Positions 1-64,000 of a stretch of 64,000 nt of DNA are shown here, piece by piece. The notes beneath the pieces were generated by a model that saw nothing but the letters and a program-made list of their open reading frames with translations, had not been told where the DNA came from and did no database searches. Made by a program: the position numbers and the translations under genes. Origin of the DNA: an uncultured Planctomycetia bacterium (GTDB lineage: Bacteria > Omnitrophota > Gorgyraeia > Duberdicusellales > 4484-171); the NCBI GenBank assembly GCA_964489445.1, contig CAZAYU010000001.1:375968-439967 (forward strand), in the 5' to 3' direction. Positions within the stretch are counted from its first letter, which is position 1. Every line of letters starts with the position of its first letter.

Positions 1-2
1 AT

Positions 3-287
3 AGCCATTTCCCTTATGGAACAATCGTTGTTAACATTCTAGGCTGCTTTTTAATTGGTTTACTCAATGGATACGCTGATAGTCTAGGAATATTTTCTTC
101 AAGAATACGTCTTTTTTTATTTATTGGCCTTTTAGGCGGATTCACAACTTTCTCTGCTTTTAGTTATGAAACTTTTACTCTATTACGCAACCAAGAACTA
201 TCAACTGCATTCCTTAATATTATTTTAAATATTCTACTGTGCTTATTATTTGTATACTGCGGATACGCAATTCCTACACACAACTAA
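3..287 (+). CDS. crcB: Fluoride ion channel CrcB/FluC, 5'-truncated by the window edge
   Basis: Hand translation of plus frame 3 gives ...GTIVVNILGCFLIGLL...GLLGGFTTFSAFSYE...CGYAIPTHN*, which matches CrcB signature motifs. Stop is at 285-287. It is absent from the ORF track because it lacks an in-window start. Confidence 0.75.
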   Translation, partial: SHFPYGTIVVNILGCFLIGLLNGYADSLGIFSSRIRLFLFIGLLGGFTTFSAFSYETFTLLRNQELSTAFLNIILNILLCLLFVYCGYAIPTHN

Positions 288-329
288 AAGAAAATAGAAC
301 AGATAGCCTTTCGTCGCAAGCCATCAACA

Positions 330-1253
330 TTATTTAAAATAATCGTGCACTACCATTCTATGATCAAATGCAATTTCTTTTGGTAAATTATCCAGCTTAA
401 ATACTTTTGCAGATTGAGCGTCCGAGCCAGCTAACAGCTTTCCTTTACCTTCACCAGAAAAAACAACCGATGCAGTATGAAAACGAGGATCTCTTACCCT
501 TTCGGAATAAACTTTAAACTGACTAAACCGTACAAAATCTAAATTAGTTTCTTCTTTTATCTCTCTGGCTACTGCTGCTTCTGCGCTCTCACCATAGTCA
601 ACAAACCCTCCGGGTAGGGCCCAGCCAAAAGGAGGATTACTCCGCTTAACCATCACAATACCTGTTTGAAATTTAATGATTCCATCTACCGTTAAAAAAG
701 GACCTTGGTTTGTTTTTTTAACCATATATTTCAGATATTTATTAAAATTTCGCTCAAAATCTCTTAATGCTTTTGACGAATAAAGATAAACTACTATCCT
801 CTCCAGTGTTGGCTTCTTAATTTCTCTGGTATACTTAAATACCTCCTGAGCAATTATCTTAGCCGCTGTGTGATAGCTAAATCCACCAGTACCACACCCT
901 AAAGCACAAAAAGCAATAGACGTAATTTTATTTTTTTGTGCACACTTTAAAGCAGAATAAGCAGCTTGGCGAATAATTTCTGGGCTAGTCCTAAAATCCA
1001 TTTTCATAGTCACCGAATGAATCACGTACTTAACTTTTAGCTTTCCAGCTTTAGTAATAATAGATTCTCCTACATTTAATGGACCCTTAGCAACTGCCTC
1101 TTTTTCAATTTCTTTTCCACCTTTTTGCTTAATGACTCCGGCAACCCCTCCACCCATAAAAAATCGGTTATTCGCCGCATTTACTATTGCTTCTGTATCT
1201 GCGGTAGTAATATCCCCTTGAATAACCGCAACGTCTATTCCATTTAGTTTCAT
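330..1253 (-). CDS. Macro domain / NUDIX hydrolase fusion protein (ADP-ribose processing)
   Basis: The N-terminal ~170 aa resemble a macro domain (DVAVIQGDITT...AIVNAANN...GGGVAG). The C-terminus carries a Nudix box (GWALPGGFVDYGESAEAAVAREIKEETNL). Confidence 0.8.
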   Translation of the reverse strand: MKLNGIDVAVIQGDITTADTEAIVNAANNRFFMGGGVAGVIKQKGGKEIEKEAVAKGPLNVGESIITKAGKLKVKYVIHSVTMKMDFRTSPEIIRQAAYSALKCAQKNKITSIAFCALGCGTGGFSYHTAAKIIAQEVFKYTREIKKPTLERIVVYLYSSKALRDFERNFNKYLKYMVKKTNQGPFLTVDGIIKFQTGIVMVKRSNPPFGWALPGGFVDYGESAEAAVAREIKEETNLDFVRFSQFKVYSERVRDPRFHTASVVFSGEGKGKLLAGSDAQSAKVFKLDNLPKEIAFDHRMVVHDYFK

Positions 1254-1272
1254 CTTCTCCTCCTGTAATTTC

Positions 1273-2757
1273 CTATTTTATTCGTTTTTTATGCATCTTT
1301 TTCGTATTTTTATGCTTTACTGCTGCCTGATGCTGATTAGCAATTGTTCTGGCTATTTTGTAAACATCTTTTTTATTACTCACAATGCCTAGAGCCTGCT
1401 CCTCTTGAACTGCTTTTAAAATTTTACCGACTAGAGGCCCACTCTCTATTTTAAGCTTTTTCATTAGCCAATGGCCATCTATTATTTTCTTCAAAGAAGT
1501 TTGTTTTTGCAAAGAAAAATACATCTCTGCTAAGTTGATCATTACCCTTTCATATTTTTTTCTTCGCTGCTCAGTAATCAGCGGCCCACGCGTTGCTCGC
1601 CAATCAGACAGCGAAAGCAACACCACAGAAATTCCTTCATTCTGAGTATCCCGAAAAAAACGATATACTGCCCTAGAAGTCAACGGAGTTTGTCCGGCTA
1701 AGTACCCTGGACGTAAATGCCAAAAAACAAGCTTCTTTAGCAGCTCCTTCTCTTTAGATGCAAACTTCAGCGAGTCAGCAATTTCCTCAGATAAGTCACG
1801 CCCGATTTTTTCATGAGAATAAAATACCATTTTTCCTTTAACATTTTTTTTAGCTGAAGGCTTACCGATATCGTGCAAAATACAAGCTAGCTTAATAATC
1901 TGAACACGTCGTCTTCCTGAAGATATTTTCTCTTCTAAATAAGAAAATATTTTGCTATTCTTTAGCTTTTGTTTTCGATACAATAATTCAAACTTTTTTA
2001 GTGTTTCTAAAGAATGACTCCATACATCGAGGTGATGGTAATCACCCTGAGATAATCCACGAGCTTTAGTGATAGCCGGAATAAACTCATCTATTATTCT
2101 TGTCTCATCCATAAGTTTAATTGCTTTAAAAGAGTCAACTGACCGTAATATTTTAAATAACTCTTCGGTTATTCTCTCCGGAGAAACATCATTAATCATT
2201 TTTTTATACCGCTTCATAGCTTCGAGAGTCTTTGCTTCAATACGAAATCCATAATTCGCAAAAATCGAAAACCCCCGTAAAATCCTTAAAGGATCATGTA
2301 AGATAGCTTCTTTTCGGGTAGTTATTAATAACTTCCGATTTAAATCCTTGCGAGCACCCCAGTAATCAATTATTTTTTTTCGCTTCGCCCTTAGGTCTAC
2401 TGCCAAACTATTAATCGAAAAATCACGTAAAGATAGATCATCGGAAATAGTCTTTCCACGGATTAACGTAAAATCATAAGTATAGATTATTTTTCTTTTT
2501 TTCAAAATTACACGAAAACTCTGATTCTGCTTATCCAAGACAATATATTTAGCGTTAATCTTTCGAGCAAACTCTCCAGCGAAGGAGCTTGCTTTTTTCT
2601 CAATGCAAAAATCAAAGTCGGTAAGATGTTTGTCAACCTTCAGGTAAGCATCTCTCAAAAACCCTCCTACTAACCAAATATTAATCTTTTTATGATTAGC
2701 AATTTGGCTAATTAACTTGCAATAAGGAATTCTCTTTAGGGATAATGAAATATTCAT
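1273..2757 (-). CDS. cca: CCA-adding tRNA nucleotidyltransferase / poly(A) polymerase family with C-terminal HD domain
   Basis: Class II nucleotidyltransferase head motif (LVGGFLRDAYL) and an HD motif (ILHDIGKP). Confidence 0.8.
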   Translation of the reverse strand: MNISLSLKRIPYCKLISQIANHKKINIWLVGGFLRDAYLKVDKHLTDFDFCIEKKASSFAGEFARKINAKYIVLDKQNQSFRVILKKRKIIYTYDFTLIRGKTISDDLSLRDFSINSLAVDLRAKRKKIIDYWGARKDLNRKLLITTRKEAILHDPLRILRGFSIFANYGFRIEAKTLEAMKRYKKMINDVSPERITEELFKILRSVDSFKAIKLMDETRIIDEFIPAITKARGLSQGDYHHLDVWSHSLETLKKFELLYRKQKLKNSKIFSYLEEKISSGRRRVQIIKLACILHDIGKPSAKKNVKGKMVFYSHEKIGRDLSEEIADSLKFASKEKELLKKLVFWHLRPGYLAGQTPLTSRAVYRFFRDTQNEGISVVLLSLSDWRATRGPLITEQRRKKYERVMINLAEMYFSLQKQTSLKKIIDGHWLMKKLKIESGPLVGKILKAVQEEQALGIVSNKKDVYKIARTIANQHQAAVKHKNTKKMHKKRIK

Positions 2758-2841
2758 TAGATTACTAGAATTTTTAGTCTTTACTGTTATTCCCTGTCAC
2801 TTTTCTAAATAAGTTTATATTTATCCAAAAGGTAAGAAGCA

Positions 2842-3297
2842 CTAAAACGAAATTACTTCTGTATCCAAACTTTCTAAATCTAAAATCGCTAATGTGGATT
2901 TTCCCCTTAGCCAGCCACCAGTTTCACCTGGATTAATCAATAGCTTATTTCCTTTGTCTATGCTCGGTTTATGGGTATGCCCAAACAACACTATATCTGC
3001 GCTACAATTCTTAAATTCATGAACAACAGCAATTTTCCTTGAATTAAAATTTAAAAAGTACGGTGGTTTATAGATCCGCCCTTCTGACTCCTTTAACAAC
3101 GCATTTCTGTCTCCATCGTTATTACCAAAAACGCCACACCATTGGCAATTGATTTTTTGTAATGGCTTAATTGAAAAAGGCGCAACATAATCACCACAAT
3201 GAATTAAAAAATTGACATTCTGTTCGTTCAGGATTTTAACTGCTTTTTTAATTTTAACAAGATTATCGTGCGTATCTGAAATAATACCTATTTTCAT
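2842..3297 (-). CDS. YfcE/MJ0936-family metallophosphoesterase
   Basis: GIISDTHDN...HCGDYV...GNND...GHTH metallophosphatase motifs. Confidence 0.75.
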   Translation of the reverse strand: MKIGIISDTHDNLVKIKKAVKILNEQNVNFLIHCGDYVAPFSIKPLQKINCQWCGVFGNNDGDRNALLKESEGRIYKPPYFLNFNSRKIAVVHEFKNCSADIVLFGHTHKPSIDKGNKLLINPGETGGWLRGKSTLAILDLESLDTEVISF

Positions 3298-3612
3298 TTT
3301 CCCTCTTAAGCTTAAGACATTGTAAGTTATTAAATAAATCAGCTTCTTCTTTAATTTTTAAAAACATTTTCCAAAAGCAGCCTCTTTGATAAAAATCAGA
3401 TATTTATTTTCTATTGATAATCCAGCACTAACAGAAAATCGGGCGTCAGTCATTTTAATCGAAGACATTAAATTGCAGGCTAAAATAACAAGGCTAGTTA
3501 AAACAACTATTTTTTATCCTAATTACTAATGCTTTATTTTTATCCGATAGCAATGTCAGTTTTATATTCTCTTATTTTGCCATTTTCGCAATAGCAAAAT
3601 AAAGCATTTATT

Positions 3613-4074
3613 TTATTTATTCTTCCTGCCAAAAACTCCTTTGAGCTCGCGCATAAATTGGTTCACATCTTTGAACTGACGATAGACTGAAGCAAATCTC
3701 ACATAGGCCACATCATCTAACTGTGATAACTTTTCCATTAATAGCTCACCAATATACTCTGTCTTAACCTCTTGCTCAAATCTTTTTTGCAGCTCTAACT
3801 CAACACTTTGTGATATTAACTCTAGCTCTTCAATGCTTATTTCTCGTTTTTCACAAGCTTTAACTAGCCCATTAATTATTTTCTGATGGTTGAACGACTC
3901 TCTTCTTCCATCCTTCTTAATCACCATCAGCGTGGTCTTTTCTATATGCTCATAAGTAGTAAACCGCCTACCGCACTGTAAACACTCTCTGCGTCTACGT
4001 ACTACTGACCCTTCTGATGCTTCGCGGGAATCAGTAACCTTATCTTCATTATGATTACAATAAGGACACTTCAT
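3613..4074 (-). CDS. nrdR: Transcriptional repressor NrdR
   Basis: MKCPYCNHNEDKVTDSR zinc ribbon followed by an ATP-cone; size 153 aa. Confidence 0.9.
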   Translation of the reverse strand: MKCPYCNHNEDKVTDSREASEGSVVRRRRECLQCGRRFTTYEHIEKTTLMVIKKDGRRESFNHQKIINGLVKACEKREISIEELELISQSVELELQKRFEQEVKTEYIGELLMEKLSQLDDVAYVRFASVYRQFKDVNQFMRELKGVFGRKNK

Positions 4075-4122
4075 TTTTTTTTGCCTTATTTTTAGCCTTT
4101 TCTAAAATTTGTTTATGAATTA

Positions 4123-4632
4123 TCATTTTTCCTTCCGATAAAGCAAGAGCTTAGCCGGAGACAAGTTAATATTTTTATTTTTAATTTTCGCTTTATTTAA
4201 TAACTCTAAAGCCATTTTATCCGGATAACTACAGGCAGAAATTACTTTTATTATCCCGGCATTAATAATCATTTTGGCACAAATAGCGCAAGGAGTATTA
4301 GTAATATATATTAAACTATCCTGTGTAGATATTCCGTGACAAGCTGCCTGCAAAATTACATTTTGCTCCGCATGCAAGCCACGACATATTTCATGCCGTT
4401 GCCCAGAAGGCACATTTAACTTTTCCCTTAAGCATCCGGAAACATCACAATGATCTATACCTCTAGGAGCTCCATTATATCCTGTAGCAAGAATCTGACA
4501 ATTTTTAACTAATACTGCACCAACTTTCCTTCTCAAACATGTAGAGCGCTCACTAATCAAAAACGCTACCTTCATAAAATAATCATCCCAGCTAGGGCGT
4601 TTAATTTTTATTTTCTTTTTCTTCATTTTCAT
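4123..4632 (-). CDS. dCMP deaminase (ComEB-like cytidine/deoxycytidylate deaminase)
   Basis: RPSWDDYFM...HAEQN...[14 protein letters not shown] zinc-binding deaminase motifs. The start may lie downstream of the annotated one; the ORF overlaps glyA by 4 nt. Confidence 0.8.
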
Positions 4633-5942
4633 TTTATTTCCTCATAAAGAGGAAATTTTTTTGTGAATTCAATAACTTGCTCAGTAATATCTTGTGATTT
4701 TCCCAGATTGTCTTTGTTCTCTAACGCTTGATTAATAAGCTCAACAATTATTTCAATTTCTGATTCTTTCATACCTCTGGTAGTAATTGCCGGCGTTCCA
4801 ATCCTAATACCACTGGAAATTACTGGCGGTTGAGAATCAAACGGAATAAGGTTTTTATTAACAGTAATATTAACCTTACCTAAAATAGCAGTCATTTCTT
4901 TGCCACTAACTCCTTTGGAGCGTAAATCTACAAGAAAAAGATGGTTATCAGTCCCTCCACTAACTATACGATATCCTTTTTCGCCCATTAGTCGGGAAAA
5001 CTTCTGAGCATTATTAATAACTTGCTGTTGATAATTAGCAAAGTCCTTGCCCAATGCTAACCCAAAAGCAACGGCTTTCGCAGCGATAACATGCATTAAC
5101 GGTCCTCCCTGAATTCCCGGAAAAACCGCAGTATTAATTTTTTTAGCAAATTCTTTTCGAGCTAATATAAAGCCACCACGCGGCCCTCTTAAAGTTTTGT
5201 GCGTAGTTGAAGTTACAAATTCTGCATACTCACAGGGATTAGGATGTAACCCGGCAGCAACTAATCCCGCAAAATGAGCCATATCTACTAATAAATAAGC
5301 ACCTACTTTATCTGCAATATCCCGAAATCGTTTAAAATCAAATTTACGAGGATAAGCGCTAGCTCCAGCAATAATCATCTTCGGTTTATGCTGTTCGGCA
5401 AGCTGTGCAATCTCTTCATAATCTAATACTTCAGTCTCCTTGTTAACCCCGTAAGGAATAATGTTATAAATTTTTCCACTAAAATTTAAAGGATGCCCGT
5501 GAGACAAATGCCCACCACAAGCTAAGTCCATAGATAAAATAGTATCTCCTGGATTTAGCATCGCTAGCATTACTGCCATATTTGCTTGCGTACCAGAATG
5601 CGGTTGAACATTAGCATACTCAGCACCAAACAACGATTTAACCCTTTCTCTGGCTAATTCTTCTACCTCATCAACAAACTCACAGCCTCCATACCACCGC
5701 GCCTTCGGATACCCTTCGGCATATTTATTTGTTAAAACCGAGCCTTGCGCTTCAATAACCGACCAAGGGGCAAAATTTTCACTGGCAATTAATTCAAGAT
5801 GTTCTTTCTGCCGTTTTAGCTCTCTTGCTATGCTCTCATACACAGGTAAGTCGATTTTTTTTAGTTCTTCTAGCATTTCTTTTCCTCCAGGTATACTCCG
5901 CAGGTATAACCACAGATTATACCTGGTTACAACGATTATCAA
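4629..5942 (-). CDS. glyA: Serine hydroxymethyltransferase
   Basis: Full-length SHMT similarity, including the [15 protein letters not shown]-lysine region. Confidence 0.95.
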
Positions 5943-6030
5943 TGGATTACAAAGATTAATTTTTAATCGCTGTAATCATTTCTTTCATCTCTATAATCAA
6001 GGCATCCGGTGGTTCTTCGTTGCCGAATGC

Positions 6031-6477
6031 CTATCCTTCCTTTATTTCAATATCTTTTATTTTACGTAAGCGCCGCGAATGCCTTCCTCCTTCAAAGTCT
6101 TCGTTCAACCATCGCGACACAACCCTTTTAATATAATCCACCTTGAGAAAACAAGAAGGCAACACCAAAACATTACTATTATTGTGTCGACGGGACATAT
6201 AAGCGCTTTTTAAATTATATGCTAAAGCAGCTCTTATTCCCTTTACCTTGTTAGCAGCGATACAACTTCCTATCCCGGTATAACAAATAACAATGGCCAT
6301 CTCTGCTTCATTACCCTTTACAGCCAAAACAGCTGGGTATATATAATCGGGGTAATCACAGGAATCAGTAGAATGTGTGCCAAAGTCTAGCACAGTATCG
6401 CCTCGCAGCTCTAAATATTTTGATAATATATTTTTTAACTTAAAGCCTCGATGATCACTCGCTAATGCTATCTTCAT
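6031..6477 (-). CDS. rpiB: Ribose-5-phosphate isomerase B
   Basis: MKIALASDHRGFKLK N-terminus; RpiB/LacAB family; 148 aa. Confidence 0.9.
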   Translation of the reverse strand: MKIALASDHRGFKLKNILSKYLELRGDTVLDFGTHSTDSCDYPDYIYPAVLAVKGNEAEMAIVICYTGIGSCIAANKVKGIRAALAYNLKSAYMSRRHNNSNVLVLPSCFLKVDYIKRVVSRWLNEDFEGGRHSRRLRKIKDIEIKEG

Positions 6478-6614
6478 TTAATTCTCCCCATCATTTAAAC
6501 ATTGTGAATACTTTATTTAGCTCCTAAAAAACTACACTAAATTAATTATACTATACATTTCTAATCTCTGAAATCTATCTTTTACTGTTATAATCATGAC
6601 CAACTCTTAGAAAA

Positions 6615-7688
6615 TTAAAGCCAATCTTTCAACTCTAAAACCGCTTCCTTGATTAAAGAATAAACGTTTTCGTAAGTTTCGTAACTTCCAGCTATTGGAT
6701 CAGGGATATCTCTCTCTAAACCAGGCGAAAGAAACTTTTTTAGATTAAATACTCTCCCTTCAATGGTTGGTTCAAGCTTTAAAAGATGGTTCTTTTGAGC
6801 GTCTTCCATCGTAAAAATTAAATCTGAGGAAAGAAGTGTGTATCTATCTAACCGTTTAGAAAAAAACCTTCGCGCATCAATACTTTCTTCGTCCTTTAAA
6901 ATGCTCACTACTGAGTCTGAAGCGCTTAATCCAAAAACAGCAGATATCCCACGAGAAATTATCTCGTACCTATCCAAAAAATAAGTTCTTTCCCGACTTA
7001 AATATTTATCCAGCATTAACTGCGCCAAAGGCGAACGACAGGTATTTCCAGTGCATACAAATAGTATTCTTTTCCTGGTAAATATTTTTGCCATATCACT
7101 TTCTAAAACCACTCCTTCTCTCAGTAATTTAAAGGGGCCTGTTGTTAGGTCTAAAACTGTTGATGGTTGTGAACAAATACACTCTCCACCATCAACAATC
7201 AGATCAATCGCTCCATCAAAGGAATCTTCAACCTCAGAAATAGCTATCGGATCTTTCTCCCCGCTAATATTAGCAGAAGGTAAAAAGACCGCTTTTTCTA
7301 CTTTTTTTAGTATTTCTTCAGCAATTATATTAGAAGGAACTCTAATTCCTATTTTCTTTTCACTGAATCCGCGCTGATAATAAACAAGTGTCAACGGACC
7401 TGGCCAAAACTTTTCTATTAGTCGATACCCAAACGGAGGTAACACGTCTAAATAATTGTTTACTGCATCATCCTTACTCCCCAAAGCAAAAGAAAATGGT
7501 TTATCCCGAGACCGTTTTTTTATCGAGTATAATCTGTCAACTGCACACTGTTTATCAGCCAAAACAGCTAACCCGTATACAGTCTCTGTGGGAAGAGCAA
7601 CAATGCCTCCATCGAGAATAATTTTTGCGGCTTTATCTATCAAAGCATAATCAATGCTCTGAGAGTTAATGACAACTTTTGATAGCAT
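6615..7688 (-). CDS. tsaC: L-threonylcarbamoyladenylate synthase (TsaC/YwlC/YrdC domain) fused to a low-molecular-weight protein tyrosine/arginine phosphatase domain
   Basis: N-terminal YrdC fold (ALPTETVYGL...). C-terminal LMW-PTP with a CX5R P-loop (LFVCTGNTCRSP) and a DP motif (DIPDP). Confidence 0.85.
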   Translation of the reverse strand: MLSKVVINSQSIDYALIDKAAKIILDGGIVALPTETVYGLAVLADKQCAVDRLYSIKKRSRDKPFSFALGSKDDAVNNYLDVLPPFGYRLIEKFWPGPLTLVYYQRGFSEKKIGIRVPSNIIAEEILKKVEKAVFLPSANISGEKDPIAISEVEDSFDGAIDLIVDGGECICSQPSTVLDLTTGPFKLLREGVVLESDMAKIFTRKRILFVCTGNTCRSPLAQLMLDKYLSRERTYFLDRYEIISRGISAVFGLSASDSVVSILKDEESIDARRFFSKRLDRYTLLSSDLIFTMEDAQKNHLLKLEPTIEGRVFNLKKFLSPGLERDIPDPIAGSYETYENVYSLIKEAVLELKDWL

Positions 7689-7754
7689 AAACTACAGTAA
7701 AAAAATATACCTTTAAAATCGCTGAACTTCCACTAGCTACTTGCAAGCGGAAGA

Positions 7755-8210
7755 TTACTTAAACATTTCTTTGATTTTTCTTAGTTTCGGTTGATACTGC
7801 TTATCGCTTAAAGAAAGGATTTCTAAAGAAAATATTATCGCGTTCAAAAAAGCACTTTTACCTATTCCTGTAGAAGATAATCCAATGCCCCGGGGAATAC
7901 TAACAATAGCAAATAAAGCATCCAGCCCGTCTAAGATTCCTCCCTTTAAAGCAACCCCAATAACCGGAATATCGGTATAAGAGGCAATAAACCCAGGCAA
8001 AGCACAAGCCATTCCCGCACAAGCAATTACTACTTTGAAGCCTTTCTTATTTAATTCTTGAGAAAACTTCCTTAATTTTTCCGGATTACGATGAGCAGAA
8101 ATAACTTCTAAACAACAATCAATCTTTAATTTTTTAAGTATTTTCAGCCCTTCTTCCAATTGGGCAAGATCATTTTTACTTCCCAAGACAATAGCGATTT
8201 TTGCAGACAT
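7755..8210 (-). CDS. purE: N5-carboxyaminoimidazole ribonucleotide mutase
   Basis: PurE family similarity (IAIVLGSKNDL..., ACAGMA...LPG). Confidence 0.9.
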   Translation of the reverse strand: MSAKIAIVLGSKNDLAQLEEGLKILKKLKIDCCLEVISAHRNPEKLRKFSQELNKKGFKVVIACAGMACALPGFIASYTDIPVIGVALKGGILDGLDALFAIVSIPRGIGLSSTGIGKSAFLNAIIFSLEILSLSDKQYQPKLRKIKEMFK

Positions 8211-8375
8211 AATATGCTCCTTTTTTTTTGTTAGTTTGTCACTCTTACTTTGACATTTTATCTCTTAAATTAAAAAATTCAATCTCTTATTTTCGCAAAC
8301 TATAGCAACATTGTTAATAGCGACTCGACGCAAAATAGATTTTTTTGAGAATTTGGATTTAACTCTTGAAGAAAT

Positions 8376-9686
8376 CTAAAGAGTAGATTTTAAAAAACTT
8401 TTACTTAAGGCCTTATTTCCTATATCTCGACGATAAACCATTCCATCGAATTTTATATTCTTTATACTTCTGTACACCTTATCTTGAGCATCCTTCAAGT
8501 TTTCGCCTAAGGCAACTACATTCAAAACTCTACCTCCATCCGTGATAAAGCAAGGCTGATTAGAATCGATACCCGGTATAGTTTTTGTACCTGCATGGAA
8601 CATTAACGTTCCATCGTCTAGAGCAAAACTATTCAATCCGTATATTTCCTTCCCTTTTTTATAATTACTAGGATATCCTTCAGAAGCCAAAACAACACAC
8701 ACGGAAGAATCAGTATTCCACTCTAACTCTAAATTATCCAAGCGTCCCTGAATTGTTCTGAGCATAATATCCACTAAATCACTTTTTAATTTTGGTAAAA
8801 TAGCTTGTGTTTCTGGATCACCAAATCTTACGTTGAATTCCAAAACACTAGGCTCATCGTCTTTAATCATCAATCCGGCATAAATTATTCCGGTATATAT
8901 TTTTCCTTCTTCTCTTAATCCATTAATTAAAGGAATAAATACCTTATTAATCACGGATTGAAAACACTCTTTACTTACCAAAGATGCAGGAGAATAAGCA
9001 CCCATTCCTCCAGTATTCAATCCCTTATCATTATCGAGTGCTCGTTTATGATCTTGAGAGGTAACTAGCGGAACTATTGAAGAGCCATCAGAAAAAGCCA
9101 AAATAGAAACTTCATCTCCCTGCAAACAGTCCTCAACAATTATTGTTTCTCCGGCTGACTTAAATACTCTGTCCACCATAATTAAATCTACCGCCCCACA
9201 AGCCTGTTCTGCAGATTCACAGACTATAACACCTTTTCCGGCAGCTAATCCATCAGCTTTTACTACTAAAGGCACACTACGGCTTTTAATGTACTTTTTT
9301 GCCTCTAAGGAATCAGAAAAGGCTTTAAAACCAGCCGTAGGAATTCCATACTTACGCATTGTTTTTTTAGCAAATGTTTTGCTCCCTTCCAACAACGCTA
9401 ATTCCTTTCTCGGCCCAAAGATTGCTAATCCTTTATCTTGAAAAATATCGACAATACCTTCTACCAAGGGAATTTCCGGACCAACAACAGTCAAATCTAT
9501 TTTTCTCTCTTCTGCAAACCGAGCAAGCCCGTTAATATCTAACGGACTAATATCCACATTCTGAGCAATCACGCTTGTCCCACCATTTCCAGGAGCACAA
9601 TACACCTTATCCACCAATGGAGATTGAGAAATCTTCCAAACTAAACAATGCTCTCTTCCTCCTGAACCAATAACTAAAACTTTCAT
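8376..9686 (-). CDS. purD: Phosphoribosylamine-glycine ligase
   Basis: MKVLVIGSGGREHCL N-terminus; ATP-grasp; 436 aa. Confidence 0.95.
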   Translation of the reverse strand: MKVLVIGSGGREHCLVWKISQSPLVDKVYCAPGNGGTSVIAQNVDISPLDINGLARFAEERKIDLTVVGPEIPLVEGIVDIFQDKGLAIFGPRKELALLEGSKTFAKKTMRKYGIPTAGFKAFSDSLEAKKYIKSRSVPLVVKADGLAAGKGVIVCESAEQACGAVDLIMVDRVFKSAGETIIVEDCLQGDEVSILAFSDGSSIVPLVTSQDHKRALDNDKGLNTGGMGAYSPASLVSKECFQSVINKVFIPLINGLREEGKIYTGIIYAGLMIKDDEPSVLEFNVRFGDPETQAILPKLKSDLVDIMLRTIQGRLDNLELEWNTDSSVCVVLASEGYPSNYKKGKEIYGLNSFALDDGTLMFHAGTKTIPGIDSNQPCFITDGGRVLNVVALGENLKDAQDKVYRSIKNIKFDGMVYRRDIGNKALSKSFLKSTL

Positions 9687-9742
9687 TTTTAAAACTCCAA
9701 AAGTTAAAAAACGCCCTTATTTTTCTATCTTTAAGTATTAGA

Positions 9743-10747
9743 CTATCCTATTAAATTCATTTGTGTATTCGACTTAGTAATTCTGCCAATATAATGCGCT
9801 TTCGAATTCTTATTTAAAGTAGTTAATGCTTTCCCTGCGTATTTTTTACTCGTTACTACAACCATTCCTATCCCCATATTAAATACTGAATACATTTCTT
9901 TTTCATCTAGATTGCCACTTTCCTGGATAACTTTAAAAATTTCCGGAACCTTCCAGTTCGCCTTTTCAATTACCATCCCCAATCCTCTAGGCAAAATCTT
10001 AGTCGCCTTGCTATAAAAAGCACCACCCGTAACGTGAGCAATTCCTTTTACACCTAGCAAAGAACCTTTATCCGCAAGCAATGAAAGTATTGATCTTACA
10101 TATAGCTGAGTAGGAACTAATAATTGCTTCTTATTTTCTCTAATTCCTTTGACACCCAAAGCTTTTCTTGCTAAAGAAAATCCATTAGAATGTAGCCCCG
10201 AAGATTCTAGCCCAATTATCACATCTCCGTCATGAATATTCTTACCACTTACTATTTTATTTTTATCAACAACCCCAACACAAAACCCAGCTAAATCATA
10301 TTCGCAAGGCTTATACATCCCTGGCATTTCCGCAGTTTCACCGCCTAAAAGCACACACTTTGATTCTTGGAGCGCATCTTTAATTCCTTCCATTACTTTC
10401 TGCAAAATATTCTGTTTTAGCTGACCACACGCAATATAATCCAAAAAAAACAGAGGTTTAGCGCCCAAACAAACAACATCGTTAACATTCATTGCCACCA
10501 AATCTATTCCGACTCCCCGATGAATATTAAATTGCTGAGCCAATATTAATTTAGTTCCGACTCCATCGGCCGAAGAAACTAAAACAGGATTTTTATGCTT
10601 GCAAAACAACGCCTTAAGCGGAAACATTGAACCAAAGGCTAATGTCTTATTTGCATTATTCTTCGGAAAAATGTCACCAATACTCTGAATGAACTTTTCA
10701 GCCTTACTCACACTTACTCCGGATTTTTTATATGTTAATTTTCCCAT
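9743..10747 (-). CDS. purM: Phosphoribosylformylglycinamidine cyclo-ligase (AIR synthetase)
   Basis: PurM family similarity over 334 aa. Confidence 0.95.
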   Translation of the reverse strand: MGKLTYKKSGVSVSKAEKFIQSIGDIFPKNNANKTLAFGSMFPLKALFCKHKNPVLVSSADGVGTKLILAQQFNIHRGVGIDLVAMNVNDVVCLGAKPLFFLDYIACGQLKQNILQKVMEGIKDALQESKCVLLGGETAEMPGMYKPCEYDLAGFCVGVVDKNKIVSGKNIHDGDVIIGLESSGLHSNGFSLARKALGVKGIRENKKQLLVPTQLYVRSILSLLADKGSLLGVKGIAHVTGGAFYSKATKILPRGLGMVIEKANWKVPEIFKVIQESGNLDEKEMYSVFNMGIGMVVVTSKKYAGKALTTLNKNSKAHYIGRITKSNTQMNLIG

Positions 10748-10767
10748 TACTTTTCTTCTTTTGTTTG

Positions 10768-12162
10768 CTATTCACGTCCCTGCCAACAATAAAGGCAAAG
10801 CTTTTCTTTTTCTAACCCAATAGCACTAACCATATCCTCAATCATTTGAAATCGTAAAGTAGTTACTCCTAAATCTTGCGCAATCCACTCAACCATCTTT
10901 TTATATTTATCAGAGCTAGGATTTAAATACTCGCTAATATCTTCTATCTCTTTACCCTCTAAATCCTTGATTGCACGACGTGCTGCGAGCTCATTATGAT
11001 TTCGAGTCGAAAGACAAAATTTACAAGGAAACATTAGAGGCGGACAAGCCGGACGAACATGTATCTCCTTGGCCCCAGATTCCCAAAGTTTTTTGATAGT
11101 AAAATTCTTCAACTGAGTTCCCCGGACTATAGAATCTTCACATATTACAATTTTATTTCCCTCAATAATATCCTTCACCGCAATTAATTTCATTTTCGCA
11201 ATAAAATCACGTATTTCTTGTGAAGGTGGAGTGTAACTGCGCCCATAACCAGGTGTATACTTAACCAGCGGCCTCCGGTAAGGTTTACGTGATTCCATAG
11301 CGTAGCCAATAGCATGAGCAATACCTGAGTCAGGAACTCCAGAAACTATATCTACTTCAATATCCTTATCATTACTAGCTAAAAATTTTCCACACCGTTC
11401 TCTTACTATCTCTACATTAATTCCTTCATAACTAGAAGCAGGAAATCCAGTGTATATCCAAAGAAAGGAGCAGATTTTTTTAGTTTTACCACCCGGCCGT
11501 TTCTGAACCAAACCTTCTTCACTCAATAACACTACTTCTCCAGGCTCAAGATATTTTACCATTTCAAAACCTAGATTAGAAAAAGCACTATTTTCAGAAG
11601 TTACTGCCCAAGAACTATTTTTCTTCCCTATCGTAAGTGAAGTAAACCCTAGACGGTCTCTGGCAGCATAGATACCATCTTTTGACAAAATCAATAAAGA
11701 ACAAGACCCCTTTATAGCCTCGAACATCTTCTCAATTCCTTCTACCAGATTATTTCCTTGATTTATCAATTTTGCTACTAATTCAGTAACATTAACCTGC
11801 CCTTTAGTCAACTCACTAAATGAAATTCCTTTTTCAAGAAGAATCTCAGCTAATTCCTTTTTATTATCAATTAATCCAGCAGTTACAATACAAAAAGGAC
11901 CAAACTTGGAATTTAGATATACTGGCTGCTCATCAAAATCACTAATAACTCCAATGCCTTTATTTCCTTCAATATTTTTATAATCTTCAAAAAATTTTGA
12001 TTTAAACTGGCTCTGACTGATATTATGTATTTGCCGGTGAAAAGTTTCTCCTAAAACTGCCACCCCTCCATACTCAGTTCCCATGTGAGAATGATAATCT
12101 ACCCCATAGAATAAATCACGTGTACAATTTTTTTTTGCTACCACTCCAAACATCCCGCTCAT
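10768..12162 (-). CDS. purF: Amidophosphoribosyltransferase (PurF-like; N-terminal nucleophile position is Ser, not Cys)
   Basis: PRTase motif VICEDSIVRGT and C-terminal Cys ligands. The N-terminus reads MSGMFGVV instead of the canonical MCGI(V/F)G. The codon AGC at 12157-12159 differs from TGC by one base. Confidence 0.85.
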   Translation of the reverse strand: MSGMFGVVAKKNCTRDLFYGVDYHSHMGTEYGGVAVLGETFHRQIHNISQSQFKSKFFEDYKNIEGNKGIGVISDFDEQPVYLNSKFGPFCIVTAGLIDNKKELAEILLEKGISFSELTKGQVNVTELVAKLINQGNNLVEGIEKMFEAIKGSCSLLILSKDGIYAARDRLGFTSLTIGKKNSSWAVTSENSAFSNLGFEMVKYLEPGEVVLLSEEGLVQKRPGGKTKKICSFLWIYTGFPASSYEGINVEIVRERCGKFLASNDKDIEVDIVSGVPDSGIAHAIGYAMESRKPYRRPLVKYTPGYGRSYTPPSQEIRDFIAKMKLIAVKDIIEGNKIVICEDSIVRGTQLKNFTIKKLWESGAKEIHVRPACPPLMFPCKFCLSTRNHNELAARRAIKDLEGKEIEDISEYLNPSSDKYKKMVEWIAQDLGVTTLRFQMIEDMVSAIGLEKEKLCLYCWQGRE

Positions 12163-12209
12163 ATCTTTCCCCTTTGTTATTACTTAAATTACTGTTTAAA
12201 ATAAAAAAA

Positions 12210-12962
12210 TCATTTAAAATGGGCGACAGCATTGTCAAAAAACCTTAATCCCCAAGGAAAGACATCCTCATCTTTCCAAAAAGGTGAATGATGCTTAAAG
12301 ATGAATCGTTCCGGATGGGGCATTATCCCTAACACTTTTCCGCTGAAATCAGTAATAGCCGCAATGCTATTTAGCGAACCATTAGGATTAACAGGATAAA
12401 TACCCTTATTACCAGCTGCATCAACATACCTTAAAGCAACTTGGTTATTGCTCTCTATTCTATCTAAAATATTATCTTCTGCATAGAATTTTCCTTCTCC
12501 GTGAGCTATCGGCAAATTAATAATCGGTGGTAAATCTTTGAGCCAAATATTTTTTGCCTCTACTTTTAGATGAACCCAACGATCTTCAAACCGAGCAGAA
12601 TCATTATATGTTAAGGTAGTTTTTTGCTTAAAATCTAAATCCGGTAATATTCCAGTCTTAACCAAAACCTGAAACCCATTACACACTCCTAAGATAAGCC
12701 CTCCACGCTCTAAAAACTTTTCTAGCCTATCTCTTAGCCAGGAAATTAACTCTAAGGAAAGTATTTTCCCTGCTCCCAAGTCATCTCCATAACTAAATCC
12801 GCCTGGAATACAAAAAATTTGAAAATCAGACAGCCCTTCTTTACGAAAAAGATAATTAATATGTCGAAGACTAGTACTTGCACCTGCTAGATTAAAAGCA
12901 AACTCTGTTTCTTTGTCACAGTTTGTGCCAGCAGTCCGAACAATTAATACTTTAGGTTTCAT
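12210..12962 (-). CDS. purQ: FGAM synthase glutaminase subunit
   Basis: Class I GATase (GVCNGFQ ... HPE). Confidence 0.9.
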   Translation of the reverse strand: MKPKVLIVRTAGTNCDKETEFAFNLAGASTSLRHINYLFRKEGLSDFQIFCIPGGFSYGDDLGAGKILSLELISWLRDRLEKFLERGGLILGVCNGFQVLVKTGILPDLDFKQKTTLTYNDSARFEDRWVHLKVEAKNIWLKDLPPIINLPIAHGEGKFYAEDNILDRIESNNQVALRYVDAAGNKGIYPVNPNGSLNSIAAITDFSGKVLGIMPHPERFIFKHHSPFWKDEDVFPWGLRFFDNAVAHFK

Positions 12963-12996
12963 ATTTTAAGGAATCTACTTTTATAGCAAACAAAGA

Positions 12997-15897
12997 TTAT
13001 GAAAGATTACAACGAAATTCTTTGAATGTCTTAAGCCAAGATTCTTTTAGCTCTTCAACTTTTAGGTTAATTATTTCCCGACTATGCTTATCGTAAACAC
13101 CTAGTTTTCTATGTTTGCAAGTACACCCGATAAGGCCAAAAGGTACATCTTTCATTTGTTTCTCAAAGGCATCTTTATGTTTTTTAGCTACTTCCACGAC
13201 AAACCGCGAAGAAGACTCCGAAAACAATACCTCATAGCAAAACATTGAATTATCATGCGGTATTTCTTCCAAAAACACATTAACTCCTAAGTCACCGCCA
13301 ATGCACATTTCTGCCAAACATACACCAATTCCTCCTTCGGATAAATCATGACAAGACATTACAATTTTTTTGTTAATAGCTTCACTTAAATTATCGAAAA
13401 TAATTTTAGCAGTTTTTTTATCGACCCTAGGAACTATTCCTTCTTTTATGTCCAAACAACGAAAGTATTCCGAAGCGCCCATTTCTGGATAAGTCTGTCC
13501 AACAACATACACTAAACTCTCTGCTTCTTTAAAATTACTACTTATCGTAATTTGCCAATCAGGAATGACAGAAACTGCTGAGATTAAGAGTGTTCCTGGA
13601 ATAGCAATATGTTTTTCTCCCACTAAATATTCATTATAAAGACTATCTTTCCCAGAGATAAACGGAACCTGAAAATATGTTGAAAAATCTCGGCATGCCC
13701 ACGCAGCCCTAACTAATCCGCCTAAAGTCTTTTTGTCCAAGGGAGAACCCCAACTAAAATTATCCAAAATAAAAGTGTTTTTTAAACTACCTCCAACCGC
13801 AATTATATTTCTCAAGGCTTCATTAATAGCTGATGCAGCCATCCAGTAAGGGTCGATATCTGAATAAAAAGGGTTTATGCCTAAACCGATAGCCACGCAC
13901 TTATCACTTTTTAAATCCGGCCTAACTACAGATGCATCGTTGACAATTATTTTTTCTATTCCAGAAATAGACTTTAGCACCGAACCTGATTGGACCTCAT
14001 GATCGTATTCTCGAACAACCCAATCTTTGCAAGCAATACCGGGCCGAGAGAGAAGATTTTTTAGCTCTTGATTATAATTATCTTTATCTTTTAGTTTACG
14101 ATCTGTTTCTTTATTCTTTACCCAAATTGCCTTTTTTACCAATTTAGGAAGTTGAAAAATAAAATCCATATCTAAATCGCAAACTTTATCTTGCCCATAA
14201 AATAAAACTAGCTTTTTGCTGTCTGTTACCTTTCCCACTACAGACAAGTCTACATCTTCCTCGGAAAATATAGACTTTAATTTATCCAAATTCTCAACCG
14301 GAGCAAAAAATACCATTCTTTCTTGAGATTCGGATATCCAAATTTCAGTATAAGTTAATCCCCGATATTTTAAAGGCACTTTATTTAAATCAACTTCAAC
14401 GCCATATTCGCCGGATAATTCAGTTATCGCGCTGGAAATTCCCCCTGCCCCGCAATCAGTTATCGCCCGAAATAAATCATCATCTCTGGCTCTTAAAATT
14501 GCTTCGACAAGCTTCTTCTCCTCAATAGGATTACCTATCTGCACAGCGCTAGTTAACCCTACAGTTTGTTCGTCCAACTCTTGAGAAGAAAATGTTGCCC
14601 CGTGAATCCCGTCTCTTCCGGTTTTTGCACCACACAATATAACTAAATCACCTGGCTTAACTTCTTTGAAAGATTTTTCTTTAGGAAGTATCCCTAGCGT
14701 TCCACAATAAACCAAAGGATTACCTAAAAAACGCTCATCAAACAAAACCGCTCCGCTAACTGTAGGAATTCCCATTCTATTTCCATAGTCACGCACCCCT
14801 TTTATCACCCCCTTGATTATTCGCTTAGGATGAAGCAACCCTTCTGGTAAATCTTCAATCTTCATGTTCCAGGGTGAAAAACAAAATACATCTATAGATG
14901 CAAATGGTTTTGCCGCGCATCCGGTTCCCAGAATATCCCTAATTACTCCGCCAATACCTGTTGATGCTCCGCCGTATGGCTCAAGACTTGAAGGATGATT
15001 GTGAGTCTCGACTTTAAAGCAAATATTGTTCGATTCATCAAACTTTACAACTCCGGAATTATCATCAAACACCGAGACACAAGAAGGAGAATTTATTTCT
15101 TCGGTAGCCTTAACAACTGTTGTTTTTAGTAGATTATTTATTCTTTCTTCCTTGATTATGCTCCCGTTTTCTGATTGCTCTTGATACTCAATAATTCCCC
15201 GAAAAGTCTGATGGCTGCAATGTTCAGACCAAAGAGTAGCAATAGTCTCTAGTTCGCAATCTGTAGGGTTTCTTCCCTCTTTCTTAAAATAGTCCTGCAC
15301 CACCTTCATTTCTTCTGGGCTTAGTGCCAAACATCCCTTCTTAGAAATTTCTTCTAATTCTTCTGCCGAAGAATCAATTAAGCTAACTATCACCCGATTA
15401 AATTGATAATCTTTCCCTTTAAACTCATCTAAGGTGTCAACATTTTTAACCTTTTGATAGTTAAGTAAATGCTCAATCAACGGATTATACAATATTTTGG
15501 GAGCCAAATAAAAAATATCCTGTTGCGCTAATCCTTGAAATTCATAAAAACGGGCGGTTATCGCATTGTTAAATTCAAGCGACAAAATTTCAACAGCTTT
15601 TCTTAATGAGTCAATAATAGAATCATAAACTCCCGGATTATAAGTTATCAAGATTTGATTATCCGGTGGGCATACATTAAACAGTCCTTGGGTGAGAAAA
15701 TAATCTTCAATTAACGGATCAGTCAATAATTCACTAGCAACTCTTTCTGCCTGCTTGTGGTCAAAGTCCGCTTCAATAAAATAAACTTTACGAGAATAAA
15801 CATTTACTTTTGCGTTGTTTCCTAAATCTTCTATTTGGGAAACAATATCCGCGCAAGACTGTTTTTGTTTGGCAAAAGTATCAATTCTCCAAATCAT
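12997..15897 (-). CDS. purL: FGAM synthase II (PurL) with an N-terminal PurS-like domain plus linker
   Basis: PurL core begins at ...LWSEHCSHQTF. The preceding ~230 aa end in ...ASELLTDPLIEDYFL, resembling the PurS C-terminus. Confidence 0.9.
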   Translation of the reverse strand: MIWRIDTFAKQKQSCADIVSQIEDLGNNAKVNVYSRKVYFIEADFDHKQAERVASELLTDPLIEDYFLTQGLFNVCPPDNQILITYNPGVYDSIIDSLRKAVEILSLEFNNAITARFYEFQGLAQQDIFYLAPKILYNPLIEHLLNYQKVKNVDTLDEFKGKDYQFNRVIVSLIDSSAEELEEISKKGCLALSPEEMKVVQDYFKKEGRNPTDCELETIATLWSEHCSHQTFRGIIEYQEQSENGSIIKEERINNLLKTTVVKATEEINSPSCVSVFDDNSGVVKFDESNNICFKVETHNHPSSLEPYGGASTGIGGVIRDILGTGCAAKPFASIDVFCFSPWNMKIEDLPEGLLHPKRIIKGVIKGVRDYGNRMGIPTVSGAVLFDERFLGNPLVYCGTLGILPKEKSFKEVKPGDLVILCGAKTGRDGIHGATFSSQELDEQTVGLTSAVQIGNPIEEKKLVEAILRARDDDLFRAITDCGAGGISSAITELSGEYGVEVDLNKVPLKYRGLTYTEIWISESQERMVFFAPVENLDKLKSIFSEEDVDLSVVGKVTDSKKLVLFYGQDKVCDLDMDFIFQLPKLVKKAIWVKNKETDRKLKDKDNYNQELKNLLSRPGIACKDWVVREYDHEVQSGSVLKSISGIEKIIVNDASVVRPDLKSDKCVAIGLGINPFYSDIDPYWMAASAINEALRNIIAVGGSLKNTFILDNFSWGSPLDKKTLGGLVRAAWACRDFSTYFQVPFISGKDSLYNEYLVGEKHIAIPGTLLISAVSVIPDWQITISSNFKEAESLVYVVGQTYPEMGASEYFRCLDIKEGIVPRVDKKTAKIIFDNLSEAINKKIVMSCHDLSEGGIGVCLAEMCIGGDLGVNVFLEEIPHDNSMFCYEVLFSESSSRFVVEVAKKHKDAFEKQMKDVPFGLIGCTCKHRKLGVYDKHSREIINLKVEELKESWLKTFKEFRCNLS

Positions 15898-15963
15898 AGA
15901 ATAATGCCTCTCCGACTAATTATCTGCTTATAGTAATTTATCAAAAGCAAATATTAGAAAACC

Positions 15964-17256
15964 CTACAACAACTTAAATCTTTTATAAATTTTATCAATA
16001 TTAGATAAATAAGAATAGGGATTGAAAATTTCTTCCAATTCTGGTTTACTCAAAAATTTCATCAATTTTTTATCCTTTAAAGAAACTTCTTTAAAACTAG
16101 ACTTTTGATTAATGACATCTAAAGCTATTTTTTGAACAATATCATAAGCGCTAATCCTAGATAGCCCTTTACCCATCAGCTTAACAAGAATTTTTTGTGA
16201 ATAAACAATCCCGCGATTTAATTCCATGTTTTTAACCATACTCTGGCTATTAGTTTTTAGCCCCTTAACAACTTCCCGGAATTTTTTAAGCATATAGCTT
16301 ATTGCTGCAGTAGAATCTGGTAAAATAACTCTCTCAGCTGAAGAATGAGAAATATCCCGTTCATGCCATAAATTTATATTTTCAAAGGCAACCAGCATGT
16401 TTCCTCTTAAAATTCGGGCTAATCCACAAATTCGTTCACAAATAACCGGATTCTGTTTGTGCGGCATTGCACTGGAGCCCTTCTGCCCCTTATAAAAAGG
16501 TTCGCTAGCTTCAGCTACTTCACTTCGTTGTAAATGCCTTATCTCTGTAGAAAATCTTTCTAATGTCGACCCCAATAAAGAAACTACCGATAGATAATAA
16601 GCAATTCTTTCCCGGGAAACTACTTGTGTAGAAACTAAAGCGTTATTAATCCCTAGCTTTTTACAGATATACTCTTCTACTCGCGGATTAAAATAAGCAA
16701 AAGTTCCTACTGCTCCAGATACCTTTCCGCAACACACAACCTTTAAACTCTCAGAAAGCAATTTTCTCTCTTCACATAAATCATTATACAAATAAAGAAA
16801 TTTTAAACCGAAGCTGTAAATTTCTGCATGCATTCCGTGAGTTCTGGCCATGCATAATGTATCTTTGTATTGAAGCGCTTTTCTTCGAACATCAGTAATA
16901 ACTAAATCTAAATCCTTGAGTATAGCTTCACTGACATCTTTTATCTGCCAAGCTAATGTAGTGTCCAAAAGATCGGAAGAGGTTATCCCTAAGTGTAAGT
17001 ACTGAGCATCCTTTCCTAATTGCGGAGAAATATGTTTTAAAAAAGCAACAATATCGTGATGGGTTTTTTGTTCAATCTTTTTTATTTTCTGAGGCGAAAT
17101 TTTAACTTTATCAAACGCTTTGGCTGCTGATTTGGGAATTTTCTTTTCTCGGGCCAAAGCCTCACAAAGCAATTGCTCGATCCTTAAAAATCGCTTAAAT
17201 TTCTCTTCATCAGTCCAAATTCTACTAATTTCTTTAGGTGCGTAACGTTCAATCAT
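15964..17256 (-). CDS. purB: Adenylosuccinate lyase
   Basis: Fumarate-lyase family (GSSAMPHKQNP signature); 430 aa. Confidence 0.9.
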   Translation of the reverse strand: MIERYAPKEISRIWTDEEKFKRFLRIEQLLCEALAREKKIPKSAAKAFDKVKISPQKIKKIEQKTHHDIVAFLKHISPQLGKDAQYLHLGITSSDLLDTTLAWQIKDVSEAILKDLDLVITDVRRKALQYKDTLCMARTHGMHAEIYSFGLKFLYLYNDLCEERKLLSESLKVVCCGKVSGAVGTFAYFNPRVEEYICKKLGINNALVSTQVVSRERIAYYLSVVSLLGSTLERFSTEIRHLQRSEVAEASEPFYKGQKGSSAMPHKQNPVICERICGLARILRGNMLVAFENINLWHERDISHSSAERVILPDSTAAISYMLKKFREVVKGLKTNSQSMVKNMELNRGIVYSQKILVKLMGKGLSRISAYDIVQKIALDVINQKSSFKEVSLKDKKLMKFLSKPELEEIFNPYSYLSNIDKIYKRFKLL

Positions 17257-17301
17257 AAAACCCTCTTTTCCTGTTAGTGCTTTTAATCTGCTTTCCCGCC
17301 A

Positions 17302-18541
17302 TTAATCATAATCAAAGCATGTAGCTCCACAAAAATTTGATTCATTGCTACTATTGTCCTGATTCCACAACGTCCAATCATTACCTGTTTTGGATACCTT
17401 ACAAAAACAATCAAATCCTCCAGGACCGCCAACTGCAGATAATACACAAAAGTCATGTTCGCCCATATTTGTTGTTTTTGTGCCTGTGATCCTTATAGTA
17501 TTAGAATATTCTGTAGTCGTAAACGAAGATGCTCCACCAAAATCTTTCCAACCTCCACCATCATGATATTTGAAATTAGTATCAACACTATCATAATAAA
17601 TACTACCTGCGCTGCCAGTAGGAGCGCTGGCTTGCGGTTCAAGGTTCAATGTGCCTTCACCGGCCGCTTATTTCAAGTGTCGCTTTCGGATCATCTGTGT
17701 TAATCCCTACCCTCCCATCACTCGTTCCGGTATCTTTTATTCTCATGGTTTCTGCTGAATTCTTTGTGAATAATATTATGTCGGAAGCCTCATCGTTGGG
17801 AGAACTCTTTATATACAGATTTTTATCGTTATGGTGAGTCCAAATTCCACCCTTAAACACGCCTCCTGGACCCCAAAGCCCCAGCCCACAATTAGATGTA
17901 CCATCATCCTCTATACGTATTGCTACAGCATCACTACCATTGCTTGTTCCTTTAATGTGCAGCAACATTTGTGGATCCGTTGTCCCAATGCCGACATTGC
18001 CCTGGTCTGCTCCAGAAGCACCTGTCTGCATATAAATTGGATACTGTCTACCTGTTCCAGACTGCTCTCCTGTATTTAAAATAATCCCGCCTCCCTTAAA
18101 ATTAGTAATCTGTAAATCATAAGGCACAGTGCCTGTATCAGCAACCCAAACCCCGGCTAACTGGCTTCCGTCATTTATATCCATTTCATCGCTAACAGTA
18201 AAACCATAGCAATTACTACCAGTTTGCTTTAAATCGCCAAAAGATAGGTACCCATTGCCCATTGCTATCTGCAAGCGAATGTCAGCACTACCTGGCGCTA
18301 CCCCATCTGAAATCTCTGCTCCCCATTCAGGCATAGGCGTCTCAACATATTCATCACCAATTGCCATTCTTCTTGATCGCAATTCATTATAAATCCCATA
18401 AGGCGCAGGATAATAGGTAATAATTGTAATCTTTTCTTCAGGGATGGTTGTTTCGGCAAAGGAAGACAGAGAAAACATTACTGACAGTAAAAATACGCTT
18501 ACTGAAAAATAAACAATATTCTTTCGAAGAAATAATTTCAT
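17302..18541 (-). pseudogene. Disrupted member of the secreted Gly-rich 'TTIPEERITIITYYPAPYG' paralog family (two ORFs, 17657-18541 and 17302-17649)
   Basis: The upstream ORF ends ...ATLEISGR at a TGA (17657-17659). The downstream ORF, frame-shifted by 7 nt, continues the alignment to the paralog at 18563-20062 (NLEPQASAPTGSAGSIYYD vs ESDVNPGDAGDLYYD). The downstream ORF starts on TTG. Confidence 0.6.
17950..18470. repeat. About 500 bp direct repeat (>90% nt identity) shared by the 5' halves of the tandem paralogs; the partner copy is at about 19470-19970
   Basis: Example: 18231-18290 vs 19751-19800 are near-identical, and 18330-18410 vs 19843-19925 are about 97% identical. Confidence 0.8.
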
Positions 18542-18562
18542 AACTTATCCTCCTTTTTACAA

Positions 18563-20062
18563 TTATCGATAACCGATAATATATATAGATCCAAAAGCAT
18601 TTTTTGTAGTTGAATTTCCTGTCCGTTCAACATACACCTTTTTTCCTGTGGTAACCGGTAACCAGAAATGGTCCGAATTTGTTACCCACGCACTATTGTC
18701 GTATAGCTTATAAAACATATAATTTGCATATTTTTTTGATCCCTCTTTGGTGTAAATCTTTAAAGTCACATTGCCACTACCCAAAGTTCCGCCAATTGAG
18801 GTGTATGCATAAAACAATACCTCCTTAGCATTGGCCGGAACATAAGAGCTGAAACTCTTGACAAAAGAAGAACTAGCGGTAAGTATCGGAAGAACTCCTA
18901 ACAATTTTTTTCCTATGGGAGTCCATGATTTATCCCCTCCAAAATCATTCCAGCTCGTTCCATCGTGATACCGAAATCTATCAGAATCAATGTCATAATA
19001 AAGATCGCCGGCATCACCAGGATTAACGTCTGATTCTGCTTTGGGAGTATAACGTGCCTTTCCATCGAGATAAATGTTTCCTTTAAAATAACCAGCCCAA
19101 TAATTATCCGTATAATCTTTATAACTTAACATGGCGACAGTATTAGGTATCGATGAGCCTATGATTGTCGTTGATTCCATATGGGTTGCAAGTCCAGCAT
19201 TACCTTTAATGTCGTTGACCACCCCAAAAAGACCAAGAGCATGTTCACTTCCTGTGAAACCTCCAACTGCTAAAGCTCCCCGGGTAATTTTATCTGTTGC
19301 GGTATTTGTGTAGGCAACAATACCCGACACTCCACCATCTTTTTTTATCTTAAACTCATTAATTTTCACGCCCATACCTACCGGATAATCACTTCCAAAA
19401 GGAGAAGGAACATCAAACAATCCAGTGCTAATAGTTACATCAATATCGTTTGAATTTTCGATTATCTGCAGCGTTCCTTTAGGATCAACTGTTCCAATAC
19501 CTACATTGCCAGCTGGTAAGGCTCCTGAATCTGTGTATGTTTGCATACAAATTGGATATGGTCTACCTGTTGCAGAATCCTCTTTCGTATTTAAAATAAT
19601 CCCGCCACCAATAAAATTAGTAATCTGTAGATCATAAGGCACAGTACCTGTATCAGCAACCCAAAACCCGGCTAACTGGCTTCCGGCATCTATGTCCATT
19701 GCATCGCTAACAACAAAACCATAACAATTACTACCAGTTTGCTGTAAGTCGCCAAAAGATAGATACCCATTGCCCATTGCTATCTGCAAGCGAATATCAG
19801 CTGTGCTCCCAGAACCATCTGGAATATCCGTTCCCCATTGAGGCATAGGCGTCTCAACATATTCATCGCCAATTGCCATTCTTCTTGATCGCAATTCATT
19901 GTAAATCCCATAAGGCGCAGGATAATAGGTAATAATTGTAATTCTTTCTTCAGGAACACTTGATGCGGCAAAAGAAAAAACAGGAAGTATCAAGAAAGAT
20001 AAAAACATTAATGCTAAACAAAGGCTTAATCTTTTACTCATTATTTTTCCCTCTTTTCTCAT
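18563..20062 (-). CDS. Secreted Gly-rich repeat protein, paralog family member (putative surface fibre/adhesin)
   Basis: Signal peptide (...PVFSFA), then SSVPEERITIITYYPAPYGIYNELRSRRMAIGD, GNVGIGTVDPKG repeats, and the C-terminal LYYDIDSDRFRYHDGTSWNDFGG motif. The true start is probably the internal MSKRL. Confidence 0.7.
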   Translation of the reverse strand: MRKEGKIMSKRLSLCLALMFLSFLILPVFSFAASSVPEERITIITYYPAPYGIYNELRSRRMAIGDEYVETPMPQWGTDIPDGSGSTADIRLQIAMGNGYLSFGDLQQTGSNCYGFVVSDAMDIDAGSQLAGFWVADTGTVPYDLQITNFIGGGIILNTKEDSATGRPYPICMQTYTDSGALPAGNVGIGTVDPKGTLQIIENSNDIDVTISTGLFDVPSPFGSDYPVGMGVKINEFKIKKDGGVSGIVAYTNTATDKITRGALAVGGFTGSEHALGLFGVVNDIKGNAGLATHMESTTIIGSSIPNTVAMLSYKDYTDNYWAGYFKGNIYLDGKARYTPKAESDVNPGDAGDLYYDIDSDRFRYHDGTSWNDFGGDKSWTPIGKKLLGVLPILTASSSFVKSFSSYVPANAKEVLFYAYTSIGGTLGSGNVTLKIYTKEGSKKYANYMFYKLYDNSAWVTNSDHFWLPVTTGKKVYVERTGNSTTKNAFGSIYIIGYR

Positions 20063-20124
20063 ATAGCTTATTATACATACCCAACATAAAAAATAAATAA
20101 AAATTATTTAATTTTTAACACTAC

Positions 20125-20940
20125 TTAACAAAAACTCTCTTTAGATGAAGGAAAGCTCTGATTTTGAGTGTTTCTTATAAATTTTTTAACAGCCTTTTCT
20201 ATTTCTAAAGACAAATCAAGGTAAGATCTGGCAAATTTTAACTTTTTCCCGGAAAGGCCTAAAAAATCATACAATACTAACACTTGCCCGTCACAATGTT
20301 TTCCCGCACCAATGCCAATAGTTGGAATTTTTAGCTCTTTAGTTATCCTCGCAGATAAAGAAAGAGGAATACATTCTAAGATAAGGCTAAATATACCCAA
20401 ATCCTGCAATTTTTTTGCTTGGCTTAATAGGTTAGACGCCGAATCATCATCTCTGCCCTGCACTTTATACCCACCGAGAATGTGAGCGCTCTGAGGAGTT
20501 AATCCGATATGCCCCATTACCGGTATTTTTTCCCGAACTAAACATTTAACAACATAAAGACATTTATCAAACCACTCAATTTTTACTGCCTGTGCTCCAG
20601 CAGAAATAAATTTACGCGCCTGTTCAACACACTTTTTTGGATTTCTTTGATAGGCAACATACGGCATATCGGCTACAACTAGCGCTCTGTTTATTACTTT
20701 AGCTACCGCTTGCGTGTGATTTATCATTTCTTTTAATGAAACTTTCCGGGTTTCTTTTAAACCTAAAACTACATTAGCCAAAGAATCACCTACCAAAATT
20801 ATATCTAAGTTTGTTCTATCCAAAATTTTAGCAAAAGAATAATCATAACAGGTAAGCACTACAATTTTTTCCTTACCTTTCTTTCTGATAATATCTTTAA
20901 CTGTTACTTTATCCATCGTAGCCTCCCTGCAAAAACACAA
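20125..20940 (-). CDS. panB: 3-methyl-2-oxobutanoate hydroxymethyltransferase
   Basis: PanB family similarity (VVLTCYDYSFAKI..., GHIGLTPQS). Confidence 0.9.
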   Translation of the reverse strand: MCFCREATMDKVTVKDIIRKKGKEKIVVLTCYDYSFAKILDRTNLDIILVGDSLANVVLGLKETRKVSLKEMINHTQAVAKVINRALVVADMPYVAYQRNPKKCVEQARKFISAGAQAVKIEWFDKCLYVVKCLVREKIPVMGHIGLTPQSAHILGGYKVQGRDDDSASNLLSQAKKLQDLGIFSLILECIPLSLSARITKELKIPTIGIGAGKHCDGQVLVLYDFLGLSGKKLKFARSYLDLSLEIEKAVKKFIRNTQNQSFPSSKESFC

Positions 20941-21284
20941 TCAAGGATAAAGGATAAAGGTTAAAGGAAAAATTCAAAGTTCGAATAATCTGTTTATAAT
21001 CAATGGCGCAAAAAACAGTTTTTGAGGGACGCTTTGAGGTCAAAAAGCACGGTATCGCCCCTGCACTAAATAAACAGCGATTTTTTGGCCGAAACGCGAG
21101 GCAAAATTCACGCTGGGGATTTTGCCGTTCTCGAAAAAATTGTTTTTGCGTCTTCATTGCCGGTATAGACATATCCTCCGCATCATACATCTAGCTTTAT
21201 CTTTTTTCCGCATGAATTATCAACTACTAATTTTCCTAAGACTACTCGTTGCACCTTGCAAACTAAGTCTCAGAATAAACTTTC

Positions 21285-22277
21285 TTACTCAAATACATAT
21301 ACCCGTTCACCTTGCCCCTCATTACAAACAGCAAAAACCCTCATCGTAGAAATATTCTTGGCCAGAAATTTTCTAATTCCTTCCAGGCCCATAACCGAAA
21401 AAGCAGTAGCTAGACTATCGGTAGTAGTACAATTTTTGCTAATTACACTCACACTCAAAAGACTATTATCTACAGGGTACCCAGTGAGAGGATTAATCAA
21501 ATGGGAATAACGTTTATCCTGATAATCAAAAAATTGTTCATAATTTCCCGAAGTAGACACTGACTCATTCAGTAGCTGCTGATTTTCAATTATTCCTGAT
21601 AATTTTTGTGGATCTCTAACGCCGATATTCCATGTTTTCCCTCTGTTAGTCCCTAGGCAATAGATATCTCCTCCGGCGTTAATCATTGCGTTCTCGACAC
21701 CCTGCTCTTTTAATTTCAAAACTGCTTTATCTACCATATACCCTTTGGCTATCGCGTTTAAATCAACCTTGAGCCCTTGCTTGCTAATGAGTACTGTTTT
21801 ATTCTTTTTATCTATTTTAAGATAGTCCATACCACATTTCTCAGCTAACTTATTAATTTTTTGCTTATCCGGAAATTGCTGAACTCCTTCTTTAATTAAT
21901 TTTTTCCAAAAATCATAAAGCACACCATAGCTTACATCAAACGCACCGCCAGTTAAGCTGGTTAACTGTCTGGACAAGCCTAAAATTTCAATCATCTCAT
22001 CAGAGACTTTCATCGGAATATTATAAGTGTTATTTAATCGAGAAATTTCCGAATCCGGATCGTAAAGATTAAAAATCTTATTCAATCGCTGAAACTCTTT
22101 ATACACAATACCGGCGGCTGGTTTATCAGAAGAAATAACTTCTAAATATGTGCCAGAAACAACGAAAGTATTTTTATGCACTGGAATCGAGCAAGAAGAC
22201 AAAAAGAATAAAACACAAAATAACGCGCCTATTCTTTTAATTTTTTTCACATACATAAAATATCCCATATTATTCAA
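21285..22277 (-). CDS. apbE: FAD:protein FMN transferase ApbE (lipoprotein)
   Basis: Lipobox (LSSCS). ApbE family similarity (FDVSYGVL..., AIAKGYMVDKA). Confidence 0.85.
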   Translation of the reverse strand: MNNMGYFMYVKKIKRIGALFCVLFFLSSCSIPVHKNTFVVSGTYLEVISSDKPAAGIVYKEFQRLNKIFNLYDPDSEISRLNNTYNIPMKVSDEMIEILGLSRQLTSLTGGAFDVSYGVLYDFWKKLIKEGVQQFPDKQKINKLAEKCGMDYLKIDKKNKTVLISKQGLKVDLNAIAKGYMVDKAVLKLKEQGVENAMINAGGDIYCLGTNRGKTWNIGVRDPQKLSGIIENQQLLNESVSTSGNYEQFFDYQDKRYSHLINPLTGYPVDNSLLSVSVISKNCTTTDSLATAFSVMGLEGIRKFLAKNISTMRVFAVCNEGQGERVYVFE

Positions 22278-23085
22278 GTCTTATTTCTGCGCATTTTTTT
22301 AATATTATCTGTCGAGAATCCGCCACATGAACACCTCTGGTTTTGCCCACAGTCAATACTACCGCATTACTAATAGTAAGCTTTCCCGTGGAAGTTATAT
22401 ATAATCCATTAGGCCTAATATTCTTGCTGTGATCCAAAACTACATCTGTATCAATTATCATATCTTTACCTATGTCCGGACAGTCAGGATCAGCAAAATC
22501 AGCTAACCCATCACAATCATTATCTTTTTTATCCAAACAAAGACACCCTTCTTCAAAGTGTAATCCTGCTGCATCCACACGGCAAGCTGTTAACTCGCTA
22601 ATACCGGAAGTTGAAGGGTGTTTAGATGGGGTAGAAGAATTGCAATCACAATAAGAATTACTACTTCCTGGGTTCACCAATGGATTATCACCATCACAAT
22701 CATTACATTGGTCAACATAGCCGTCTTTATCATTATCTGCGCTTTGTCCAGATTGAGGACAACCTGCAGGTGTGCATGTAGAGCAACAAGTCTGATAACA
22801 AGTCTGGTAGCAAGTCTGGTAGCAAGTCTGGCAATTTTCACCTTTAGCATCACAATCACAATCATAAGGATCACAATCATAAGGATTACAATCATAAGGA
22901 TTACAATCATAAGGGGTATCTGTGCAGCTAGTATCTACCCCCGTATCTGCATAGTAAACATTACCGACACATTTCCCATTCTCCCCAGCATTACACTGTT
23001 TAGTACGAGTATCACAAGCATACATCGCCGAGACAAAAAACAACATTAGCGCAATTGTAATAAAAATAATTTTTCCGTTTTTCAT
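22270..23085 (-). CDS. Secreted Cys/Asp-rich tandem-repeat protein (calcium-binding-like)
   Basis: Signal peptide, then (PYDC[ND])x4 and (QTCY)x4 repeats and DxDxDG-like motifs. Overlaps the apbE start by 8 nt. Confidence 0.65.
   Translation of the reverse strand: MKNGKIIFITIALMLFFVSAMYACDTRTKQCNAGENGKCVGNVYYADTGVDTSCTDTPYDCNPYDCNPYDCDPYDCDCDAKGENCQTCYQTCYQTCYQTCCSTCTPAGCPQSGQSADNDKDGYVDQCNDCDGDNPLVNPGSSNSYCDCNSSTPSKHPSTSGISELTACRVDAAGLHFEEGCLCLDKKDNDCDGLADFADPDCPDIGKDMIIDTDVVLDHSKNIRPNGLYITSTGKLTISNAVVLTVGKTRGVHVADSRQIILKKCAEIRLE
22787..22834. repeat. 12-nt tandem repeat, about 4 units (caagtctggtag), in-frame, encoding QTCY
   Basis: Read directly from the sequence. Confidence 0.85.
22857..22916. 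repeat. 15-nt tandem repeat, 4 units ([ct]acaatcataaggat), in-frame, encoding PYDC[ND]
   Basis: Read directly from the sequence. Confidence 0.85.
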
Positions 23086-23142
23086 CTGTTCTCCTTTTTC
23101 TCGTATATCTCCTTAATTGAAGATACATCTCATTATAAAAAA

Positions 23143-24627
23143 TTATTTTATTAAAATTTCAACTTTTTCTTTGCCTTCTTCTGAATCTTCTAAGGCAATC
23201 CCCACAACTTGAGTAAATATTGTAATTTTATTAACATCTCCCCGCATTGCATAACCTAATTTAGAAGAAGTAACCAAAATATCTCCTTTTTTAACCGGGG
23301 GAACTATTTTGCAATCTACTATTCCATCTAAAGCTAACGGTTTAAGATCCTCACCTTCCTGTTCACCTAAAAGTAAAGATGGTTTTTCTGAGATAACTCC
23401 GGCAACTACTGCTGAATAAGGTTCACTATTTTTTTTAAATTCATTATCATCATTTCCGCCTACCACCACGACATCTCCTGGCTCACATTCCTCACATTTT
23501 ATATTTTCAGCAATATCTCCCTTAATTGTGGAACAAAAAAGAGTGCCGTCTAATCGAATGTCACCCTTAATATCTAATTCTTTCTCAGGATTAGATATTC
23601 CAATACCTACATTACCCTCTTTAGAAATCCATACCCTATCCTTGTGAGATGTTTGGAACCGAATAGGCTCGGCGGCGGCTGTCTTCATTACTAAACCTTT
23701 ACCACCACTAGCAGCAGCTGCAAAGATAGCACCAATATAAGAACCTGAACGGGAAAACAACACCCCAGAATTTTCGCCACCCACAGAATCAATAAATATG
23801 CCTGTATCTTTATCGCTTTTAATATGTAATTTTTGCAGCGGGTTAATAGTCCCGATTCCCACATTACCACCTTTTATAATTGATATACCCTCTCCGTTAT
23901 TTACATCGTCGGCGCTATGGCCAATGCAAATTAAACCGTCTAAATAATCAGAATAGTTAATAGACACCGACTCAGAAAAAACTTTACCTACCGCTAAACC
24001 AACAAAACCACCACTAGGTAATTGAGGTGCAAAAAAAGATGCAATATTTTGAGAATAAGGTTTATTACTTTCCACAGATAACAATTGCCTGGGATCAGTC
24101 GTCCCAATGCCTACATTTCCAAGCTCAATACCGTCACTACCCCAGTTTTGCATGCAAATCGGCTTGCTGTCTCCTTCTAAATATAAAGGGCCCGTACTTG
24201 CTACAGCCATTCCAGCCTCACCCCCGCCATTAATAGAACTCTGCCACCAAACACCCCCACCTGTACTAGCGGTACTAATACTTTGTGTATTGCCAATATG
24301 TAGCCCAACTCCAGTGTCAGAATTCATAGGATTACTATATCCGCCTAAAGAAACATACCTGTTAAGAGCAGAGACCTGCAAACGAATATCCGGTGTTATG
24401 CTTGAAGCTCCGACATCCCATCCAAAAAGATTAGGACTATCAATATAATTGTCTCCAATAGCTACCCTTCTTGCCCGCAATTCATTATACACCCCATAAG
24501 GAGCCGGATAATAAGTGATAATTGTAATTCTTTCTTCAGGGATGGTTGTTTGGGCAAGCACCGGAATAATCCAAATTATTAACATGCTAAACACAAAACT
24601 TAAAATTAATACCCGTTTTTCTTTCAT
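23143..24627 (-). CDS. Secreted Gly-rich repeat protein, paralog family member
   Basis: Signal peptide (...IPVLA), then QTTIPEERITIITYYPAPYGVYNELRARRVAIGD and three GNVGIG(T/I)xxP repeats. The C-terminal region is divergent. Confidence 0.7.
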   Translation of the reverse strand: MKEKRVLILSFVFSMLIIWIIPVLAQTTIPEERITIITYYPAPYGVYNELRARRVAIGDNYIDSPNLFGWDVGASSITPDIRLQVSALNRYVSLGGYSNPMNSDTGVGLHIGNTQSISTASTGGGVWWQSSINGGGEAGMAVASTGPLYLEGDSKPICMQNWGSDGIELGNVGIGTTDPRQLLSVESNKPYSQNIASFFAPQLPSGGFVGLAVGKVFSESVSINYSDYLDGLICIGHSADDVNNGEGISIIKGGNVGIGTINPLQKLHIKSDKDTGIFIDSVGGENSGVLFSRSGSYIGAIFAAAASGGKGLVMKTAAAEPIRFQTSHKDRVWISKEGNVGIGISNPEKELDIKGDIRLDGTLFCSTIKGDIAENIKCEECEPGDVVVVGGNDDNEFKKNSEPYSAVVAGVISEKPSLLLGEQEGEDLKPLALDGIVDCKIVPPVKKGDILVTSSKLGYAMRGDVNKITIFTQVVGIALEDSEEGKEKVEILIK

Positions 24628-24641
24628 ACTCCCCCCGTTAT

Positions 24642-24681
24642 TATTTCCCGCCGAAGGCGGATCCGCCTTCGGCGGGAAATA
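24642..24681. promoter_or_regulatory. 40-bp perfect GC-rich palindrome with nested sub-hairpins, 14 nt upstream of the SD/ATG of the 23143-24627 gene and downstream of queF
   Basis: tatttcccgccgaaggcggatccgccttcggcgggaaata. No U-tract follows on either strand. Confidence 0.5.
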
Positions 24682-24853
24682 GTTAAATGGTTAATCTTTA
24701 TTGTGCTTAGGGATTACTAAGGATTATGGATTATGTGATAAGAAATAGAAACCAAAAACATTTCGGTTTGGCTTAATTTTTCTCTTCTTAGCCTCATCCT
24801 TCGTCCCTCTTCCATCATCTATCGTCCGTCTTTCATCATCTGTCTTTACTGCT

Positions 24854-25315
24854 TTACCCTCTCTTGGCCTTTCTCTTCTCCCGATATACGGCAGTTACCT
24901 TATTCTCAATACCCCCCCTTGAAGTAAACTCTCCTTCTAGGGTAATTTCGCGTGGTTTTAATATCTTAATTAAATCTTCTAAAATTTTATTTACTGCATG
25001 CTCATTATACACTTTTACATTACGAAAAGAATAAAGATAATACTTTAACGCTTTAAGCTCAACAAGCTTACAATTTGGAACGTAGTTTATAGACAAACAG
25101 GCAAAATCAGGCAATCCGGAAAAAGGACATAAGCAAGTAAACTCTCGACTAGTTAACTTAACGGCAATCAACTGTTTTGGATATTTATAGTTTAAACTTT
25201 TAAGTATCGTCGGGTCAATATCATCAACCGTAAATGTATCCCCTAAAGTATTCTTGGCCTTTTCCTCTATAGAGATGACTTCGCGATCCTCATAAATCAT
25301 ATTTGGTCTCCTCAT
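24854..25315 (-). CDS. queF: NADPH-dependent 7-cyano-7-deazaguanine reductase
   Basis: QueF type I catalytic region (CLCPFSGLPDF); 153 aa. Confidence 0.85.
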   Translation of the reverse strand: MRRPNMIYEDREVISIEEKAKNTLGDTFTVDDIDPTILKSLNYKYPKQLIAVKLTSREFTCLCPFSGLPDFACLSINYVPNCKLVELKALKYYLYSFRNVKVYNEHAVNKILEDLIKILKPREITLEGEFTSRGGIENKVTAVYREKRKAKRG

Positions 25316-25385
25316 TGTATACTATCATTAGATTAAAGATACCGAAACAAAAAAACACTATTTCTCTCCCATTGTCACGGTTAAG

Positions 25386-26126
25386 CTAACTTACCAAAGC
25401 AGTATCCGGCAAATTAAGTAAATCAAAAAATTCAAAATGGTATGATAAGAATCTTCCTAAAATATTGAAAATTTCTTTTTCACAGCGCAAACTAAAATTC
25501 AATCTTAGCACTAAAGAGAAATCTGTGTTTTGGATATATGCCAGCGAACGCGATGTTTCGTTGCTTACTCCTTGAGCATCATCAAGACTAGGATAGCATT
25601 TTTCACAAACTAAACCTCCTTTAGAGACACTGAAAAAAATTTCCCTGCCCAATACGCTATTACAGCCAATGCAATGATTAAGCTCTGGTTTAAACCCGGA
25701 AAAAGTCAAAAATTTTATTAAAAAAATACACAATATCTTATTTTCCTTTTCATTACTCAACAAGCTTAAGCTTTTACCCAAAAGACTAAATATAAAGCAA
25801 TTTCTATCCCAGGGTTGCATAGTTTTATCCACAATATTAAGCATAATTGAAGCTATTTTAGCTTTAGAAAAACTTTTGCGCAAGAATGAGTACTCGGATA
25901 TTAAATCAACGTACGATATAAGCCAAATTTCGCTTTTTTTCGGATAAAATACAAACTCATTTAGACTAAAACTGTCCAGAGGAGAAGAAAATTCCTTTTT
26001 TTGAGTATAAAAACCCTTCAATATTCCTGCAATTTTCCCAAATTTTTCTGTATACAAATTAACAATTAAACTTGTATCTCTAAAATTATAGCGCCTCAAA
26101 ACAAAGCCTTTATCTTTTTCAATCAT
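25386..26126 (-). CDS. recO: DNA repair protein RecO
   Basis: RecO N-terminal OB fold and a C-terminal Cys4 (CIGC...CEKC). Confidence 0.8.
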   Translation of the reverse strand: MIEKDKGFVLRRYNFRDTSLIVNLYTEKFGKIAGILKGFYTQKKEFSSPLDSFSLNEFVFYPKKSEIWLISYVDLISEYSFLRKSFSKAKIASIMLNIVDKTMQPWDRNCFIFSLLGKSLSLLSNEKENKILCIFLIKFLTFSGFKPELNHCIGCNSVLGREIFFSVSKGGLVCEKCYPSLDDAQGVSNETSRSLAYIQNTDFSLVLRLNFSLRCEKEIFNILGRFLSYHFEFFDLLNLPDTALVS

Positions 26127-26153
26127 AATTTACAAATTAATAGATTTCCTCAC

Positions 26154-26696
26154 TTAAAACAATTTCTCCAGAACCTCCTGCTGTTTTTTTTCCATCTTCA
26201 TTCGTTTCTTAGCGGTTCTGTCGTCATACCCTAAGAGATGTAAGATGCCATGGATTACATACAATAACAATTCCTTTTGCCAGCTTAATCCAAACTGATT
26301 ACAAGTTTTGACTGCTTCCTCAACAGACACCACTATCTCACCTAAATAATTAACATCAAAATCATCTTTCAGCGGAAAAGAAATCACATCTGTTGATTGA
26401 GATTTTCCAAAAAATCTTTTATTTATTTTTTTTATTGTATTTCGGTCACAAAAAAACAATGATATCTTTTGCGAAGAAATATCCAAAATATTACCTATTC
26501 TATTTAAATAATTTTCTAATTTCGGAAGGTTTATTTTCTTTAATTTTTGAGAATTTGTTATCTCTACTAACATCGATATAGCTAAAAATCTTTTCCTACA
26601 GACAAATAGTCTAATTATTCTTTTTACTGCTTTTAGAACCCTGTTTACTGTGAGGTTCATCCTTAGGGTAACTAATGCGGGTATGAAAAATAGCAT
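26154..26696 (-). CDS. ybeY: rRNA maturation endoribonuclease YbeY
   Basis: HGILHLLGYDD metal-binding motif. The annotated start overlaps pgpH; the real start is probably an internal Met. Confidence 0.85.
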   Translation of the reverse strand: MLFFIPALVTLRMNLTVNRVLKAVKRIIRLFVCRKRFLAISMLVEITNSQKLKKINLPKLENYLNRIGNILDISSQKISLFFCDRNTIKKINKRFFGKSQSTDVISFPLKDDFDVNYLGEIVVSVEEAVKTCNQFGLSWQKELLLYVIHGILHLLGYDDRTAKKRMKMEKKQQEVLEKLF

Positions 26697-28002
26697 TTAG
26701 GCTACGGGAAAAACTTTTAGTAATTTTTTCTAAATCCTTTAGAGTTATGCTGCTTTCATCTAGCTCTGCATCCCTAAATCTTTTTTTAACTACATCCCGT
26801 ACCATTTCCTCTATGCGGGCAGGAGCCGGATCTTCAAGCGTTCGAGACAACGCCTCAACAGTATCAGCTAAAGAAACTATTGCTGTTTCCTTGTTCTGCG
26901 GTCTTGGTCCCGGATAACGATATTCTTCCTCGTGCATTCCTTCAGGCTCAAGCTCTTTGGCTCGTTGATAAAAATAATAAACCAATGTTCGTCCATGATG
27001 CTGAGAAATAAAATCAATAATCCTAGGGTTAAGCCTATATTTTTCCGCTAATTCTATACCCTCTTTTACATGATTAAAAATAATCAATTTACTCATTGAA
27101 GGTTTTAGCTTTTTATGCATATCTTTATAATTGACTAGATTCTCTACAAAATACTCCGGTTTAACCAACTTTCCTACATCATGATAATATGCTCCAACTC
27201 TAGCCAGAAGAGAATTAGCTCCGATAGCTTCTGCAGCCGCTTCGCTTAAATTTGCCACCACCAATGAATGCTGATATGTGCCCGGGGCCTCCAGAATTAG
27301 CTTACGTAATAACGGGTGGTTAAAATCGGAAAGCTCTAAAAGAGATATGTTTGTTACTACTTTAAATATATATTCAAACACCGGCAAAATCCCTAACACC
27401 ACAATTGAGGAAATGACACCATTTAATAAACAAATCCTTAATAGCTTTAAATCCAAAATCGGAAGCAAAATAAATCCTTGGTCTTTCTCCATCATAAACG
27501 CAACAATAAATAGTACTACACCAGCAATAAAGCCAGCACTAATCACCTTAAACCTACGCCTCGCCCGATAAACAAGCATCGAGGCGGTTAAGGAGGCAAT
27601 AAATAAACCGATTCCTATATGCAAGCTATTCCCATAAATGCTAGCACTTAAAAAAGAAATAAGAAGAGAGAAAAGCAAAGCAAGTTCTAAGTCATCAAAT
27701 AGAAGAGTAACCAATATAACAAAACCAATTGTCGGAATTCCGTACCCCGGAATCTTAAACATGGTGGCACCCAAAAGAGGGATTAACACAACTAACGCCC
27801 CCAATATGGATAGATCTAGATAAGAAGGAATATTCTCTAATTTTCTTAAAAATCTAGCGTAAATAAATAAGACAAAAAAAAGCAACAATAAAGCAAAATT
27901 AATGGAGTAAATAAAAAATACAACCCCAGCAACAATAAAAAACACCAGCCCAACGATTAGATTACCAAGATTTATTTCTTTTTTGGCCAAAAAAATTTTC
28001 AT
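26611..28002 (-). CDS. pgpH: 7TM receptor with intracellular HD hydrolase (PgpH/YqfF-like)
   Basis: Multi-TM N-terminus and an HD domain (YYHDVGK). Synteny pgpH-ybeY-recO matches Firmicutes. Confidence 0.8.
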   Translation of the reverse strand: MKIFLAKKEINLGNLIVGLVFFIVAGVVFFIYSINFALLLLFFVLFIYARFLRKLENIPSYLDLSILGALVVLIPLLGATMFKIPGYGIPTIGFVILVTLLFDDLELALLFSLLISFLSASIYGNSLHIGIGLFIASLTASMLVYRARRRFKVISAGFIAGVVLFIVAFMMEKDQGFILLPILDLKLLRICLLNGVISSIVVLGILPVFEYIFKVVTNISLLELSDFNHPLLRKLILEAPGTYQHSLVVANLSEAAAEAIGANSLLARVGAYYHDVGKLVKPEYFVENLVNYKDMHKKLKPSMSKLIIFNHVKEGIELAEKYRLNPRIIDFISQHHGRTLVYYFYQRAKELEPEGMHEEEYRYPGPRPQNKETAIVSLADTVEALSRTLEDPAPARIEEMVRDVVKKRFRDAELDESSITLKDLEKITKSFSRSLNAIFHTRISYPKDEPHSKQGSKSSKKNN

Positions 28003-28072
28003 AAACTTCTCTTATCCTTTGAATCAAATACCAGATAACGCCACAAATAAATACTGTAATTAAACCTGTACT

Positions 28073-28651
28073 CTATTCAGGAATTTTTAATTTCATTCCT
28101 GGGTAAACCTTATCCGGGCTCTTCATAATTTTGCTATTTGCATCGTAAATTTTTTTCCACTTACGAGTTGTTCCGTAAAATTTATCAGAAATCTTCTGCA
28201 AAGTATCATTTTTTCCAACAACATAGTCTTTCTCACCACCACCAGAAAGGACACCTTCTTCGGGATCTTCTTCATTGGCCTCTTCACTGTCTATTTCACC
28301 ATCAAACACATTTATGTCTTCTACAAATTCATCCATCAGCTCTTCTTGTTCTTCCCATTCTATAAATTCTTCTTCTGAAGAAAATTTTTCTTTTGCTTTG
28401 GCATCTGTTTTCTTTTCTTTTTTAGCAACTTTCTTTTTGTTTTTTGATTCAATAAACTCAACTTCTACCACCGATATTTGCCGAGTATCTCCCAATCTAT
28501 TTTTTGCTGGTTCACCCTTAGGTGTTCCTGCGAGATATCCCTGATTTCCTTGAATATCCAGGTCTGTTCTTGGCGTTCTGATAGTATAGCTTCTGACAGC
28601 TACACATCCGGTTAAAAAAAGAGAAACTGTCAAAAACCATACAAACTTCAT
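28073..28651 (-). CDS. LysM-domain lipoprotein with acidic linker
   Basis: Lipobox (LTGCV). C-terminal LysM (YVVGKNDTLQKISDKFYG...). Confidence 0.7.
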   Translation of the reverse strand: MKFVWFLTVSLFLTGCVAVRSYTIRTPRTDLDIQGNQGYLAGTPKGEPAKNRLGDTRQISVVEVEFIESKNKKKVAKKEKKTDAKAKEKFSSEEEFIEWEEQEELMDEFVEDINVFDGEIDSEEANEEDPEEGVLSGGGEKDYVVGKNDTLQKISDKFYGTTRKWKKIYDANSKIMKSPDKVYPGMKLKIPE

Positions 28652-28684
28652 AATTTTAACCTCCTACTTCCTCTCAAGAATTAC

Positions 28685-30067
28685 TCATTCTGCTTCCACT
28701 TTTAAATCTATCCCCAGTTCTTCTAACTTATCTTCTCCTATCTCAGAAGGGGCACCGCTTAAAGGACAAATACCTTTCTGAGTCTTAGGAAAAGCAATCA
28801 CATCTCTGATACTCTCTGAGCCACTTATAATAGCATACAACCTATCTAACCCAAACGCAATACCTCCGTGTGGTGGAACCCCATATTTAAAAGATTTCAA
28901 TAAAAATCCAAATTTATTTTCCGCTTCTTCTTTAGAAATTCCCAGAATATCAAAAATCCTTTTTTGAATTTCTGCAGAATGGATTCTGATTGACCCACTA
29001 GCCAACTCCGCGCCATTCAAAATAAGATCGTACGAGCGTGACTTTATTTTAGCCGGATCACAATCCAATAAATTCAAATCTCCCTGGCTAGGCGCTGTAA
29101 ATGGATGATGCGAAGATTGCCAACGCTTTTCTTCTTGATTGTATTCAAATAACGGAAAATCAGTAACCCATAAGAATCGATAATCTCCTTCTCCAATATC
29201 TGGTTTATCTATTTTATGTTTGTCGAGAGCGTCTTTATGCGAAATCCTCAAAAAAGGTGTTTTTATCTCGACCTTTAGTACTTCGGAAAAAACTTCAGCA
29301 ATCATTTTCTCAGTTAAGGAAAAAATATCCTCTTCTTCAATAAAAGACATTTCTAAATCTAACTGAGTAAATTCCGGCTGTCGATCTCGCCTTAAATCTT
29401 CATCTCGAAAACATCTTACAATTTGGCAATATTTATCTACTCCTGCAACCATTAATATTTGCTTAAATAATTGAGGAGATTGAGGCAAAGCGTAGAATTT
29501 TCCTCTATTCAGACGGGAAGGCACAAGATAATCTCTCGCTCCTTCCGGCGTTGATTTAGTAAGAAAAGGAGTTTCTATCTCTAGAAATCCTTGTTTACTT
29601 AAAAATTTTCTCAAGCCTTGGTTCAGACTATCTCTTAATATTATTTTCTTTAAAACGCTTTTCCTTCTTAAGTCAAGATAGCGATGAGCTAATCTTACTT
29701 CTTCTGTTATTTCAGAATCCTCTTCAATACTAAACGGTAGATCTTCTGCTTGGCTTAAAATATCCAAATTCTGAGCGCAAACTTCTATCAACCCTGTTGT
29801 TATCTTATGATTTTCCGTTTTTTCCGGGCGTGGACAAACTTTTCCTTTAACACATATTACATCTTCATTACGTAGCTGTTTTGCTAATTCGTACACAGTG
29901 ACTTCCGGTTTAGGAAGAAAAACAACCTGGGTAATCCCGTATCTATCCCGAATATCGATAAAGATTATCTTTCCGTGATCTCTCCGGGCAGCAACCCAAC
30001 CACACAAACTAACCGTTATATCAATATCGTTTTTACTTAATTCACCGCAAGTATTCGTCCTCAACAT
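28685..30067 (-). CDS. aspS: Aspartyl-tRNA synthetase (compact form lacking the GAD insertion)
   Basis: FRDEDLRRDRQPEFTQLDLEMSF closely matches the bacterial AspRS motif 2 region; 460 aa. Confidence 0.85.
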   Translation of the reverse strand: MLRTNTCGELSKNDIDITVSLCGWVAARRDHGKIIFIDIRDRYGITQVVFLPKPEVTVYELAKQLRNEDVICVKGKVCPRPEKTENHKITTGLIEVCAQNLDILSQAEDLPFSIEEDSEITEEVRLAHRYLDLRRKSVLKKIILRDSLNQGLRKFLSKQGFLEIETPFLTKSTPEGARDYLVPSRLNRGKFYALPQSPQLFKQILMVAGVDKYCQIVRCFRDEDLRRDRQPEFTQLDLEMSFIEEEDIFSLTEKMIAEVFSEVLKVEIKTPFLRISHKDALDKHKIDKPDIGEGDYRFLWVTDFPLFEYNQEEKRWQSSHHPFTAPSQGDLNLLDCDPAKIKSRSYDLILNGAELASGSIRIHSAEIQKRIFDILGISKEEAENKFGFLLKSFKYGVPPHGGIAFGLDRLYAIISGSESIRDVIAFPKTQKGICPLSGAPSEIGEDKLEELGIDLKVEAE

Positions 30068-31317
30068 TGCTCCACCACCTTACTTTTTATATTTATTTCT
30101 AAGTTGTCCAGCCTAATCTTTTCCTGGGTTGAGTTACTCATATTTTTTAGCACTACACATCCAGTAGCTAATTCTTCTTTTCCCACAATAATCACCCAGG
30201 GAATTTCTTTTTTTTGAGCAATCCTTAGTTGCCCTTTTAATGATTTATTACGATAATCACAATCGCAAGATATTTTGTTATTCCTAATCTTATCCATAAT
30301 ATCAAATGCTGTATCACACGAAAATTCATCAGCTATAGCAATAAATACACTCACTTGCCGTTTGAGGAAAAATTTCTCTGCAGCAATTAGCACTCTCTCA
30401 ACACCCAAGGCAAATCCCACGGCAGGAACATTTTCTCCCCCTAAAGATTCCACTAATCCATTGTATCTACCCCCAGCAGCTATTGCGTCCTGAGACCCCA
30501 ATTGGTCAGATATACACTCAAAAACCATATTTGTGTAATAATCAAGTCCTCGAACTAAAAAAGGAGAATAATTGTACTGTATACCCAAATTATCTAAGTT
30601 AGCAAGTAGAGCTTTGAATCTCTTCAGGCAATTACTACACAAATGACTCTGGCCTAAATCTAGAGAACCTACTATATCTTTGCAACTATTTTTTTTGCAA
30701 TCGAGAACACGTAAGGGGTTAGTGTTAATTCTTCGACAACAATCACCGCAAAGGATGTCTACATTTTTATTAAGGCTGTTCTTTAAGTATTCAGAGAATC
30801 TTTGCTTATCGGAAATGCACCCTAAAGTGTTGATTTTTAAATTAATATTTTTTACACCCAAGCTTTTTAATAACTTCAAACATAAAATAATCATTTCCGT
30901 ATCAAGATAAACACTATCAGAGCCGATTGCTTCAGCACCAACATGATGAAACTGACGAAATCTTCCTTTCTGCGGCCGTTCACCTCTAAACATCGGACCA
31001 ATATAAAAAAATTTATGGAAATCACTTTGTTTGCCTAAGGAATGTTGTAAATAATATCTGACTACACCTGCAGTTCCTTCAGGACGCAAGACAATATCTT
31101 TACCTTCAACTTTAAATATCTGGCGTTCAGCAATATCCGTAACTTCGCCTAATCCACGAACGAACAATCCTTTTTCTTCTAAAATAGGAAGATTGATTTC
31201 TTCATACGCAAATATTTTAAATATTTCTCTTGCCTGAACAAATATTGCCTCTAGCGATTGGCATTGTTCTGAAGAAAAATCTGATGTTCCGCGAACATTT
31301 TTATATTTCTTTTTCAC
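30061..31317 (-). CDS. hisS: Histidyl-tRNA synthetase
   Basis: Class II aaRS, HisRS family, with an anticodon-binding C-terminus. Confidence 0.9.
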   Translation of the reverse strand: MKKKYKNVRGTSDFSSEQCQSLEAIFVQAREIFKIFAYEEINLPILEEKGLFVRGLGEVTDIAERQIFKVEGKDIVLRPEGTAGVVRYYLQHSLGKQSDFHKFFYIGPMFRGERPQKGRFRQFHHVGAEAIGSDSVYLDTEMIILCLKLLKSLGVKNINLKINTLGCISDKQRFSEYLKNSLNKNVDILCGDCCRRINTNPLRVLDCKKNSCKDIVGSLDLGQSHLCSNCLKRFKALLANLDNLGIQYNYSPFLVRGLDYYTNMVFECISDQLGSQDAIAAGGRYNGLVESLGGENVPAVGFALGVERVLIAAEKFFLKRQVSVFIAIADEFSCDTAFDIMDKIRNNKISCDCDYRNKSLKGQLRIAQKKEIPWVIIVGKEELATGCVVLKNMSNSTQEKIRLDNLEINIKSKVVEQC

Positions 31318-31392
31318 TTACTTAAAGCTCCTATTTTTGGGAATGATATATTTCGGGAGGAAAATAAGAGGATACATCCTAGGAAAACACAG

Positions 31393-31665
31393 CTACTTTA
31401 TATTTTTTTTCATTTCCAAGCCAGGCTTGAAAACAACTATAGATCTTTCAGGTATGGGAACCACTTCGCCAGTTTTAGGATTTCGGCCAATCCTTTTTTT
31501 TCGCTTTTTCACTTGAAATACTCCAAAATTCCTTAATTCAACCCTTTTACCATCCTTTAGAGCACCAGAAATAATATCGAAAGTCTTCTGCACTACGTCT
31601 TTAACAACTATTTGCTTTGCCTTCGTATCCTCACAAATTTTTAAAACAATATCCCGCTTTCGCAT
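31393..31665 (-). CDS. HU/IHF-family DNA-binding protein
   Basis: GRNPKTGEVVPIP arm motif; 90 aa. Confidence 0.85.
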   Translation of the reverse strand: MRKRDIVLKICEDTKAKQIVVKDVVQKTFDIISGALKDGKRVELRNFGVFQVKKRKKRIGRNPKTGEVVPIPERSIVVFKPGLEMKKNIK

Positions 31666-31688
31666 AAAATTAGTGTATCATTGGCAAA

Positions 31689-34600
31689 TTAAAGTGTCAA
31701 GGACAAGTTTTTCTCGCCTACTGCAGAAATTAATCTTTCCAAAGCATTGCTATCCAGCGATATAGAAAACCTGTTATCTGTTTTTATCTTCAAACTACCC
31801 AGCTTTTGATCCTGTACAGAAAAAAATACCGGTGTTGACCCTCGATGCTCAGAGAGAATGTTTTTTAACTCTTTCAGCGGAACATCTTTATCATTAATAG
31901 CAATGTCCACTTTTTTAATATGATCAATAATTTGCTCTACTGGTATAACTGCAGAAGCTAATATTTTAGAAACTTTATCCTTTGATTCTAATTTTCCTTT
32001 TAAAATTATTACCGCTGCTTCTTTTAATAAGCTAGACACCTCTTCAAAAAGGCGAGGAAAAATAACTACTTCCAAGCCTCCGGTTTCATCTTCGATTTTC
32101 AAGATCGCCATCTGCTCACCTTTACGCCTAGTCGTAATGTTCTTTACCTTCTCAATTATCCCACAGATTAAAACTTCTTCTGTTGTCTGCAGCCTGGGTA
32201 GATTTCCTATCCTTTTTCTTTTAAGGCAATTAACTACTTTAGAATACGATGACAACGGATGCCCGGTTAGATATATACCCAGTAATGATTTTTCAAAATT
32301 TAATATTTGCAAAAGCGGCCACTCCTCAACATCCGGAACATTAACAGACGGCTTTTTTGTGGCAAAAAGCGTTAACTGACTAGGATCGATTTTTGCTGTC
32401 GGCTTATTTAACAAATTATCTAGCATTAGTGCCATTTGAGCTCTTTTTAAGTTAAATCCATCCATGGCTCCTGACTTAATAAGACTTTCTATAACTTTTT
32501 TATTGGCTACTCGCGAATCAACTCGTTCACAAAAATCAAATATATCCTTAAATTCTCTCTCTTTTCTTATTCGAATTATATTATCTAAGGCCACTTTACC
32601 CACATTTTTAATAGCCATTAACCCAAACCGTATATTCTCTTTGTCTGTTACTGTAAAATTAGTAAAACTACTGTTAATATCCGGCGGTGAAACTTTTATA
32701 TTCATCCGCTCAGCTTCCGCAACATACTCGACTACTTTATCAGTATTATTACGTTCACTAGTAAGTAGCGCTGCCATAAATTCAATTGGAAAATTAGCCT
32801 TTAGATAGGCAGTACGATAAGAAATTAAAGCATAGGCGGTTGAGTGGGATTTGTTGAATCCATAGCCAGAAAAGTAATCTATTAAATCAAATATCTGATT
32901 GGCTAAATTAACTGGTATAGTATTCTTCTGGCATCCTTTTAAGAACAAGCTTCTTTGTTGATCCATGATCTCTGGTATTTTTTTACCAATCGCCTTACGC
33001 AAAAGATCAGCCCTCGACATATCAAAGCCCGCTAGCTGAGAGACTATCTGCATAATTTGTTCTTGATAAAGAATAATCCCGTATGTCTTTTTTAACAGCG
33101 GTTCTAACATAGGGTGAATATACGTAATATTTTTCTTTCCCTGTTTCCGGCTAATAAAGTCATCCACCATTCCACTTCCTAACGGCCCCGGACGATAAAG
33201 CGCTAGAACCGCAATTAAATCTTCAAAGACAGTAGGTTTTATTTTCTTTAGAATATCCCTCATCCCTCTACTTTCCAATTGAAAAACACCAACTGTATCT
33301 CCCTTGGCCAGTAAAGAAAATGTCTTTTTGTTCATTAAAGAAATTTTACTAATATCAACATCTATGCCTTGAGTCCGTTTTATAATTTTACTTGTCTCAT
33401 CGATAACCGTAAGAGTTTTCAATCCTAAAAAATCCATTTTTAACAAGCCTGTTTTCTCTAAAGAACTCATATCAAATCCAGTAATCATTTCCCCTTCCGA
33501 ACCCTTTATCAACGGAACCCTTTCAATTAATGGCTTATCGGAGATAACCACACCGGCAGCATGTGTGGAAGCATGACGGGAAAGCCCTTCTAGCTGCATC
33601 GCAACATCTATTAATCGTTTTACTTTTGTGTCGGAATCATACAAGCCGGCAAGTTCCGAGCTTATCGACAAAGCCTTTCTGAGATTAATTTGCTGCCCTG
33701 CGGCAGCAGGAATCATTTTGGCTATTTTATCCACCTCAGAATAGCTTATACCCATAACTCTACCCACATCTCTAATTGCAGCTCTAGCCAACATGGTTCC
33801 GAAAGTAATAATTTGGGCAACATTACTCCTACCATACTTATTTGAAACATACTCTAAAACTTCTGCTCTTTTTTCATAGCAAAAATCAATATCAATATCC
33901 GGCATAGAAATCCGTTCAGGATTCAAGAATCTTTCAAATAGAAGCTCAAAACTTAAAGGATCAACATCAGTAATTCCTAATATATAGCTCACAATGCTTC
34001 CTGCTGCCGACCCTCTACCTGGGCCGACTGGAATATGATTTTCCTTGGCAAACTTTATTAAATCCCAAACTATTATGAAATAACTGGAAAATCCGGTCTT
34101 GCTGATAACTCCCAACTCATATTCTAGCCTATCTTTAACTTTAGAATCGCCTTTAGGATATCTTTTTTCTAGATTTTTGTAACACAATTGTTTCAGGTGG
34201 TCCTTGTCTGTTTCCCCTAAAGGTAAAGGAAAATTAGGAAGATGCATCTTTGAAAAGTCAAGCGTAAGATTACACTTCTGCATAATCTCTAAAGTGCTCT
34301 TTAAGGCTTGGGGGGTATCTTTAAATGTTTCTTTCATTTCCTGAGGAGTCCGAAAATAAAAAGTATCACTACTGAATCTAAACCGATTCGGATCCGAAAG
34401 AGTAGTTTGAGTCTGTATTGCCAAAAGTGCTTCGTGAGCAAATGCTTCATTTTTTTCTAAATAGTGGATATCGTTAGTTGCCACAAGAGGAATGTCTAAA
34501 TCCCGAGATATTTTAAGAAGGTTTTTATTTATCTTTTTCTGTTCTGTTAACCCATTTTCCATGATTTCCAGATAAAAATTACCTTTACCAAAAATATTTA

Positions 34601-35096
34601 AATATTCATCAGACAACTTATAGGCCTGTTTTAAATCATTATTCAAAATACTGGCTGGAATTTCACCTTTAAGACACGCACTTAATGCTATAAGACCTTC
34701 GCTATAGGCAGAAAGAATTTCCTTATCCACCCTTGGCTTATAATAAAATCCCTCCATATTCGCTAAGCTCACTAATCGTATAAGATTAGCATACCCTTGA
34801 TTATTTTTAACTAAAAGAATAAGATGATAATTGTTATCCGAGCTTGACCGATGCTCTTTGTCAAAACGTGAATTCTTCGCTACATACACTTCGCAGCCAA
34901 TTATCGGTTTAATCCCCTTTTTTAAGCAAAGCGTGTAGAATTTTATTGCTCCAAATAAATTACCATGATCAGTAATGGCAAGAGCCGGCATTTTACAAGC
35001 AACCGCTTTATCGACCAGTCTTTCCAAAAGACAAGCCCCGTCTAAAAGGCTATACTGGGTATGAACGTGCAAGTGGACAAAATCAGAATGCACCAT
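31689..35096 (-). CDS. dnaE: DNA polymerase III alpha subunit
   Basis: PHP domain (HLHVHTQYSLLDG) and pol III alpha core; 1135 aa. Confidence 0.95.
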   Translation of the reverse strand: MVHSDFVHLHVHTQYSLLDGACLLERLVDKAVACKMPALAITDHGNLFGAIKFYTLCLKKGIKPIIGCEVYVAKNSRFDKEHRSSSDNNYHLILLVKNNQGYANLIRLVSLANMEGFYYKPRVDKEILSAYSEGLIALSACLKGEIPASILNNDLKQAYKLSDEYLNIFGKGNFYLEIMENGLTEQKKINKNLLKISRDLDIPLVATNDIHYLEKNEAFAHEALLAIQTQTTLSDPNRFRFSSDTFYFRTPQEMKETFKDTPQALKSTLEIMQKCNLTLDFSKMHLPNFPLPLGETDKDHLKQLCYKNLEKRYPKGDSKVKDRLEYELGVISKTGFSSYFIIVWDLIKFAKENHIPVGPGRGSAAGSIVSYILGITDVDPLSFELLFERFLNPERISMPDIDIDFCYEKRAEVLEYVSNKYGRSNVAQIITFGTMLARAAIRDVGRVMGISYSEVDKIAKMIPAAAGQQINLRKALSISSELAGLYDSDTKVKRLIDVAMQLEGLSRHASTHAAGVVISDKPLIERVPLIKGSEGEMITGFDMSSLEKTGLLKMDFLGLKTLTVIDETSKIIKRTQGIDVDISKISLMNKKTFSLLAKGDTVGVFQLESRGMRDILKKIKPTVFEDLIAVLALYRPGPLGSGMVDDFISRKQGKKNITYIHPMLEPLLKKTYGIILYQEQIMQIVSQLAGFDMSRADLLRKAIGKKIPEIMDQQRSLFLKGCQKNTIPVNLANQIFDLIDYFSGYGFNKSHSTAYALISYRTAYLKANFPIEFMAALLTSERNNTDKVVEYVAEAERMNIKVSPPDINSSFTNFTVTDKENIRFGLMAIKNVGKVALDNIIRIRKEREFKDIFDFCERVDSRVANKKVIESLIKSGAMDGFNLKRAQMALMLDNLLNKPTAKIDPSQLTLFATKKPSVNVPDVEEWPLLQILNFEKSLLGIYLTGHPLSSYSKVVNCLKRKRIGNLPRLQTTEEVLICGIIEKVKNITTRRKGEQMAILKIEDETGGLEVVIFPRLFEEVSSLLKEAAVIILKGKLESKDKVSKILASAVIPVEQIIDHIKKVDIAINDKDVPLKELKNILSEHRGSTPVFFSVQDQKLGSLKIKTDNRFSISLDSNALERLISAVGEKNLSLTL

Positions 35097-35240
35097 AATT
35101 TATTTAGTTTTAAATTTTAAACCTTAAGGATAAATAATAAGTTGATAGAATACTATAAAATGCTTAATACTTACAAAAAACAAAAGTTTAAAAAAGTGGG
35201 GAAACAATTTAGAAAATGCTTTAACTTACTTAAACTTATA

Positions 35241-36782
35241 CTATTCCCATTCAATAGTTGCCGGTGGTTTTGAACTTATATCAAGAACGACCCTGTTAAC
35301 CCCTCTTACCTTGTTGATAATTGAACTGGAAATATCATTCAAGATATCATAAGGTATCTTTGCCCAGTCAGCAGTCATCCCGTCCAAGCTAGTAACCGCA
35401 CGTATTGCTATTACATGTTCATAAGTTCGCTTATCTCCCATAACTCCCACTGTTTTTAACGGTAACAAGACACAAAACACCTGCCAAATATCATTATACA
35501 GACCATATTTTTTTATGACTTTATCTAAAATAAAATCTGCCTCTCTTAAAATCTTTAATCTGCCAATAGTTATCTCGCCAATAATTCTTACCCCCAAACC
35601 AGGACCAGGAAAAGGATGACGGTTGATTATGCTTTCTGGAAGACCTAAAATGCTAGCTATTTCTCGAACTTCATCTTTAAAAAGCTGCCTGTACGGTTCG
35701 ATTAACGTTAATTTCATTTTTTCCGGAAGGCCTCCGACGTTGTGATGAGATTTAATTCGATGCGTTGGCCCACCAAAAAAAGGAACTGACTCGATAACAT
35801 CAGGATAAAGAGTTCCTTGGGCAAGAAACTTAGCATTCTTAACTTTTTTTGCCTCTTCGTCAAACACTTTGATAAAATTATGACCAATTATTTTCCGCTT
35901 CTCTTCCGGGTCGCTAATATTTTTTAAACTAGAAAGGAAAAGCTTCGAAGCATTAACGTAATCTAAATTAATTTTAAAGTTTCCTTGAAAAATCTTAACT
36001 ACTTTTTCTGCCTCTCTCTTCCTCAATAAACCATTATTAACAAAGATGCATTTGAGCTGTCTTCCTATAGCTTTGTGCAGTAAAACCGCCAAAGCTGAAG
36101 AATCAACCCCTCCGCTTAAGCCACAAATGACTGTTTTTTTTCCAATTTGTTTTTTTATCTTTTTTACTTCTTCGGAAATAAAATCATCCAGCTGCCAATT
36201 CGCAAAACAATTGCTGATTCTAAATAAGAAATTAGAAATAATCTGCAATCCTGATTCCGTATGAACCACTTCCGGATGAAATTGTACTCCATAAATCTTT
36301 CTTTTACAGTCAGCAATTGACGCAAATTGAGTATTCAGTGTATGCGAAAGAACCTTAAAACCTTTGGGTAAATCAACGACTTTATCAGTATGGCTCATCC
36401 AGGAAATAAACTTAGCCGGTAAAGAAAAAAATAAATCCCGGTGATCATCAATATACATTTGCGCCTGTCCGTATTCCCTTTTTTTTGATTCTTTTACTTT
36501 TCCTCCTAAAGTTTTTACTAAAATTTGCATTCCATAGCAAATACCTAAAATCGGAATTCCTAAGGACAAAATTTCTTTGTTTAACGAAGGAGCATTTTTT
36601 TCATAGACACTATAGGGACCTCCAGAAAGAATAATTGCTTTAGGTTTGATTTTGATTATTTTCTCAAAAGCAACCTCGCAAGATTCGATGACACTAAACA
36701 CTTTTAGCTGCCTGATTCTTCGGGCAATAAGCTGTGTATACTGTGAGCCAAAATCAAGAATTAATACTGTATCTTTCTTCAT
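35241..36782 (-). CDS. guaA: GMP synthase (glutamine-hydrolysing)
   Basis: GATase plus ATP-PPase (SGGVDSS) plus a C-terminal dimerisation domain. Confidence 0.95.
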
Positions 36783-36813
36783 CTTACTCTTTCCCTTTTA
36801 TCCTCTTTTCTCT

Positions 36814-36914
36814 CATCCTTTCGTCTTTTCATCTATCGTGCCTCGGAACGTTGCGTCTCTTTTCAATTTCCCCTTAATCCATAATCCTTACCGCTTAATC
36901 TTAACCTCAACCTA
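36814..36914. repeat. Purine-rich intergenic element (coding-strand sense) sharing short motifs with other intergenic leaders; see findings
   Basis: ctcatcctttcgtc...tcatctatcgt (36814-36844), taatccataatcc (36876-36889), cttaacctcaacct (36901-36914). Related sequence is at 24709-24826, 41611-41631 and 45430-45514. Confidence 0.4.
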
Positions 36915-36932
36915 ATCTTTAGCCTTTCTCAT

Positions 36933-38093
36933 CTACTTACCCATCCCCACCCGCTGGGTAGCCTGAAACACTTTGCCTTCTGTCTGGATAGAAGGAGCGA
37001 TTATAATCTCCACATAATGCATATCATTGATAGTTTTTGCTCCTAAAGAGCCCATAGACGTAGTAAGAGCGCCCATGAGATTCTGAGAACCGTCATCAAC
37101 TGTAGCTGGACCAAAAAGAATTTGCTCTAGGCTACCGGTTACTCCCACGTTAATTCTGGTTCCCCTCGGTAAATTACCATGAGAAGTAGCCATCCCCCAG
37201 TGAAATCCCCCGCCGGGAGATTCTTTAGCTCGAGCAAAAGCTGAGCCAATCATTACTGCATCCGCACCACAAGCAAATGCTTTACAAACATCTCCGCCTC
37301 TACTCATTCCTCCGTCCGTAATAATTGACACATATCTTCCTGTTTTTTTATAAAAGAAATCACGAGCATGCGCGCAATCAACAGTAGAAGTAACTTGAGG
37401 AACACCAATGCCTAATACTCCTCTAGTTGTGCAAGCCGCTCCAGGACCAACTCCGACTAAAATCCCTGCGCAGCCTGTTTCAAAAAGCTCTAGTGTTACT
37501 TCATACGTAACGCAATTACCAATGATTACCGGCATTTTAGTTTTTCGACAAAATTTATGCAAATCCAGAGGTTGATATTTTTTAGCAACATGCTTAGCAG
37601 TAGTAACTGTAGATTGGACAACAAAACAATCAGCCCCTGCTTCTTGAGCTATCACTGCAAATTTTTCTGCATTTTGAGGAATACAGCTAACCGCAGCATA
37701 TCCACCACCTTTTTTAATTTCGCTTACTCTCTTGGCAACTAATTTTTCTTTAATCGGCATAGTATATACCTTTTGAATCAAATTAGTAGCTTTTTGCGGT
37801 GAAGCTTTAGCAATCTCTTCTAATACGTCATCCGGGTTCAGATAGCGAGTCTGTACTCCATCTAAATTCAAAACTGCCATCCCACCCAGCCGGGACATCT
37901 CAATGGCAAATTTAACACCTACTACTCCGTCCATTGCCGCTGCAAGTATCGGAACTGGAAAACTTCTCTCACCAAATTTCCAATTAACCTCCACTTCTTC
38001 AGGATTCACAGTAATTCTTCCTGGAGCAAGAGCAATTTCATCAAAACCGTAACATCTACGCGCCCGCCTTCCAATTCCAATCCATTCTGCCAT
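36933..38093 (-). CDS. IMP dehydrogenase / GMP reductase family protein (no CBS domains)
   Basis: TIM-barrel IMPDH catalytic loop (GVGPGAACTTR); 386 aa. Confidence 0.75.
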   Translation of the reverse strand: MAEWIGIGRRARRCYGFDEIALAPGRITVNPEEVEVNWKFGERSFPVPILAAAMDGVVGVKFAIEMSRLGGMAVLNLDGVQTRYLNPDDVLEEIAKASPQKATNLIQKVYTMPIKEKLVAKRVSEIKKGGGYAAVSCIPQNAEKFAVIAQEAGADCFVVQSTVTTAKHVAKKYQPLDLHKFCRKTKMPVIIGNCVTYEVTLELFETGCAGILVGVGPGAACTTRGVLGIGVPQVTSTVDCAHARDFFYKKTGRYVSIITDGGMSRGGDVCKAFACGADAVMIGSAFARAKESPGGGFHWGMATSHGNLPRGTRINVGVTGSLEQILFGPATVDDGSQNLMGALTTSMGSLGAKTINDMHYVEIIIAPSIQTEGKVFQATQRVGMGK

Positions 38094-38175
38094 TATCTTA
38101 CCTCCTTATAGAGTATGCTTGCTAAGCATAAAACACTTTAATCAACATTAAAAAAAAACAGTCATCTACTTATAA

Positions 38176-39183
38176 TCATCCGGAAGCTTCCACAGTAGCA
38201 CTTGAAGATAAATCATTATTGTTTTCTTCTTGCTCGAATCCTTTTAGAAAGCTAGAAATAGCTTTTTCCCGTTCGCTAGAATCCCATGGTTCATTTTTCC
38301 CGGAGAAAGATTCCTGGCCTAGAATATGCTTTGCAAAAATGGTTGCCTGTTCTTTTGCTACTGTAAGCCCTTTGAAGAAATACATTTCTTGATTAGCGCT
38401 AAAATTACCTACTGCCCCTAATAAATATACATCATTCCAATTTGTAAAAAAAACATTATTTACAACAACTTCTTCTTCAAAAAATTTTAGATTAGGACTC
38501 AACCCACTATCCACAAACACTAACTGCGAAGAAAAAACCTTCAGAGGCGATATTTTAACAGCTTTAACAGTTGACTCACCCACTGCTTCTTCCATGGAAG
38601 ACCCAGCATGTAAAATAATATTTTCCTTAGCATCTAACAAATTAATGACCCGTTCTTTGAATTCACCCAAAAAATCTAAATTGGTAAATACTATCCTTAC
38701 TTCTTTTTCCAAAAGCGCTAATGCTAAGCAAAGTTTTACTCCAAGCCAAGTAGAAACTGAAACCGTTACCTCCCGGTAAAGCTTTAGCAGATCAATAATT
38801 ATAAGCGGTTCAAGAGACGAAAGATAAAAAAACCCACCACGATGCTCGCCTTTAAGCGACATTTTTTTAGAAACTAATCCAGATGAGACAACAAGACTTT
38901 CAAAGCTATCAGCCTGCGTATCCCCTTTAAAAAAAATCTTTTTTAGCCGGACATTAACTCTTTCTACTTCTTCATTTACAAATTTTACTTTTTTTTCTTT
39001 TGCCCAATTTTGTAAATTAATCTTATTTTTTATGCCACCAGGTTGAGAAACTAAATCATCACTAGGAAAACAATATTGACGTTTATCAATAATTTTAATG
39101 CCACATTTGTTATTGCTCTTTCTAATTTCTTCAACCAATGCTCTGCCTGCCTCTCCTGCACCTAAAATAGTAATATCATTCAT
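38176..39183 (-). CDS. Putative NAD/FAD-binding (Rossmann) oxidoreductase-like protein
   Basis: N-terminal ILGAGEAG dinucleotide-binding motif only; family not resolved. Confidence 0.35.
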   Translation of the reverse strand: MNDITILGAGEAGRALVEEIRKSNNKCGIKIIDKRQYCFPSDDLVSQPGGIKNKINLQNWAKEKKVKFVNEEVERVNVRLKKIFFKGDTQADSFESLVVSSGLVSKKMSLKGEHRGGFFYLSSLEPLIIIDLLKLYREVTVSVSTWLGVKLCLALALLEKEVRIVFTNLDFLGEFKERVINLLDAKENIILHAGSSMEEAVGESTVKAVKISPLKVFSSQLVFVDSGLSPNLKFFEEEVVVNNVFFTNWNDVYLLGAVGNFSANQEMYFFKGLTVAKEQATIFAKHILGQESFSGKNEPWDSSEREKAISSFLKGFEQEENNNDLSSSATVEASG

Positions 39184-39189
39184 AAAAAT

Positions 39190-40053
39190 TTATAAAATTT
39201 TTGTTTTTCTTTCTTTGGATATTTTCACTAAATTATCAAAAAGAAAAAACGTTGTCAATTTTCCAACCCCACTACAGACCGGTGAAATAAAAGAAGCTTT
39301 TATTTTCGCTTTTTCAAATTCTACATCTCCTGTTATCTTCCCATTTTTACGACTAATTCCCACGTCAATAACTACCGCTCCATCTTTTATCCATTCTCCT
39401 TTAATTATTTCCGGCTCGCCCACCGCTGAAATTACTATGTCTGCGTTATTAATGTAAGCCGGCAAGTCTCCTTTTTCACTAGTAGCAATATTAGCAATGC
39501 TTAATGTGGCAAGTTTATTCCCCAACCAAAACAATAACGGTTTAGCCATTATTGAAGAAAAGCCAACAAGTGTAATTTTTTTTCCTCTATAATTTTCCGG
39601 TTTTTTTTCTAAAGCAATATCTAGTAGCTCCCTAACACTTCTTGCCGTAGGAGGCATTAACCCTGATCCGTTCATGAAAAACTTTCCAATATTAAAAGGA
39701 TGCATACCTTCGGGATCTTTATCCACGCAAAGACAAGAAAACACCTTCTCTTCCGGCCACCCACAAGGAAATGGTTTATTAAGAATAACTCCCGTTATAT
39801 TTGAGGAGCTGTTTAATTTTAGTAATTCTGCCTGAAAATCACAGAAAGAAATTTTTAAATCTAGATCTACAGGTTTATATTCTACTCCTAATTCTTGAGC
39901 CAACTTCTTTTGTGAGGCTCGATAAACATCGGCAGAAAAATCCCTGCCCAAAGCAACGGAAGCCAAGCAAAGATCAGAAGAGCTTTTGATAGATTTTTTA
40001 AGCTCCTGCTTTAAATAGTAATAATGTTCTTGAGCGTTTAAAATTACTGCCAT
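39190..40053 (-). CDS. folD: Methylenetetrahydrofolate dehydrogenase/cyclohydrolase
   Basis: KDPEGMHPFNIGKF and GVGKLT correspond to conserved FolD motifs. Confidence 0.8.
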   Translation of the reverse strand: MAVILNAQEHYYYLKQELKKSIKSSSDLCLASVALGRDFSADVYRASQKKLAQELGVEYKPVDLDLKISFCDFQAELLKLNSSSNITGVILNKPFPCGWPEEKVFSCLCVDKDPEGMHPFNIGKFFMNGSGLMPPTARSVRELLDIALEKKPENYRGKKITLVGFSSIMAKPLLFWLGNKLATLSIANIATSEKGDLPAYINNADIVISAVGEPEIIKGEWIKDGAVVIDVGISRKNGKITGDVEFEKAKIKASFISPVCSGVGKLTTFFLFDNLVKISKERKTKIL

Positions 40054-40565
40054 TGCTTCAATACTCTTTTAAATTCATTAACTTTTTTATTCTTTTTCCC
40101 AAAAATAGCACTATTTGCCTCTAAATTCATAACACACCCTTTTAATGTGATTTTTAATAATTCACATCCGATCCAAAAATCACTAATTATGTTCTTTTTT
40201 ATGGCAGATTCAATCTTTTTCGCAAGTAAATATTCTTCAATACACTTCTGAGCGATATCTAAGACAATTTTTTCACTTTTTTCCAATAGCCTTTCTTTCT
40301 TTTTTCCTTTCTCTTGCAATATCTGCTTAAAAATCTCACCGTCAAGATCAATGTAGGCAGATACCTTATTTCTTGTATTTTTCAATGTTGCCAAATGCAC
40401 TTTTAAACTTTTCTGACTGGCAACTGAATAGTTAATCGCTTTTTCAATAAGCGCAGTCCCCAAACAAAACAATAAGCTTATCGCACTTCCCCCCCCAGGG
40501 GCTGGCTCTTTCTTCCCTAGGTCTTTTAAGTACTTTTTAAAACTACTAGCGTAATTATTCATCAA
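40044..40565 (-). CDS. Cyclodeaminase/cyclohydrolase family protein (FTCD C-terminal-like)
   Basis: PAPGGGSA motif typical of formimidoyl-THF cyclodeaminase / methenyl-THF cyclohydrolase. Adjacent to folD. Confidence 0.6.
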   Translation of the reverse strand: MMNNYASSFKKYLKDLGKKEPAPGGGSAISLLFCLGTALIEKAINYSVASQKSLKVHLATLKNTRNKVSAYIDLDGEIFKQILQEKGKKKERLLEKSEKIVLDIAQKCIEEYLLAKKIESAIKKNIISDFWIGCELLKITLKGCVMNLEANSAIFGKKNKKVNEFKRVLKQWQ

Positions 40566-40620
40566 TTATTACAACCTAATTATGCTTTTTTAGCGTTATC
40601 TTTCATTAACTAAACGATAA

Positions 40621-41190
40621 CTATTTAAAATCCATAGAACAGGGACTAAAGCTTTTACGATGCAACGGCGTAATCTTACATTTTTTTAATAATGAAAAAT
40701 GATTAAGCGTGGGGTAGCCCTTATGCTGCTTAAACTTCCAACGGGGATATAAAAAATCTGCCGCATTCATAAAATAATCTCTGGTAACTTTAGCAATAAT
40801 TGATGCACAAGCTACCTCTTTTATCTTTTCGTCAGCTTTTTTTATGCACCTATATTTTATTTTTAACTCTGTGCGAAAAATATTACCATCAACAATAAAC
40901 TCCGCTTTTCTGAAAAAAGGAAATTTCGTCATCGCTGTGTCAATTGCCCGTTCAAAAGCTAAAAATGTAGCATTTAAAATATTTAGTTTATCAATTTCTC
41001 GAACAGAAGCTACACCTACAGAAAATTGTGCATTATCCATAAGCCACATGAATACTTCTTCCCTCTTTCCTTGAGAAAGTGCTTTAGAATCCTTAACCTT
41101 AAATGGAAATCCTCCATTAAGTCCTAATGCACACGCTACTACTGGCCCGGCTAGGGGCCCTCTCCCCGCTTCATCAATCCCAACAATCAT
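40621..41190 (-). CDS. rnhB: Ribonuclease HII
   Basis: MIVGIDEAGRGPLAGPVV N-terminus. Confidence 0.9.
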   Translation of the reverse strand: MIVGIDEAGRGPLAGPVVACALGLNGGFPFKVKDSKALSQGKREEVFMWLMDNAQFSVGVASVREIDKLNILNATFLAFERAIDTAMTKFPFFRKAEFIVDGNIFRTELKIKYRCIKKADEKIKEVACASIIAKVTRDYFMNAADFLYPRWKFKQHKGYPTLNHFSLLKKCKITPLHRKSFSPCSMDFK

Positions 41191-41207
41191 TTACACTCTC
41201 TACAAAC

Positions 41208-41555
41208 TTACGCCGCAGTCGCCTTTTTGCCTACTCTTCCTCGGAGATAATATAATCTCTTCCGTCGCGGACGCCTTTTGCTTTTTTTCGTCACATTGAT
41301 CTTTTCAATATTCGGAGAATAATAAGGAAACGTTACCTCATAAGCTTCGCCGTAAGCTATTCTTCGCAAAGTGAACGACTTCCTGTGCATTGCTCCTTGA
41401 ATCTTGATTACAATTCCTTCTACTGGATGTAATCTTGTTTTTTCTTTTTCCCGGATCTTATAAAAAACCTTAATAATATCTCCGGAAGAAAATTCAGGAT
41501 AGTCTCTTTTTAGAGATTCCAGCATTTCCTTTTCAACCATTAAAAGCTTATCCAT
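41208..41555 (-). CDS. rplS: 50S ribosomal protein L19
   Basis: L19 family similarity; position after trmD as in most bacteria. Confidence 0.9.
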   Translation of the reverse strand: MDKLLMVEKEMLESLKRDYPEFSSGDIIKVFYKIREKEKTRLHPVEGIVIKIQGAMHRKSFTLRRIAYGEAYEVTFPYYSPNIEKINVTKKSKRRPRRKRLYYLRGRVGKKATAA

Positions 41556-41638
41556 TTATCCACCTCCATATTTTGCAACACAATAAAGAATACAGTTCGC
41601 TGTCCAATCTTTATGGACTTTCTCTTCTTAACCTCAAC

Positions 41639-42361
41639 CTAAACCTTATCCTTTTCTTCCTTTATCTTCTCTATCAAATCCGGCCTTCTTTTTTTTGTTA
41701 TTTCCTGCGCCTGTTTTTTGCGCCAAGCATCTATTTCTTTGTGGTTTCCGGAAAGTAATACTTCCGGCACCTTAAGACCACGAAATTCTGCTGGCCTTGT
41801 ATAATGAGGAAAGTCTAGAATAGTATTTTCAAAACTCTCATTTTCAATTGATTGCTTATCAGAAACAACCCCAGGAATCAAACGAATCAAAGCATCAATA
41901 AATACCATCGCTGCTAACTCTCCACCACTTAAAATATAATCACCCAGCGAAATTTCTTCATCAACTAGATAATCAACAACACGATTATCTACTCCTTCGT
42001 AACGAGGGGCAATAAGCACTAACCTCTCATAATTTAAAAATTCTCTTATTGTTTTCTGCTTTAAGGTCTTCCCTTTCGGGCTAAACAAAATAACTCTTTC
42101 TGCTTTGTTTTCCTGCTTCTTTGGGTAGACATCTCTGTTTAAAATATTTTCTACAGCCTTAAACAAAGGTTCGGCCTTGAAAACCATTCCTCCTCCCCCA
42201 TAAGAAAGATCATCTACTTTTTTGTGCGAATCAATTACTTGATCACGTAAATTATGAATATTAATCTTAACTAGCCCTTTTTCCTGTGCTATTCTAGGAA
42301 TAGATTCGTTAAGAACGGGTGAAAACATTTCCGGAAAAATTGTAACAACATCAAGAATCAT
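41639..42361 (-). CDS. trmD: tRNA (guanine37-N1)-methyltransferase
   Basis: MILDVVTIFPEMF N-terminus; SPOUT fold. Confidence 0.95.
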   Translation of the reverse strand: MILDVVTIFPEMFSPVLNESIPRIAQEKGLVKINIHNLRDQVIDSHKKVDDLSYGGGGMVFKAEPLFKAVENILNRDVYPKKQENKAERVILFSPKGKTLKQKTIREFLNYERLVLIAPRYEGVDNRVVDYLVDEEISLGDYILSGGELAAMVFIDALIRLIPGVVSDKQSIENESFENTILDFPHYTRPAEFRGLKVPEVLLSGNHKEIDAWRKKQAQEITKKRRPDLIEKIKEEKDKV

Positions 42362-42372
42362 AATTTAATAAA

Positions 42373-43500
<1,128 letters not shown>

Positions 43501-43554
43501 TTAAAATAACCTCCCCCTTAAACAATTGTTGTATACATATCTGAGCATATAATT

Positions 43555-44580
43555 CTAAAATAATTTTTCTTCGGATAGCTCTTTGTAGGGAATATTTAAG
43601 TGACGATAAGAATTTCTAGCTGCAATTCTTCCGCGAGGGCTGCGGATAATAAATCCCTTCTTGAGCAAATAAGGCTCCACCACATCTTCTAGTGTCTGTC
43701 TGTCCTCGCCCAAAGAAGCAGTAATTGCTTCAATTCCTACTGGTCCACCAGAATAAAGTTCAATTATCACATTAAGATATTTTCTGTCTAAGTCATCTAG
43801 CCCTTGAGAATCAACTTGTATCTGCTCTAGTGCTTTGTGAGTAATTTCTAATTCAATTTTTCCCTTTGCTTTTACTTGAGCATAATCTCTTACCCGCTTA
43901 AGAAGACGATTACAAAGACGTGGCGAACCACGTGACCGAGATGCAATCTCTAAAGCACTGGGTTCATCAATACACACGTCAAGAAGTTTAGCACTTCGCT
44001 TAGCTATTAATGACAACTCTTCGGGAAGATAAAAATCAAAATCAAAAAAAATACCAAACCTTCCTCGTAAAGGAGCGCTCAACAAACCCTTCCTAGTAGT
44101 CGCACCAATAAGCGTAAATGGTTTAAGATTAAATTTAACACTCTTAGCATAAGGGCCTTTATCAATAACAAAATCTATTTGAAAAGTTTCCATTGCTGGA
44201 TAAAGAAACTCTTCAATCACCTTAGAAAGCCGATGAATTTCATCAATAAACAATACATCTCCCGCTTCCAGATTAGTTAAAATCCCCACTAAATCTCCGG
44301 CCCTCTCAATTGCTGGACCACTAGTTGCGGTAAGCCGAGAATTCATTTCCCGAGTTACACAATAGGCGAGAGAAGTTTTGCCTAACCCCGGAGGACCAGA
44401 TAAAAGAAGATGTTCTAGCGGTTCTTCTCGTTGTTTTGCAGCTGCTACAGAAATTTCTAAAGAAGAAATAACCTTTTTTTGCCCAATAAAATCTGTTATA
44501 TTCTGCGGGCGCAGAGAAAGATTAATAACCTTTTCTTCTTCACTTTCCTTTAAGTAATCCATAACCTTTTCTTCACTCAT
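43555..44580 (-). CDS. ruvB: Holliday junction branch migration helicase RuvB
   Basis: AAA+ Walker A (GPPGLGKTS) and a RuvB C-terminus. Confidence 0.95.
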   Translation of the reverse strand: MSEEKVMDYLKESEEEKVINLSLRPQNITDFIGQKKVISSLEISVAAAKQREEPLEHLLLSGPPGLGKTSLAYCVTREMNSRLTATSGPAIERAGDLVGILTNLEAGDVLFIDEIHRLSKVIEEFLYPAMETFQIDFVIDKGPYAKSVKFNLKPFTLIGATTRKGLLSAPLRGRFGIFFDFDFYLPEELSLIAKRSAKLLDVCIDEPSALEIASRSRGSPRLCNRLLKRVRDYAQVKAKGKIELEITHKALEQIQVDSQGLDDLDRKYLNVIIELYSGGPVGIEAITASLGEDRQTLEDVVEPYLLKKGFIIRSPRGRIAARNSYRHLNIPYKELSEEKLF

Positions 44581-44655
44581 TATTTTAAATATTTCAATTG
44601 GTTAATAACTCTTTTCGGCATATTTTACAATTTCGCTTTCACGTTGACACCCGGA

Positions 44656-45387
44656 TTATAAATCACTTTCTTGTGATACTGTTTCTTTATTTTCTAAATA
44701 AATACTCCGAGTAATTAAGATTTGGCCAAAAAGCTCTTCTTGGACAGCAGCGACTTCTTTCATCTTAATCAACTCTAATATTGCCAAAAAAGTAACCACT
44801 ACTTCTAATTTGCTTCTTGCCGAAGTAAACAAATCAGCTAACAGCATTTTTCCTTTTTCTAGAACAAGGTGTAGCAAATCATGGATTTTCTCTTCAACTG
44901 TAAATTCGTCTTTAGCTACTTCAAAAAATATATCTTTAGGTACTTCTTTTAACGCAGTTTTAAATGCATTGATTAAATCAAATATCGAAGCCTCGATATA
45001 AACTTCACCTTTGGAAGAATCAAATGCCGGACGATTAAAATACTTATTCCTTTCTAATTCTTTACCTCTTAAGAATTCTGCTGCTTCTTTAAACTTATCA
45101 TACTCCAAAAGCCTTCTTACTAGCTCATCCCGAGGATCTTCTTCTTCGGCTTCTGGTTCTTCTTTTTTAGGAAGAAGCATCTTAGATTTAATATTGATTA
45201 AAGTCGCAGCCATTACCAAATACTCTGAAGCTAAATTAATATCCAATAACTTCATTAACTCTAAAAATTGTAAGTACTGATCAACCACTTTAGTTATCGA
45301 TACATCCTGAACATTGAGGTGATCCTTTTTGATCAAATAGATTAATAAATCTAACGGCCCCTCAAAAATGTCTAACTTTATTTTCAT
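44656..45387 (-). CDS. scpA: Segregation and condensation protein A
   Basis: ScpA N-terminus (FEGPLDLLIYLIKK). Confidence 0.8.
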   Translation of the reverse strand: MKIKLDIFEGPLDLLIYLIKKDHLNVQDVSITKVVDQYLQFLELMKLLDINLASEYLVMAATLINIKSKMLLPKKEEPEAEEEDPRDELVRRLLEYDKFKEAAEFLRGKELERNKYFNRPAFDSSKGEVYIEASIFDLINAFKTALKEVPKDIFFEVAKDEFTVEEKIHDLLHLVLEKGKMLLADLFTSARSKLEVVVTFLAILELIKMKEVAAVQEELFGQILITRSIYLENKETVSQESDL

Positions 45388-45514
45388 TTTATTTCGTTAA
45401 AAATCTAATAGTAATCTTTATGAATTATCTGTGTTTTTATTTTTCTCCCCTTCTCTTCCATTATTTCTCATCCATTCATTCTTTCTATCCTTATAAAGTT
45501 GTTACCTCTTTTTT

Positions 45515-46816
45515 CTAAGGACCACAACAAACTGTAATCTGATAACCATGGCCACTATCCCCCGTCCTACTATCATCAAGATTACTAAAAAATCCTATTG
45601 TTTTCGGACCTTCTTTGGTTGGCGCCCAAGAAGGACAATCATGTCCCGTCCTTTTTAATACGCAGAAACCACCAGATAACTGCCCAAAATCTTTCCAACT
45701 GAATGCATCATGGTAATTGAATTTATCATCATCCGTATTATAGATAAGTGATCCTTCCGCGGGATTTGGAATCGCATCCCGTTTATTTTTAGCCATCCGA
45801 GGAGGAACAAACCCACTGGTAGTAGAAGTTATATCAAGTACTGCTTTAGGGTCTGTCGTTCCAATGCCGACATTGCCCTCTCTTTTTATGATCATTTGTG
45901 TAGTTTGAGGCTGCGCTGCAGCAGGCCATTTGGGGGTAGTCACAAAATGTAAATCTTGAAGAACTCCGATAGCAAAATCCCCCTTTTTCATATCACTGCC
46001 AAAAGCCGTATCGTATGTTCCTGTGCCCAACCAGCCACCACCATTAGAACCAGGAATACCACTACCTGAACTTTCAAACCAAAGCCCAGCTGTCTTTGCT
46101 TCTCCTCCGTCCGGCAAAGTGGTCCCGTCAGCAATAAAAACAGCTGTGTAATCAAGGCCTCCAATATTTTTTCCTATTACCTGAAGCACTGGTTCTGGTG
46201 AACCAGACCCATCCTTACTAGTAATTATTACATTTGCTCCCGGATAAGTGTTGCGAACAGAGTCTGTAGCCCGAAAATAATGCCGTTCAGCATCATAATA
46301 TATGGAATTAGACACGGAGGTACCATTTCCGTCTTTACCATATGAACCAAAAATCTCCATGTTTGTCCCGCCGTTTCCATCTGTATGACCAAAAGTTATA
46401 GTATCATTGCTTTGCCTTGCACCACTATTTCCAGAAACAAGGAGAAAGGTTCCATCAGGATTACTTGAGTTTGTATAAGAAGCACTCAATAAATAATTTG
46501 AGGCGTTTGTAGTACCGATTCCTAATCCATTAGCTATCAATGCCTGACCTCTTTTATCTAAATCAGTAGGATCAGGGGCATCATCAATATCTATATCTCC
46601 GCTGGCATTAGTATCTCCTACGCCTAAAGTTCTAGTTACTAAACGGTTATACACACCAAAAGGCGCAGGGTAATAAGTAATAATTGTAATTCTTTCTTCA
46701 GGGATGGTTGTTTGGGCAAAAGAAAAAATAGGAAACATCAAGAAAGATAAAAGCATAAACAATAAACAAAATATTAATCTTTTATTCATTATTTTTCCCT
46801 CCTTTTTTTTACACAT
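45515..46816 (-). CDS. Secreted Gly-rich repeat protein, paralog family member
   Basis: Signal peptide nearly identical to the 18563-20062 copy (KEGKIMNKRL...IFSFA). Then QTTIPEERITIITYYPAPFGVYN, GNVGIGTTDPKA, and a C-terminal LIYNTDDDKFNYHDAFSWKDFG motif with a Cys-rich tail (...VCCGP). Confidence 0.7.
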   Translation of the reverse strand: MCKKKEGKIMNKRLIFCLLFMLLSFLMFPIFSFAQTTIPEERITIITYYPAPFGVYNRLVTRTLGVGDTNASGDIDIDDAPDPTDLDKRGQALIANGLGIGTTNASNYLLSASYTNSSNPDGTFLLVSGNSGARQSNDTITFGHTDGNGGTNMEIFGSYGKDGNGTSVSNSIYYDAERHYFRATDSVRNTYPGANVIITSKDGSGSPEPVLQVIGKNIGGLDYTAVFIADGTTLPDGGEAKTAGLWFESSGSGIPGSNGGGWLGTGTYDTAFGSDMKKGDFAIGVLQDLHFVTTPKWPAAAQPQTTQMIIKREGNVGIGTTDPKAVLDITSTTSGFVPPRMAKNKRDAIPNPAEGSLIYNTDDDKFNYHDAFSWKDFGQLSGGFCVLKRTGHDCPSWAPTKEGPKTIGFFSNLDDSRTGDSGHGYQITVCCGP

Positions 46817-46822
46817 TTACAC

Positions 46823-47806
46823 CTATAATTTTATTATCTCTTTTACCTCTTTTAAAGTCTCAGCGGCAACTTTTCTTGCCTTTTTTCTACCGTCTTCAAG
46901 CACATCAAGAATATAGTTTCTATCTTTTAAAAATTGTGTTTTTTTCTGCCGATGAGAACTGACAAATTTCTCAAGAGTTTCTGCTAGAATTGTTTTACAT
47001 TCACGACAACCTTGCTTTGCAGTTTTACAAAGAGTTTTAATTTCTTTTGCACATTGACAATTAAATATTAAATGATAATTAAACACATTACATTTATCAG
47101 GGTGGCCTGGATCATTCTTAAATTTTCTTTCCGGATCAGTAAACATTGATAAAACTTTTTTCTTAAGACTTTCCGGATGTTCATCCAGGGCAATATAATT
47201 ATTATAACTTTTACTCATTTTTCTACCGTCAATTCCTAATAAACGTGCAGACACGGTAAGCATCGCTTGAGGCTCAATAAATACTTCTTTTTTATATATT
47301 GAATGAAACCGCCTTACAATCTCCCGGCATAATTCTAAATGTGGAAGCTGATCTTCTCCGACCGGAACAAAATTAGCTTTGTATAGAATAATATCTGCAC
47401 TCTGCAACGCTGGATAACCAAAAAAAGCATAAGTGTTTACATCTTTATCTTTAAGCTGTTTAACCTGCTCTTTAAATGTTGGACAACGCGAAAGCCAGCC
47501 TAAAGGAGTAATCGCTGATAAAATCATAAACAACTCTATGTGCTCCGGAACATGAGATTGAATAAAAATTACACAGTCTGAAGGATTAATTCCATAGCTT
47601 AACCAATCAGCAACATTATCAATAGAAGTTTTATTGATGTCTGAAGGATTACGATATTCACTCATAAAAGCATGCCAATTGGCCACCATAAAAAAACAAT
47701 CATGCTCTTCTTGTAACTTAATCCAATTATTTAATGCACCTACCCAATGCCCTAAGTGTAATTTTCCAGTAGGACGCATTCCGCTTAATACTATTTTTTT
47801 ATTCAT
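46823..47806 (-). CDS. trpS: Tryptophanyl-tRNA synthetase
   Basis: HIGH-like (GKLHLGH) and KMSKS motifs. Confidence 0.9.
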   Translation of the reverse strand: MNKKIVLSGMRPTGKLHLGHWVGALNNWIKLQEEHDCFFMVANWHAFMSEYRNPSDINKTSIDNVADWLSYGINPSDCVIFIQSHVPEHIELFMILSAITPLGWLSRCPTFKEQVKQLKDKDVNTYAFFGYPALQSADIILYKANFVPVGEDQLPHLELCREIVRRFHSIYKKEVFIEPQAMLTVSARLLGIDGRKMSKSYNNYIALDEHPESLKKKVLSMFTDPERKFKNDPGHPDKCNVFNYHLIFNCQCAKEIKTLCKTAKQGCRECKTILAETLEKFVSSHRQKKTQFLKDRNYILDVLEDGRKKARKVAAETLKEVKEIIKL

Positions 47807-47849
47807 TTAAATTTATTACTTGGTAATATTATACGTTCGGTCCTCATAA

Positions 47850-49805
47850 CTATTTTAAGCGCCGGATAACAGTTTCTTCATTAAAAATATCAATAATGTC
47901 TCCTGCCTTAACTCCGTCATAACCAACACTTATGCCGCATTCAAACCCCTCAATGACTTCCTTGACGTCGTCTTTAAATCTTTTCAATGTTTTTAGCTTT
48001 CCTTTAAAAACAACCTCATTGTTCCGAGAAACTTCTGCAAGAACTCCGCGCAATATTTTTCCTTTATCTACCAGACATCCAGCGATAATACCACTTTTGG
48101 AAAGCTTGAATACAGTTTTTACTTTTGCTCTTCCCACAAATATTCTTTTAACATGCGGAGTAAGTAGCCCCTCTAACGCTGCTTTTACATCATCAATTAA
48201 TTCATAAACAATTTGATAAGATCTTAGCTCGATTCCCTTTTTCTTACCTAATTCCCTTACTTGACTATTTATTGAAACCTTGAATCCAACAATAATGGAA
48301 TCAGTTACCTCTGCCAATAAAACATCGGAAGAATTAACAGAACCTACTCCTTTATGAGATATTACTAGCTCTACTTCATTAGAAGGTATTTTTCCTAAGG
48401 CTTCTTCTACCGCCTCTAAGGTTCCACCTACGTCCGCCTTTAGAATTATTTTTAGCTGTTTTAAGTTTTCTTCCTGCATTTTTTTGTTTAAATCTTCCAA
48501 CTTTAAGTGTACTATCGGAGTAATTTTTTTCTGCTTTTCTTCATCTCTCCTCTTTTGTGCAATTGCCTTTGCTTTTTTTTCATCAGGAACAACAAAAATT
48601 TGTTCTCCGGGATTAGGAAGACCATTTAAACCTAAAATTTCAGCCGGATGAGAAGGATAAATACTCTTTAGCGCGCGGCCACAATCATCATGCATTGCTT
48701 TAATTCTCCCCCAATAAAGACCACAAACACACCAGTTGCCTAATTTTAGCTCGCCCTCTTTAATCAAAACAGACACCAACGCTCCTTTACCTTTAGACAA
48801 TCTTGATTCAACAATAATTCCTACTGCCGGGCGCTTAAAATCTGCTTTTAACTCCATGACATCCGCATGAAGAGATATTAATTCCAAGAGTTCAGGAATA
48901 TTCTTGCCAGTTTTAGCAGAAACTCCGACTGTTGTCACTTTTCCACCCCAGTCTTCAGGGGCAAGATCATGTTTAGAAAGCTGCTGTTTAACCATATCTA
49001 AATCAGCATGCGGTTTATCTATCTTATTGATTGCCACAATAATTTCTACTTCAGCAGCCCTAGCATGATCTATAGCTTCTACGGTCTGCGGCTTAATTCC
49101 TTCATCTGCTGCAATTACCACAACAACAATATCGGTGATATTAGCTCCCCTAGCTCGCATAGCCGTGAAGGTTTCATGCCCAGGTGTATCTAAAAAAGTA
49201 ATGTCTCCTTTTTCTAGGCTAACACGATAAGCGCCTATATGCTGGGTTATACCGCCAGTCTCTTTTTCAACGATTTTACTGCTCCGGACATAATCAAGAA
49301 TACTAGTCTTGCCATGATCAATGTGCCCCATAAAAGTAACTATTGGCGCCCTTTTTTGTAAGTTTTTTGATTTTACTGTTAGGATTTTTTCCTCTTGAGA
49401 AAGTTTTTCTTTTAAATTAACTTTATATTCATAGGCAATTTCGGAAGCTGTTTTTTTGTCAAGATTCTGGTTAATTGTAAAAAACCTTCTTTTTTTTATA
49501 AAATCACTTAACAAAACCGATGATTTTTTATTCAGCTTTACTGCTAAATCTTTGACAGTAATCGGAAAATTAACCTCTATAACATTTTGCGCTATTTCTT
49601 TTCTGTTTAAATCTTCTAGCTCGTGCTTAATAACTTCAGCAGTTTCTTTGTCCACGCTAGACATGTGATTTTTTATAGGAAAATTTAAAGACTTTAGTTT
49701 CTTTATTAACTCTTTAGCATCTATCTTTAAATCTTTGGCTAATTCATATATTCTCATATTAAATTCCCCCTTCTCCAATAAATGGAGCTCCTTGGATTTT
49801 TTCAA
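47850..49805 (-). CDS. infB: Translation initiation factor IF-2 (short N-terminus)
   Basis: G-domain ([14 protein letters not shown]) and the IF-2 C-terminus. The likely true start is the Met at about 49757 ([10 protein letters not shown]), preceded by a gaagggggaa SD. Confidence 0.95.
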
Positions 49806-49937
49806 CCCATAGTTTTAAGATACCGCGTCACAAAAAATAAATAGCATTTTGCACCTGCTTCTTGCCCTTGAGCATAAGGGTCAAAAATTCAACTCTCAAG
49901 ATATAACTTCGTCATTTTAACGTTTCATTCTATTTAA

Positions 49938-51101
49938 TTATTCGTCATTTTTTTTATTAAGACTAATGTCAGATATTACCTTCTTAGCTTCTTGGATTAT
50001 ACCCACAGCTTTTTTCTTGCCAATTCCTTTAAGCTTAGCAAGATCTCGTTCGGAAGCTTTCGCTAAAACTCCTAAATTATTATACCCCTCATCCACTAAT
50101 ACTTCTGCCGCTTTCTGCCCAACAGCTTTAAGCTTTAGTAATTCATTAACACTTTCTTTAATGCTTTCTCTTGATCGAACATCAATCGCCCAACCAACCA
50201 AGTTTGATGCTAAGCGAACGTTTTGTCCTCTTTTACCAATGGCCAAAGACAGCTGATCAGTAGCGACTAAAACCTTGGCTTTTTTGTCTTCTCTTTTTAG
50301 CTCGATCATTGAAACAACTGCAGGAGAAAGTGACGCTTTGATGAACTCTTTAATATCTTGACTCCATCTTATAATATCAATCTTTTCGCCACGTAATTCA
50401 TCAATTATATTTTTTACTCTCGATCCCCGAATCCCCACACAAGCGCCTACACAATCTATCTTTTCATCTTTAGAAACAACCGCTATCTTTGTCCGCTCCC
50501 CAGGGCTACGGGCAATTGATTTTATTTCTACTATTCCTTCGCAAATTTCCGGAACTTCTAAGTCAAATAATTTTTTTACCAACCCTTCGTGTTTGCGCGA
50601 AAGAATTATCTGTACCCCTCTATCTCTCTTAACTTCATATATAAAAGATCTAACCCTCTCGCCCAGTCTAAATCGATCTAACGGTGAGAGAAAAGATTGC
50701 GGAATAATTCCTTCAGCTTTACCCATCAAGTCAACAATAATTGCTTTTTTTTCTAAACGGTAAACTATACCACTAACAATACTGCCCTCTTTATCTTTAT
50801 ACTCACTGTAAATATTATTTTTTTCAGCCTCTCTTATTTTTTGGATAATAACCTGTCTCGCTGTTTGAGCGGCTATCCTTCCAAACTCGCTAGATAATAC
50901 CTCTTCTCCATCCACATAGATATTTATATCTCCCCGGGAAGGATCAATCTCCACCCGTATATCTTCTTCCTGCGAAGCTGTCTTTACAATTCTTTTTGCC
51001 GCAATAGCTAACGCACTCTTTACAGCATCAAGCAACACTTCCTTATCTATTCCCTTTTCCCTTTCTATCTGCGCTAATACACTTAATAACTCTTTTCCCA
51101 C
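49938..51101 (-). CDS. nusA: Transcription termination/antitermination factor NusA
   Basis: S1 plus KH domains (GERTKIAV, VGACVGIRGSRV). Confidence 0.95.
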   Translation of the reverse strand: MGKELLSVLAQIEREKGIDKEVLLDAVKSALAIAAKRIVKTASQEEDIRVEIDPSRGDINIYVDGEEVLSSEFGRIAAQTARQVIIQKIREAEKNNIYSEYKDKEGSIVSGIVYRLEKKAIIVDLMGKAEGIIPQSFLSPLDRFRLGERVRSFIYEVKRDRGVQIILSRKHEGLVKKLFDLEVPEICEGIVEIKSIARSPGERTKIAVVSKDEKIDCVGACVGIRGSRVKNIIDELRGEKIDIIRWSQDIKEFIKASLSPAVVSMIELKREDKKAKVLVATDQLSLAIGKRGQNVRLASNLVGWAIDVRSRESIKESVNELLKLKAVGQKAAEVLVDEGYNNLGVLAKASERDLAKLKGIGKKKAVGIIQEAKKVISDISLNKKNDE

Positions 51102-51115
51102 TTTCTAAACCTCCT

Positions 51116-51598
51116 TTAATTATTTTTCCGAAAATAATCGGAAAAATCAATTCGCTCTTTTCCTAATTTAACATTGCTGAGTTTTATCTTCAGCGTCTTA
51201 TCTGTTTTTTTTATGGATAAATAGTCATTGTCAACTGACTCTACTTCGCCCTCTAAATATGTCTTCCTGCAAACTGGATCAACTAGCCACAGACAAACCT
51301 TTCTTCCTATAACTCTTAAAAAATCATTTTTTGTTTTTAGCGCTCTATCCAACCCTGGAGAGCTCACTTCGACATTATAATCAGCGCCTAGGATATTACT
51401 TGTTTCCAAATAATGACCTATATTTTTATTAATTTTTACACACTCATCTACAGTTATCCCCTCAGGGAAACGATCAACGACACAATAAATAATATACTGC
51501 CCCTTCCTTTGAAAAACATTAACTTTTAATGCTTCCACCCCACCGGAGCTAACTATATTCTTTATCTTATCAAAAGCTTCCTGCTTATCCATAACCAT
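51116..51598 (-). CDS. rimP: Ribosome maturation factor RimP
   Basis: RimP family similarity; position upstream of nusA. Confidence 0.85.
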   Translation of the reverse strand: MVMDKQEAFDKIKNIVSSGGVEALKVNVFQRKGQYIIYCVVDRFPEGITVDECVKINKNIGHYLETSNILGADYNVEVSSPGLDRALKTKNDFLRVIGRKVCLWLVDPVCRKTYLEGEVESVDNDYLSIKKTDKTLKIKLSNVKLGKERIDFSDYFRKNN

Positions 51599-51647
51599 AA
51601 TCTTATATTAAGTATACTAATTATTTAGAAAATATTTTCTACTTATT

Positions 51648-52874
51648 CTAACCTTCACCGTTGACTAAAAAGTTAATTGCCTCTTCTTTTTTGAAGCTTC
51701 TCTTCTCTTTTGTCCTCCTAATCTCTAAATCAATAATTTTATCTTTTAAGTATTTTTTCCCCAAAATTAAAATATACGGATTTCCGATAAGATAGGCATC
51801 ATTAAACTTAACCCCGGCGCTTTCTTTACGATCATCAATCAACACAGATAACCCGTTTTTTTCCAAAGCCCTTTCAATGTCCAAGGCTTCACCTAACAAC
51901 GCTTTATCCAAAACTACCAAACTAACGCTATAGGGAGCAATACTCTTCGGCCAAACTAATCCTTTTTCATCCGAATTAATTTCAGCAACAGCCGAAAGTA
52001 TCCTGCTTACACCAATCCCGTAGCAACCCATAATAAACGGTTTTCTTTTGCCTTGTTCATTAAGAAAAAAAGCATTTTGAGCCACTGAATACTTAGGACC
52101 TAATTGAAAAATATGCCCCACCTCAACCACTTCTTTCTTGATCAATTGACCACCGCAAAGACTACAGTCAGATTCTTTGCTAAAATATTTACCACATTTT
52201 TCACAATAAAAAGCACTATCTTCTCCGATTTTGGAAGGAACCATAAACTCATGAGATACGCTACCACCCATGGCTCCAGAATCTGCTTCAAATTTTATAA
52301 AATCAAGTTCACACTCTTGGAATATTTTTTTGTAAGCATCAAGCATTTTCTGATAATTTTTCTCAAGACCCTGGATATCTTTATCGAAGCTATAGCCATC
52401 CTTCATCATAAACTCACAACTTCTCATTACTCCAAATCGCACCCTCGGCTCATCTCGAAACTTTGTCTGAATTTGATAAAGAATAAACGGAAGCTGCCGA
52501 TAAGAAAAAACATAGCGTTTAACAATCTCCGTAATTTCTTCTTCATGGGTAGGTCCTAAACACAATTCTCTGTTCTTACGATCTTGAAATTTAAACATAA
52601 CTTCATCTAAATCTTTATCCCGGCCTGTTTTTTTCCATATTTCTAAAGGCTGAAGAGCGCTCATGAATAATTCCTGAGCACCCTCGGCATTCATATTCTT
52701 GCGAATAATCTTACTTATATTATTTAACACCCGATAACCTAAAGGTAAATAAGTATACACTCCCGATGAAACCATAAATAAGAAACAACCTTTTAGCAAG
52801 TATTTATGGCTTTGACACTCCGCAGTCTTCGGATCTTCTCTCAGAGTAAAAATAAAACTTTCAGAAAATAACAT
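51648..52874 (-). CDS. proS: Prolyl-tRNA synthetase (compact, lacks the INS editing domain)
   Basis: N-terminal similarity to bacterial ProRS (SGVYTYLPLGYRVL). Class II core; 408 aa. Confidence 0.85.
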   Translation of the reverse strand: MLFSESFIFTLREDPKTAECQSHKYLLKGCFLFMVSSGVYTYLPLGYRVLNNISKIIRKNMNAEGAQELFMSALQPLEIWKKTGRDKDLDEVMFKFQDRKNRELCLGPTHEEEITEIVKRYVFSYRQLPFILYQIQTKFRDEPRVRFGVMRSCEFMMKDGYSFDKDIQGLEKNYQKMLDAYKKIFQECELDFIKFEADSGAMGGSVSHEFMVPSKIGEDSAFYCEKCGKYFSKESDCSLCGGQLIKKEVVEVGHIFQLGPKYSVAQNAFFLNEQGKRKPFIMGCYGIGVSRILSAVAEINSDEKGLVWPKSIAPYSVSLVVLDKALLGEALDIERALEKNGLSVLIDDRKESAGVKFNDAYLIGNPYILILGKKYLKDKIIDLEIRRTKEKRSFKKEEAINFLVNGEG

Positions 52875-52877
52875 AAA

Positions 52878-54125
52878 TTATTTTAGTTGATCAATAAAAA
52901 TATTTTTATCTATTTTAATCCCTTGTTTTTCAATAATATTTAAAAATTTTGGCACACCATTCGCTTTAAATTTTCCTTTCACTTTGAAATCATCTGTTGT
53001 TTCGTCTATCTCGTAACGAAAAATATCATGTAAAACTATTCTGTTTTCTTTTACTCCCTCTACTTCGGTAATATGAGTTATCTTCCTTGTACCATCAACA
53101 AATTGCTCCTGCTGAACGATCAAATCTAAACCAGATGAAATCTGCTCGCGAATAGCCCAAGAAGGAAGGTTAAGTCCTGCGTACAACGCCATTGTTTCTA
53201 ACCGCACAATACTATCAAACGGGCTAGAAGCATGAATTACCGCTAAGGACCCTCTGTGCCCACTGTTTAAGGCCTGCAAAAAATCCATCGCTTCTTCACC
53301 TCTTATTTCTCCGAGAATAATTCTTGTCGGTCGCATTCTTAATGTATTCCGAAATAAATCACGTGTAGAAAACGCTCCTTTTCCTTCGATGTTCGCCGGT
53401 TTAGTCAATAACCTTACCAAATGTTTCTGACGTAAACTCAATTCTAATGCATCTTCGATAGTAATAATCCTTTCCTGAGGATCGATGTATGAGGAAAGCA
53501 CTTCCAACGTAGTTGTTTTACCACTTCCAGTTGCCCCCGAAAACAAAATATTCATTTTAGCCTTAACGCAAGCAACTAAAAATTCTCCCATTCTCGCATC
53601 AACAGTCCCCATTTCAACTAGATTATCAACATTCTTAATGGAATTTAAAAACTTCCGGATTGTCACAACCGCATCCTTGGCAGAAAGAGGTGGCAATATG
53701 ACATTAACCCGCGCTCCATCACCTAAAGAAAAATCAGCAAACGGTGAACTTTCATCTACCCTACGTCCGGACGGAGAAATCATTTTTTCAATAATATATT
53801 TTAAATGAGCCGCATCATCAAATTTAACTTCTGAAGCTATCTTTTTCCCTTCTTTCTCTACATATATCGTAAATGGACCGTTAACCATAATTTCCGTAAT
53901 CTTTTCGTCGTCGATTAAACTCTGTAAAGGCCCCAATCCCAGAAAATCGGAAGAAACGGAATGAATTATTTCTTTTTTTGTCTTATCGTTAATTCCTAAA
54001 TGTTTATTTTGCTCTAAAAACAAGGTAACCTTTTCACTGATAAAATCAACAGTTAATTCTTCCTGATTACCAACCCAAGAAATGATCGCATGACGAAGCT
54101 TGTTTTTGATATTTTTTAATTCCAT
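52878..54125 (-). CDS. CpaF/TadA-like secretion-family ATPase (orphan)
   Basis: Walker A (FSGATGSGKTTTLEVL...ITIEDALEL). Type II/IV secretion NTPase fold. Confidence 0.7.
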   Translation of the reverse strand: MELKNIKNKLRHAIISWVGNQEELTVDFISEKVTLFLEQNKHLGINDKTKKEIIHSVSSDFLGLGPLQSLIDDEKITEIMVNGPFTIYVEKEGKKIASEVKFDDAAHLKYIIEKMISPSGRRVDESSPFADFSLGDGARVNVILPPLSAKDAVVTIRKFLNSIKNVDNLVEMGTVDARMGEFLVACVKAKMNILFSGATGSGKTTTLEVLSSYIDPQERIITIEDALELSLRQKHLVRLLTKPANIEGKGAFSTRDLFRNTLRMRPTRIILGEIRGEEAMDFLQALNSGHRGSLAVIHASSPFDSIVRLETMALYAGLNLPSWAIREQISSGLDLIVQQEQFVDGTRKITHITEVEGVKENRIVLHDIFRYEIDETTDDFKVKGKFKANGVPKFLNIIEKQGIKIDKNIFIDQLK

Positions 54126-55159
54126 ATTTTTCCAATCTCCTTCTTAAGATCAACTATTATTTTTTTTTCACTAGTTTGACAAATAATATTGTTTTTCCTG
54201 AAGATAACTGCTTTTCTCTTGCCAAAAGCCACTCCGATGTCTGCTTGCTGCGCTTCACCAGGCCCATTTACCACACACCCCATCAATGCTACTTTCAAAT
54301 GTTTATCTACTTGCACATTGCTGATTTCTTTTTGAAATTTACTAACAATACTTATAAGGTCCACCTCACACCGCGAACAAGTAGGGCAAGAAATAATTTC
54401 TATGCCAAACTTCCTTAAATCTAACGCGCTTAGAATCTCTTTTGCAGCAATTATTTCCTGAAAAGAGGGCGCAGTTAGCGATACTCTTATGACATCTCCA
54501 ATACCCTCGCTGAGTAAATTTCCTATCCCGATTGAAGACTTAATTAATCCGGACATAAATGGGCCAGTAGCGGTAACACCTAAATGAAGAGGGTAGTCAC
54601 TTTTCTGCGAAAATAATTTATTAGCAATAATTGTTGTCCGAACGTTAGCTCCTTTTAGAGAAACCATTATATCAAAAAACCCTTTATCTTCTAAAATGCT
54701 AATATATTTAAGCGCTTTACTTACCATTTTAGTAGCAAAATTTTTCGGAGAAAAGGTCTTCTGCTTAAACCCGCCAGAATTTATACCTACTCGTATAGAA
54801 ATATTTCTAGCCTTAGCTGCCTCTGCTATTTGCTGAACATCTTTTTTACGAGTGATATTTAAAGGGTTCAGCCTTATACCATCGAAACCAGCATCAACTG
54901 CTAAAAGTGCTAAATCGCAATTAAAGTGAATATCAGCTACTAATGGTAAAGAAATATTTTTCTTAAGAATTTTAAAAGTACTGATATCTTTTTTTTCTTT
55001 AACCGCCAATCTTATAACTTCTGCTCCTTGCTTTTCTAGGTTCTGAGCTTCTTGAATAAGTTTCTTTGTATTACAAGAAGGAGTTTTAATCATTCCTTTT
55101 ATTCTTACCGGATTATTTCCTCCTATTTTAACCTTTCCTATTTTAACTACTTTACTCAT
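54116..55159 (-). CDS. ispG: 4-hydroxy-3-methylbut-2-enyl diphosphate synthase
   Basis: GcpE family similarity with C-terminal CPTCSRC 4Fe-4S ligands. Confidence 0.9.
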   Translation of the reverse strand: MSKVVKIGKVKIGGNNPVRIKGMIKTPSCNTKKLIQEAQNLEKQGAEVIRLAVKEKKDISTFKILKKNISLPLVADIHFNCDLALLAVDAGFDGIRLNPLNITRKKDVQQIAEAAKARNISIRVGINSGGFKQKTFSPKNFATKMVSKALKYISILEDKGFFDIMVSLKGANVRTTIIANKLFSQKSDYPLHLGVTATGPFMSGLIKSSIGIGNLLSEGIGDVIRVSLTAPSFQEIIAAKEILSALDLRKFGIEIISCPTCSRCEVDLISIVSKFQKEISNVQVDKHLKVALMGCVVNGPGEAQQADIGVAFGKRKAVIFRKNNIICQTSEKKIIVDLKKEIGKIWN

Positions 55160-55184
55160 TAAAAATACCTTTCCTGATTTATGC

Positions 55185-56279
55185 TTAATGGCTTTTATCT
55201 ATCGATATCTCTTGAGATCCTCTTTTCCATATCCTCGGTCCAAACCGCATTATATCATTGTAAAACACAAAAATTATTAAAACTCCTAACAACCCCATGC
55301 CTAAGCGAGTTAATATATCTTCGGTTTTTTCTTTTAGTGGTTTGCCACGTATTTTCTCAATTAAAAAAAATAAAATATGCCCTCCATCTAAAACCGGAAA
55401 CGGCACCAAATTAATTACTGCTAAACTTACATTTAAAACTGCTGCAAGCTGCAACACGGCAGTAAGTCCTACTTTTGCTGCTTCCGAGGTAATATAAAAT
55501 ATTCCTACTGGCCCAGCGACTGCCTCTTTAAACGGAATTATACCTAAGATCATGAACAAAAAACCTTTAACGATTAAAAAGGTTAGATTCAATAAAGTCT
55601 TTCCACCTTGAAATATTGCATCCAAAAAACCATAGCGCACAATCTTTCTTTGTGAAGAAGCTGATATGCCCATAATCGATACATTTTTTTTCCTTCCAAA
55701 ATTATCTAATATTTCCTCTTTTTTCAACGGAACTTCTAAAACAAGCTGTTTATTTGCGCGTTCAATGCTAAGTATTACTTTTCCTTCTGCATCATATACG
55801 ACATCTACTACTTCCTGCCAAGTATTAACCGGTTTGCTATTGACTTCTGTAATTCTATCCCCTGTTTCTATCCCAGCTGCTTGAGCCGGATAGCCTTCTA
55901 AAACACTACCCACAATAGTGTCTGAATACGGAAAACCGAGAAAAAAAATAAGACAAAACAAAACAAACGCAAAAAGATAATTAAATAACGGGCCAGCAAA
56001 AACTATTCTCATTTTTACACCCACCGGCTGAGATAAAAATTCATCTTTAGCGCCTTTATGCTCACCACGTGAATCACCAGCCATTTTCACATATCCACCT
56101 AATGGAAAAGCACAAATTAAAAATTGTGTTTGTTTTCCGTTGATTCTTAATAATTCCGGACCAAATCCAATAGAAAATTTTTCCACCCGCACTCCCGCTT
56201 GTCGAGCAGCAAGAAAATGACCAAACTCATGGATAACTATCAACGCACTAAAAATAAGAATTGTAATTAAAAAAGTCAC
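55185..56279 (-). CDS. rseP: RIP zinc metalloprotease RseP
   Basis: HEFGHFLAAR zincin motif; PDZ domain; membrane spans. Confidence 0.9.
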   Translation of the reverse strand: MTFLITILIFSALIVIHEFGHFLAARQAGVRVEKFSIGFGPELLRINGKQTQFLICAFPLGGYVKMAGDSRGEHKGAKDEFLSQPVGVKMRIVFAGPLFNYLFAFVLFCLIFFLGFPYSDTIVGSVLEGYPAQAAGIETGDRITEVNSKPVNTWQEVVDVVYDAEGKVILSIERANKQLVLEVPLKKEEILDNFGRKKNVSIMGISASSQRKIVRYGFLDAIFQGGKTLLNLTFLIVKGFLFMILGIIPFKEAVAGPVGIFYITSEAAKVGLTAVLQLAAVLNVSLAVINLVPFPVLDGGHILFFLIEKIRGKPLKEKTEDILTRLGMGLLGVLIIFVFYNDIMRFGPRIWKRGSQEISIDKSH

Positions 56280-57463
56280 TTTCCCTCCAAATATTTTTTG
56301 GCTCTTTCTCGAGCCCAGCTATCCCAATAAAACACATCATTAATTGTTCTAATTCTACAAGGTTGATAATTCTTATACAAATATTTCATTACCTTATTAA
56401 TCATGCCAAACTCTATTTTCCCTTTTAAAAAATAGTCTACACTAACTTCATCGGCGGCATTTAGAATAGTTAAAGAATTATCTTTTTTCAGCGCCGCATT
56501 TAAGATTACCTTAAATAGCGGATACCTACGATAGTTGATTTTATTAAACGTGCAACAAAACATCTTTTTTTCATCAAAAATATTTTTGCTTCGACCAGAT
56601 GAAAACCCAGAGGAAGCATCAAACCGCTTTGGATAATATAAAGCATGAGAAATAGGAATTTTCATGTCTGGCTTATAGAAAGAAGCTAAAAAACTATTAT
56701 CAGAAAATTGAACTAAAGCATGAATAATTGACTCATTATGCAAGGTAACATCAATCATTGAATAAGGAATATTAAAAAAATAATGTGCCTCTACAACCTC
56801 AAAAGCTTTATTCACTAAAGTAGCACTATCTACTGTTATGCGACTACCCATTTTCCAATTAGGATGAGACAAAACCTCTTTAGCTTTAACATTTGCTAAA
56901 TCTTCCTTTGAACAATTAACCAGGGCTCCTCCAGAAGCAGTAAGAAGCACTTTTTTAAAATGATGTTTATTATGATTACTTTTTCCCTCAACCTGCAACA
57001 ACTGAAAAAGTGCATTTATTTCGCTGTCTACTGGTAATATCTGAGTGTTATTCTTTTTAGCTTCTTTAAATACCAAAGAGCCGGCACACACTATTGATTC
57101 TTTGTTAGCCAGCGCTATTCTTTTTGTATATTTTAAATTAATCATTAACGGCCGAAGACACGAAACGCCAGAAATTGCCATTAAGGAGATGTCTGAAGAA
57201 ATCTTGGAAAACTGCTCTAACCCTTTTTCTCCTTTAAATATTTTTATTTCCCGGTTCAGTTTTCCTTCTATGCTCTTAGCAGCAATCTCGTCTCTCACGC
57301 AAACATAGAGTGGCCTAAATTCTTTAATTTGTCGGTAAAGATCTTTTACGTTTCGATTAGCACAAAGCCCAATTACTTTAAACTGATTATTTGCTTTTCT
57401 AATAACTTCTAAAGCATTTTTCCCCACCGAACCCGTAGAACCAAATATTAATATTTTCTTCAT
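56276..57463 (-). CDS. dxr: 1-deoxy-D-xylulose 5-phosphate reductoisomerase
   Basis: ILIFGSTGSVG NADPH-binding N-terminus. Confidence 0.9.
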   Translation of the reverse strand: MKKILIFGSTGSVGKNALEVIRKANNQFKVIGLCANRNVKDLYRQIKEFRPLYVCVRDEIAAKSIEGKLNREIKIFKGEKGLEQFSKISSDISLMAISGVSCLRPLMINLKYTKRIALANKESIVCAGSLVFKEAKKNNTQILPVDSEINALFQLLQVEGKSNHNKHHFKKVLLTASGGALVNCSKEDLANVKAKEVLSHPNWKMGSRITVDSATLVNKAFEVVEAHYFFNIPYSMIDVTLHNESIIHALVQFSDNSFLASFYKPDMKIPISHALYYPKRFDASSGFSSGRSKNIFDEKKMFCCTFNKINYRRYPLFKVILNAALKKDNSLTILNAADEVSVDYFLKGKIEFGMINKVMKYLYKNYQPCRIRTINDVFYWDSWARERAKKYLEGK

Positions 57464-57498
57464 ACCTTTCTATCTATCTTGCGACAGCCTATATGCTT

Positions 57499-58290
57499 TT
57501 AACGCATCATTGTAAGATAAAGATAAAGTGTAGGCGCAGTAAAGATTAAGCTATCAATTACATCCAAGATTCCGCCCATACCCGGCAAAATCTTTCCTGA
57601 ATCCTTTACCCCGCAATCTCTTTTTATTAACGACTCAAAAAGATCACCCAATTGAGAGATTACCGCTAAAATTATAATTAAAAAAAACTTTTCTAAAAAA
57701 GTAATACTTCCAATAAGTGGAGAAAACGCTAACCCCACCGCTAAACTAGTAAAAAATCCACCTACAGCTCCCTCTAAAGACTTATTAGGGCTAATCCGAG
57801 TAATCAAAGGCGTTTTTCCAAATTTTTTCCCCCAAAGATAAGCACCAATGTCCGATGATTTTGTCACTAATATTAAAAAGCCAGCGAGTATTGCTCCCTC
57901 GGGAAGCTGCCTAATCCTAATTAAAAACGAAAAACACCAAGAAATATAAATTACTCCAAACACCGTCGCCGAAATAGACAAAACAGAATGATGCGTGTCT
58001 TTTTTACTTAGCTCAAGAAGAAATAAAATAAAAATTGCAATAATTACAAATAAAAATTGCCATCCTTCTTTAACCGAAAAACGAAAATAAATAGTTATGG
58101 GTATAAGCCCTCCCACTAAAAGCCCTAGTGGTTTAAATAAGCGAACACCTTTTTTTTCAACCATATAAAAAAATTCATACAGGCTAGCCAAAATCAACAA
58201 ACAAGACAATAAGCCACATAAAGAATAATAAATTGTAGAAAAAACAGTGACTATCACTAAAACTATCGATGACCCTAAACGTTTACGCAT
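57499..58290 (-). CDS. cdsA: Phosphatidate cytidylyltransferase
   Basis: CTP-transferase-1 signature region (SLIKRDCGVKDSGKILPGMGGILD). Confidence 0.85.
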   Translation of the reverse strand: MRKRLGSSIVLVIVTVFSTIYYSLCGLLSCLLILASLYEFFYMVEKKGVRLFKPLGLLVGGLIPITIYFRFSVKEGWQFLFVIIAIFILFLLELSKKDTHHSVLSISATVFGVIYISWCFSFLIRIRQLPEGAILAGFLILVTKSSDIGAYLWGKKFGKTPLITRISPNKSLEGAVGGFFTSLAVGLAFSPLIGSITFLEKFFLIIILAVISQLGDLFESLIKRDCGVKDSGKILPGMGGILDVIDSLIFTAPTLYLYLTMMR

Positions 58291-58987
58291 CTATCCTCCC
58301 GAATTTCCGCTTTCTATTACTGTAAGATTCTATTGCCGCAAGTAAATCCTTTTTTTTAAAGTCCGGCCACAATACAGGCGTAAAATAACATTCCGAATAA
58401 GCTAAATCCCATAATAAAAAATTGCTTATTCGCTGCTCCCCGGAAGTCCGAATAAGAAGATCCGGATCGCAAACACCTCCTAGCGCAGTATATCTTTTAA
58501 ATATATCCTCATCAATTGCATTTTTCTGTATTTTTTTATTCATAACATCTTCCGTAACCTGTTTAGCCGCATTTAAAATATCCCATCTCCCTCCATAATC
58601 TAAAGCAACATTAAAAATAAAACTTTTATTTTCTCTGGTCATCATCTCTACCCTTTCAATACTCTTTAGGGCCTCCTTGCTTAAACGATCTCTTCTTCCT
58701 ATTGCCTTAAATTGAATATTATTTTCAATAAGCTCTTCTTCATAATCAGCTAAAAAACGCACTAAATAAGAAAATATAAAGTTTATCTCCTGTTTTGGCC
58801 TATTCCAATTCTCAGTAGAAAAAGCAAAAACAGTTAGCACTTTAACACCAACTTTCTTTGCTTCACGCAAGATCTCTTTTACCCTCCCTACACCTTTTCT
58901 GTGCCCAATAGCACGTGGCAGATTTCTTTTCTTAGCCCAACGCCCATTACCATCCATAATTACTGCAATATGTTCAGGTATTGTCAA
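58283..58987 (-). CDS. uppS: Ditrans,polycis-undecaprenyl-diphosphate synthase
   Basis: IAVIMDGNGRWA motif. Confidence 0.95.
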   Translation of the reverse strand: MTIPEHIAVIMDGNGRWAKKRNLPRAIGHRKGVGRVKEILREAKKVGVKVLTVFAFSTENWNRPKQEINFIFSYLVRFLADYEEELIENNIQFKAIGRRDRLSKEALKSIERVEMMTRENKSFIFNVALDYGGRWDILNAAKQVTEDVMNKKIQKNAIDEDIFKRYTALGGVCDPDLLIRTSGEQRISNFLLWDLAYSECYFTPVLWPDFKKKDLLAAIESYSNRKRKFGRIDA

Positions 58988-59064
58988 TTAATCGTCCCCT
59001 TGACTTAAAATACAATGGGGGCTTAAAGCCCCCATTTAGGAATACACACTCTTCTTCTTAATGC

Positions 59065-59421
59065 TTATTCTTCTTGCAGCTTTCTGTTCATCAATTCTTC
59101 TTTAAGGCTCTCTTCCAATTTCTTATTCAGCATTTGAAGTTTTAAGTTGCCTTCATTGATGGTTTTTATTTTAGTATTTAGTTTTATTTCTTCTGTTTTG
59201 AAGTTGTCTATTTTTTCTTTTAACTCATCAATATTTTTTTGAAGTTTGCTACTATTGCTTTTTAAATCTTCAATATTTTTCCCCAGACTTATGCTTGTGG
59301 CTAACTCTTCCCTATAAGTATTAGCTAGAGCGTTCATTTTTACCAGTATCGACACACCAGCAATAACCAGGACCACCACCAGCCCTACTAATAAACTTAC
59401 AATAATCGGGTTATTTTTCAT
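59065..59421 (-). CDS. Single-TM coiled-coil protein
   Basis: N-terminal hydrophobic helix, then heptad-rich K/E/L sequence. Confidence 0.5.
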   Translation of the reverse strand: MKNNPIIVSLLVGLVVVLVIAGVSILVKMNALANTYREELATSISLGKNIEDLKSNSSKLQKNIDELKEKIDNFKTEEIKLNTKIKTINEGNLKLQMLNKKLEESLKEELMNRKLQEE

Positions 59422-59474
59422 TTCTTCTGCCTCCTTTTCCTTTATATTCTATCAAGCTAAATACTAAATAAATA

Positions 59475-60161
59475 TTATTTTAATTCTTCTTCAATAAATT
59501 CTTCTTCAATAAATTCTTCCTCAATTGCCTCTCCTCCGTCGCTTTTGTCTATTATTTCATCTTCATAAATAATTTCTTCATCCCGAGCAATCTTAGGCAA
59601 GACAACTATCTCTACTCTCCGATTAAACTGTCTGCCTTCTTCTGTATCATTGGAATCAATCGGCTGATATTGACCATAACCTATTGCCTTTAACCTTAAA
59701 GGAGAAACACCTTTGCCCTCTAAATAATAAAGAACACTCAAAGCTCGTTGTGTTGAAAGCTCCCAATTTGTCTTCCAACGTGAATACCTTATCGGTTCAT
59801 TATCAGTATGCCCTTCAATGCCTATGTCATTTTCATAAGCTTCATTAACTAAAACCTCTACTACTTTATTTAAAGCAGAATAACAACCTGTTTTAAGGTC
59901 AGCTTTCCCTGAGTCAAACAACACTTCAGCAACAAAAGTAATTACTAATCCTTTCTCGGCTATTTCCAGCCTTATCTGTTTACCTTCTATCTCTTTAGAT
60001 AAGGATTTATTCAATGAATCACGAGCATCTTTAAGCTCGTCTAGGCGACTTTTTAGCACCTCTATTCTTTCAATGTCCGAACGCCTTCCTTTTTGTAAAA
60101 TCAAGGTGCATCCGTTTAATACAAAAATAGCAAAAACGAGCACAAAAATTATTTTTCTCAT
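59475..60161 (-). CDS. OmpA/MotB-like peptidoglycan-binding lipoprotein with coiled-coil and acidic C-terminal repeat
   Basis: Lipobox (LNGC). OmpA-like core (GHTDNEPI...NWELSTQRALSV...NRRVEIVV). C-terminal EEFIEEEFIEEE repeat. Confidence 0.75.
   Translation of the reverse strand: MRKIIFVLVFAIFVLNGCTLILQKGRRSDIERIEVLKSRLDELKDARDSLNKSLSKEIEGKQIRLEIAEKGLVITFVAEVLFDSGKADLKTGCYSALNKVVEVLVNEAYENDIGIEGHTDNEPIRYSRWKTNWELSTQRALSVLYYLEGKGVSPLRLKAIGYGQYQPIDSNDTEEGRQFNRRVEIVVLPKIARDEEIIYEDEIIDKSDGGEAIEEEFIEEEFIEEELK
59484..59525. repeat. 15-nt tandem repeat (ttcttcttcaataaa), about 2.8 units, encoding the EEFIE repeat at the OmpA-like C-terminus
   Basis: Read directly from the sequence. Confidence 0.8.
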
Positions 60162-60411
60162 TTCCTATCCTCCTTACATAATTATATTTAATAACTATGT
60201 ATAAACCTATTGACTCCAAAGATTTAAGATATTTATTCCTTACAATCCACCAATTTAATTTCTCTTAAATTATACAGAAAATAGCTGGTTTAGATTATCA
60301 TAATCAGCTTCGCAAGTCAAGAAATTTCAGCTTACCCTATGTGCTTATAGTTAACTCACAATTATACGCATAGATAGCAAGCAATTATTCTGAAAATTAC
60401 ACCTCAATAGT

Positions 60412-61032
60412 CTAACTTGCCTCTGCTGTAACCTTCTTCAGAGTATTTCTCATTTCCTCAAAATGCTCTGATATTAAGGCATTGATCTTCTGCTGCACAT
60501 TTTCACTTAGATTCTCTGCATTCATTAAACCTTTTGCCTCGTATAAATATTCAGCTAAAGAAGATTCTACGCTTCTTCCTCTAACAATTTCGACCAAAAG
60601 CATTGCATAAACATTAGCAAATTTATTAATAATTAATTCTGTTCTCGCTTCCGAAATTCCCGAATCAAGAAACAAAGAGACAACTTGAAAAGAAAATTCC
60701 TGACGTTTATGAAAAACACTCCACTCAGGGCGATTACCAACAATTAATTTTTCCCTGCTTGAAAGAGCCGGATTATTATCTAGAGTACTCTTGATATCCG
60801 TCTTACTATCCTCTACTTTTTCTAAAACAACGAAAGAAAAAATATCGGCAATATTTTTTGCTGATTGCTCTTTCTCTAAATTTTTCTTTATATCATTCTT
60901 GTACTGATTAAAATCAATCATCTCCCTAGCCATAACCTGAAATTCACTCAAGCCAGTAATTATTAAAATCGATATTACCAAAATAAAAATATTTTTCTTC
61001 ATGGTGCCTCCCTGTTTATTTTTTTTAGACAA
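60412..61032 (-). CDS. Hypothetical secreted/periplasmic protein
   Basis: Signal-peptide-like N-terminus; no recognisable domain. Confidence 0.5.
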   Translation of the reverse strand: MSKKNKQGGTMKKNIFILVISILIITGLSEFQVMAREMIDFNQYKNDIKKNLEKEQSAKNIADIFSFVVLEKVEDSKTDIKSTLDNNPALSSREKLIVGNRPEWSVFHKRQEFSFQVVSLFLDSGISEARTELIINKFANVYAMLLVEIVRGRSVESSLAEYLYEAKGLMNAENLSENVQQKINALISEHFEEMRNTLKKVTAEAS

Positions 61033-61158
61033 AATAATAATATAGCTTTAGAAAACAAACTACTCTTATGAATAAATCATACTACTTGTTTAAGAATATT
61101 TCAATAAAAATATAGTTATTCTCTTGGAATGGTAAATCATAAAATACACCTTTCGTCA

Positions 61159-61201
61159 TTCTCTGTCAAAAATAAATGAACAACTTATTTTTGACAGAGA
61201 A
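61159..61201. promoter_or_regulatory. 17-bp perfect inverted repeat with 9-nt spacer, in the divergent promoter region about 28 nt upstream of the PilZ ATG
   Basis: ttctctgtcaaaaataa-atgaacaac-ttatttttgacagagaa. No flanking U-tract. Confidence 0.5.
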
Positions 61202-61228
61202 AACATCATATGCTAAACTATCTTAATT

Positions 61229-61603
61229 ATGCTGGAAAAACGTAAATACACTAGACTGAATCAAAACTTAAGTATAAGCTACCAGATACTAGACAACCCT
61301 AAAGAAAACTCTTCTTACTCCAAGGATATATCAGAATGCGGAATATGTTTTCCCTCTATTCAAAAAATCTCGCTTGATACTTTCTTGCAAATAAAAGTTA
61401 ATTTACAAGAAACCCCTGCGCCATTGATATTCACAGGAAAAGTAAAACGAATCATAGAAAGAAACAGTTCAAATTTTCCATTCGAGATTGGAATAAGATT
61501 CATTAAGGCAGATGTTTCTTCCCTCAAAACACTAAAATTACACATTCAGCAAGCTTCTACTAAGAAAAAGAACGAAAATATTAAGTGGATAAAAAACATT
61601 TAA
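61229..61603 (+). CDS. PilZ-domain protein (putative c-di-GMP receptor)
   Basis: RxxxR (RKYTR) and DxSxxG (DISECG) motifs at PilZ-typical spacing. Confidence 0.65.
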   Translation: MLEKRKYTRLNQNLSISYQILDNPKENSSYSKDISECGICFPSIQKISLDTFLQIKVNLQETPAPLIFTGKVKRIIERNSSNFPFEIGIRFIKADVSSLKTLKLHIQQASTKKKNENIKWIKNI

Positions 61604-61629
61604 TATTTGTTTTTTGGGCATTTAAACGG

Positions 61630-64000
61630 TTAGAATGTCTTGCGGTAAAAAACTCTAAAAATATGCTGAGTATCCAGAACTGACAGCGTTCCTCCGTACG
61701 GATCAAACAATAGCTCACCAACCTCACCTTTAGTAAAAACGCCGTATTGAAATAATATTTCGTCTGATGAAGATGGCTGGTATTTAGCTTCAAAAAAGAA
61801 ATTGTGGTGGTCTTGACACAAGTCACCATCTGGATATAGAATCCGATTTATATCATTCCATTTTGAATAAACATATTTAAAATAAAAAGAAAGCTTATCC
61901 GAAGGAGAATACTCTACATCTATACCTGTATGGTTAATATTGTTATCAATCTGACCAGCGAATTTATAATCATTTTTTGTCCAATCCGCTCCTACGCGTA
62001 ACTTATCAGTTACCTGATAATTAATCCCCGCTTTAAAAATATTAAAAAAAGGATAGGACGGTTGCGGAAAATTTTCTTGCCCATACAAAAAATTAGTTTG
62101 CTCTCTAAAGGTCATGCCATAGTTGCTGTAAGTATCAAAACTTGTATCTCGTAATATCGCACGTGGAAAATTATCATAGGCTACTGTGGAATCATTAGTA
62201 TGTTCCCATATCCCATTAAAAGAAATGTCCTTGGTAAATTTATATTCTCCGCCTAAAGAAATTGTAGCCAAACTGGGATCCTTGCCCCCTTCAATTTCAT
62301 CATTTATATATGGCTCTCCGGTTTTTGCATCGAACACAAAAGGATCAATCCCTTCGGTAGTTTTCGGCTTATTATGATATATCCCTAAAAATTTAGCTGT
62401 AAATTTCGGCATTACCCGATAAGAATACTCTAATCTTGAGACATTTTCAAAATACTTGCCGTCCGCTAAATGCACATTTCGCGTATCAAACAACCAATCA
62501 AATTTTCCATCTAAAGAATTAACTCCCTCTATCCTAAAACCGACAACATCTCTTCCGTAATCTATACCGTCACCGATCCGGGCAGGTTCAATATCATACC
62601 AATTCAATGTTGGCTGATATAAGCCGGAATAGTAATATCTAAACGGTTGTCCAAAATGAATATGCCGCGACCAAAACATATCATCTCTGGTTTCCTTATA
62701 ATTAGACAATGCAGCTTCAAACCCTTCATCCATGTGAGTAATCTCTAATCTTAACCTGTAAAACGAATCAGGAGAATTGTGCTTGGGAACAATTCCAAAA
62801 TAATTTTTCCCAAAAATATCGTCTTGGGAAGAATTGACCAAACTAAATTTTATCGCGTTTCCTCTCTTCTCTGTTTGATAGGAAGTAGTCCTATCTTGCT
62901 CAGACCTGGAAGTTGCAACTTCTAAAGAAACTTTAGTATTGTCCGATATTCCATACTCTAAATCTAACCCAGAAGTATGACTAATAGCATCTAAAGAATC
63001 CTCGTCATATCCCAATTTAACGGTATCTGTTGTTCCTATTTGCAAATTATCATAAATCCGCTGTTTAATTCTTAAAGCTCCGGCATAAGAGTTAAAACTT
63101 TCATAATCCTGCCACAATGTTTTCGGAGAAGCAATCGTAACATCCAAATTTGTGTCATCAGAAAACCAGGAAAATGATGCACCGCGTAGATTAGTAAGCC
63201 GGACTCCTCTTGAATCACGAGCAAACCAGCTTAAAGAATCATCCCAATATCCTTTAAAAAAATCCTGCGCACCGCTTCCATCATTAAAATGACCCGGAGC
63301 CCAACTATCCAACCAAGGGCTTTCTTCCCAAAATATTTTATGATTAGAAATACCTAAAGTGTCATCGGAAGTAAGTGCCTGATCTTCTAAGGCAGCAGGA
63401 AAAATCCGCAACTTAGTATTCTCAGATTTTAGGTCTACCCACAGCTCTCTCAACGGCCAAAATTCGCGTTTAATTTTTAACTCCGGAAGTTCAAAGTAAG
63501 CTCCTGACCAAGGAGCAGTCCATGTACTCTCTAATGTTGTTGGTACTGTTTTTCCATTTTCAACTTTTATTTCCGGAAGAGACATACCCGCGCCATCAAC
63601 TAGAGTATAAATTGTTTGGTTAACCGTATATCCAGTATTGGCCCAATATAATAATTGCACTTCAGCGGAATCTGAAGTACCTACTCCCGTAAGCCTAATT
63701 TTATCGCTTTTCCCTACAAAACTCCAAGGGCTAAAATCAAATTTTGCGTGAAAGCTACAAGTATAATCATTGTCTTCGTCTGTTTCTCCGTCTAGCTCCA
63801 GTATTAACCTTGTGTAGATAGCCGGATCATAAGTATTCGCTCTATTATCATAAGCATTGGTCGAAAGCAATCGCCAATCAAGCTCATTTAAATCCCAATT
63901 CGCTCTCTTCCAGATAAAATCTCCTTCACTATCTATTCCAAAGCTAGTTTGAAATTCTCCGGAAAGTTTAATTTCTGAGCTTGTTTCTTTTTTATCTGCC
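61630..64000 (-). CDS. Large outer-membrane beta-barrel protein, 5'-partial (continues beyond the window)
   Basis: Aromatic/Gly/Asn-rich sequence with alternating patterns and a C-terminal ...YRKTF (terminal Phe). No in-frame stop between 63871 and 64000 on the minus strand. The track start at 63870 is a TTG. Confidence 0.6.
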   Translation of the reverse strand, partial: ADKKETSSEIKLSGEFQTSFGIDSEGDFIWKRANWDLNELDWRLLSTNAYDNRANTYDPAIYTRLILELDGETDEDNDYTCSFHAKFDFSPWSFVGKSDKIRLTGVGTSDSAEVQLLYWANTGYTVNQTIYTLVDGAGMSLPEIKVENGKTVPTTLESTWTAPWSGAYFELPELKIKREFWPLRELWVDLKSENTKLRIFPAALEDQALTSDDTLGISNHKIFWEESPWLDSWAPGHFNDGSGAQDFFKGYWDDSLSWFARDSRGVRLTNLRGASFSWFSDDTNLDVTIASPKTLWQDYESFNSYAGALRIKQRIYDNLQIGTTDTVKLGYDEDSLDAISHTSGLDLEYGISDNTKVSLEVATSRSEQDRTTSYQTEKRGNAIKFSLVNSSQDDIFGKNYFGIVPKHNSPDSFYRLRLEITHMDEGFEAALSNYKETRDDMFWSRHIHFGQPFRYYYSGLYQPTLNWYDIEPARIGDGIDYGRDVVGFRIEGVNSLDGKFDWLFDTRNVHLADGKYFENVSRLEYSYRVMPKFTAKFLGIYHNKPKTTEGIDPFVFDAKTGEPYINDEIEGGKDPSLATISLGGEYKFTKDISFNGIWEHTNDSTVAYDNFPRAILRDTSFDTYSNYGMTFREQTNFLYGQENFPQPSYPFFNIFKAGINYQVTDKLRVGADWTKNDYKFAGQIDNNINHTGIDVEYSPSDKLSFYFKYVYSKWNDINRILYPDGDLCQDHHNFFFEAKYQPSSSDEILFQYGVFTKGEVGELLFDPYGGTLSVLDTQHIFRVFYRKTF

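What the first reader, a model, noticed from the sequence alone, without database searches (positions are those of the whole stretch)
17302..24627. Paralogous family of secreted Gly-rich proteins with an invariant N-terminal module: candidate variable surface-fibre/adhesin locus
Four genes (17302-18541 disrupted, 18563-20062, 23143-24627, 45515-46816) encode proteins with the same layout. A Sec signal peptide is followed by an almost invariant ~35-aa segment, (Q/E)TTIPEERITIITYYPAPYG(V/I)YNELR.RR.AIGD. Then come divergent Gly/Ser/Thr-rich regions punctuated by 'GNVGIGTTDP(K/Q)..L.I' units. From memory, these units resemble the repeat unit of tail-fibre / endosialidase-chaperone-type beta-helical fibre proteins. 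In three members the protein ends in a shared 'YYD..D..F.YHDG..W.DFG' motif plus variable Cys-containing tails. This predicts a conserved anchoring or export module, a variable shaft and a variable tip. Two copies are tandem, and a Cys-rich repeat protein and an ApbE lipoprotein sit between the two clusters. A genomic region like this is rarely seen among housekeeping genes. I do not recognise the N-terminal module as any described sorting signal.
Basis: partly seen in the sequence, partly recalled or inferred. Interest (0 to 1): 0.75.

Follow-up and report, generated by a model that had tools for sequence, protein, structure and literature searches.

The report
Secreted tail-fibre-like adhesin family of Omnitrophota
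Four genes in this window encode exported, phage-tail-fibre-like proteins of the kind the predator Bdellovibrio uses to grab prey, and all begin with a short, undescribed N-terminal tag found in thousands of proteins that, as far as sampled, come only from the uncultured phylum Omnitrophota.

Summary
Four minus-strand genes (one frameshifted) share a signal peptide followed by (Q/E)TTIPEE(R/K)ITIITYYPAP(Y/F)G.YN.L. After it come Gly-rich regions with GNVGIGT..P...L units.

They are relatives of the Bdellovibrio 'mosaic adhesive trimer' (MAT) fibres and of phage tail fibres:
- The last 124 aa of 18563-20062 match the Bd2133 tip crystal structure (E 3e-12).
- The shaft of 23143-24627 matches the Bd2133 beta-helix and phage tail-fibre PHROGs.
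- 28 of 105 full-length relatives end in the Peptidase_S74 chaperone.

The N-terminal tag hits 4,820 protein clusters, and in the best 150 it always lies directly after the signal peptide. All 78 genome loci examined are Omnitrophota-type MAGs. The tag is absent from 2.9 million viral contigs, matches no Pfam or NCBIfam model, and appears in no searchable paper.

The genes sit singly in conserved slots between housekeeping genes, with no conserved partner gene.

Best reading: small trimeric surface fibres for host or prey attachment, with the tag as the proximal cap or docking end. That role is inferred. The MAT paper already listed one Omnitrophica example, so this is a new variant of a known kind.

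The parts
18563..20062 (-). Fibre paralog 1 (499 aa; probably 492 aa from the second ATG). Order: signal peptide, N-module, degenerate first repeat, one GNVGIG unit, collar motif, Bd2133-type tip.
   Evidence: ORF; alignment; PDB matches.
19865..19966 (-). N-module of paralog 1 (residues 33-66, ASSVPEERITIITYYPAPYGIYNELRSRRMAIGD).
18566..18937 (-). C-terminal beta-sandwich tip of paralog 1 (residues 376-499), homologous to the Bd2133 MAT fibre tip.
   Evidence: 8OK3 E 3.3e-12 and 8OND E 1.4e-11 over residues 376-499.
17302..18541 (-). Fibre paralog 2, split by a one-base frameshift near 17650-17660. 17657-18541 (294 aa) carries the signal peptide, N-module and two GNVGIG-type units. 17302-17649 (115 aa) carries the collar motif and a 5-Cys tail.
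   Evidence: the same frameshift is in at least 14 contigs; 57% identical to paralog 1.
18353..18454 (-). N-module of paralog 2 (residues 30-63).
23143..24627 (-). Fibre paralog 3 (494 aa). Order: signal peptide, N-module, three GNVGIG units 84 aa apart, C-terminal chaperone domain.
24451..24552 (-). N-module of paralog 3 (residues 26-59).
23146..23517 (-). phi29 gp12-type (Peptidase_G2-like) intramolecular chaperone domain of paralog 3 (residues 371-494). It starts with the invariant D-x-A-E (DIAE).
45515..46816 (-). Fibre paralog 4 (433 aa; probably 424 aa from the second ATG). Order: signal peptide, N-module, long Gly/Ser/Thr/Asn-rich region, one GNVGIG unit, GFVPPRM-collar segment, 4-Cys tail.
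   Evidence: A precomputed PF26696 'PTL_trimer' hit is on record for this product.
46613..46714 (-). N-module of paralog 4 (residues 35-68).
45683..45883 (-). GNVGIG unit, GFVPPRM segment and collar motif of paralog 4 (residues 312-378). This segment is shared with P0013 at 50% identity.

Best explanation
The four genes belong to a very large family of small (median about 300 aa), Sec-exported, phage-tail-fibre-like proteins. In the genomes sampled here the family was found only in Omnitrophota. It follows the same design as the Bdellovibrio MAT fibres.

Proposed path, step by step:
1. The signal peptide takes the chain across the inner membrane. It is cut after an Ala, leaving (Q/E)(E/D)x-ITITTYYP(A/S)P(Y/F)G.Y.EL as the extreme mature N-terminus. 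(Inferred from sequence.)
2. Three chains fold into a beta-helical shaft built from GNVGIGT..P...L units. In many members folding is nucleated from the C-terminus by an intramolecular chaperone that then cuts itself off. This is a G2/phi29-gp12-type domain in 23143-24627 and S74 in many relatives. (Homology is shown; trimerisation and cleavage are inferred.)
3. Other members keep a C-terminal binding module. Examples are the Bd2133-type beta-sandwich in 18563-20062 and the small Cys-rich knobs in 45515-46816 and 17302-17649.
4. The invariant N-module is the proximal cap of the fibre. It most likely docks every paralog onto one conserved cell-surface structure of the Omnitrophota cell. The variable distal parts bind surfaces of host or prey cells. 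(Inferred by analogy.)

New variants arise in fixed genomic slots. This happens by duplication and by exchange of a 5' cassette made of the Shine-Dalgarno sequence, the signal peptide and the N-module.
For: Homology to MAT fibres:
- Tip of 18563-20062 matches Bd2133 crystal structures 8OK3/8OND (E 3e-12).
- Shaft of 23143-24627 matches the 8OND beta-helix (E 1.4e-5) and 8ON4.
- Shaft also matches tail-fibre PHROGs 9942 and 18345 (E 1.6e-12 and 2.6e-8).
- MAT proteins are surface-displayed trimers with a conserved N-terminal end and mosaic tips, either S74 or non-S74 (PMC10769870).

Chaperone domains, which are known from obligate trimers:
- 28 of 105 N-module proteins end in Peptidase_S74.
- Relative P0205 passes the Pfam Peptidase_G2 threshold on the same domain.
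- phi29 gp12* ends at residue 691 after loss of this domain, and the phi29 chaperone is released autoproteolytically.
- Another relative, P0160, carries UspA1 trimeric-adhesin head repeats.

N-module:
- 4,820 cluster representatives at E <= 1e-3, and in the best 150 it always lies at residues about 17-70.
- Position-specific logo with invariant E, TYYP, P, G, Y.
- 113 of 139 carry GNVGIG units, so it marks fibres rather than assorted cargo.
- All 78 genome loci are Omnitrophota-type MAGs, and several genomes hold 4-6 copies with different C-terminal classes.

Not phage:
- No confirmed match in IMG/VR.
- Neighbours are housekeeping genes.

Docking analogy: the first 32 residues of phi29 gp12 are what fasten that spike to the collar.

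Mosaic evolution:
- Codon identity at identical residues is 64-74% in the module against 31-48% elsewhere.
- The 5' cassette of 18563-20062 and 45515-46816 is about 83% identical from -13 to +140, then drops to about 47%.
- Fibre genes of different size occupy the panB-purB slot in related species.

Lifestyle: Omnitrophota are inferred to be host-dependent or predatory (PMC10066038).
Against: - No experiment exists, and no multimer model could be run. The monomer model of the full-length protein was unusable (pLDDT 44).
- The docking partner is unknown, and no conserved neighbour gene was found in 78 loci.
- The N-cap (about 35-60 aa) is much shorter than the roughly 130-aa N-domain of Bdellovibrio MATs. 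Homology between the two could not be tested.
- These proteins are much shorter than Bdellovibrio MATs (about 200-600 aa against 626-1,900 aa).
- Minimal members would keep only about 90 aa after S74 cleavage. That fits poorly with a simple anchor-shaft-tip picture.
- Export across an outer membrane is unexplained.
- Assignment of the window itself to Omnitrophota rests on the fibre homologues and on 68-74% similar synteny blocks. No marker-gene phylogeny was done.
Confidence: 0.62

Rival explanations
1. The N-module is a sorting or processing signal, not a structural docking end. A dedicated Omnitrophota machinery, such as an outer-membrane translocon or a maturation peptidase, would recognise it. 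This would resemble the way prepilin leaders or LPXTG / PEP-CTERM tags work.
For: - It has a strictly fixed position 1-3 residues after the predicted signal-peptidase site, with an invariant Glu.
- It is restricted to this lineage in the genomes sampled and occurs in thousands of proteins.
- Related fibres of other lineages have different short leaders at the same place.
- Minimal members consist of little else.
Against: - It is tied almost only to one cargo type, GNVGIG fibres (113 of 139). Known sorting tags serve varied cargo.
- No co-located candidate sorting enzyme was found in 78 loci.
- Its second half (RMAIGD.Y) looks like a degenerate shaft unit. By inspection, this suggests it is part of the folded fibre.
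Confidence: 0.18
2. The N-module is only a folding or trimerisation cap for the N-terminal end of the beta-helix and has no attachment role. The fibres would be released or loosely associated, for example as matrix, self-adhesion or envelope-coat proteins, rather than serving as host or prey adhesins.
For: - The cap is short, with aromatic and Pro-rich residues next to the first repeat.
- No partner gene was found.
- Many members are very small.
- No direct evidence ties them to host contact.
Against: - Members with a C-terminal intramolecular chaperone already have a folding nucleus at the other end.
- Extreme conservation of one short motif across thousands of otherwise diverging paralogs suggests a common binding partner.
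- The Bd2133-type tip and UspA1 head repeats are adhesin modules.
Confidence: 0.15
3. The genes are remnants of a prophage, tailocin or contractile injection system, that is, real phage tail fibres.
For: - Tail-fibre PHROG hits.
- phi29 gp12-type and S74 chaperones are typical of phage fibres.
Against: - All have Sec signal peptides.
- No phage structural genes flank them; neighbours are purB, panB, apbE, queF, trpS and scpA.
- The N-module has no confirmed match in 2.9 million viral contigs.
- They hold conserved positions in core synteny across species.
Confidence: 0.03

Closest known systems
Bdellovibrio bacteriovorus MAT (mosaic adhesive trimer) fibres, e.g. Bd2133 (Caulton et al. 2024, PMC10769870; PDB 8OND, 8OK3, 8ON4)
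   Same: - Signal peptide, then a family-wide conserved N-terminal end, then a GNVGIG-type beta-helix shaft, then mosaic C-termini.
- Both chaperone-terminated and chaperone-free subgroups exist.
- Multi-copy and scattered in the genome.
- Direct sequence homology of shaft and of one tip.
- One Omnitrophica protein is already listed as a MAT in Supplementary Table S3 of that paper.
   Different: - The N-terminal element here is a cap of about 35-60 aa with the motif ITITTYYP(A/S)PYG.Y.EL. The Bdellovibrio element is a beta-rich domain of about 130 aa.
- Proteins are 2-4 times shorter.
- A G2/phi29-type chaperone is used besides S74.
- Surface display, trimerisation and ligand binding are untested here.
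Phage phi29 pre-neck appendage gp12 (Peptidase_G2; PDB 3GQH, 3SUC)
   Same: - That domain starts with a D-x-A-E signature.
- gp12 is a trimeric spike whose C-terminal domain is shed.
- gp12's short N-terminus fastens it to its carrier.
   Different: - Cellular and Sec-exported.
- No pectate-lyase-like gp12 body.
- The Pfam G2 score of the window protein is below threshold (12.7 against 25 bits).
- Cleavage has not been shown.
Phage tail fibres and endosialidase-type fibres with the Peptidase_S74 intramolecular chaperone
   Same: - GNVGIG shaft units hit tail-fibre PHROGs.
- 28 of 105 N-module relatives end in S74.
   Different: - None of the four window proteins has S74.
- No phage context.
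Trimeric autotransporter adhesins (YadA / UspA1 type)
   Same: - Modular trimeric surface adhesin logic.
- One N-module relative carries UspA1 head repeats.
   Different: - No C-terminal YadA-type membrane anchor was detected in any window protein.
- Here the conserved end is N-terminal.

Membership tests
MAT fibre superfamily (Caulton et al. 2024) | N-terminal Sec signal peptide | tested here: met
   Positive n-region, hydrophobic h-region and an A-x-A-like site in all four proteins. This is a heuristic check, not SignalP. The same architecture is seen in 139 relatives.
MAT fibre superfamily (Caulton et al. 2024) | Conserved beta-rich N-terminal domain (about 130 aa) directly after the signal peptide | tested here: inconclusive
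   A conserved N-terminal element is present directly after the signal peptide, but it is only about 35-60 aa. Full-length Bdellovibrio MAT sequences could not be obtained (one search found nothing), so homology is untested.
MAT fibre superfamily (Caulton et al. 2024) | Shaft of beta-helix repeats homologous to solved MAT fibres | tested here: met
   23143-24627 against 8OND Bd2133, E 1.4e-5, two stretches, plus 8ON4.
MAT fibre superfamily (Caulton et al. 2024) | Mosaic C-terminal tips, either S74-terminated or non-S74 | tested here: met
   Bd2133-type tip in 18563-20062. G2-type chaperone in 23143-24627. Cys-rich knobs in two others. S74 in 28 of 105 relatives.
MAT fibre superfamily (Caulton et al. 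2024) | Homotrimeric fibre displayed on the cell surface | not testable with these tools
   No multimer prediction was available, and the monomer model failed (pLDDT 44). Trimerisation is inferred only from trimer-specific chaperone domains.
Peptidase_G2 intramolecular chaperone (phi29 gp12 C-terminal domain) | Fold of the gp12 C-terminal fragment | tested here: met
   [not shown]
Peptidase_G2 intramolecular chaperone (phi29 gp12 C-terminal domain) | Pfam PF11962 score above the gathering cut-off | tested here: not met
   23143-24627 C-domain scores 12.7 bits against a 25-bit cut-off, E 0.083. Relative P0205 scores 40.5 bits on the same domain, so the link is transitive.
Peptidase_G2 intramolecular chaperone (phi29 gp12 C-terminal domain) | Autoproteolytic release after trimer assembly | not testable with these tools
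   An invariant D-x-A-E sits at the domain start in 22 of 22 aligned members. That this matches the G2 signature is from my own knowledge.
Peptidase_S74 (chaperone of endosialidase) | PF13884 domain at the C-terminus | tested here: not met
   No Pfam hit in any of the four window proteins at E <= 1. It is present in relatives.
Phage tail fibre (part of a virion or prophage) | Phage genomic context, or presence in viral contigs | tested here: not met
   The N-module has no confirmed match in IMG/VR. Neighbours are housekeeping genes.
Described protein-sorting signals (lipobox, prepilin leader, sortase- or exosortase-type tags) | Match to a curated model or motif | tested here: not met
   No Pfam or NCBIfam family for any window protein. 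No Cys at the cleavage site. No paper contains the motif.
Trimeric autotransporter adhesins | C-terminal YadA-type beta-barrel anchor | tested here: not met
   No such Pfam domain in the window proteins.

The most novel reading that the evidence does not exclude
The motif (Q/E)(E/D)x-ITITTYYP(A/S)P(Y/F)G.Y.EL at the mature N-terminus is a phylum-wide docking or sorting tag. It defines a so-far undescribed surface-display system of Omnitrophota. Thousands of interchangeable mini-fibres would plug into one conserved, still unidentified cell-surface receptor or translocon. That partner would be a handle on how these uncultured ultra-small bacteria attach to hosts or prey.
Probability: 0.3. Interest if true: 0.7.

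Novelty: new variant of a known kind. Interest (0 to 1): 0.45.

Why it matters
Omnitrophota are uncultured, mostly ultra-small bacteria thought to depend on or prey on other cells. So far, attachment has been discussed in terms of type IV and Tad pili and giant ORFs.

This work shows that they also carry a very large repertoire of small MAT-like fibres. The N-module alone hits 4,820 clusters at 50% identity. The fibres diversify in fixed genomic slots and share a unique N-terminal tag.

The tag gives three things:
- a simple sequence marker to count and classify these fibres across genomes;
- a short bait peptide to look for the surface structure that holds them;
- a second, independent lineage for testing the idea from Bdellovibrio that mosaic trimeric fibres underlie recognition of other cells.

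It also shows that a phi29-type G2 chaperone, not only S74, is used by cellular fibres of this class.

Tried and rejected
- Pfam, NCBIfam and PADLOC-free family scans of the six local proteins gave no family.
- The AlphaFold monomer of full-length 18563-20062 was unusable (pLDDT 44). This is expected for an obligate trimer with a shallow alignment.
- A word-indexed search with the 44-aa N-module profile returned only short fragments. The exhaustive HMM search was needed.
- A search with the Bd2133-like tip, meant to retrieve full-length Bdellovibrio MATs, found nothing. The N-domain comparison therefore could not be made.
- A profile of the C-domain of 23143-24627 against PDB sequences found nothing. 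Only fold comparison revealed gp12.
- The search for a conserved neighbour gene, as a candidate partner, in 78 loci was negative. The best cluster was in 8 of 78 loci, and all were housekeeping or HTH genes.
- Prophage origin is rejected.
- Programmed +1 frameshifting at 17650-17660 was considered. There is no slippery or prfB-like site and the P-site codon is CGG, so a fixed pseudogene or a truncated product is more likely.
- The promoter and terminator scan of 17000-25400 was no better than shuffles.
- Rfam found nothing in the window.
- Literature searches for the motif and for PF26696 / PTL_trimer gave nothing.

Full report
**1. Observation**

- Each begins with a typical Sec leader: a positive n-region, a hydrophobic core of at least 12 residues, and (S/V)(F/L)A before the cut. 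There is no lipobox and no other TM-like segment.
- The nearly invariant segment (Q/E/S)(T/S)(T/S)(I/V)PEE(R/K)ITIITYYPAP(Y/F)G(V/I)YN.L follows directly. It occurs exactly four times in a six-frame scan of the window.
- GNVGIG-type units occur one to three times per protein. In 23143-24627 they are exactly 84 residues apart.
- The motif Y(Y/N)..D..F.YHD...W.DFG is present in three members.
- Mature regions hold 12-14.5% Gly against 5.7% in neighbouring housekeeping proteins.
- 17302-18541 is broken by a single extra base in GGCCGG near 17650-17660. The same break is present in at least 14 contigs from at least five metagenomes. It is therefore a property of the population and not an assembly error.

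**2. What the proteins are**

No Pfam or NCBIfam family matches any of them. Solved structures do.
- The last 124 residues of 18563-20062 align end to end with the beta-sandwich tip of Bd2133 (8OK3, E 3.3e-12; 8OND, E 1.4e-11).
- The repeat region of 23143-24627 aligns with the beta-helix part of the same structure (E 1.4e-5) and with 8ON4.
- Bd2133 belongs to the 'mosaic adhesive trimer' (MAT) fibres of Bdellovibrio bacteriovorus. These are surface-displayed trimers with a signal peptide, a conserved N-terminal domain, a long beta-helical shaft and interchangeable tips. Thirteen end in the self-cleaving S74 chaperone and eight do not (PMC10769870).
- The shafts also hit phage tail-fibre PHROGs (E 1.6e-12 and 2.6e-8).

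**3. The C-terminal domain of 23143-24627**

This domain (residues 351-494) is shared by 116 of the 258 retrieved relatives.
- It was modelled with good confidence (pLDDT 84.7).
- That gp12 domain is an intramolecular chaperone released by self-cleavage. Mature gp12* ends at residue 691.
- The window protein scores below the Pfam Peptidase_G2 threshold (12.7 bits). Relative P0205 passes it (40.5 bits) on the same domain.
- All 22 aligned members start the domain with D-x-A-E.
- So this 'tip' is most likely a folding device that is removed, not a receptor-binding module.

Among 105 full-length proteins that carry the N-module, 28 end in Peptidase_S74. One carries UspA1-type trimeric adhesin head repeats. 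These are all hallmarks of obligate trimeric fibres.

**4. The N-terminal module**

- A 44-column profile finds 4,820 cluster representatives (1,032 at E <= 1e-10) among 1.84 billion. In all of the best 150 it lies at about residues 17-70, right behind the signal peptide.
- The logo is: h-region, (F/A)(A/Q)(Q/E), E-x-I-T-I-T-T-Y-Y-P-(S/A)-P-(Y/F)-G-x-Y-x-E-L-R-x-x-R-M-A-I-G-D-x-Y. E, TYYP, P, G and Y are invariant.
- The mature protein would start one to three residues before the ITITT strand. In the window's subfamily a short TTIPEE extension precedes it.
- 113 of 139 representatives carry GNVGIG units. The module therefore marks this fibre class rather than diverse cargo.
- By inspection, its second half (RMAIGD.Y) looks like a degenerate shaft unit. 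I therefore read it as the proximal cap of the fibre.
- In a scan of one genome per GTDB species, at least 458 stretches encode it. All 78 best loci are Omnitrophota MAGs; some are labelled 'uncultured Planctomycetia' by their depositors. Several copies occur per genome, with differing lengths and C-terminal classes.
- It has no confirmed match in 2.9 million viral contigs. No searchable paper contains it.
- Related secreted GNVGIG fibres from other lineages have other short leaders at the same place, such as AQ(T)NTFP(A/S)SGNVGIGTT and AQWTTNGNNI.NTN.GNVGIGT. The N-cap therefore appears to be lineage-specific.

**5. Genomic setting and evolution**

- The window matches, at 100% identity over the stretches retrieved, a 214-kb JGI metagenome contig and contigs from several ENA assemblies.
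- Everything around the four genes is housekeeping: purL, purB, panB, apbE, queF, recO, ybeY, aspS/hisS-type synthetases, dnaE, guaA, guaB, folD, trmD, tgt, ruvB, scpA, trpS and infB.
- In 78 loci from other genomes no neighbour is conserved. The best cluster is in 8 of 78 loci, and the neighbours are ordinary housekeeping genes.
- The positions themselves are conserved. Species whose purB is 72-74% identical also carry an N-module gene between panB and purB, or next to queF. There it is a minimal 212-233-aa gene.
- Within the window, 18563-20062 and 17657-18541 are tandem duplicates (57% identity; 85-90% DNA identity over 455 nt).
- Between distant paralogs, codons for identical residues are identical in 64-74% of cases inside the module but 31-48% elsewhere.
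- 18563-20062 and 45515-46816 lie 26 kb apart. They share about 83% DNA identity from the Shine-Dalgarno sequence to position +140, after which identity falls to about 47%. This points to exchange or conversion of a 5' cassette. It fits the 'mosaic' evolution proposed for MATs.

**6. Mechanism proposed**

Shown:
- Sec-type leaders.
- Homology of shaft, one tip and one chaperone domain to MAT and phage fibres.
- A multi-copy, lineage-restricted and position-fixed N-module.
- A non-phage genomic context.

Inferred:
- The proteins trimerise.
- The chaperone domains self-cleave.
- The fibres are displayed on the cell.
- The N-module fastens all paralogs to one conserved surface structure. This is analogous to the first 32 residues of phi29 gp12, which fasten it to the collar, and to the presumed role of the MAT N-domain.
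- The distal parts bind host or prey surfaces, in line with the host-dependent or predatory lifestyle inferred for Omnitrophota.

Rival readings of the N-module are a sorting or processing tag, or a mere folding cap. They cannot be excluded.

Minimal members consist of signal peptide, N-cap, one repeat and S74. They would leave only about 90 residues after cleavage, which suggests the N-cap region has a function of its own.

**7. Comparison with what is known, and novelty**

- The fibre kind is known. The MAT paper's Supplementary Table S3 already lists one Omnitrophica protein (A0A2H0LB00, 'S74-like') among 'diverse MAT proteins'.
- As far as the searchable literature shows, the following are not described: the N-terminal module, its size and phylum-wide spread, the small size of these fibres, the use of a phi29/G2-type chaperone, and their fixed slots in core synteny.
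- I file this as a new variant of a known kind.
- Membership in MAT is met for signal peptide, shaft and mosaic tips. It is inconclusive for the N-domain, because Bdellovibrio sequences could not be retrieved. It is untestable here for trimerisation and surface display.

**8. Verdict**

It needs correction on one 'tip', on S74, and on the supposed oddity of the genomic setting.
- Interest is moderate. It is a solid and useful family definition with an unexplained, sharply conserved N-terminal tag, but it is not a new kind of system.

Noticed in passing
window 1-64000: 53 of 54 ORFs of at least 150 aa lie on the minus strand. The single plus-strand one (52104-52559) sits inside a minus-strand ORF. 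This is extreme one-strand gene orientation over 64 kb.
   Followed up: no
window 22270-23085 (-): A 271-aa secreted Cys-rich protein with tandem DCNPY and CYQT repeats and Asp-rich DNDKDGY..CNDCDGDNP motifs. It has no Pfam, NCBIfam or PHROG family. It lies directly downstream of the 23143-24627 fibre gene in two other samples as well.
   Followed up: partly
window 24648-24675: A perfect GC-rich palindrome (CCGCCGAAGGCGGATCCGCCTTCGGCGG, flanked by TTTC/GAAA) lies 21-48 nt upstream of the start of 23143-24627, in the queF intergenic region. It is unique in the window. It has no T-run, so it is not a classic terminator. It could be a 5'-UTR element.
   Followed up: partly
window 17650-17660: The one-base frameshift that splits the fibre gene 17302-18541 is identical in at least 14 contigs from at least 5 samples. 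Both halves are otherwise open. This suggests recent inactivation or expression of a truncated 294-aa fibre.
   Followed up: partly
window 45515-46816; P0013: The source database records a hit of Pfam PF26696 'PTL_trimer' on this product and on P0013. That family is missing from the local Pfam copy and from the searchable literature. The two proteins share the segment GNVGIGT..P.AVLD..STTSGFVPPRM...RD.I..P.EGS.
   Followed up: partly
L076 5905-6567; L065 5929-6567; L017 5893-6594: Related species carry minimal N-module genes (212-233 aa) in the same panB-purB and queF slots. Two of them are just signal peptide, N-cap, one GNVGIN unit and an S74 chaperone. The mature product would be about 90 aa.
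   Followed up: partly
P0160 (relative, 555 aa): The N-module is fused to UspA1-type trimeric-autotransporter head repeats (PDB 3PR7, E 1.5e-19) and to the G2-like chaperone domain. This shows that shaft and head modules from different adhesin classes are combined behind the same N-cap.
   Followed up: partly
window 18563-20062 and 45515-46816, 5' ends: A cassette of about 150 nt (Shine-Dalgarno sequence, signal peptide and N-module) is about 83% identical between two genes 26 kb apart, with sharp drops to about 47% on both sides. In the signal-peptide part, 18 of 19 codons for identical residues are the same.
   Followed up: yes
window 1-64000: No Rfam family reaches its gathering threshold anywhere in the 64 kb, so there is no Rfam-detectable RNA gene or riboswitch.
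   Followed up: no

What the first reader, a model, noticed from the sequence alone, without database searches (positions are those of the whole stretch)
17950..20062. Tandem duplication with >90% identical 5' halves and conserved ~70-bp 5' segments across all four paralogs: substrate for gene conversion or antigenic variation
The 5' ~500 bp of the 17657-18541 and 18563-20062 genes are about 90-97% identical at the DNA level, while their 3' parts diverge. All four paralogs, including 24494-24560 and 46655-46720, share a near-identical DNA segment encoding the ITIITYYPAPYG module. Conserved recombinogenic cassettes flanking variable regions are the classic arrangement for surface-protein variation by homologous recombination.
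Basis: seen in the sequence. Interest (0 to 1): 0.6.

Follow-up and report, generated by a model that had tools for sequence, protein, structure and literature searches.

The report
Swappable surface-fibre gene family in Omnitrophota
The four repeated gene starts belong to a family of secreted, phage-tail-fibre-like surface fibres of an uncultured, probably Omnitrophota, bacterium; they share one constant N-terminal module and carry different tips, have exchanged pieces by recombination in the past, and show no sign of an active antigenic-variation switch.

Summary
The repeats are real, but the identity was overstated. A and B share a ~500-nt tract at 85-88% identity, reaching 90-97% only in sub-windows. 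Their signal-peptide regions are unrelated. A ~70-nt segment occurs in exactly four genes.

The segment encodes a ~35-aa module (TITTYYPAPYGVYxELRSRRMAIG) placed just after the signal peptide. It defines a large, uncurated family: 3269 cluster representatives, almost all from Candidatus Omnitrophota, with several copies per genome.

The shaft repeats (GNVGIGT) and B's tip are homologous to Bdellovibrio 'mosaic adhesive trimer' (MAT) fibres. B's tip matches Bd2133 (PDB 8ok3) at E 3e-12.

Synonymous sites support past exchange between paralogs:
- A-B tract: dS 0.30, against saturation beyond it.
- B-D signal peptide: dS 0.15, against 1.15-2.2 further on.
- Module codon identity: 72% within this genome, against 41% between genomes.

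Another genome (L060) holds a perfect 351-nt tract that ends at the GxVGI motif.

Against programmed variation:
- All copies have their own start and signal peptide.
- There are no silent cassettes, invertible elements or DGR repeats.
- At least 15 independent assemblies are 100% identical with the same gene order, apart from two SNPs.

Gene A carries a +1 frameshift present in every assembly that covers it.

Verdict: an Omnitrophota variant of MAT-like host- or prey-binding fibres that evolves by mosaic recombination.

The parts
18563..20062 (-). Paralog B, 499 aa, apparently intact. Order of parts: signal peptide, N-terminal module, A/B-type N-domain, GNVGIGT shaft, YYD..F.YHDG..W.DFGG neck, Bd2133-type tip.
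   Evidence: ORF. Family membership. PDB match.
18566..18937 (-). Tip domain of B (aa 376-499), homologous to the beta-sandwich tip of the Bdellovibrio bacteriovorus MAT fibre Bd2133.
   Evidence: phmmer against PDB 8ok3_A: E 3.3e-12, end-to-end alignment of query 376-499 with chain 3-125.
17657..18541 (-). Paralog A, 5' part (294-aa ORF): signal peptide, module, A/B-type N-domain and two GNVGIGT-type rungs. It ends at a TGA created by a frameshift.
   Evidence: PHROGs tail-fibre hits on aa 178-291.
17302..17667 (-). Paralog A, 3' part in the +1 frame (neck and Cys-rich tip). The frameshift lies within about 17659-17667 (GGCCGGTGA). The listed ORF is 17302-17649.
   Evidence: Sequence read. 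It aligns to residues 292-408 of family member P0005 at E 2e-15. The same split (294 aa + 115 aa) occurs in at least 14 contigs from many samples.
23143..24627 (-). Paralog C, 494 aa: signal peptide, module, related N-domain, four GNVGIGT rungs and a different C-terminal domain.
   Evidence: Matches the PDB 8ond beta-helix at E 1.4e-5. Matches PHROGs tail fibre phrog_9942 at 1.6e-12.
45515..46816 (-). Paralog D, 433 aa: signal peptide, D-type module (..YNRLVTRTLGVGD), shaft, neck and a small Cys-rich tip.
   Evidence: A precomputed PF26696 PTL_trimer hit is listed.
18334..18459 (-). Module-coding DNA segment in A (core 18402-18439).
19846..19954 (-). Module-coding DNA segment in B (core 19914-19951).
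24432..24557 (-). Module-coding DNA segment in C (core 24500-24537).
46647..46738 (-). Module-coding DNA segment in D (core 46662-46699).
17973..18464 (-). A copy of the A-B shared tract (A nt 78-569). It is bounded 5' by the end of the signal peptide and 3' by the first GNVGIGT motif.
   Evidence: blastn 84.9% over 502 nt. dS 0.30 and dN 0.10 inside the tract, dS above 1 beyond it.
19482..19976 (-). B copy of the A-B shared tract (B nt 87-581).
19908..20057 (-). B copy of the B-D shared 5' tract (signal peptide and start of the module). The D copy is 46656-46805.
   Evidence: blastn 84.7% over 150 nt. 18 of 19 same-residue codons are identical in the signal peptide. dS is 0.15 there, 1.15 in the module and 2.2 beyond.
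18939..18997 (-). Neck motif (YYD..F.YHDG..W.DFG) in B, a weaker conserved island also present at 17537-17595 (A 3' part) and 45684-45742 (D).
   Evidence: Repeat family D3, 64-75% identity.

Best explanation
What the genes are. The four genes are paralogs of a large gene family specific to Candidatus Omnitrophota. They encode secreted fibres that resemble phage tail fibres. Each protein has these parts in order:
- a signal peptide;
- a constant ~35-aa module at the mature N-terminus (TITTYYPAPYGVYxELRSRRMAIG);
- a shaft built from GNVGIGTxxPxxxLxV rungs;
- often a YYD..YHDG..W..FGG neck;
- a tip domain that differs from copy to copy.

How they probably work (inferred). By analogy with the Bdellovibrio MAT fibres and with phage tail fibres, the constant module probably docks or assembles the fibre at the cell surface. 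The variable tips probably bind different ligands on host or prey cells. The genome would then carry a repertoire of binding specificities expressed in parallel.

Why DNA identity is seen. It arises in two ways:
- The module is under very strong protein-level constraint.
- The conserved motifs (module, GNVGIGT rung, neck) have acted as junctions for occasional homologous exchange or partial duplication between paralogs. This produced mosaics. B has a D-like signal peptide, an A-like N-domain and a Bd2133-like tip.

This is evolutionary shuffling at low frequency. It is not a programmed switch. In this population the arrangement is fixed, and paralog A has been inactivated or truncated by a frameshift.
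For: Shown here:
- Family and module. All 27 homologues of B carry the module right after a signal peptide and have varied C-termini, including Peptidase_S74, YadA_head and UspA1 repeats.
- Family size. A 40-position profile finds 3269 cluster representatives at E <= 1e-3. The module always starts at residues ~8-57.
- Taxonomy. 261 confirmed hits in species-representative genomes. Of the 78 loci returned, 51 are named Omnitrophota and 22 are TPA MAGs labelled Planctomycetia. Several copies occur per genome, some in tandem.
- Not viral. No copy in 2.9 M viral contigs.
- MAT homology. B's tip matches Bd2133 (8ok3) at E 3e-12 end to end. The family profile hits Bd2133 rungs at E 1.6e-7, and Bd1334, Bd3182 and Bd2439 weakly. 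C hits 8ond at 1.4e-5. PHROGs gives tail-fibre hits.
- MAT description. Signal peptide, constant N-domain, trimeric fibre and swapped tips; Bd2133 and Bd1334 are 75% identical before unrelated tips; one Omnitrophica protein is listed as a MAT (PMC10769870).
- Recombination. Segment-specific dS and codon-identity contrasts. A perfect 351-nt tract in L060 ends exactly at the G-R-V-G-I motif.
- Fixed arrangement. L001-L004 and L089-L099 are 100% identical to the window, apart from 2 SNPs in L094.

Inferred: surface display, trimer formation, the anchoring role of the module, and binding to host or prey.
Against: - No experiment or structure supports the anchoring role. AlphaFold2 monomer models were poor (B: mean pLDDT 51; module region: 52-62), so the fold of the module is unknown.
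- Homology of the module to the ~130-aa MAT N-domain could not be tested. No Bdellovibrio full-length sequence could be retrieved, and the AlphaFold-database fold library was not available.
- Trimerisation was not tested.
- The Omnitrophota assignment of this window is indirect. It rests on the family's distribution, composition, and a giant gene near a probable fifth paralog.
- Recent lineage-specific duplication followed by very fast divergence outside the module could mimic part of the codon-identity signal.
- Consensus assemblies cannot exclude rare recombinant subpopulations.
Confidence: 0.7

Rival explanations
1. Programmed antigenic or phase variation. The conserved 5' cassette mediates frequent gene conversion between paralogs, so that the exposed part of a surface protein changes within a population. 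The frameshifted gene A would serve as a donor cassette.
For: - Unsaturated synonymous sites and a mosaic pattern of identity among paralogs.
- Perfect-identity blocks of 40-41 nt for A-B and C-D.
- One copy (A) is a frameshifted gene next to an intact one.
- A perfect 351-nt tract between tandem paralogs in another genome.
- Several short contigs end inside B or A, and both SNPs seen lie in B's neck and tip.
Against: - At least 15 assemblies from different samples are 100% identical with the same order panB-B-A-purB. None holds a chimeric allele.
- The 90%-identity clusters of A-D hold only the same sequences or fragments.
- All copies have their own start and signal peptide, so there is no expression site plus promoterless cassettes.
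- Strong homology exists on one side only.
- The A-B tract has 12-15% divergence (dS 0.30), so the exchange is old.
- No recombinase, invertible repeat or DGR-type TR/VR pair lies nearby.
Confidence: 0.07
2. Coding constraint only. The shared DNA reflects purifying selection on an essential peptide together with AT-rich codon bias. The paralogs are old and there has been no exchange between them.
For: - The module is nearly invariant at protein level across thousands of proteins.
- Between genomes, codon identity at conserved residues (41%) is close to the codon-usage expectation (38%). No DNA- or RNA-level element is therefore needed.
- No Rfam family matches in the window.
Against: - Within this genome, codon identity in the module is 72% against 42% expected. 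Rare codons (ACC, ATC, GCG) are shared.
- A-C: module 21/30 against downstream 22/63 (p 0.002). A-D: 17/23 against 21/59 (p 0.003).
- The weakly constrained B-D signal peptide has 18 of 19 identical codons and dS 0.15.
- The A-B tract begins abruptly after unrelated signal peptides.
Confidence: 0.12
3. Prophage remnants. The genes are tail-fibre genes left by integrated phages, and the repeats reflect phage mosaicism.
For: - PHROGs tail-fibre hits on the shafts of A and C.
- Peptidase_S74 tips in family members.
Against: - Each copy sits among housekeeping genes (purB, panB, apbE, queF, scpA, trpS, infB) with no other phage gene nearby.
- All copies have signal peptides.
- The module is absent from 2.9 M viral contigs.
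- The family is present in most Omnitrophota genomes sampled, at several loci each.
Confidence: 0.03

Closest known systems
Mosaic adhesive trimer (MAT) fibres of Bdellovibrio bacteriovorus (Caulton et al. 2024, Nat Microbiol, PMC10769870; PDB 8ok3, 8ond, 8oml, 8ojn, 8ol4)
   Same: - The layout is the same: a signal peptide, a constant N-terminal part, a shaft with GNVGIGT-type rungs, and tips that differ between many paralogs in one genome (S74 and non-S74 tips).
- B's tip is a sequence homologue of the Bd2133 tip (E 3e-12).
- The shaft rungs match Bd2133, Bd1334, Bd3182 and Bd2439.
- Paralog pairs share the N-terminal part and then switch tip. Bd2133 and Bd1334 are 75% identical, much as A and B are here.
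- The paper lists one Omnitrophica protein as a MAT.
   Different: - These proteins are much shorter: 300-500 aa against ~1000 aa.
- The constant part is a ~35-aa module, sometimes followed by a ~110-aa domain, and not the ~130-aa beta-rich MAT N-domain. Homology between the two could not be tested.
- The module has no Pfam, NCBIfam or PDB match.
- Surface display, trimer formation and prey binding are shown for Bdellovibrio and are only inferred here.
Phage tail fibres and tailspikes (constant baseplate-attachment N-terminus, exchangeable receptor-binding C-terminus, S74 intramolecular chaperone)
   Same: - The shaft is homologous to phage tail-fibre families (PHROGs phrog_9942 and phrog_18345).
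- Family members carry Peptidase_S74 tips.
- Evolution is mosaic, by exchange at conserved junctions.
   Different: - The genes are cellular. They have Sec-type signal peptides and are dispersed among housekeeping genes.
- The N-terminal module is absent from viral contigs.
Gene-conversion antigenic variation systems (Neisseria pilE/pilS, Borrelia vlsE, Mycoplasma mgpB/MgPar, Treponema tprK); comparison drawn from general knowledge
   Same: - Several copies share conserved segments next to variable segments.
- There is evidence of past tract exchange.
- One copy is defective.
   Different: - There is no single expression locus with promoterless cassettes.
- Homology is strong on one side only.
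- Tracts are old (dS 0.15-0.30).
- The arrangement and sequence are fixed across many samples.

Membership tests
MAT (mosaic adhesive trimer) fibre superfamily | N-terminal signal peptide (secreted, surface displayed) | tested here: inconclusive
   All four proteins start with a basic n-region, a hydrophobic stretch and an A-x-A-like end (SFA/E, SFA/A, VLA/Q, SFA/Q). AlphaFold2 predicts helix 10-31 in B. No signal-peptide predictor was available, and surface display was not tested.
MAT (mosaic adhesive trimer) fibre superfamily | Conserved beta-rich N-terminal domain of ~130 aa immediately after the signal peptide | not testable with these tools
   A constant module does follow the signal peptide, but it is ~35 aa. 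A, B, C and P0002 have a further ~110-aa domain. No Bdellovibrio N-domain sequence or model could be obtained. The module has no PDB, Pfam or NCBIfam match.
MAT (mosaic adhesive trimer) fibre superfamily | Beta-helical fibre shaft homologous to that of MAT and phage fibres | tested here: met
   The family profile matches Bd2133 rungs at E 1.6e-7 in three stretches, with weaker hits to Bd1334, Bd3182 and Bd2439. C matches 8ond at 1.4e-5. PHROGs gives tail-fibre hits.
MAT (mosaic adhesive trimer) fibre superfamily | Variable C-terminal tip, S74 or non-S74, differing among paralogs | tested here: met
   B's tip matches the Bd2133 tip at E 3e-12. A, C and D have three other C-termini. Family members carry Peptidase_S74, YadA_head and UspA1 repeats.
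MAT (mosaic adhesive trimer) fibre superfamily | Homotrimer formation | not testable with these tools
   Only monomer prediction was available. The low pLDDT is uninformative.
Cassette-type antigenic variation by gene conversion | One expression site plus silent, promoterless or truncated donor cassettes | tested here: not met
   All four copies have start codons and signal peptides. A Shine-Dalgarno-like AAGGAGG was read upstream of A only. No further module copies or fragments exist in the 64 kb.
Cassette-type antigenic variation by gene conversion | Sequence heterogeneity or mosaic alleles of the locus within and between populations | tested here: not met
   L001-L004 and L089-L099 come from different samples and are 100% identical to the window with the same gene order. 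The only differences are 2 SNPs in L094, which are not derived from a paralog. This is consensus level only; reads were not available.
Cassette-type antigenic variation by gene conversion | Conserved segments on both sides of the variable region with enough identity for recombination | tested here: inconclusive
   The 5' module is 82-92% identical, with perfect blocks of 21-41 nt. The 3' neck motif is only 64-75% identical and is absent from C.

The most novel reading that the evidence does not exclude
The TYYPAPYG module is an undescribed, phylum-specific N-terminal docking or sorting element. It would mount a swappable repertoire of host- or prey-recognition fibres on the surface of Omnitrophota nanobacteria. 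The same conserved coding segment, together with the GNVGIGT rungs, would serve as the recombination handle through which signal peptides, N-domains and tips are shuffled within and between genomes. One such tip is shared with the predator Bdellovibrio. The family would then be the host-range determinant of an uncultured predatory or parasitic phylum.
Probability: 0.35. Interest if true: 0.7.

Novelty: new variant of a known kind. Interest (0 to 1): 0.45.

Why it matters
Omnitrophota are uncultured, ultra-small bacteria suspected of predatory or parasitic lifestyles. So far only their giant proteins have been discussed as adhesins (PMC10066038; bioRxiv 10.1101/2023.11.21.568195).

A multi-copy family of small fibres would give concrete candidates for host recognition. 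These fibres have a phylum-specific constant module, MAT-type shafts and exchangeable tips, one of which is homologous to a Bdellovibrio prey-handling fibre tip. The candidates are testable.

The family would also provide a sequence marker (the module) for the phylum. It offers a natural example of mosaic evolution at conserved motif junctions.

For genome annotation, the work adds an uncurated N-terminal module with more than 3000 cluster representatives. It also warns that the repeated 5' segments are not evidence of an antigenic-variation switch.

Tried and rejected
1. Pfam and NCBIfam scans of A, B, C and D gave no hits.
2. The AlphaFold2 model of full-length B was unusable (pLDDT 51). A model of the N-terminal 100 aa of a typical member (P0018 segment, 66-row alignment) left the module at pLDDT 52-62. 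Its Foldseek search of the PDB gave only non-significant hits (E > 3), all but one to Bdellovibrio fibres.
3. The afdb50 fold library was unavailable. The comparison with the MAT N-domain therefore failed.
4. Word-indexed protein searches with B's tip fragment found nothing. The same search with the Bd2133 tip found only a 116-aa fragment. No full-length Bdellovibrio MAT sequence was obtained.
5. A metagenome scan for the A/B-type N-domain found only two distant relatives. No orthologous loci were available for a formal test of concerted evolution.
6. I asked whether the 271-aa Cys-rich gene downstream of C is a conserved partner. It has no similarity to the gene downstream of P0002.
7. An RNA or DNA element in the conserved segment was rejected. 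There is no Rfam hit and no between-genome excess of synonymous identity.
8. An invertible promoter or DGR was rejected. No suitable inverted repeats or TR/VR-like pairs exist.
9. Programmed +1 ribosomal frameshifting in A was judged unlikely. This is an inference from the sequence: GGC CGG TGA offers no re-pairing slippery codon, and there is no homopolymer.
10. A prophage origin was rejected (and gene context).
11. Direct taxonomic naming of the window failed, because the clusters carry no names.
Full report
**1. The observation**

The window is AT-rich (36% G+C) with a strong strand bias. Forty-two ORFs of at least 200 aa on the minus strand cover 50.5 of the 64 kb.

Four minus-strand genes share a 5' segment:

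| Paralog | Coordinates | Length |
|---|---|---|
| A | 17657-18541 | 294 aa |
| B | 18563-20062 | 499 aa |
| C | 23143-24627 | 494 aa |
| D | 45515-46816 | 433 aa |

- A 38-nt degenerate pattern for the segment hits exactly these four places with at most 2 mismatches. None is expected in shuffles.
- Pairwise identity around the segment is 82-92% over 73-126 nt.
- It is the main repeat family of the window.

A and B lie 21 nt apart and share an internal tract:
- blastn gives 84.9% over 502 nt, and megablast gives 87.8% over 442 nt.
- The best 264 nt are 90% identical.
- Successive 60-nt windows from the gene starts read 0.45, 0.63, 0.95, 0.97, 0.70, 0.93, 0.88, 0.92, 0.83, 0.65, and then about 0.5.

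The first ~80 nt, which encode the signal peptides, are unrelated.

A is not a complete gene:
- Its TGA is followed, in the +1 frame, by ORF 17302-17649.
- The product of that ORF aligns with the C-terminal neck and tip of family member P0005 (E 2e-15).
- The shift lies in GGCCGGTGA at about 17659-17667.

**2. What the segment encodes**

The segment encodes the mature N-terminus: (T)TIPEE(R/K)ITIITYYPAPYG(I/V)YNELR.RR.AIG.

Family membership:
- A search with B returned 28 proteins, 27 besides B itself. All 27 carry this module directly after a signal peptide.
- After the module most continue with ..ADLVVEGNVGIGT.. rungs and then very different C-termini. These include Peptidase_S74, YadA_head, UspA1 repeats and small Cys-rich domains.
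- Pfam and NCBIfam do not cover the module.

Family size and distribution:
- A 40-position profile scored against 1.84 billion cluster representatives finds 3269 proteins at E <= 1e-3 and 708 at E <= 1e-10. The module always starts at residues ~8-57.
- Among species-representative genomes there are 261 confirmed matches. Of the 78 loci returned, 51 are named Omnitrophota or Omnitrophica and 22 are third-party MAGs labelled 'uncultured Planctomycetia'. Only a handful carry other labels.
- Genomes carry several copies, dispersed or in tandem.
- The module is absent from 2.9 million viral contigs.

The window's organism is therefore most probably an Omnitrophota bacterium. This is an inference. 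It fits the co-occurring contigs of equal composition that carry a likely fifth paralog (P0002) next to a 19,512-aa gene.

**3. What the proteins resemble**

- B's last 124 residues align end to end with the beta-sandwich tip of Bd2133 (PDB 8ok3/8ond; E 3.3e-12).
- The family profile matches the beta-helix rungs of Bd2133 (E 1.6e-7, three stretches). It matches Bd1334, Bd3182 and Bd2439 more weakly.
- C matches 8ond at 1.4e-5.
- The shafts of A and C match phage tail-fibre PHROGs.

These Bdellovibrio proteins are the 'mosaic adhesive trimer' (MAT) family of Caulton et al. 2024 (PMC10769870):
- There are 21 paralogs. Each has a signal peptide, a constant ~130-aa N-domain, a trimeric fibre, and an S74 or other tip.
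- They are surface displayed, and one binds prey glycans.
- Bd2133 and Bd1334 are 75% identical until the tip, which has been exchanged.
- Supplementary Table S3 of that paper lists one Omnitrophica protein among diverse MATs.
- No paper in the library links Omnitrophota to this family beyond that table.

The window proteins are shorter than the Bdellovibrio MATs. Their constant part is a ~35-aa module. I could not test whether it is related to the MAT N-domain.

Monomer AlphaFold2 models were poor. The model of B had a mean pLDDT of 51. The module region scored 52-62, while the following loop and first rung reached 76-88.

**4. Is the DNA identity more than coding constraint?**

Yes, within genomes.

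Codon identity at residues conserved between two copies, within the module:

| Comparison | Observed | Expected from codon usage |
|---|---|---|
| Within this window | 72% | 42% |
| Within 15 other genomes | 57% | 38% |
| Between genomes | 41% | 38% |

- The window copies share rare codons (ACC, ATC, GCG).
- The between-genome result shows that no DNA- or RNA-level element is conserved across the phylum. No Rfam family matches either.
- The excess is therefore shared recent ancestry of that segment within a genome.

Within gene pairs the signal is local:

| Pair | Segment | Identical codons or dS |
|---|---|---|
| A-C | module vs downstream | 21/30 vs 22/63 (p 0.002) |
| A-D | module vs downstream | 17/23 vs 21/59 (p 0.003) |
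| A-B | tract (codons 27-175) vs beyond | dS 0.30, dN 0.10 vs dS > 1 |
| B-D | signal peptide | 18/19 identical; dS 0.15 |
| B-D | next 33 codons, then the rest | dS 1.15, then 2.2 |

B is thus D-like in its first ~130 nt and A-like from nt 87 to 581. Beyond that it is unique, ending in a Bd2133-like tip. The A-B tract is bounded by the module on the 5' side and by the first GNVGIGT motif on the 3' side.

In another Omnitrophota genome (L060, JBAZGN010000007.1), two of three tandem paralogs share a perfect 351-nt tract. It comprises 85 nt upstream plus 266 nt of coding sequence. It ends exactly at the G-R-V-G-I motif, after which similarity is lost.

Exchange or partial duplication with breakpoints at the conserved motifs is therefore a recurrent way in which this family evolves.

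**5. Is it an antigenic-variation system?**

The evidence is against a programmed, frequent process.

- Every copy has its own start and signal peptide, and A is preceded by AAGGAGG. There are no additional partial copies in 64 kb.
- Strong homology lies only on the 5' side. The neck motif shared by A's 3' part, B and D is 64-75% identical.
- Perfect identity blocks are 41 nt (A-B), 40 nt (C-D), 26 nt (B-D) and 21-23 nt (other pairs). From general knowledge, these lengths are near the minimum for RecA-type recombination. The 12-15% divergence of the A-B tract would further depress it.
- No invertible repeats or DGR-type repeat pairs are present.
- Independent assemblies agree. Fifteen contigs from a dozen or so JGI and ENA samples cover parts of these loci. 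All are 100.000% identical to the window and have the same gene order.
- The one exception is L094. It has two non-synonymous SNPs in B's neck and tip (window 19012 and 18885), and neither is derived from a paralog.
- The split of gene A (294 aa + 115 aa) is on record in at least 14 contigs. It is therefore real and fixed.
- The 90% clusters of A-D contain no alleles apart from fragments and one A-tip variant with two substitutions.

Consensus assemblies cannot exclude rare variants. Several short contigs end inside B or A, which might reflect local strain heterogeneity. This point needs read-level data.

**6. Most likely function and mechanism**

Shown:
- The genes form a secreted-type, fibre-like, multi-paralog family with a constant N-terminal module and variable tips.
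- There is homology to the MAT shaft and to one MAT tip.
- There are mosaic recombination footprints.
- The locus is fixed in this population.

Inferred:
- The fibres are displayed on the Omnitrophota surface.
- The module docks or nucleates them there.
- The tips bind different host or prey surface ligands, giving a parallel repertoire and not a switching one.
- A is a recently inactivated member. Its dN/dS of about 0.35 against B argues that it was functional for most of its history.

**7. Novelty and score**

The kind of system, MAT or tail-fibre-like mosaic adhesins, is known, and one Omnitrophica example has been listed. The following appear to be undescribed:
- the phylum-wide ~35-aa module;
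- the short architecture;
- the Bd2133-type tip in Omnitrophota;
- the quantified within-genome homogenisation.

I rate this a new variant of a known kind, with interest 0.45. It is a useful lead for the biology of an uncultured phylum.

Noticed in passing
window 24642-24681: A perfect 40-nt palindrome (TATTTCCCGCCGAAGGCGGA/TCCGCCTTCGGCGGGAAATA) lies 15 nt upstream of gene C's start, between queF and C. It is G+C-rich in an AT-rich genome and is made of two nested hairpins. It is unique in the window. No T-run follows it on either strand, so it is not a canonical terminator.
   Followed up: partly
window 22270-23085 (-): A 271-aa secreted-type, Cys-rich protein lies directly downstream of C. 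It has no Pfam family and no similarity to the gene downstream of P0002. It contains in-frame tandem DNA repeats, 12 nt x 3.9 (CYQT) at 22785-22831 and 15 nt x 4 (PYDCN) at 22855-22914. These could vary in length.
   Followed up: partly
window 19012 and 18885 (gene B neck and tip); locus L094: The only differences found among independent assemblies are two SNPs in sample ERZ27315652. Both are non-synonymous (Ala>Thr in PGDAGDLYYD, Ile>Thr in LPILTAS) and both lie in B's neck and tip. A tip allele of A's 3' ORF with Y48C and T57R also exists (P0164). This hints at diversifying selection on tips, but the sample is tiny.
   Followed up: partly
window 23427 (gene C, after an A8 run); locus L100: Contig ERZ27315617:k141_99127 is identical to the window up to 23427. 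That point lies just after AAAAAAAATA inside gene C. Its last 126 nt are unrelated, which gives a 401-aa truncated product (P0166). This may be an assembly chimera or a structural variant; it was not resolved.
   Followed up: partly
window ~12487; locus L091: Contig ERZ27316143:k141_45909 matches the window at 100% down to 12487, inside the purQ-like GATase gene. Its last 279 nt still encode a GATase C-terminus but have no DNA match in the window. This may be a chimera with a related organism or a recombinant strain.
   Followed up: no
L005-L008 (contigs from the same samples as the window): P0002 (316 aa) is a probable fifth paralog with the same module and A/B-type N-domain and a precomputed PF26696 PTL_trimer hit. 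It lies on contigs with the same G+C (35.3%) and skew, a few genes downstream of a gene whose product is recorded as 19,512 aa.
   Followed up: partly
L060 5294-7389 (JBAZGN010000007.1): Three tandem family genes. Genes 2 and 3 share a perfect 351-nt tract that includes 85 nt upstream. In the gene-2 copy that upstream part is the 3' end of gene 1. The tract ends at the G-R-V-G-I motif. This is a very recent segmental duplication or conversion.
   Followed up: yes
window 1-64000: Gene orientation is extreme: 42 ORFs of at least 200 aa, covering 50.5 kb, all lie on the minus strand. GC skew is about -0.24 throughout, with no switch. No tRNA, rRNA or other Rfam family reaches threshold in 64 kb.
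   Followed up: no
window 24794-24841: A 21-nt x 2.3 tandem repeat lies in the intergenic region between queF and gene C.
   Followed up: no

What the first reader, a model, noticed from the sequence alone, without database searches (positions are those of the whole stretch)
22270..23085. Secreted Cys/Asp-rich protein built from in-frame tandem DNA repeats, translationally coupled to ApbE
The gene contains (caagtctggtag)x4 (encoding QTCY) and ([ct]acaatcataaggat)x4 (encoding PYDC[ND]) plus DxDxDG-type acidic motifs (DKDGYVDQCNDCDGDNP, DNDCDGLADFADPDCPD). These acidic motifs resemble thrombospondin-type-3 / calcium-binding repeats. Repeat units of 12 and 15 nt allow in-frame length variation by slippage. 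The stop overlaps the start of an ApbE flavin-transferase lipoprotein by 8 nt, so the two are likely co-transcribed. This is an unusual pairing. ApbE normally flavinylates extracytoplasmic redox proteins, and I saw no canonical flavinylation motif (D..[ST]GAT) in this protein.
Basis: partly seen in the sequence, partly recalled or inferred. Interest (0 to 1): 0.55.

Follow-up and report, generated by a model that had tools for sequence, protein, structure and literature searches.

The report
Secreted cysteine-ladder partner of surface fibres
The gene encodes a real secreted, cysteine- and aspartate-rich protein built partly from tandem repeats, but its conserved partner is a phage-tail-fibre-like surface fibre gene next door, not the flavin transferase ApbE, which lies beside it only in this genome.

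Summary
Window 22270..23085 (minus strand) is a 271-aa secreted protein. It contains a 15-nt x4 repeat (PYDCN units), a 12-nt x3.9 repeat (TCYQ units) and two Asp/Cys motifs.

The ApbE reading does not hold. ApbE is adjacent in 1 of 11 family contexts, and no flavinylation motif occurs anywhere in the window.

In 10 of 11 contexts the neighbour is a roughly 450-560-aa secreted fibre protein. It has an N-terminal TYYPxPxGxY motif, beta-helix repeats matching Bdellovibrio MAT fibre Bd2133, and a conserved C-terminal domain. Two contexts lie inside type IV pilus or type II secretion clusters.

The protein has four parts: a signal peptide, a hypervariable Cys-rich N-terminal half, a conserved core with a teneurin-C-rich-like calcium site (8 of 9 ligand side chains conserved), and a predicted three-rung beta-solenoid.

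The two repeat arrays form a module also found in uncultured phage tail and adhesin-like proteins. The unit numbers of its two arms co-vary from 3 to 11, which suggests a length-adjustable disulfide ladder.

My best reading is a calcium- and disulfide-stabilised accessory subunit of a predator-type surface fibre. No experiment supports this yet.

The parts
22270..23085 (-). CDS of the 271-aa secreted Cys/Asp-rich protein (stop codon at 22270-22272)
   Evidence: ORF list. AGGAG lies 6 nt before the ATG. Homologs of 47-59% identity occur in Omnitrophica-type MAGs.
23017..23085 (-). Sec-type signal peptide, residues 1-23 (cleavage inferred after SAMYA)
   Evidence: Read directly from the sequence. 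Hydrophobic N-termini are present throughout the family.
22858..22917 (-). Arm A of the Cys module: (P-Y-D-C-N) x4, with Cys 61, 66, 71 and 76 spaced 5 residues apart; encoded by the 15-nt repeat
   Evidence: TRF finds 22855-22914, period 15, 4.0 copies, 97% match. The same arm occurs in P0001-3, P0006, P0007, P0015 and in viral and metagenome ORFs.
22774..22830 (-). Arm B of the Cys module: (T-C-Y-Q) x3 plus TCCSTC, with Cys 88, 92, 96, 100 and 104 spaced 4 residues apart; encoded by the 12-nt repeat
   Evidence: TRF finds 22785-22831, period 12, 3.9 copies, 94% match. Unit number co-varies with arm A across 35 proteins.
22642..22737 (-). Acidic/Cys motif 1, residues 117-148 (DNDKDGYVDQCNDCDGDNPLVNPGSSNSYCDC)
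   Evidence: D119, D121, C127, D129 and C130 are invariant and D117 and G122 are conserved in at least 90% of 21 family members. There is no PDB or Pfam match.
22474..22554 (-). Acidic/Cys motif 2, residues 178-204 (EEGCLCLDKKDNDCDGLADFADPDCPD); teneurin-C-rich-like putative calcium site
   Evidence: Profile match to 7plp teneurin-4 C-rich domain, E 0.007. The ligand residues listed in PMC9058538 align with invariant D185, D188, N189, D190, D192, D196, D199 and D201.
22273..22473 (-). C-terminal beta-rich domain, residues 205-271; predicted short (about 3-rung) beta-solenoid
23143..24627 (-). Conserved neighbour: 494-aa secreted fibre-like protein with an N-terminal ITIITYYPAPYGVY motif, GNVGIGTxxP repeats and a C-terminal DIAEN...GDILVTSSKLGYAM domain
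   Evidence: PDB match to Bdellovibrio MAT fibre Bd2133 (8ond), E 1.4e-5. PHROGs tail-fibre families, E 1.6e-12. Orthologs lie adjacent to family members in 10 of 11 contexts.
21285..22277 (-). ApbE flavin transferase lipoprotein, immediately downstream. Probably co-transcribed, but judged not to be functionally part of the feature.
   Evidence: Pfam ApbE, E 2e-78. It is not adjacent in any other family context.
17302..20062 (-). Fibre paralogs that share the N-terminal domain but have other C-termini: 18563..20062, and 17657..18541 plus 17302..17649 (apparently one gene split by a frame change)
   Evidence: Alignment A2, PHROGs tail-fibre hits, sequence at the junction.

Best explanation
The gene encodes a Sec-exported extracellular protein that works with the phage-tail-fibre-like (Bdellovibrio MAT-like) surface fibre encoded next to it.

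**Proposed mechanism**
- The conserved C-terminal half (residues about 105-271) comprises two Asp/Cys motifs and a three-rung beta-solenoid. At least the second motif binds calcium in the manner of the teneurin C-rich domain. This half is proposed to be the docking part that binds the fibre, most likely at or near the fibre's conserved C-terminal domain.
- The hypervariable Cys-rich N-terminal half is proposed to be the exposed part.
- In this ortholog the N-terminal half is built from two tandem arrays, (CNPYx)n and (TCYx)n. These are proposed to pair one-to-one through disulfides into a hairpin ladder. The number of rungs changes by gain or loss of one unit in both arms.
- The closest functional analogy is a phage tail-fibre gene followed by its accessory or adhesin gene.
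- The neighbouring ApbE is a housekeeping gene that happens to lie downstream in a compact, one-strand genome.

**Shown:** gene, repeats, signal peptide, family, conserved neighbour, conserved calcium-ligand pattern, co-variation of the two arms.

**Inferred:** physical binding to the fibre, position on the fibre, calcium binding, the disulfide ladder.
For: **Conserved neighbourhood**
- 10 of 11 distinct family members with known context have a fibre gene directly adjacent. These are the window, L001 and L002, L003-6, L009, L015, the P0015 context with a Peptidase_S74 fibre, and L018, L019/20 and L021.
- Adjacency survives an inversion: the pair is co-directional in some loci and convergent in others.
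- It persists down to about 35% identity between family members.
- In 9 of the 10 cases the adjacent fibre carries the same C-terminal domain. The two other fibre paralogs in the window have a different C-terminus and no such neighbour.

**Fibre identity**
- PDB hits to Bd2133 and another Bdellovibrio MAT protein.
- PHROGs tail-fibre families.

**Type IV pilus or secretion context**
- L015 carries pilM/N, pilO, a secretin and a T2SSE ATPase directly downstream.
- T2SSF lies upstream in the P0015 context.

**Family core versus variable N-terminus**

**Calcium site**
-.

**Structure**
-.

**Two-arm module**
- Cys counts in the 5-spaced and 4-spaced arms correlate across 35 proteins (Spearman 0.81).
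- They also correlate across 12 flank-defined homology groups (0.68, p 0.015).
- Changes within groups are coordinated: P0001 has 4/5 and P0002 has 5/6 at 82% identity; L205 has 3/3 and L233 has 8/8.
- The module also occurs in a phage structural gene cluster.
Against: - There is no direct evidence of an interaction. No multimer model could be run.
- In three lineages the two genes are convergent, so they are not co-transcribed.
- One family member (P0009) has no fibre within its 2-kb contig.
- The teneurin match is a 24-residue stretch with E 0.007, and only one of the three teneurin disulfides is conserved.
- There is no sequence similarity to known tail-fibre assembly or adhesin proteins (PHROGs gave no hit).
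- The arm co-variation is not fully corrected for shared ancestry and rests on simple Cys-spacing counts.
- The full-length AF2 model gives the repeat region pLDDT below 50.
Confidence: 0.5

Rival explanations
1. The protein is the cell-proximal anchor of the fibres. It would be the unidentified surface element that the conserved N-terminal fibre domain binds, possibly at or near the type IV pilus machinery, rather than a distal or tip partner.
For: - The Bdellovibrio MAT paper states that the conserved N-terminal domain presumably binds an unknown surface element, and raises interplay with type IV pili (PMC10769870).
- Two family contexts sit in pilus or secretion clusters.
- The window has one copy of this gene for three fibres that share the N-terminal domain.
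- Several distant members have a Cys right after an AxA-like site, which could be a lipobox.
Against: - Adjacency tracks the fibre with one particular C-terminal domain, not the shared N-terminal domain.
- The window protein and its close orthologs lack a canonical lipobox or any membrane segment.
- A hypervariable N-terminal half is more typical of an exposed surface than of an anchor.
Confidence: 0.15
2. The protein is a stand-alone secreted metal-binding protein, such as a MopE-like or metallothionein-like binder of calcium, copper or another metal. Its position next to the fibre gene would reflect only shared envelope expression.
For: - Weak hit to the Pfam 'putative metal-binding motif' PF11617 (13-15 bits).
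- High Cys and Asp content.
- The 25-aa DNDCDG motif recurs many times in about 100 large unrelated secreted proteins.
Against: - The PF11617 score is below its cut-off of 27 bits.
- The conserved neighbourhood with the fibre across deep divergence (10 of 11 contexts) is not expected for an independent metal binder.
- The Cys-rich half is hypervariable in length and sequence, and is absent in some members. That argues against a conserved metal-cluster site.
Confidence: 0.15
3. One reading: the protein is functionally coupled to ApbE, either as a non-canonical flavinylation substrate or as a redox partner.
For: The two genes are co-directional, and the stop and start overlap or abut. No terminator is predicted between them. 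Both products are extracytoplasmic.
Against: - ApbE is adjacent in 1 of 11 contexts.
- There is no Dxx[ST]GA[ST] motif in this protein or anywhere in the window.
- The only loose [STG]GA[TS] matches are a Walker A motif and non-conserved fibre positions.
- No FMN-binding domain was found by Pfam or NCBIfam.
- Every flanking gene is a housekeeping gene on the same strand.
- Many Omnitrophota encode Rnf (PMC10066038). RnfG and RnfD are established ApbE clients (established knowledge).
Confidence: 0.04
4. The repeats are evolutionarily neutral low-complexity filler produced by slippage. They would have no defined structure, and the arm co-variation would be an artefact of shared ancestry.
For: - The repeat region has pLDDT below 50.
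- Some family members lack the arrays.
- The DNA units are 94-97% identical, which indicates recent amplification.
Against: - The same two-arm arrangement recurs in at least 12 unrelated protein backgrounds, in both orders.
- Cys, Pro and aromatic positions are invariant within the units.
- Unit numbers match from 3 to 11, including coordinated changes within homology groups.
Confidence: 0.12

Closest known systems
Teneurin C-rich calcium-binding domain (PDB 7plp; PMC9058538)
   Same: Over about 24 residues, C-x-D-x-x-D-N-D-x-D-G-x-x-D-x-x-D-P-D-C is shared. Of the nine calcium-ligand side chains, the seven Asp and the Asn are conserved, and so is the C838-C857 disulfide pair. According to that paper, two of the calcium sites are coordinated as in thrombospondin type 3 repeats.
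   Different: The C-terminal conotoxin-like part and two of the three disulfides are missing. E835 is not aligned. There are extra Cys at positions 181 and 191. The protein is bacterial and the surrounding architecture is different. The match is short (E 0.007).
Pfam PF11617 'putative metal-binding motif' (MopE-type DNDCDG repeats of Myxococcota and Planctomycetota secreted proteins)
   Same: The same short Asp/Cys motif. The profile search found more than 100 large proteins carrying it up to 21 times.
   Different: The scores of 13-15 bits are below the cut-off of 27. This protein has one copy of each half-motif, separated by about 30 residues, and they are fused to a beta-solenoid and a Cys-ladder module.
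Phage tail-fibre accessory genes encoded just downstream of the fibre gene (T4 gp38 adhesin; lambda, P2 and Mu Tfa-type assembly proteins). This comparison rests on established knowledge.
   Same: A small gene lies next to a fibre gene. It has a conserved docking part and a hypervariable part. The Cys module is also present in uncultured phage tail-region proteins.
   Different: There is no sequence similarity (PHROGs gave no hit). The protein has a signal peptide and is cellular rather than viral. Orientation is not always co-directional. The interaction is untested.
Bdellovibrio MAT (mosaic adhesive trimer) fibres (PMC10769870). This comparison concerns the neighbouring gene.
   Same: A signal peptide, a conserved N-terminal domain, GNxGIGTxxPxxKL beta-helix repeats that match Bd2133, exchangeable C-terminal tips, several paralogs per genome, and a host lineage suspected of predation or parasitism.
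   Different: Homology of the N-terminal domain to the Bdellovibrio one was not tested. The proteins are much shorter (294-559 aa against about 1000). No partner protein of this kind is reported for the Bdellovibrio fibres.
Tapirins and other short beta-helix adhesins
   Different: Z no higher than 4.9 with poor rmsd, and only about 60-70 residues aligned. This is not evidence of homology.

Membership tests
ApbE substrate (flavinylated extracytoplasmic protein) | Flavinylation motif Dxx[ST]GA[ST] | tested here: not met
   No [DS]xx[ST]GA[TS] motif occurs in any ORF of 60 aa or more in the window.
ApbE substrate (flavinylated extracytoplasmic protein) | FMN-binding or another known ApbE-client domain | tested here: not met
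   Pfam and NCBIfam give no domain hit.
ApbE substrate (flavinylated extracytoplasmic protein) | Conserved gene neighbourhood with apbE | tested here: not met
   ApbE is adjacent in 1 of 11 contexts.
Thrombospondin type 3 repeat (Pfam TSP_3) | Match to the family model | tested here: not met
   No TSP_3 hit even at E up to 10 on the isolated acidic region. The DxDxDGxxDxC pattern is visible only by eye.
Thrombospondin type 3 repeat (Pfam TSP_3) | Calcium binding by the Asp ladder | not testable with these tools
   This needs calcium-dependent thermal shift assays, ITC or a structure.
PF11617 putative metal-binding (MopE) motif | Score at or above the gathering cut-off (27 bits) | tested here: not met
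   13.2 bits for the window protein and 14.6 bits for P0015.
Teneurin C-rich domain | The nine calcium-ligand side chains | tested here: met
   D840, D843, N844, D845, D847, D851, D854 and D856 align with D185, D188, N189, D190, D192, D196, D199 and D201. All eight are invariant in the six close homologs. E835 is not aligned.
Teneurin C-rich domain | Three disulfides in the pattern 1-3, 2-5, 4-6 | tested here: not met
   Only the C838/C857 equivalents (C183 and C202) are present. C852 aligns with F197 and C858 with P203, and the C-terminal part is absent.
MAT-like fibre (applies to the neighbouring gene 23143..24627) | Signal peptide followed by a conserved N-terminal domain | tested here: inconclusive
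   The N-terminal domain is conserved among the window paralogs and among fibres in other loci. Homology to the Bdellovibrio N-terminal domain could not be tested because no sequence was available.
MAT-like fibre (applies to the neighbouring gene 23143..24627) | Beta-helix repeat region related to solved MAT fibres | tested here: met
   8ond (Bd2133), E 1.4e-5; 8on4, E 0.078. PHROGs tail-fibre families, E 1.6e-12.
MAT-like fibre (applies to the neighbouring gene 23143..24627) | Trimeric fibre on the cell surface | not testable with these tools
   This needs microscopy or biochemistry.
Phage tail-fibre assembly or adhesin proteins (Tfa / gp38 type) | Sequence membership in a known family | tested here: not met
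   PHROGs gives no family at E up to 1. tblastn against 50,697 phage records gives no match.
Phage tail-fibre assembly or adhesin proteins (Tfa / gp38 type) | Gene immediately adjacent to the fibre gene | tested here: met
   10 of 11 contexts. In 7 the gene is directly downstream on the same strand, and in 3 the genes are convergent.
Slippage-variable (contingency-type) repeat gene | Repeat copy number differs between close relatives | tested here: met
   P0001, P0002 and P0003 are 81-85% identical, and their differences concentrate as indels in the two arrays, which have 3-5 units.
Slippage-variable (contingency-type) repeat gene | Polymorphism within a population or strain | tested here: inconclusive
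   Members of the same 90%-identity clusters differ only in the called start site. There are only 2-4 members per cluster, and no reads were available. The units are 12 and 15 nt, so any change stays in frame and gives no on/off switching.

The most novel reading that the evidence does not exclude
The two tandem arrays form a previously undescribed, length-tunable intramolecular disulfide ladder. One (C-N-P-Y/H-x) unit would pair with one (T-C-Y-x) unit, and rungs would be added or removed by coordinated repeat gain or loss. The module is shared by uncultured phage tail proteins, large adhesin-like proteins and this family. The family itself would be the missing partner (tip adaptor or anchor) of MAT-like attachment fibres in Omnitrophota-type ultrasmall, possibly predatory, bacteria.
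Probability: 0.3. Interest if true: 0.7.

Novelty: new variant of a known kind. Interest (0 to 1): 0.5.

Why it matters
Omnitrophota are uncultured, ultrasmall and suspected of living on other cells, and how they attach is unknown. A conserved gene pair consisting of a Bdellovibrio-MAT-like fibre and a secreted calcium- and disulfide-rich partner, sometimes inside pilus gene clusters, gives a concrete and testable candidate for an attachment apparatus. It also offers a possible answer to a question left open for Bdellovibrio fibres, namely what they bind to or assemble with.

Separately, a repeat module whose two arms keep equal unit numbers from 3 to 11 rungs across unrelated proteins and phages would be a simple natural example of a length-adjustable, disulfide-stapled spacer. 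That would interest people who study phage receptor-binding proteins and people who engineer proteins.

The negative result also matters. The ApbE adjacency should not be used to propose a new flavinylation client.

Tried and rejected
- **Family libraries.** Pfam, NCBIfam and PHROGs gave nothing on the full protein. Isolated segments gave only a sub-threshold PF11617 hit.
- **Full-length AF2.** With 6 sequences the model was unusable, pLDDT 48. It was repeated on residues 100-271 with 27 sequences.
- **Homolog searches.** The profile search with the wide alignment and the search with the module alignment both added almost nothing, because of candidate caps.
- **Motif 1.** It has no match in the PDB.
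- **Fibre C-terminal domain.** There is no PDB match. A Peptidase_G2 autochaperone hit appears in only 2 of 8 members, best E 0.034, and is left as inconclusive.
- **Deposited phages.** tblastn with the window protein and with P0006 found no match.
- **Literature.** Searches for Omnitrophota with ApbE, and for cysteine or disulfide ladders in tail fibres, found nothing relevant.
- **RNA.** Rfam and tRNA scans of the window were empty.
- **Rejected ideas.** Lipoprotein status for the window protein, because M-Y-A-C is not a canonical lipobox. An ApbE target among the fibre paralogs, because the only loose match (QTGAS in 17657..18541) lacks the Asp and is not conserved in the paralogs.
Full report
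**1. Observation**

The ORF at 22270..23085 (minus strand) encodes 271 aa. It has a strong AGGAG ribosome-binding site 6 nt before the ATG.

Tandem Repeats Finder reports two arrays:
- a 12-nt unit x3.9 at 22785-22831, 94% match;
- a 15-nt unit x4.0 at 22855-22914, 97% match.

On the coding strand these give TCYQ and PYDC[ND] units. Only six arrays in the 64-kb window reach score 50, and two of them are in this gene.

The downstream ORF 21285..22277 is ApbE (Pfam E 2e-78). The 8-nt overlap depends on a TTG start. ATG codons 1 nt and 13 nt after the stop are equally possible. No terminator-like site lies between the two genes.

**2. The ApbE link does not hold**

- No [DS]xx[ST]GA[TS] motif exists in any ORF of 60 aa or more in the window. 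Looser matches are a Walker A box and non-conserved fibre positions.
- All but one of the 54 ORFs of 150 aa or more are on the minus strand.
- The genes around the locus are housekeeping. They include purine biosynthesis, panB, queF, recO, ybeY, aspS, dnaE, guaA, infB and nusA. Adjacency in this genome therefore carries little information.
- In the ten other genomic contexts recovered for family members, ApbE is never adjacent.
- Many Omnitrophota encode Rnf (PMC10066038). RnfG and RnfD are standard ApbE clients (established knowledge).

**3. The family**

A first search found only five true homologs, at 47-59% identity. One of them is named as a Candidatus Omnitrophica MAG protein.

A profile search of 1.84 billion representatives gave 160 hits. 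About 25-35 share the whole core. The rest are large proteins that share only the 25-residue DNDCDG motif, up to 21 times each.

The alignment of 21 members shows two contrasting halves:
- **Conserved C-terminal half.** It reads C-x-P-P-x-C, then DxDxDG..C.DC.D.N...PG..N..CDC, then G-I-S/P-E-L/T-T-x-C...F..GC.C.DG.DNDCDG..D..DP.CP, then a beta-rich tail.
- **Hypervariable N-terminal half.** It is Cys-rich and ranges from about 30 to 250 residues.

**4. Structure and motifs**

The full-length AF2 model was poor (pLDDT 48). Residues 100-271, modelled with a 27-sequence alignment, gave pLDDT 84.5 and pTM 0.75, with eight short strands in the last 65 residues.

A PDB profile search matched residues 180-203 to the teneurin-4 C-rich domain (7plp, E 0.007). 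That crystal structure holds three calcium ions, and the ligands are listed in PMC9058538. Seven Asp ligands and the Asn ligand align with residues that are invariant in the close family. The C838-C857 disulfide equivalents are also present. The other two disulfides and the C-terminal part of the domain are absent.

The authors of that paper note that two of the calcium sites are coordinated as in thrombospondin type 3 repeats. Membership of TSP_3 or PF11617 is not met, and motif 1 has no PDB match.

**5. The conserved neighbour**

In the window, the gene directly upstream (23143..24627) encodes a 494-aa secreted protein with three recognisable parts:
- an N-terminal ITIITYYPAPYGVY motif;
- repeats of the form GNVGIGTxxPxxxL;
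- a C-terminal domain reading DIAEN...PYS..V.GVIS..P...KP.AL.G.V..K...PVKKGDILVTSSKLGYAM.

It matches PHROGs tail-fibre families (E 1.6e-12). It also matches the solved Bdellovibrio MAT fibres Bd2133 (8ond, E 1.4e-5) and 8on4.

A protein with the same N-terminal motif and the same C-terminal domain lies directly beside the family member in these loci:
- L001 and L002, convergent;
- L003-6, upstream, seen as a fragment;
- L009, convergent fragment;
- L015;
- L018, L019/20 and L021, upstream on the same strand (alignment).

P0015 follows a 453-aa Peptidase_S74 fibre. Only P0009, on a 2-kb contig, lacks a fibre neighbour. That makes 10 of 11 contexts, spanning family members down to about 35% identity.

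Two further observations bear on the role of the pair:
- In L015 the pair is followed by pilM/N, pilO, a secretin and a T2SSE ATPase. In the P0015 context it is preceded by T2SSF.
- The window has two more fibre paralogs with the same N-terminal domain but different C-termini, and neither has such a neighbour.

The MAT paper says that the conserved N-terminal domain presumably binds an unidentified surface element, and mentions possible interplay with type IV pili (PMC10769870).

**6. The repeat region is a two-arm module with matched arms**

Two otherwise unrelated proteins, P0006 and P0007, share only the (CNPYx)n...(TCYx)n stretch with the window protein. P0006 lies in a phage structural cluster that runs from a capsid gene to a tail collar gene.

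Of 261 distinct ORFs recovered, 27 also carry at least two CNP[YH] units. With a looser unit definition, and adding the family members, the comparison set is 35 distinct proteins.

These proteins are diverse: glycine-rich phage tail-type proteins, proteins with Ig-like repeats and large adhesin-like proteins. The two arms occur in both orders, separated by linkers of 8-112 residues.

The number of Cys spaced 5 apart and the number spaced 4 apart co-vary from 3 to 11:
- Spearman 0.81 across the 35 proteins;
- Spearman 0.68, p 0.015, after collapsing to 12 homology groups defined by the flanks only.

Changes within groups are coordinated. P0001 has 4/5 and P0002 has 5/6 at 82% overall identity. 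L205 has 3/3 and L233 has 8/8.

Among the three closest orthologs (81-85% identical), the differences concentrate as indels in these arrays. Members of the same 90% clusters differ only in the called start site.

The simplest reading is that the arms pair one-to-one through disulfides, forming a ladder of adjustable length. This is an inference. The local Pfam copy has no model for the module, and limited literature and phage-database searches found no description of it. One TCY-only hit carries a precomputed label, PF27846, that I could not resolve.

**7. Mechanism proposed**

I propose a Sec-exported accessory subunit of the adjacent MAT-like fibre:
- the conserved calcium- and disulfide-stabilised core, together with the beta-solenoid, docks on the fibre;
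- the variable Cys-rich half is exposed, and here it is a four-to-five-rung ladder.

I put about 0.5 on a functional partnership with the fibre. Within that, I favour a distal adaptor or adhesin role (about 0.35) over a cell-proximal anchor role (about 0.15). A stand-alone metal-binder role gets about 0.15, and the ApbE-linked role about 0.04.

**8. Novelty**

The parts are of known kinds: a calcium-binding Asp/Cys motif, a beta-solenoid, and a fibre gene with a neighbouring accessory gene. What appears not to have been described is the family itself, its conserved pairing with MAT-like fibres in an Omnitrophota-type genome, and the matched two-arm Cys module. I rate it as a new variant of a known kind, of moderate interest.

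Noticed in passing
window 24641..24678: A perfect GC-rich hairpin with an 18-bp stem (TTTCCCGCCGAAGGCGGA / TCCGCCTTCGGCGGGAAA). It is unique in the window. As RNA it folds at -39 kcal/mol, z-score -6.3. It ends about 18 nt before the fibre gene's ATG and has no U-tract. It could be a terminator for queF or a 5'-leader element of the fibre / Cys-rich / ApbE transcription unit.
   Followed up: partly
window 17302..17649 and 17657..18541 (minus strand): These two ORFs look like one fibre paralog split by a frame change near 17650-17660. The 115-aa ORF continues the homology to the C-terminal part of paralog 18563..20062, including the GxxGxxYYD...YHDGxxWxDFGG motif. It could be a pseudogene, a sequencing error or a frameshift site.
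   Followed up: partly
window 17657..20062 and 23143..24627: Three paralogous secreted fibre-like proteins share a nearly identical N-terminal segment (PEE+ITIITYYPAPYG+YNELR.RR.AIGD), with housekeeping genes (panB, apbE) between them. The N-terminal motif recurs in fibres from all related loci and has no Pfam or NCBIfam model.
   Followed up: partly
window 23143..23640 (fibre C-terminal domain); alignment A8: The conserved fibre C-terminal domain of about 130 aa has no PDB match. It has only a weak Peptidase_G2 autochaperone hit in 2 of 8 members, best E 0.034. It could be a divergent intramolecular chaperone that is cleaved off.
   Followed up: partly
window 24794..24841: A 21-nt x2.3 tandem repeat lies in the queF-to-fibre intergenic region, just upstream of the hairpin.
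   Followed up: no
window 52878..54125: A lone T2SSE-family ATPase (Pfam E 2.8e-54) sits between a class II tRNA synthetase gene and ispG, with no other pilus or secretion genes nearby.
   Followed up: no
whole window: 53 of the 54 ORFs of 150 aa or more are on the minus strand. GC skew is uniformly negative and GC content is about 36%. There are no tRNA genes or Rfam matches in 64 kb.
   Followed up: no
L001 3788-4489 and 7137-7589: DsbD_TM-type thiol-disulfide membrane protein genes flank the ortholog P0001. One lies directly upstream, in divergent orientation. This may be relevant to folding a protein this rich in Cys.
   Followed up: no
L072, L030, L058, L036 and other GVMAG viral contigs: Long runs of TCYx units, without the CNPY arm, occur in giant-virus MAG contigs, with up to 5 pattern matches per locus. 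I did not examine whether they are coding in that frame.
   Followed up: no
window 59196..59280 and 59482..59525: Two more tandem arrays: 42 nt x2.0 and 15 nt x2.9. The second lies inside ORF 59475..60161.
   Followed up: no
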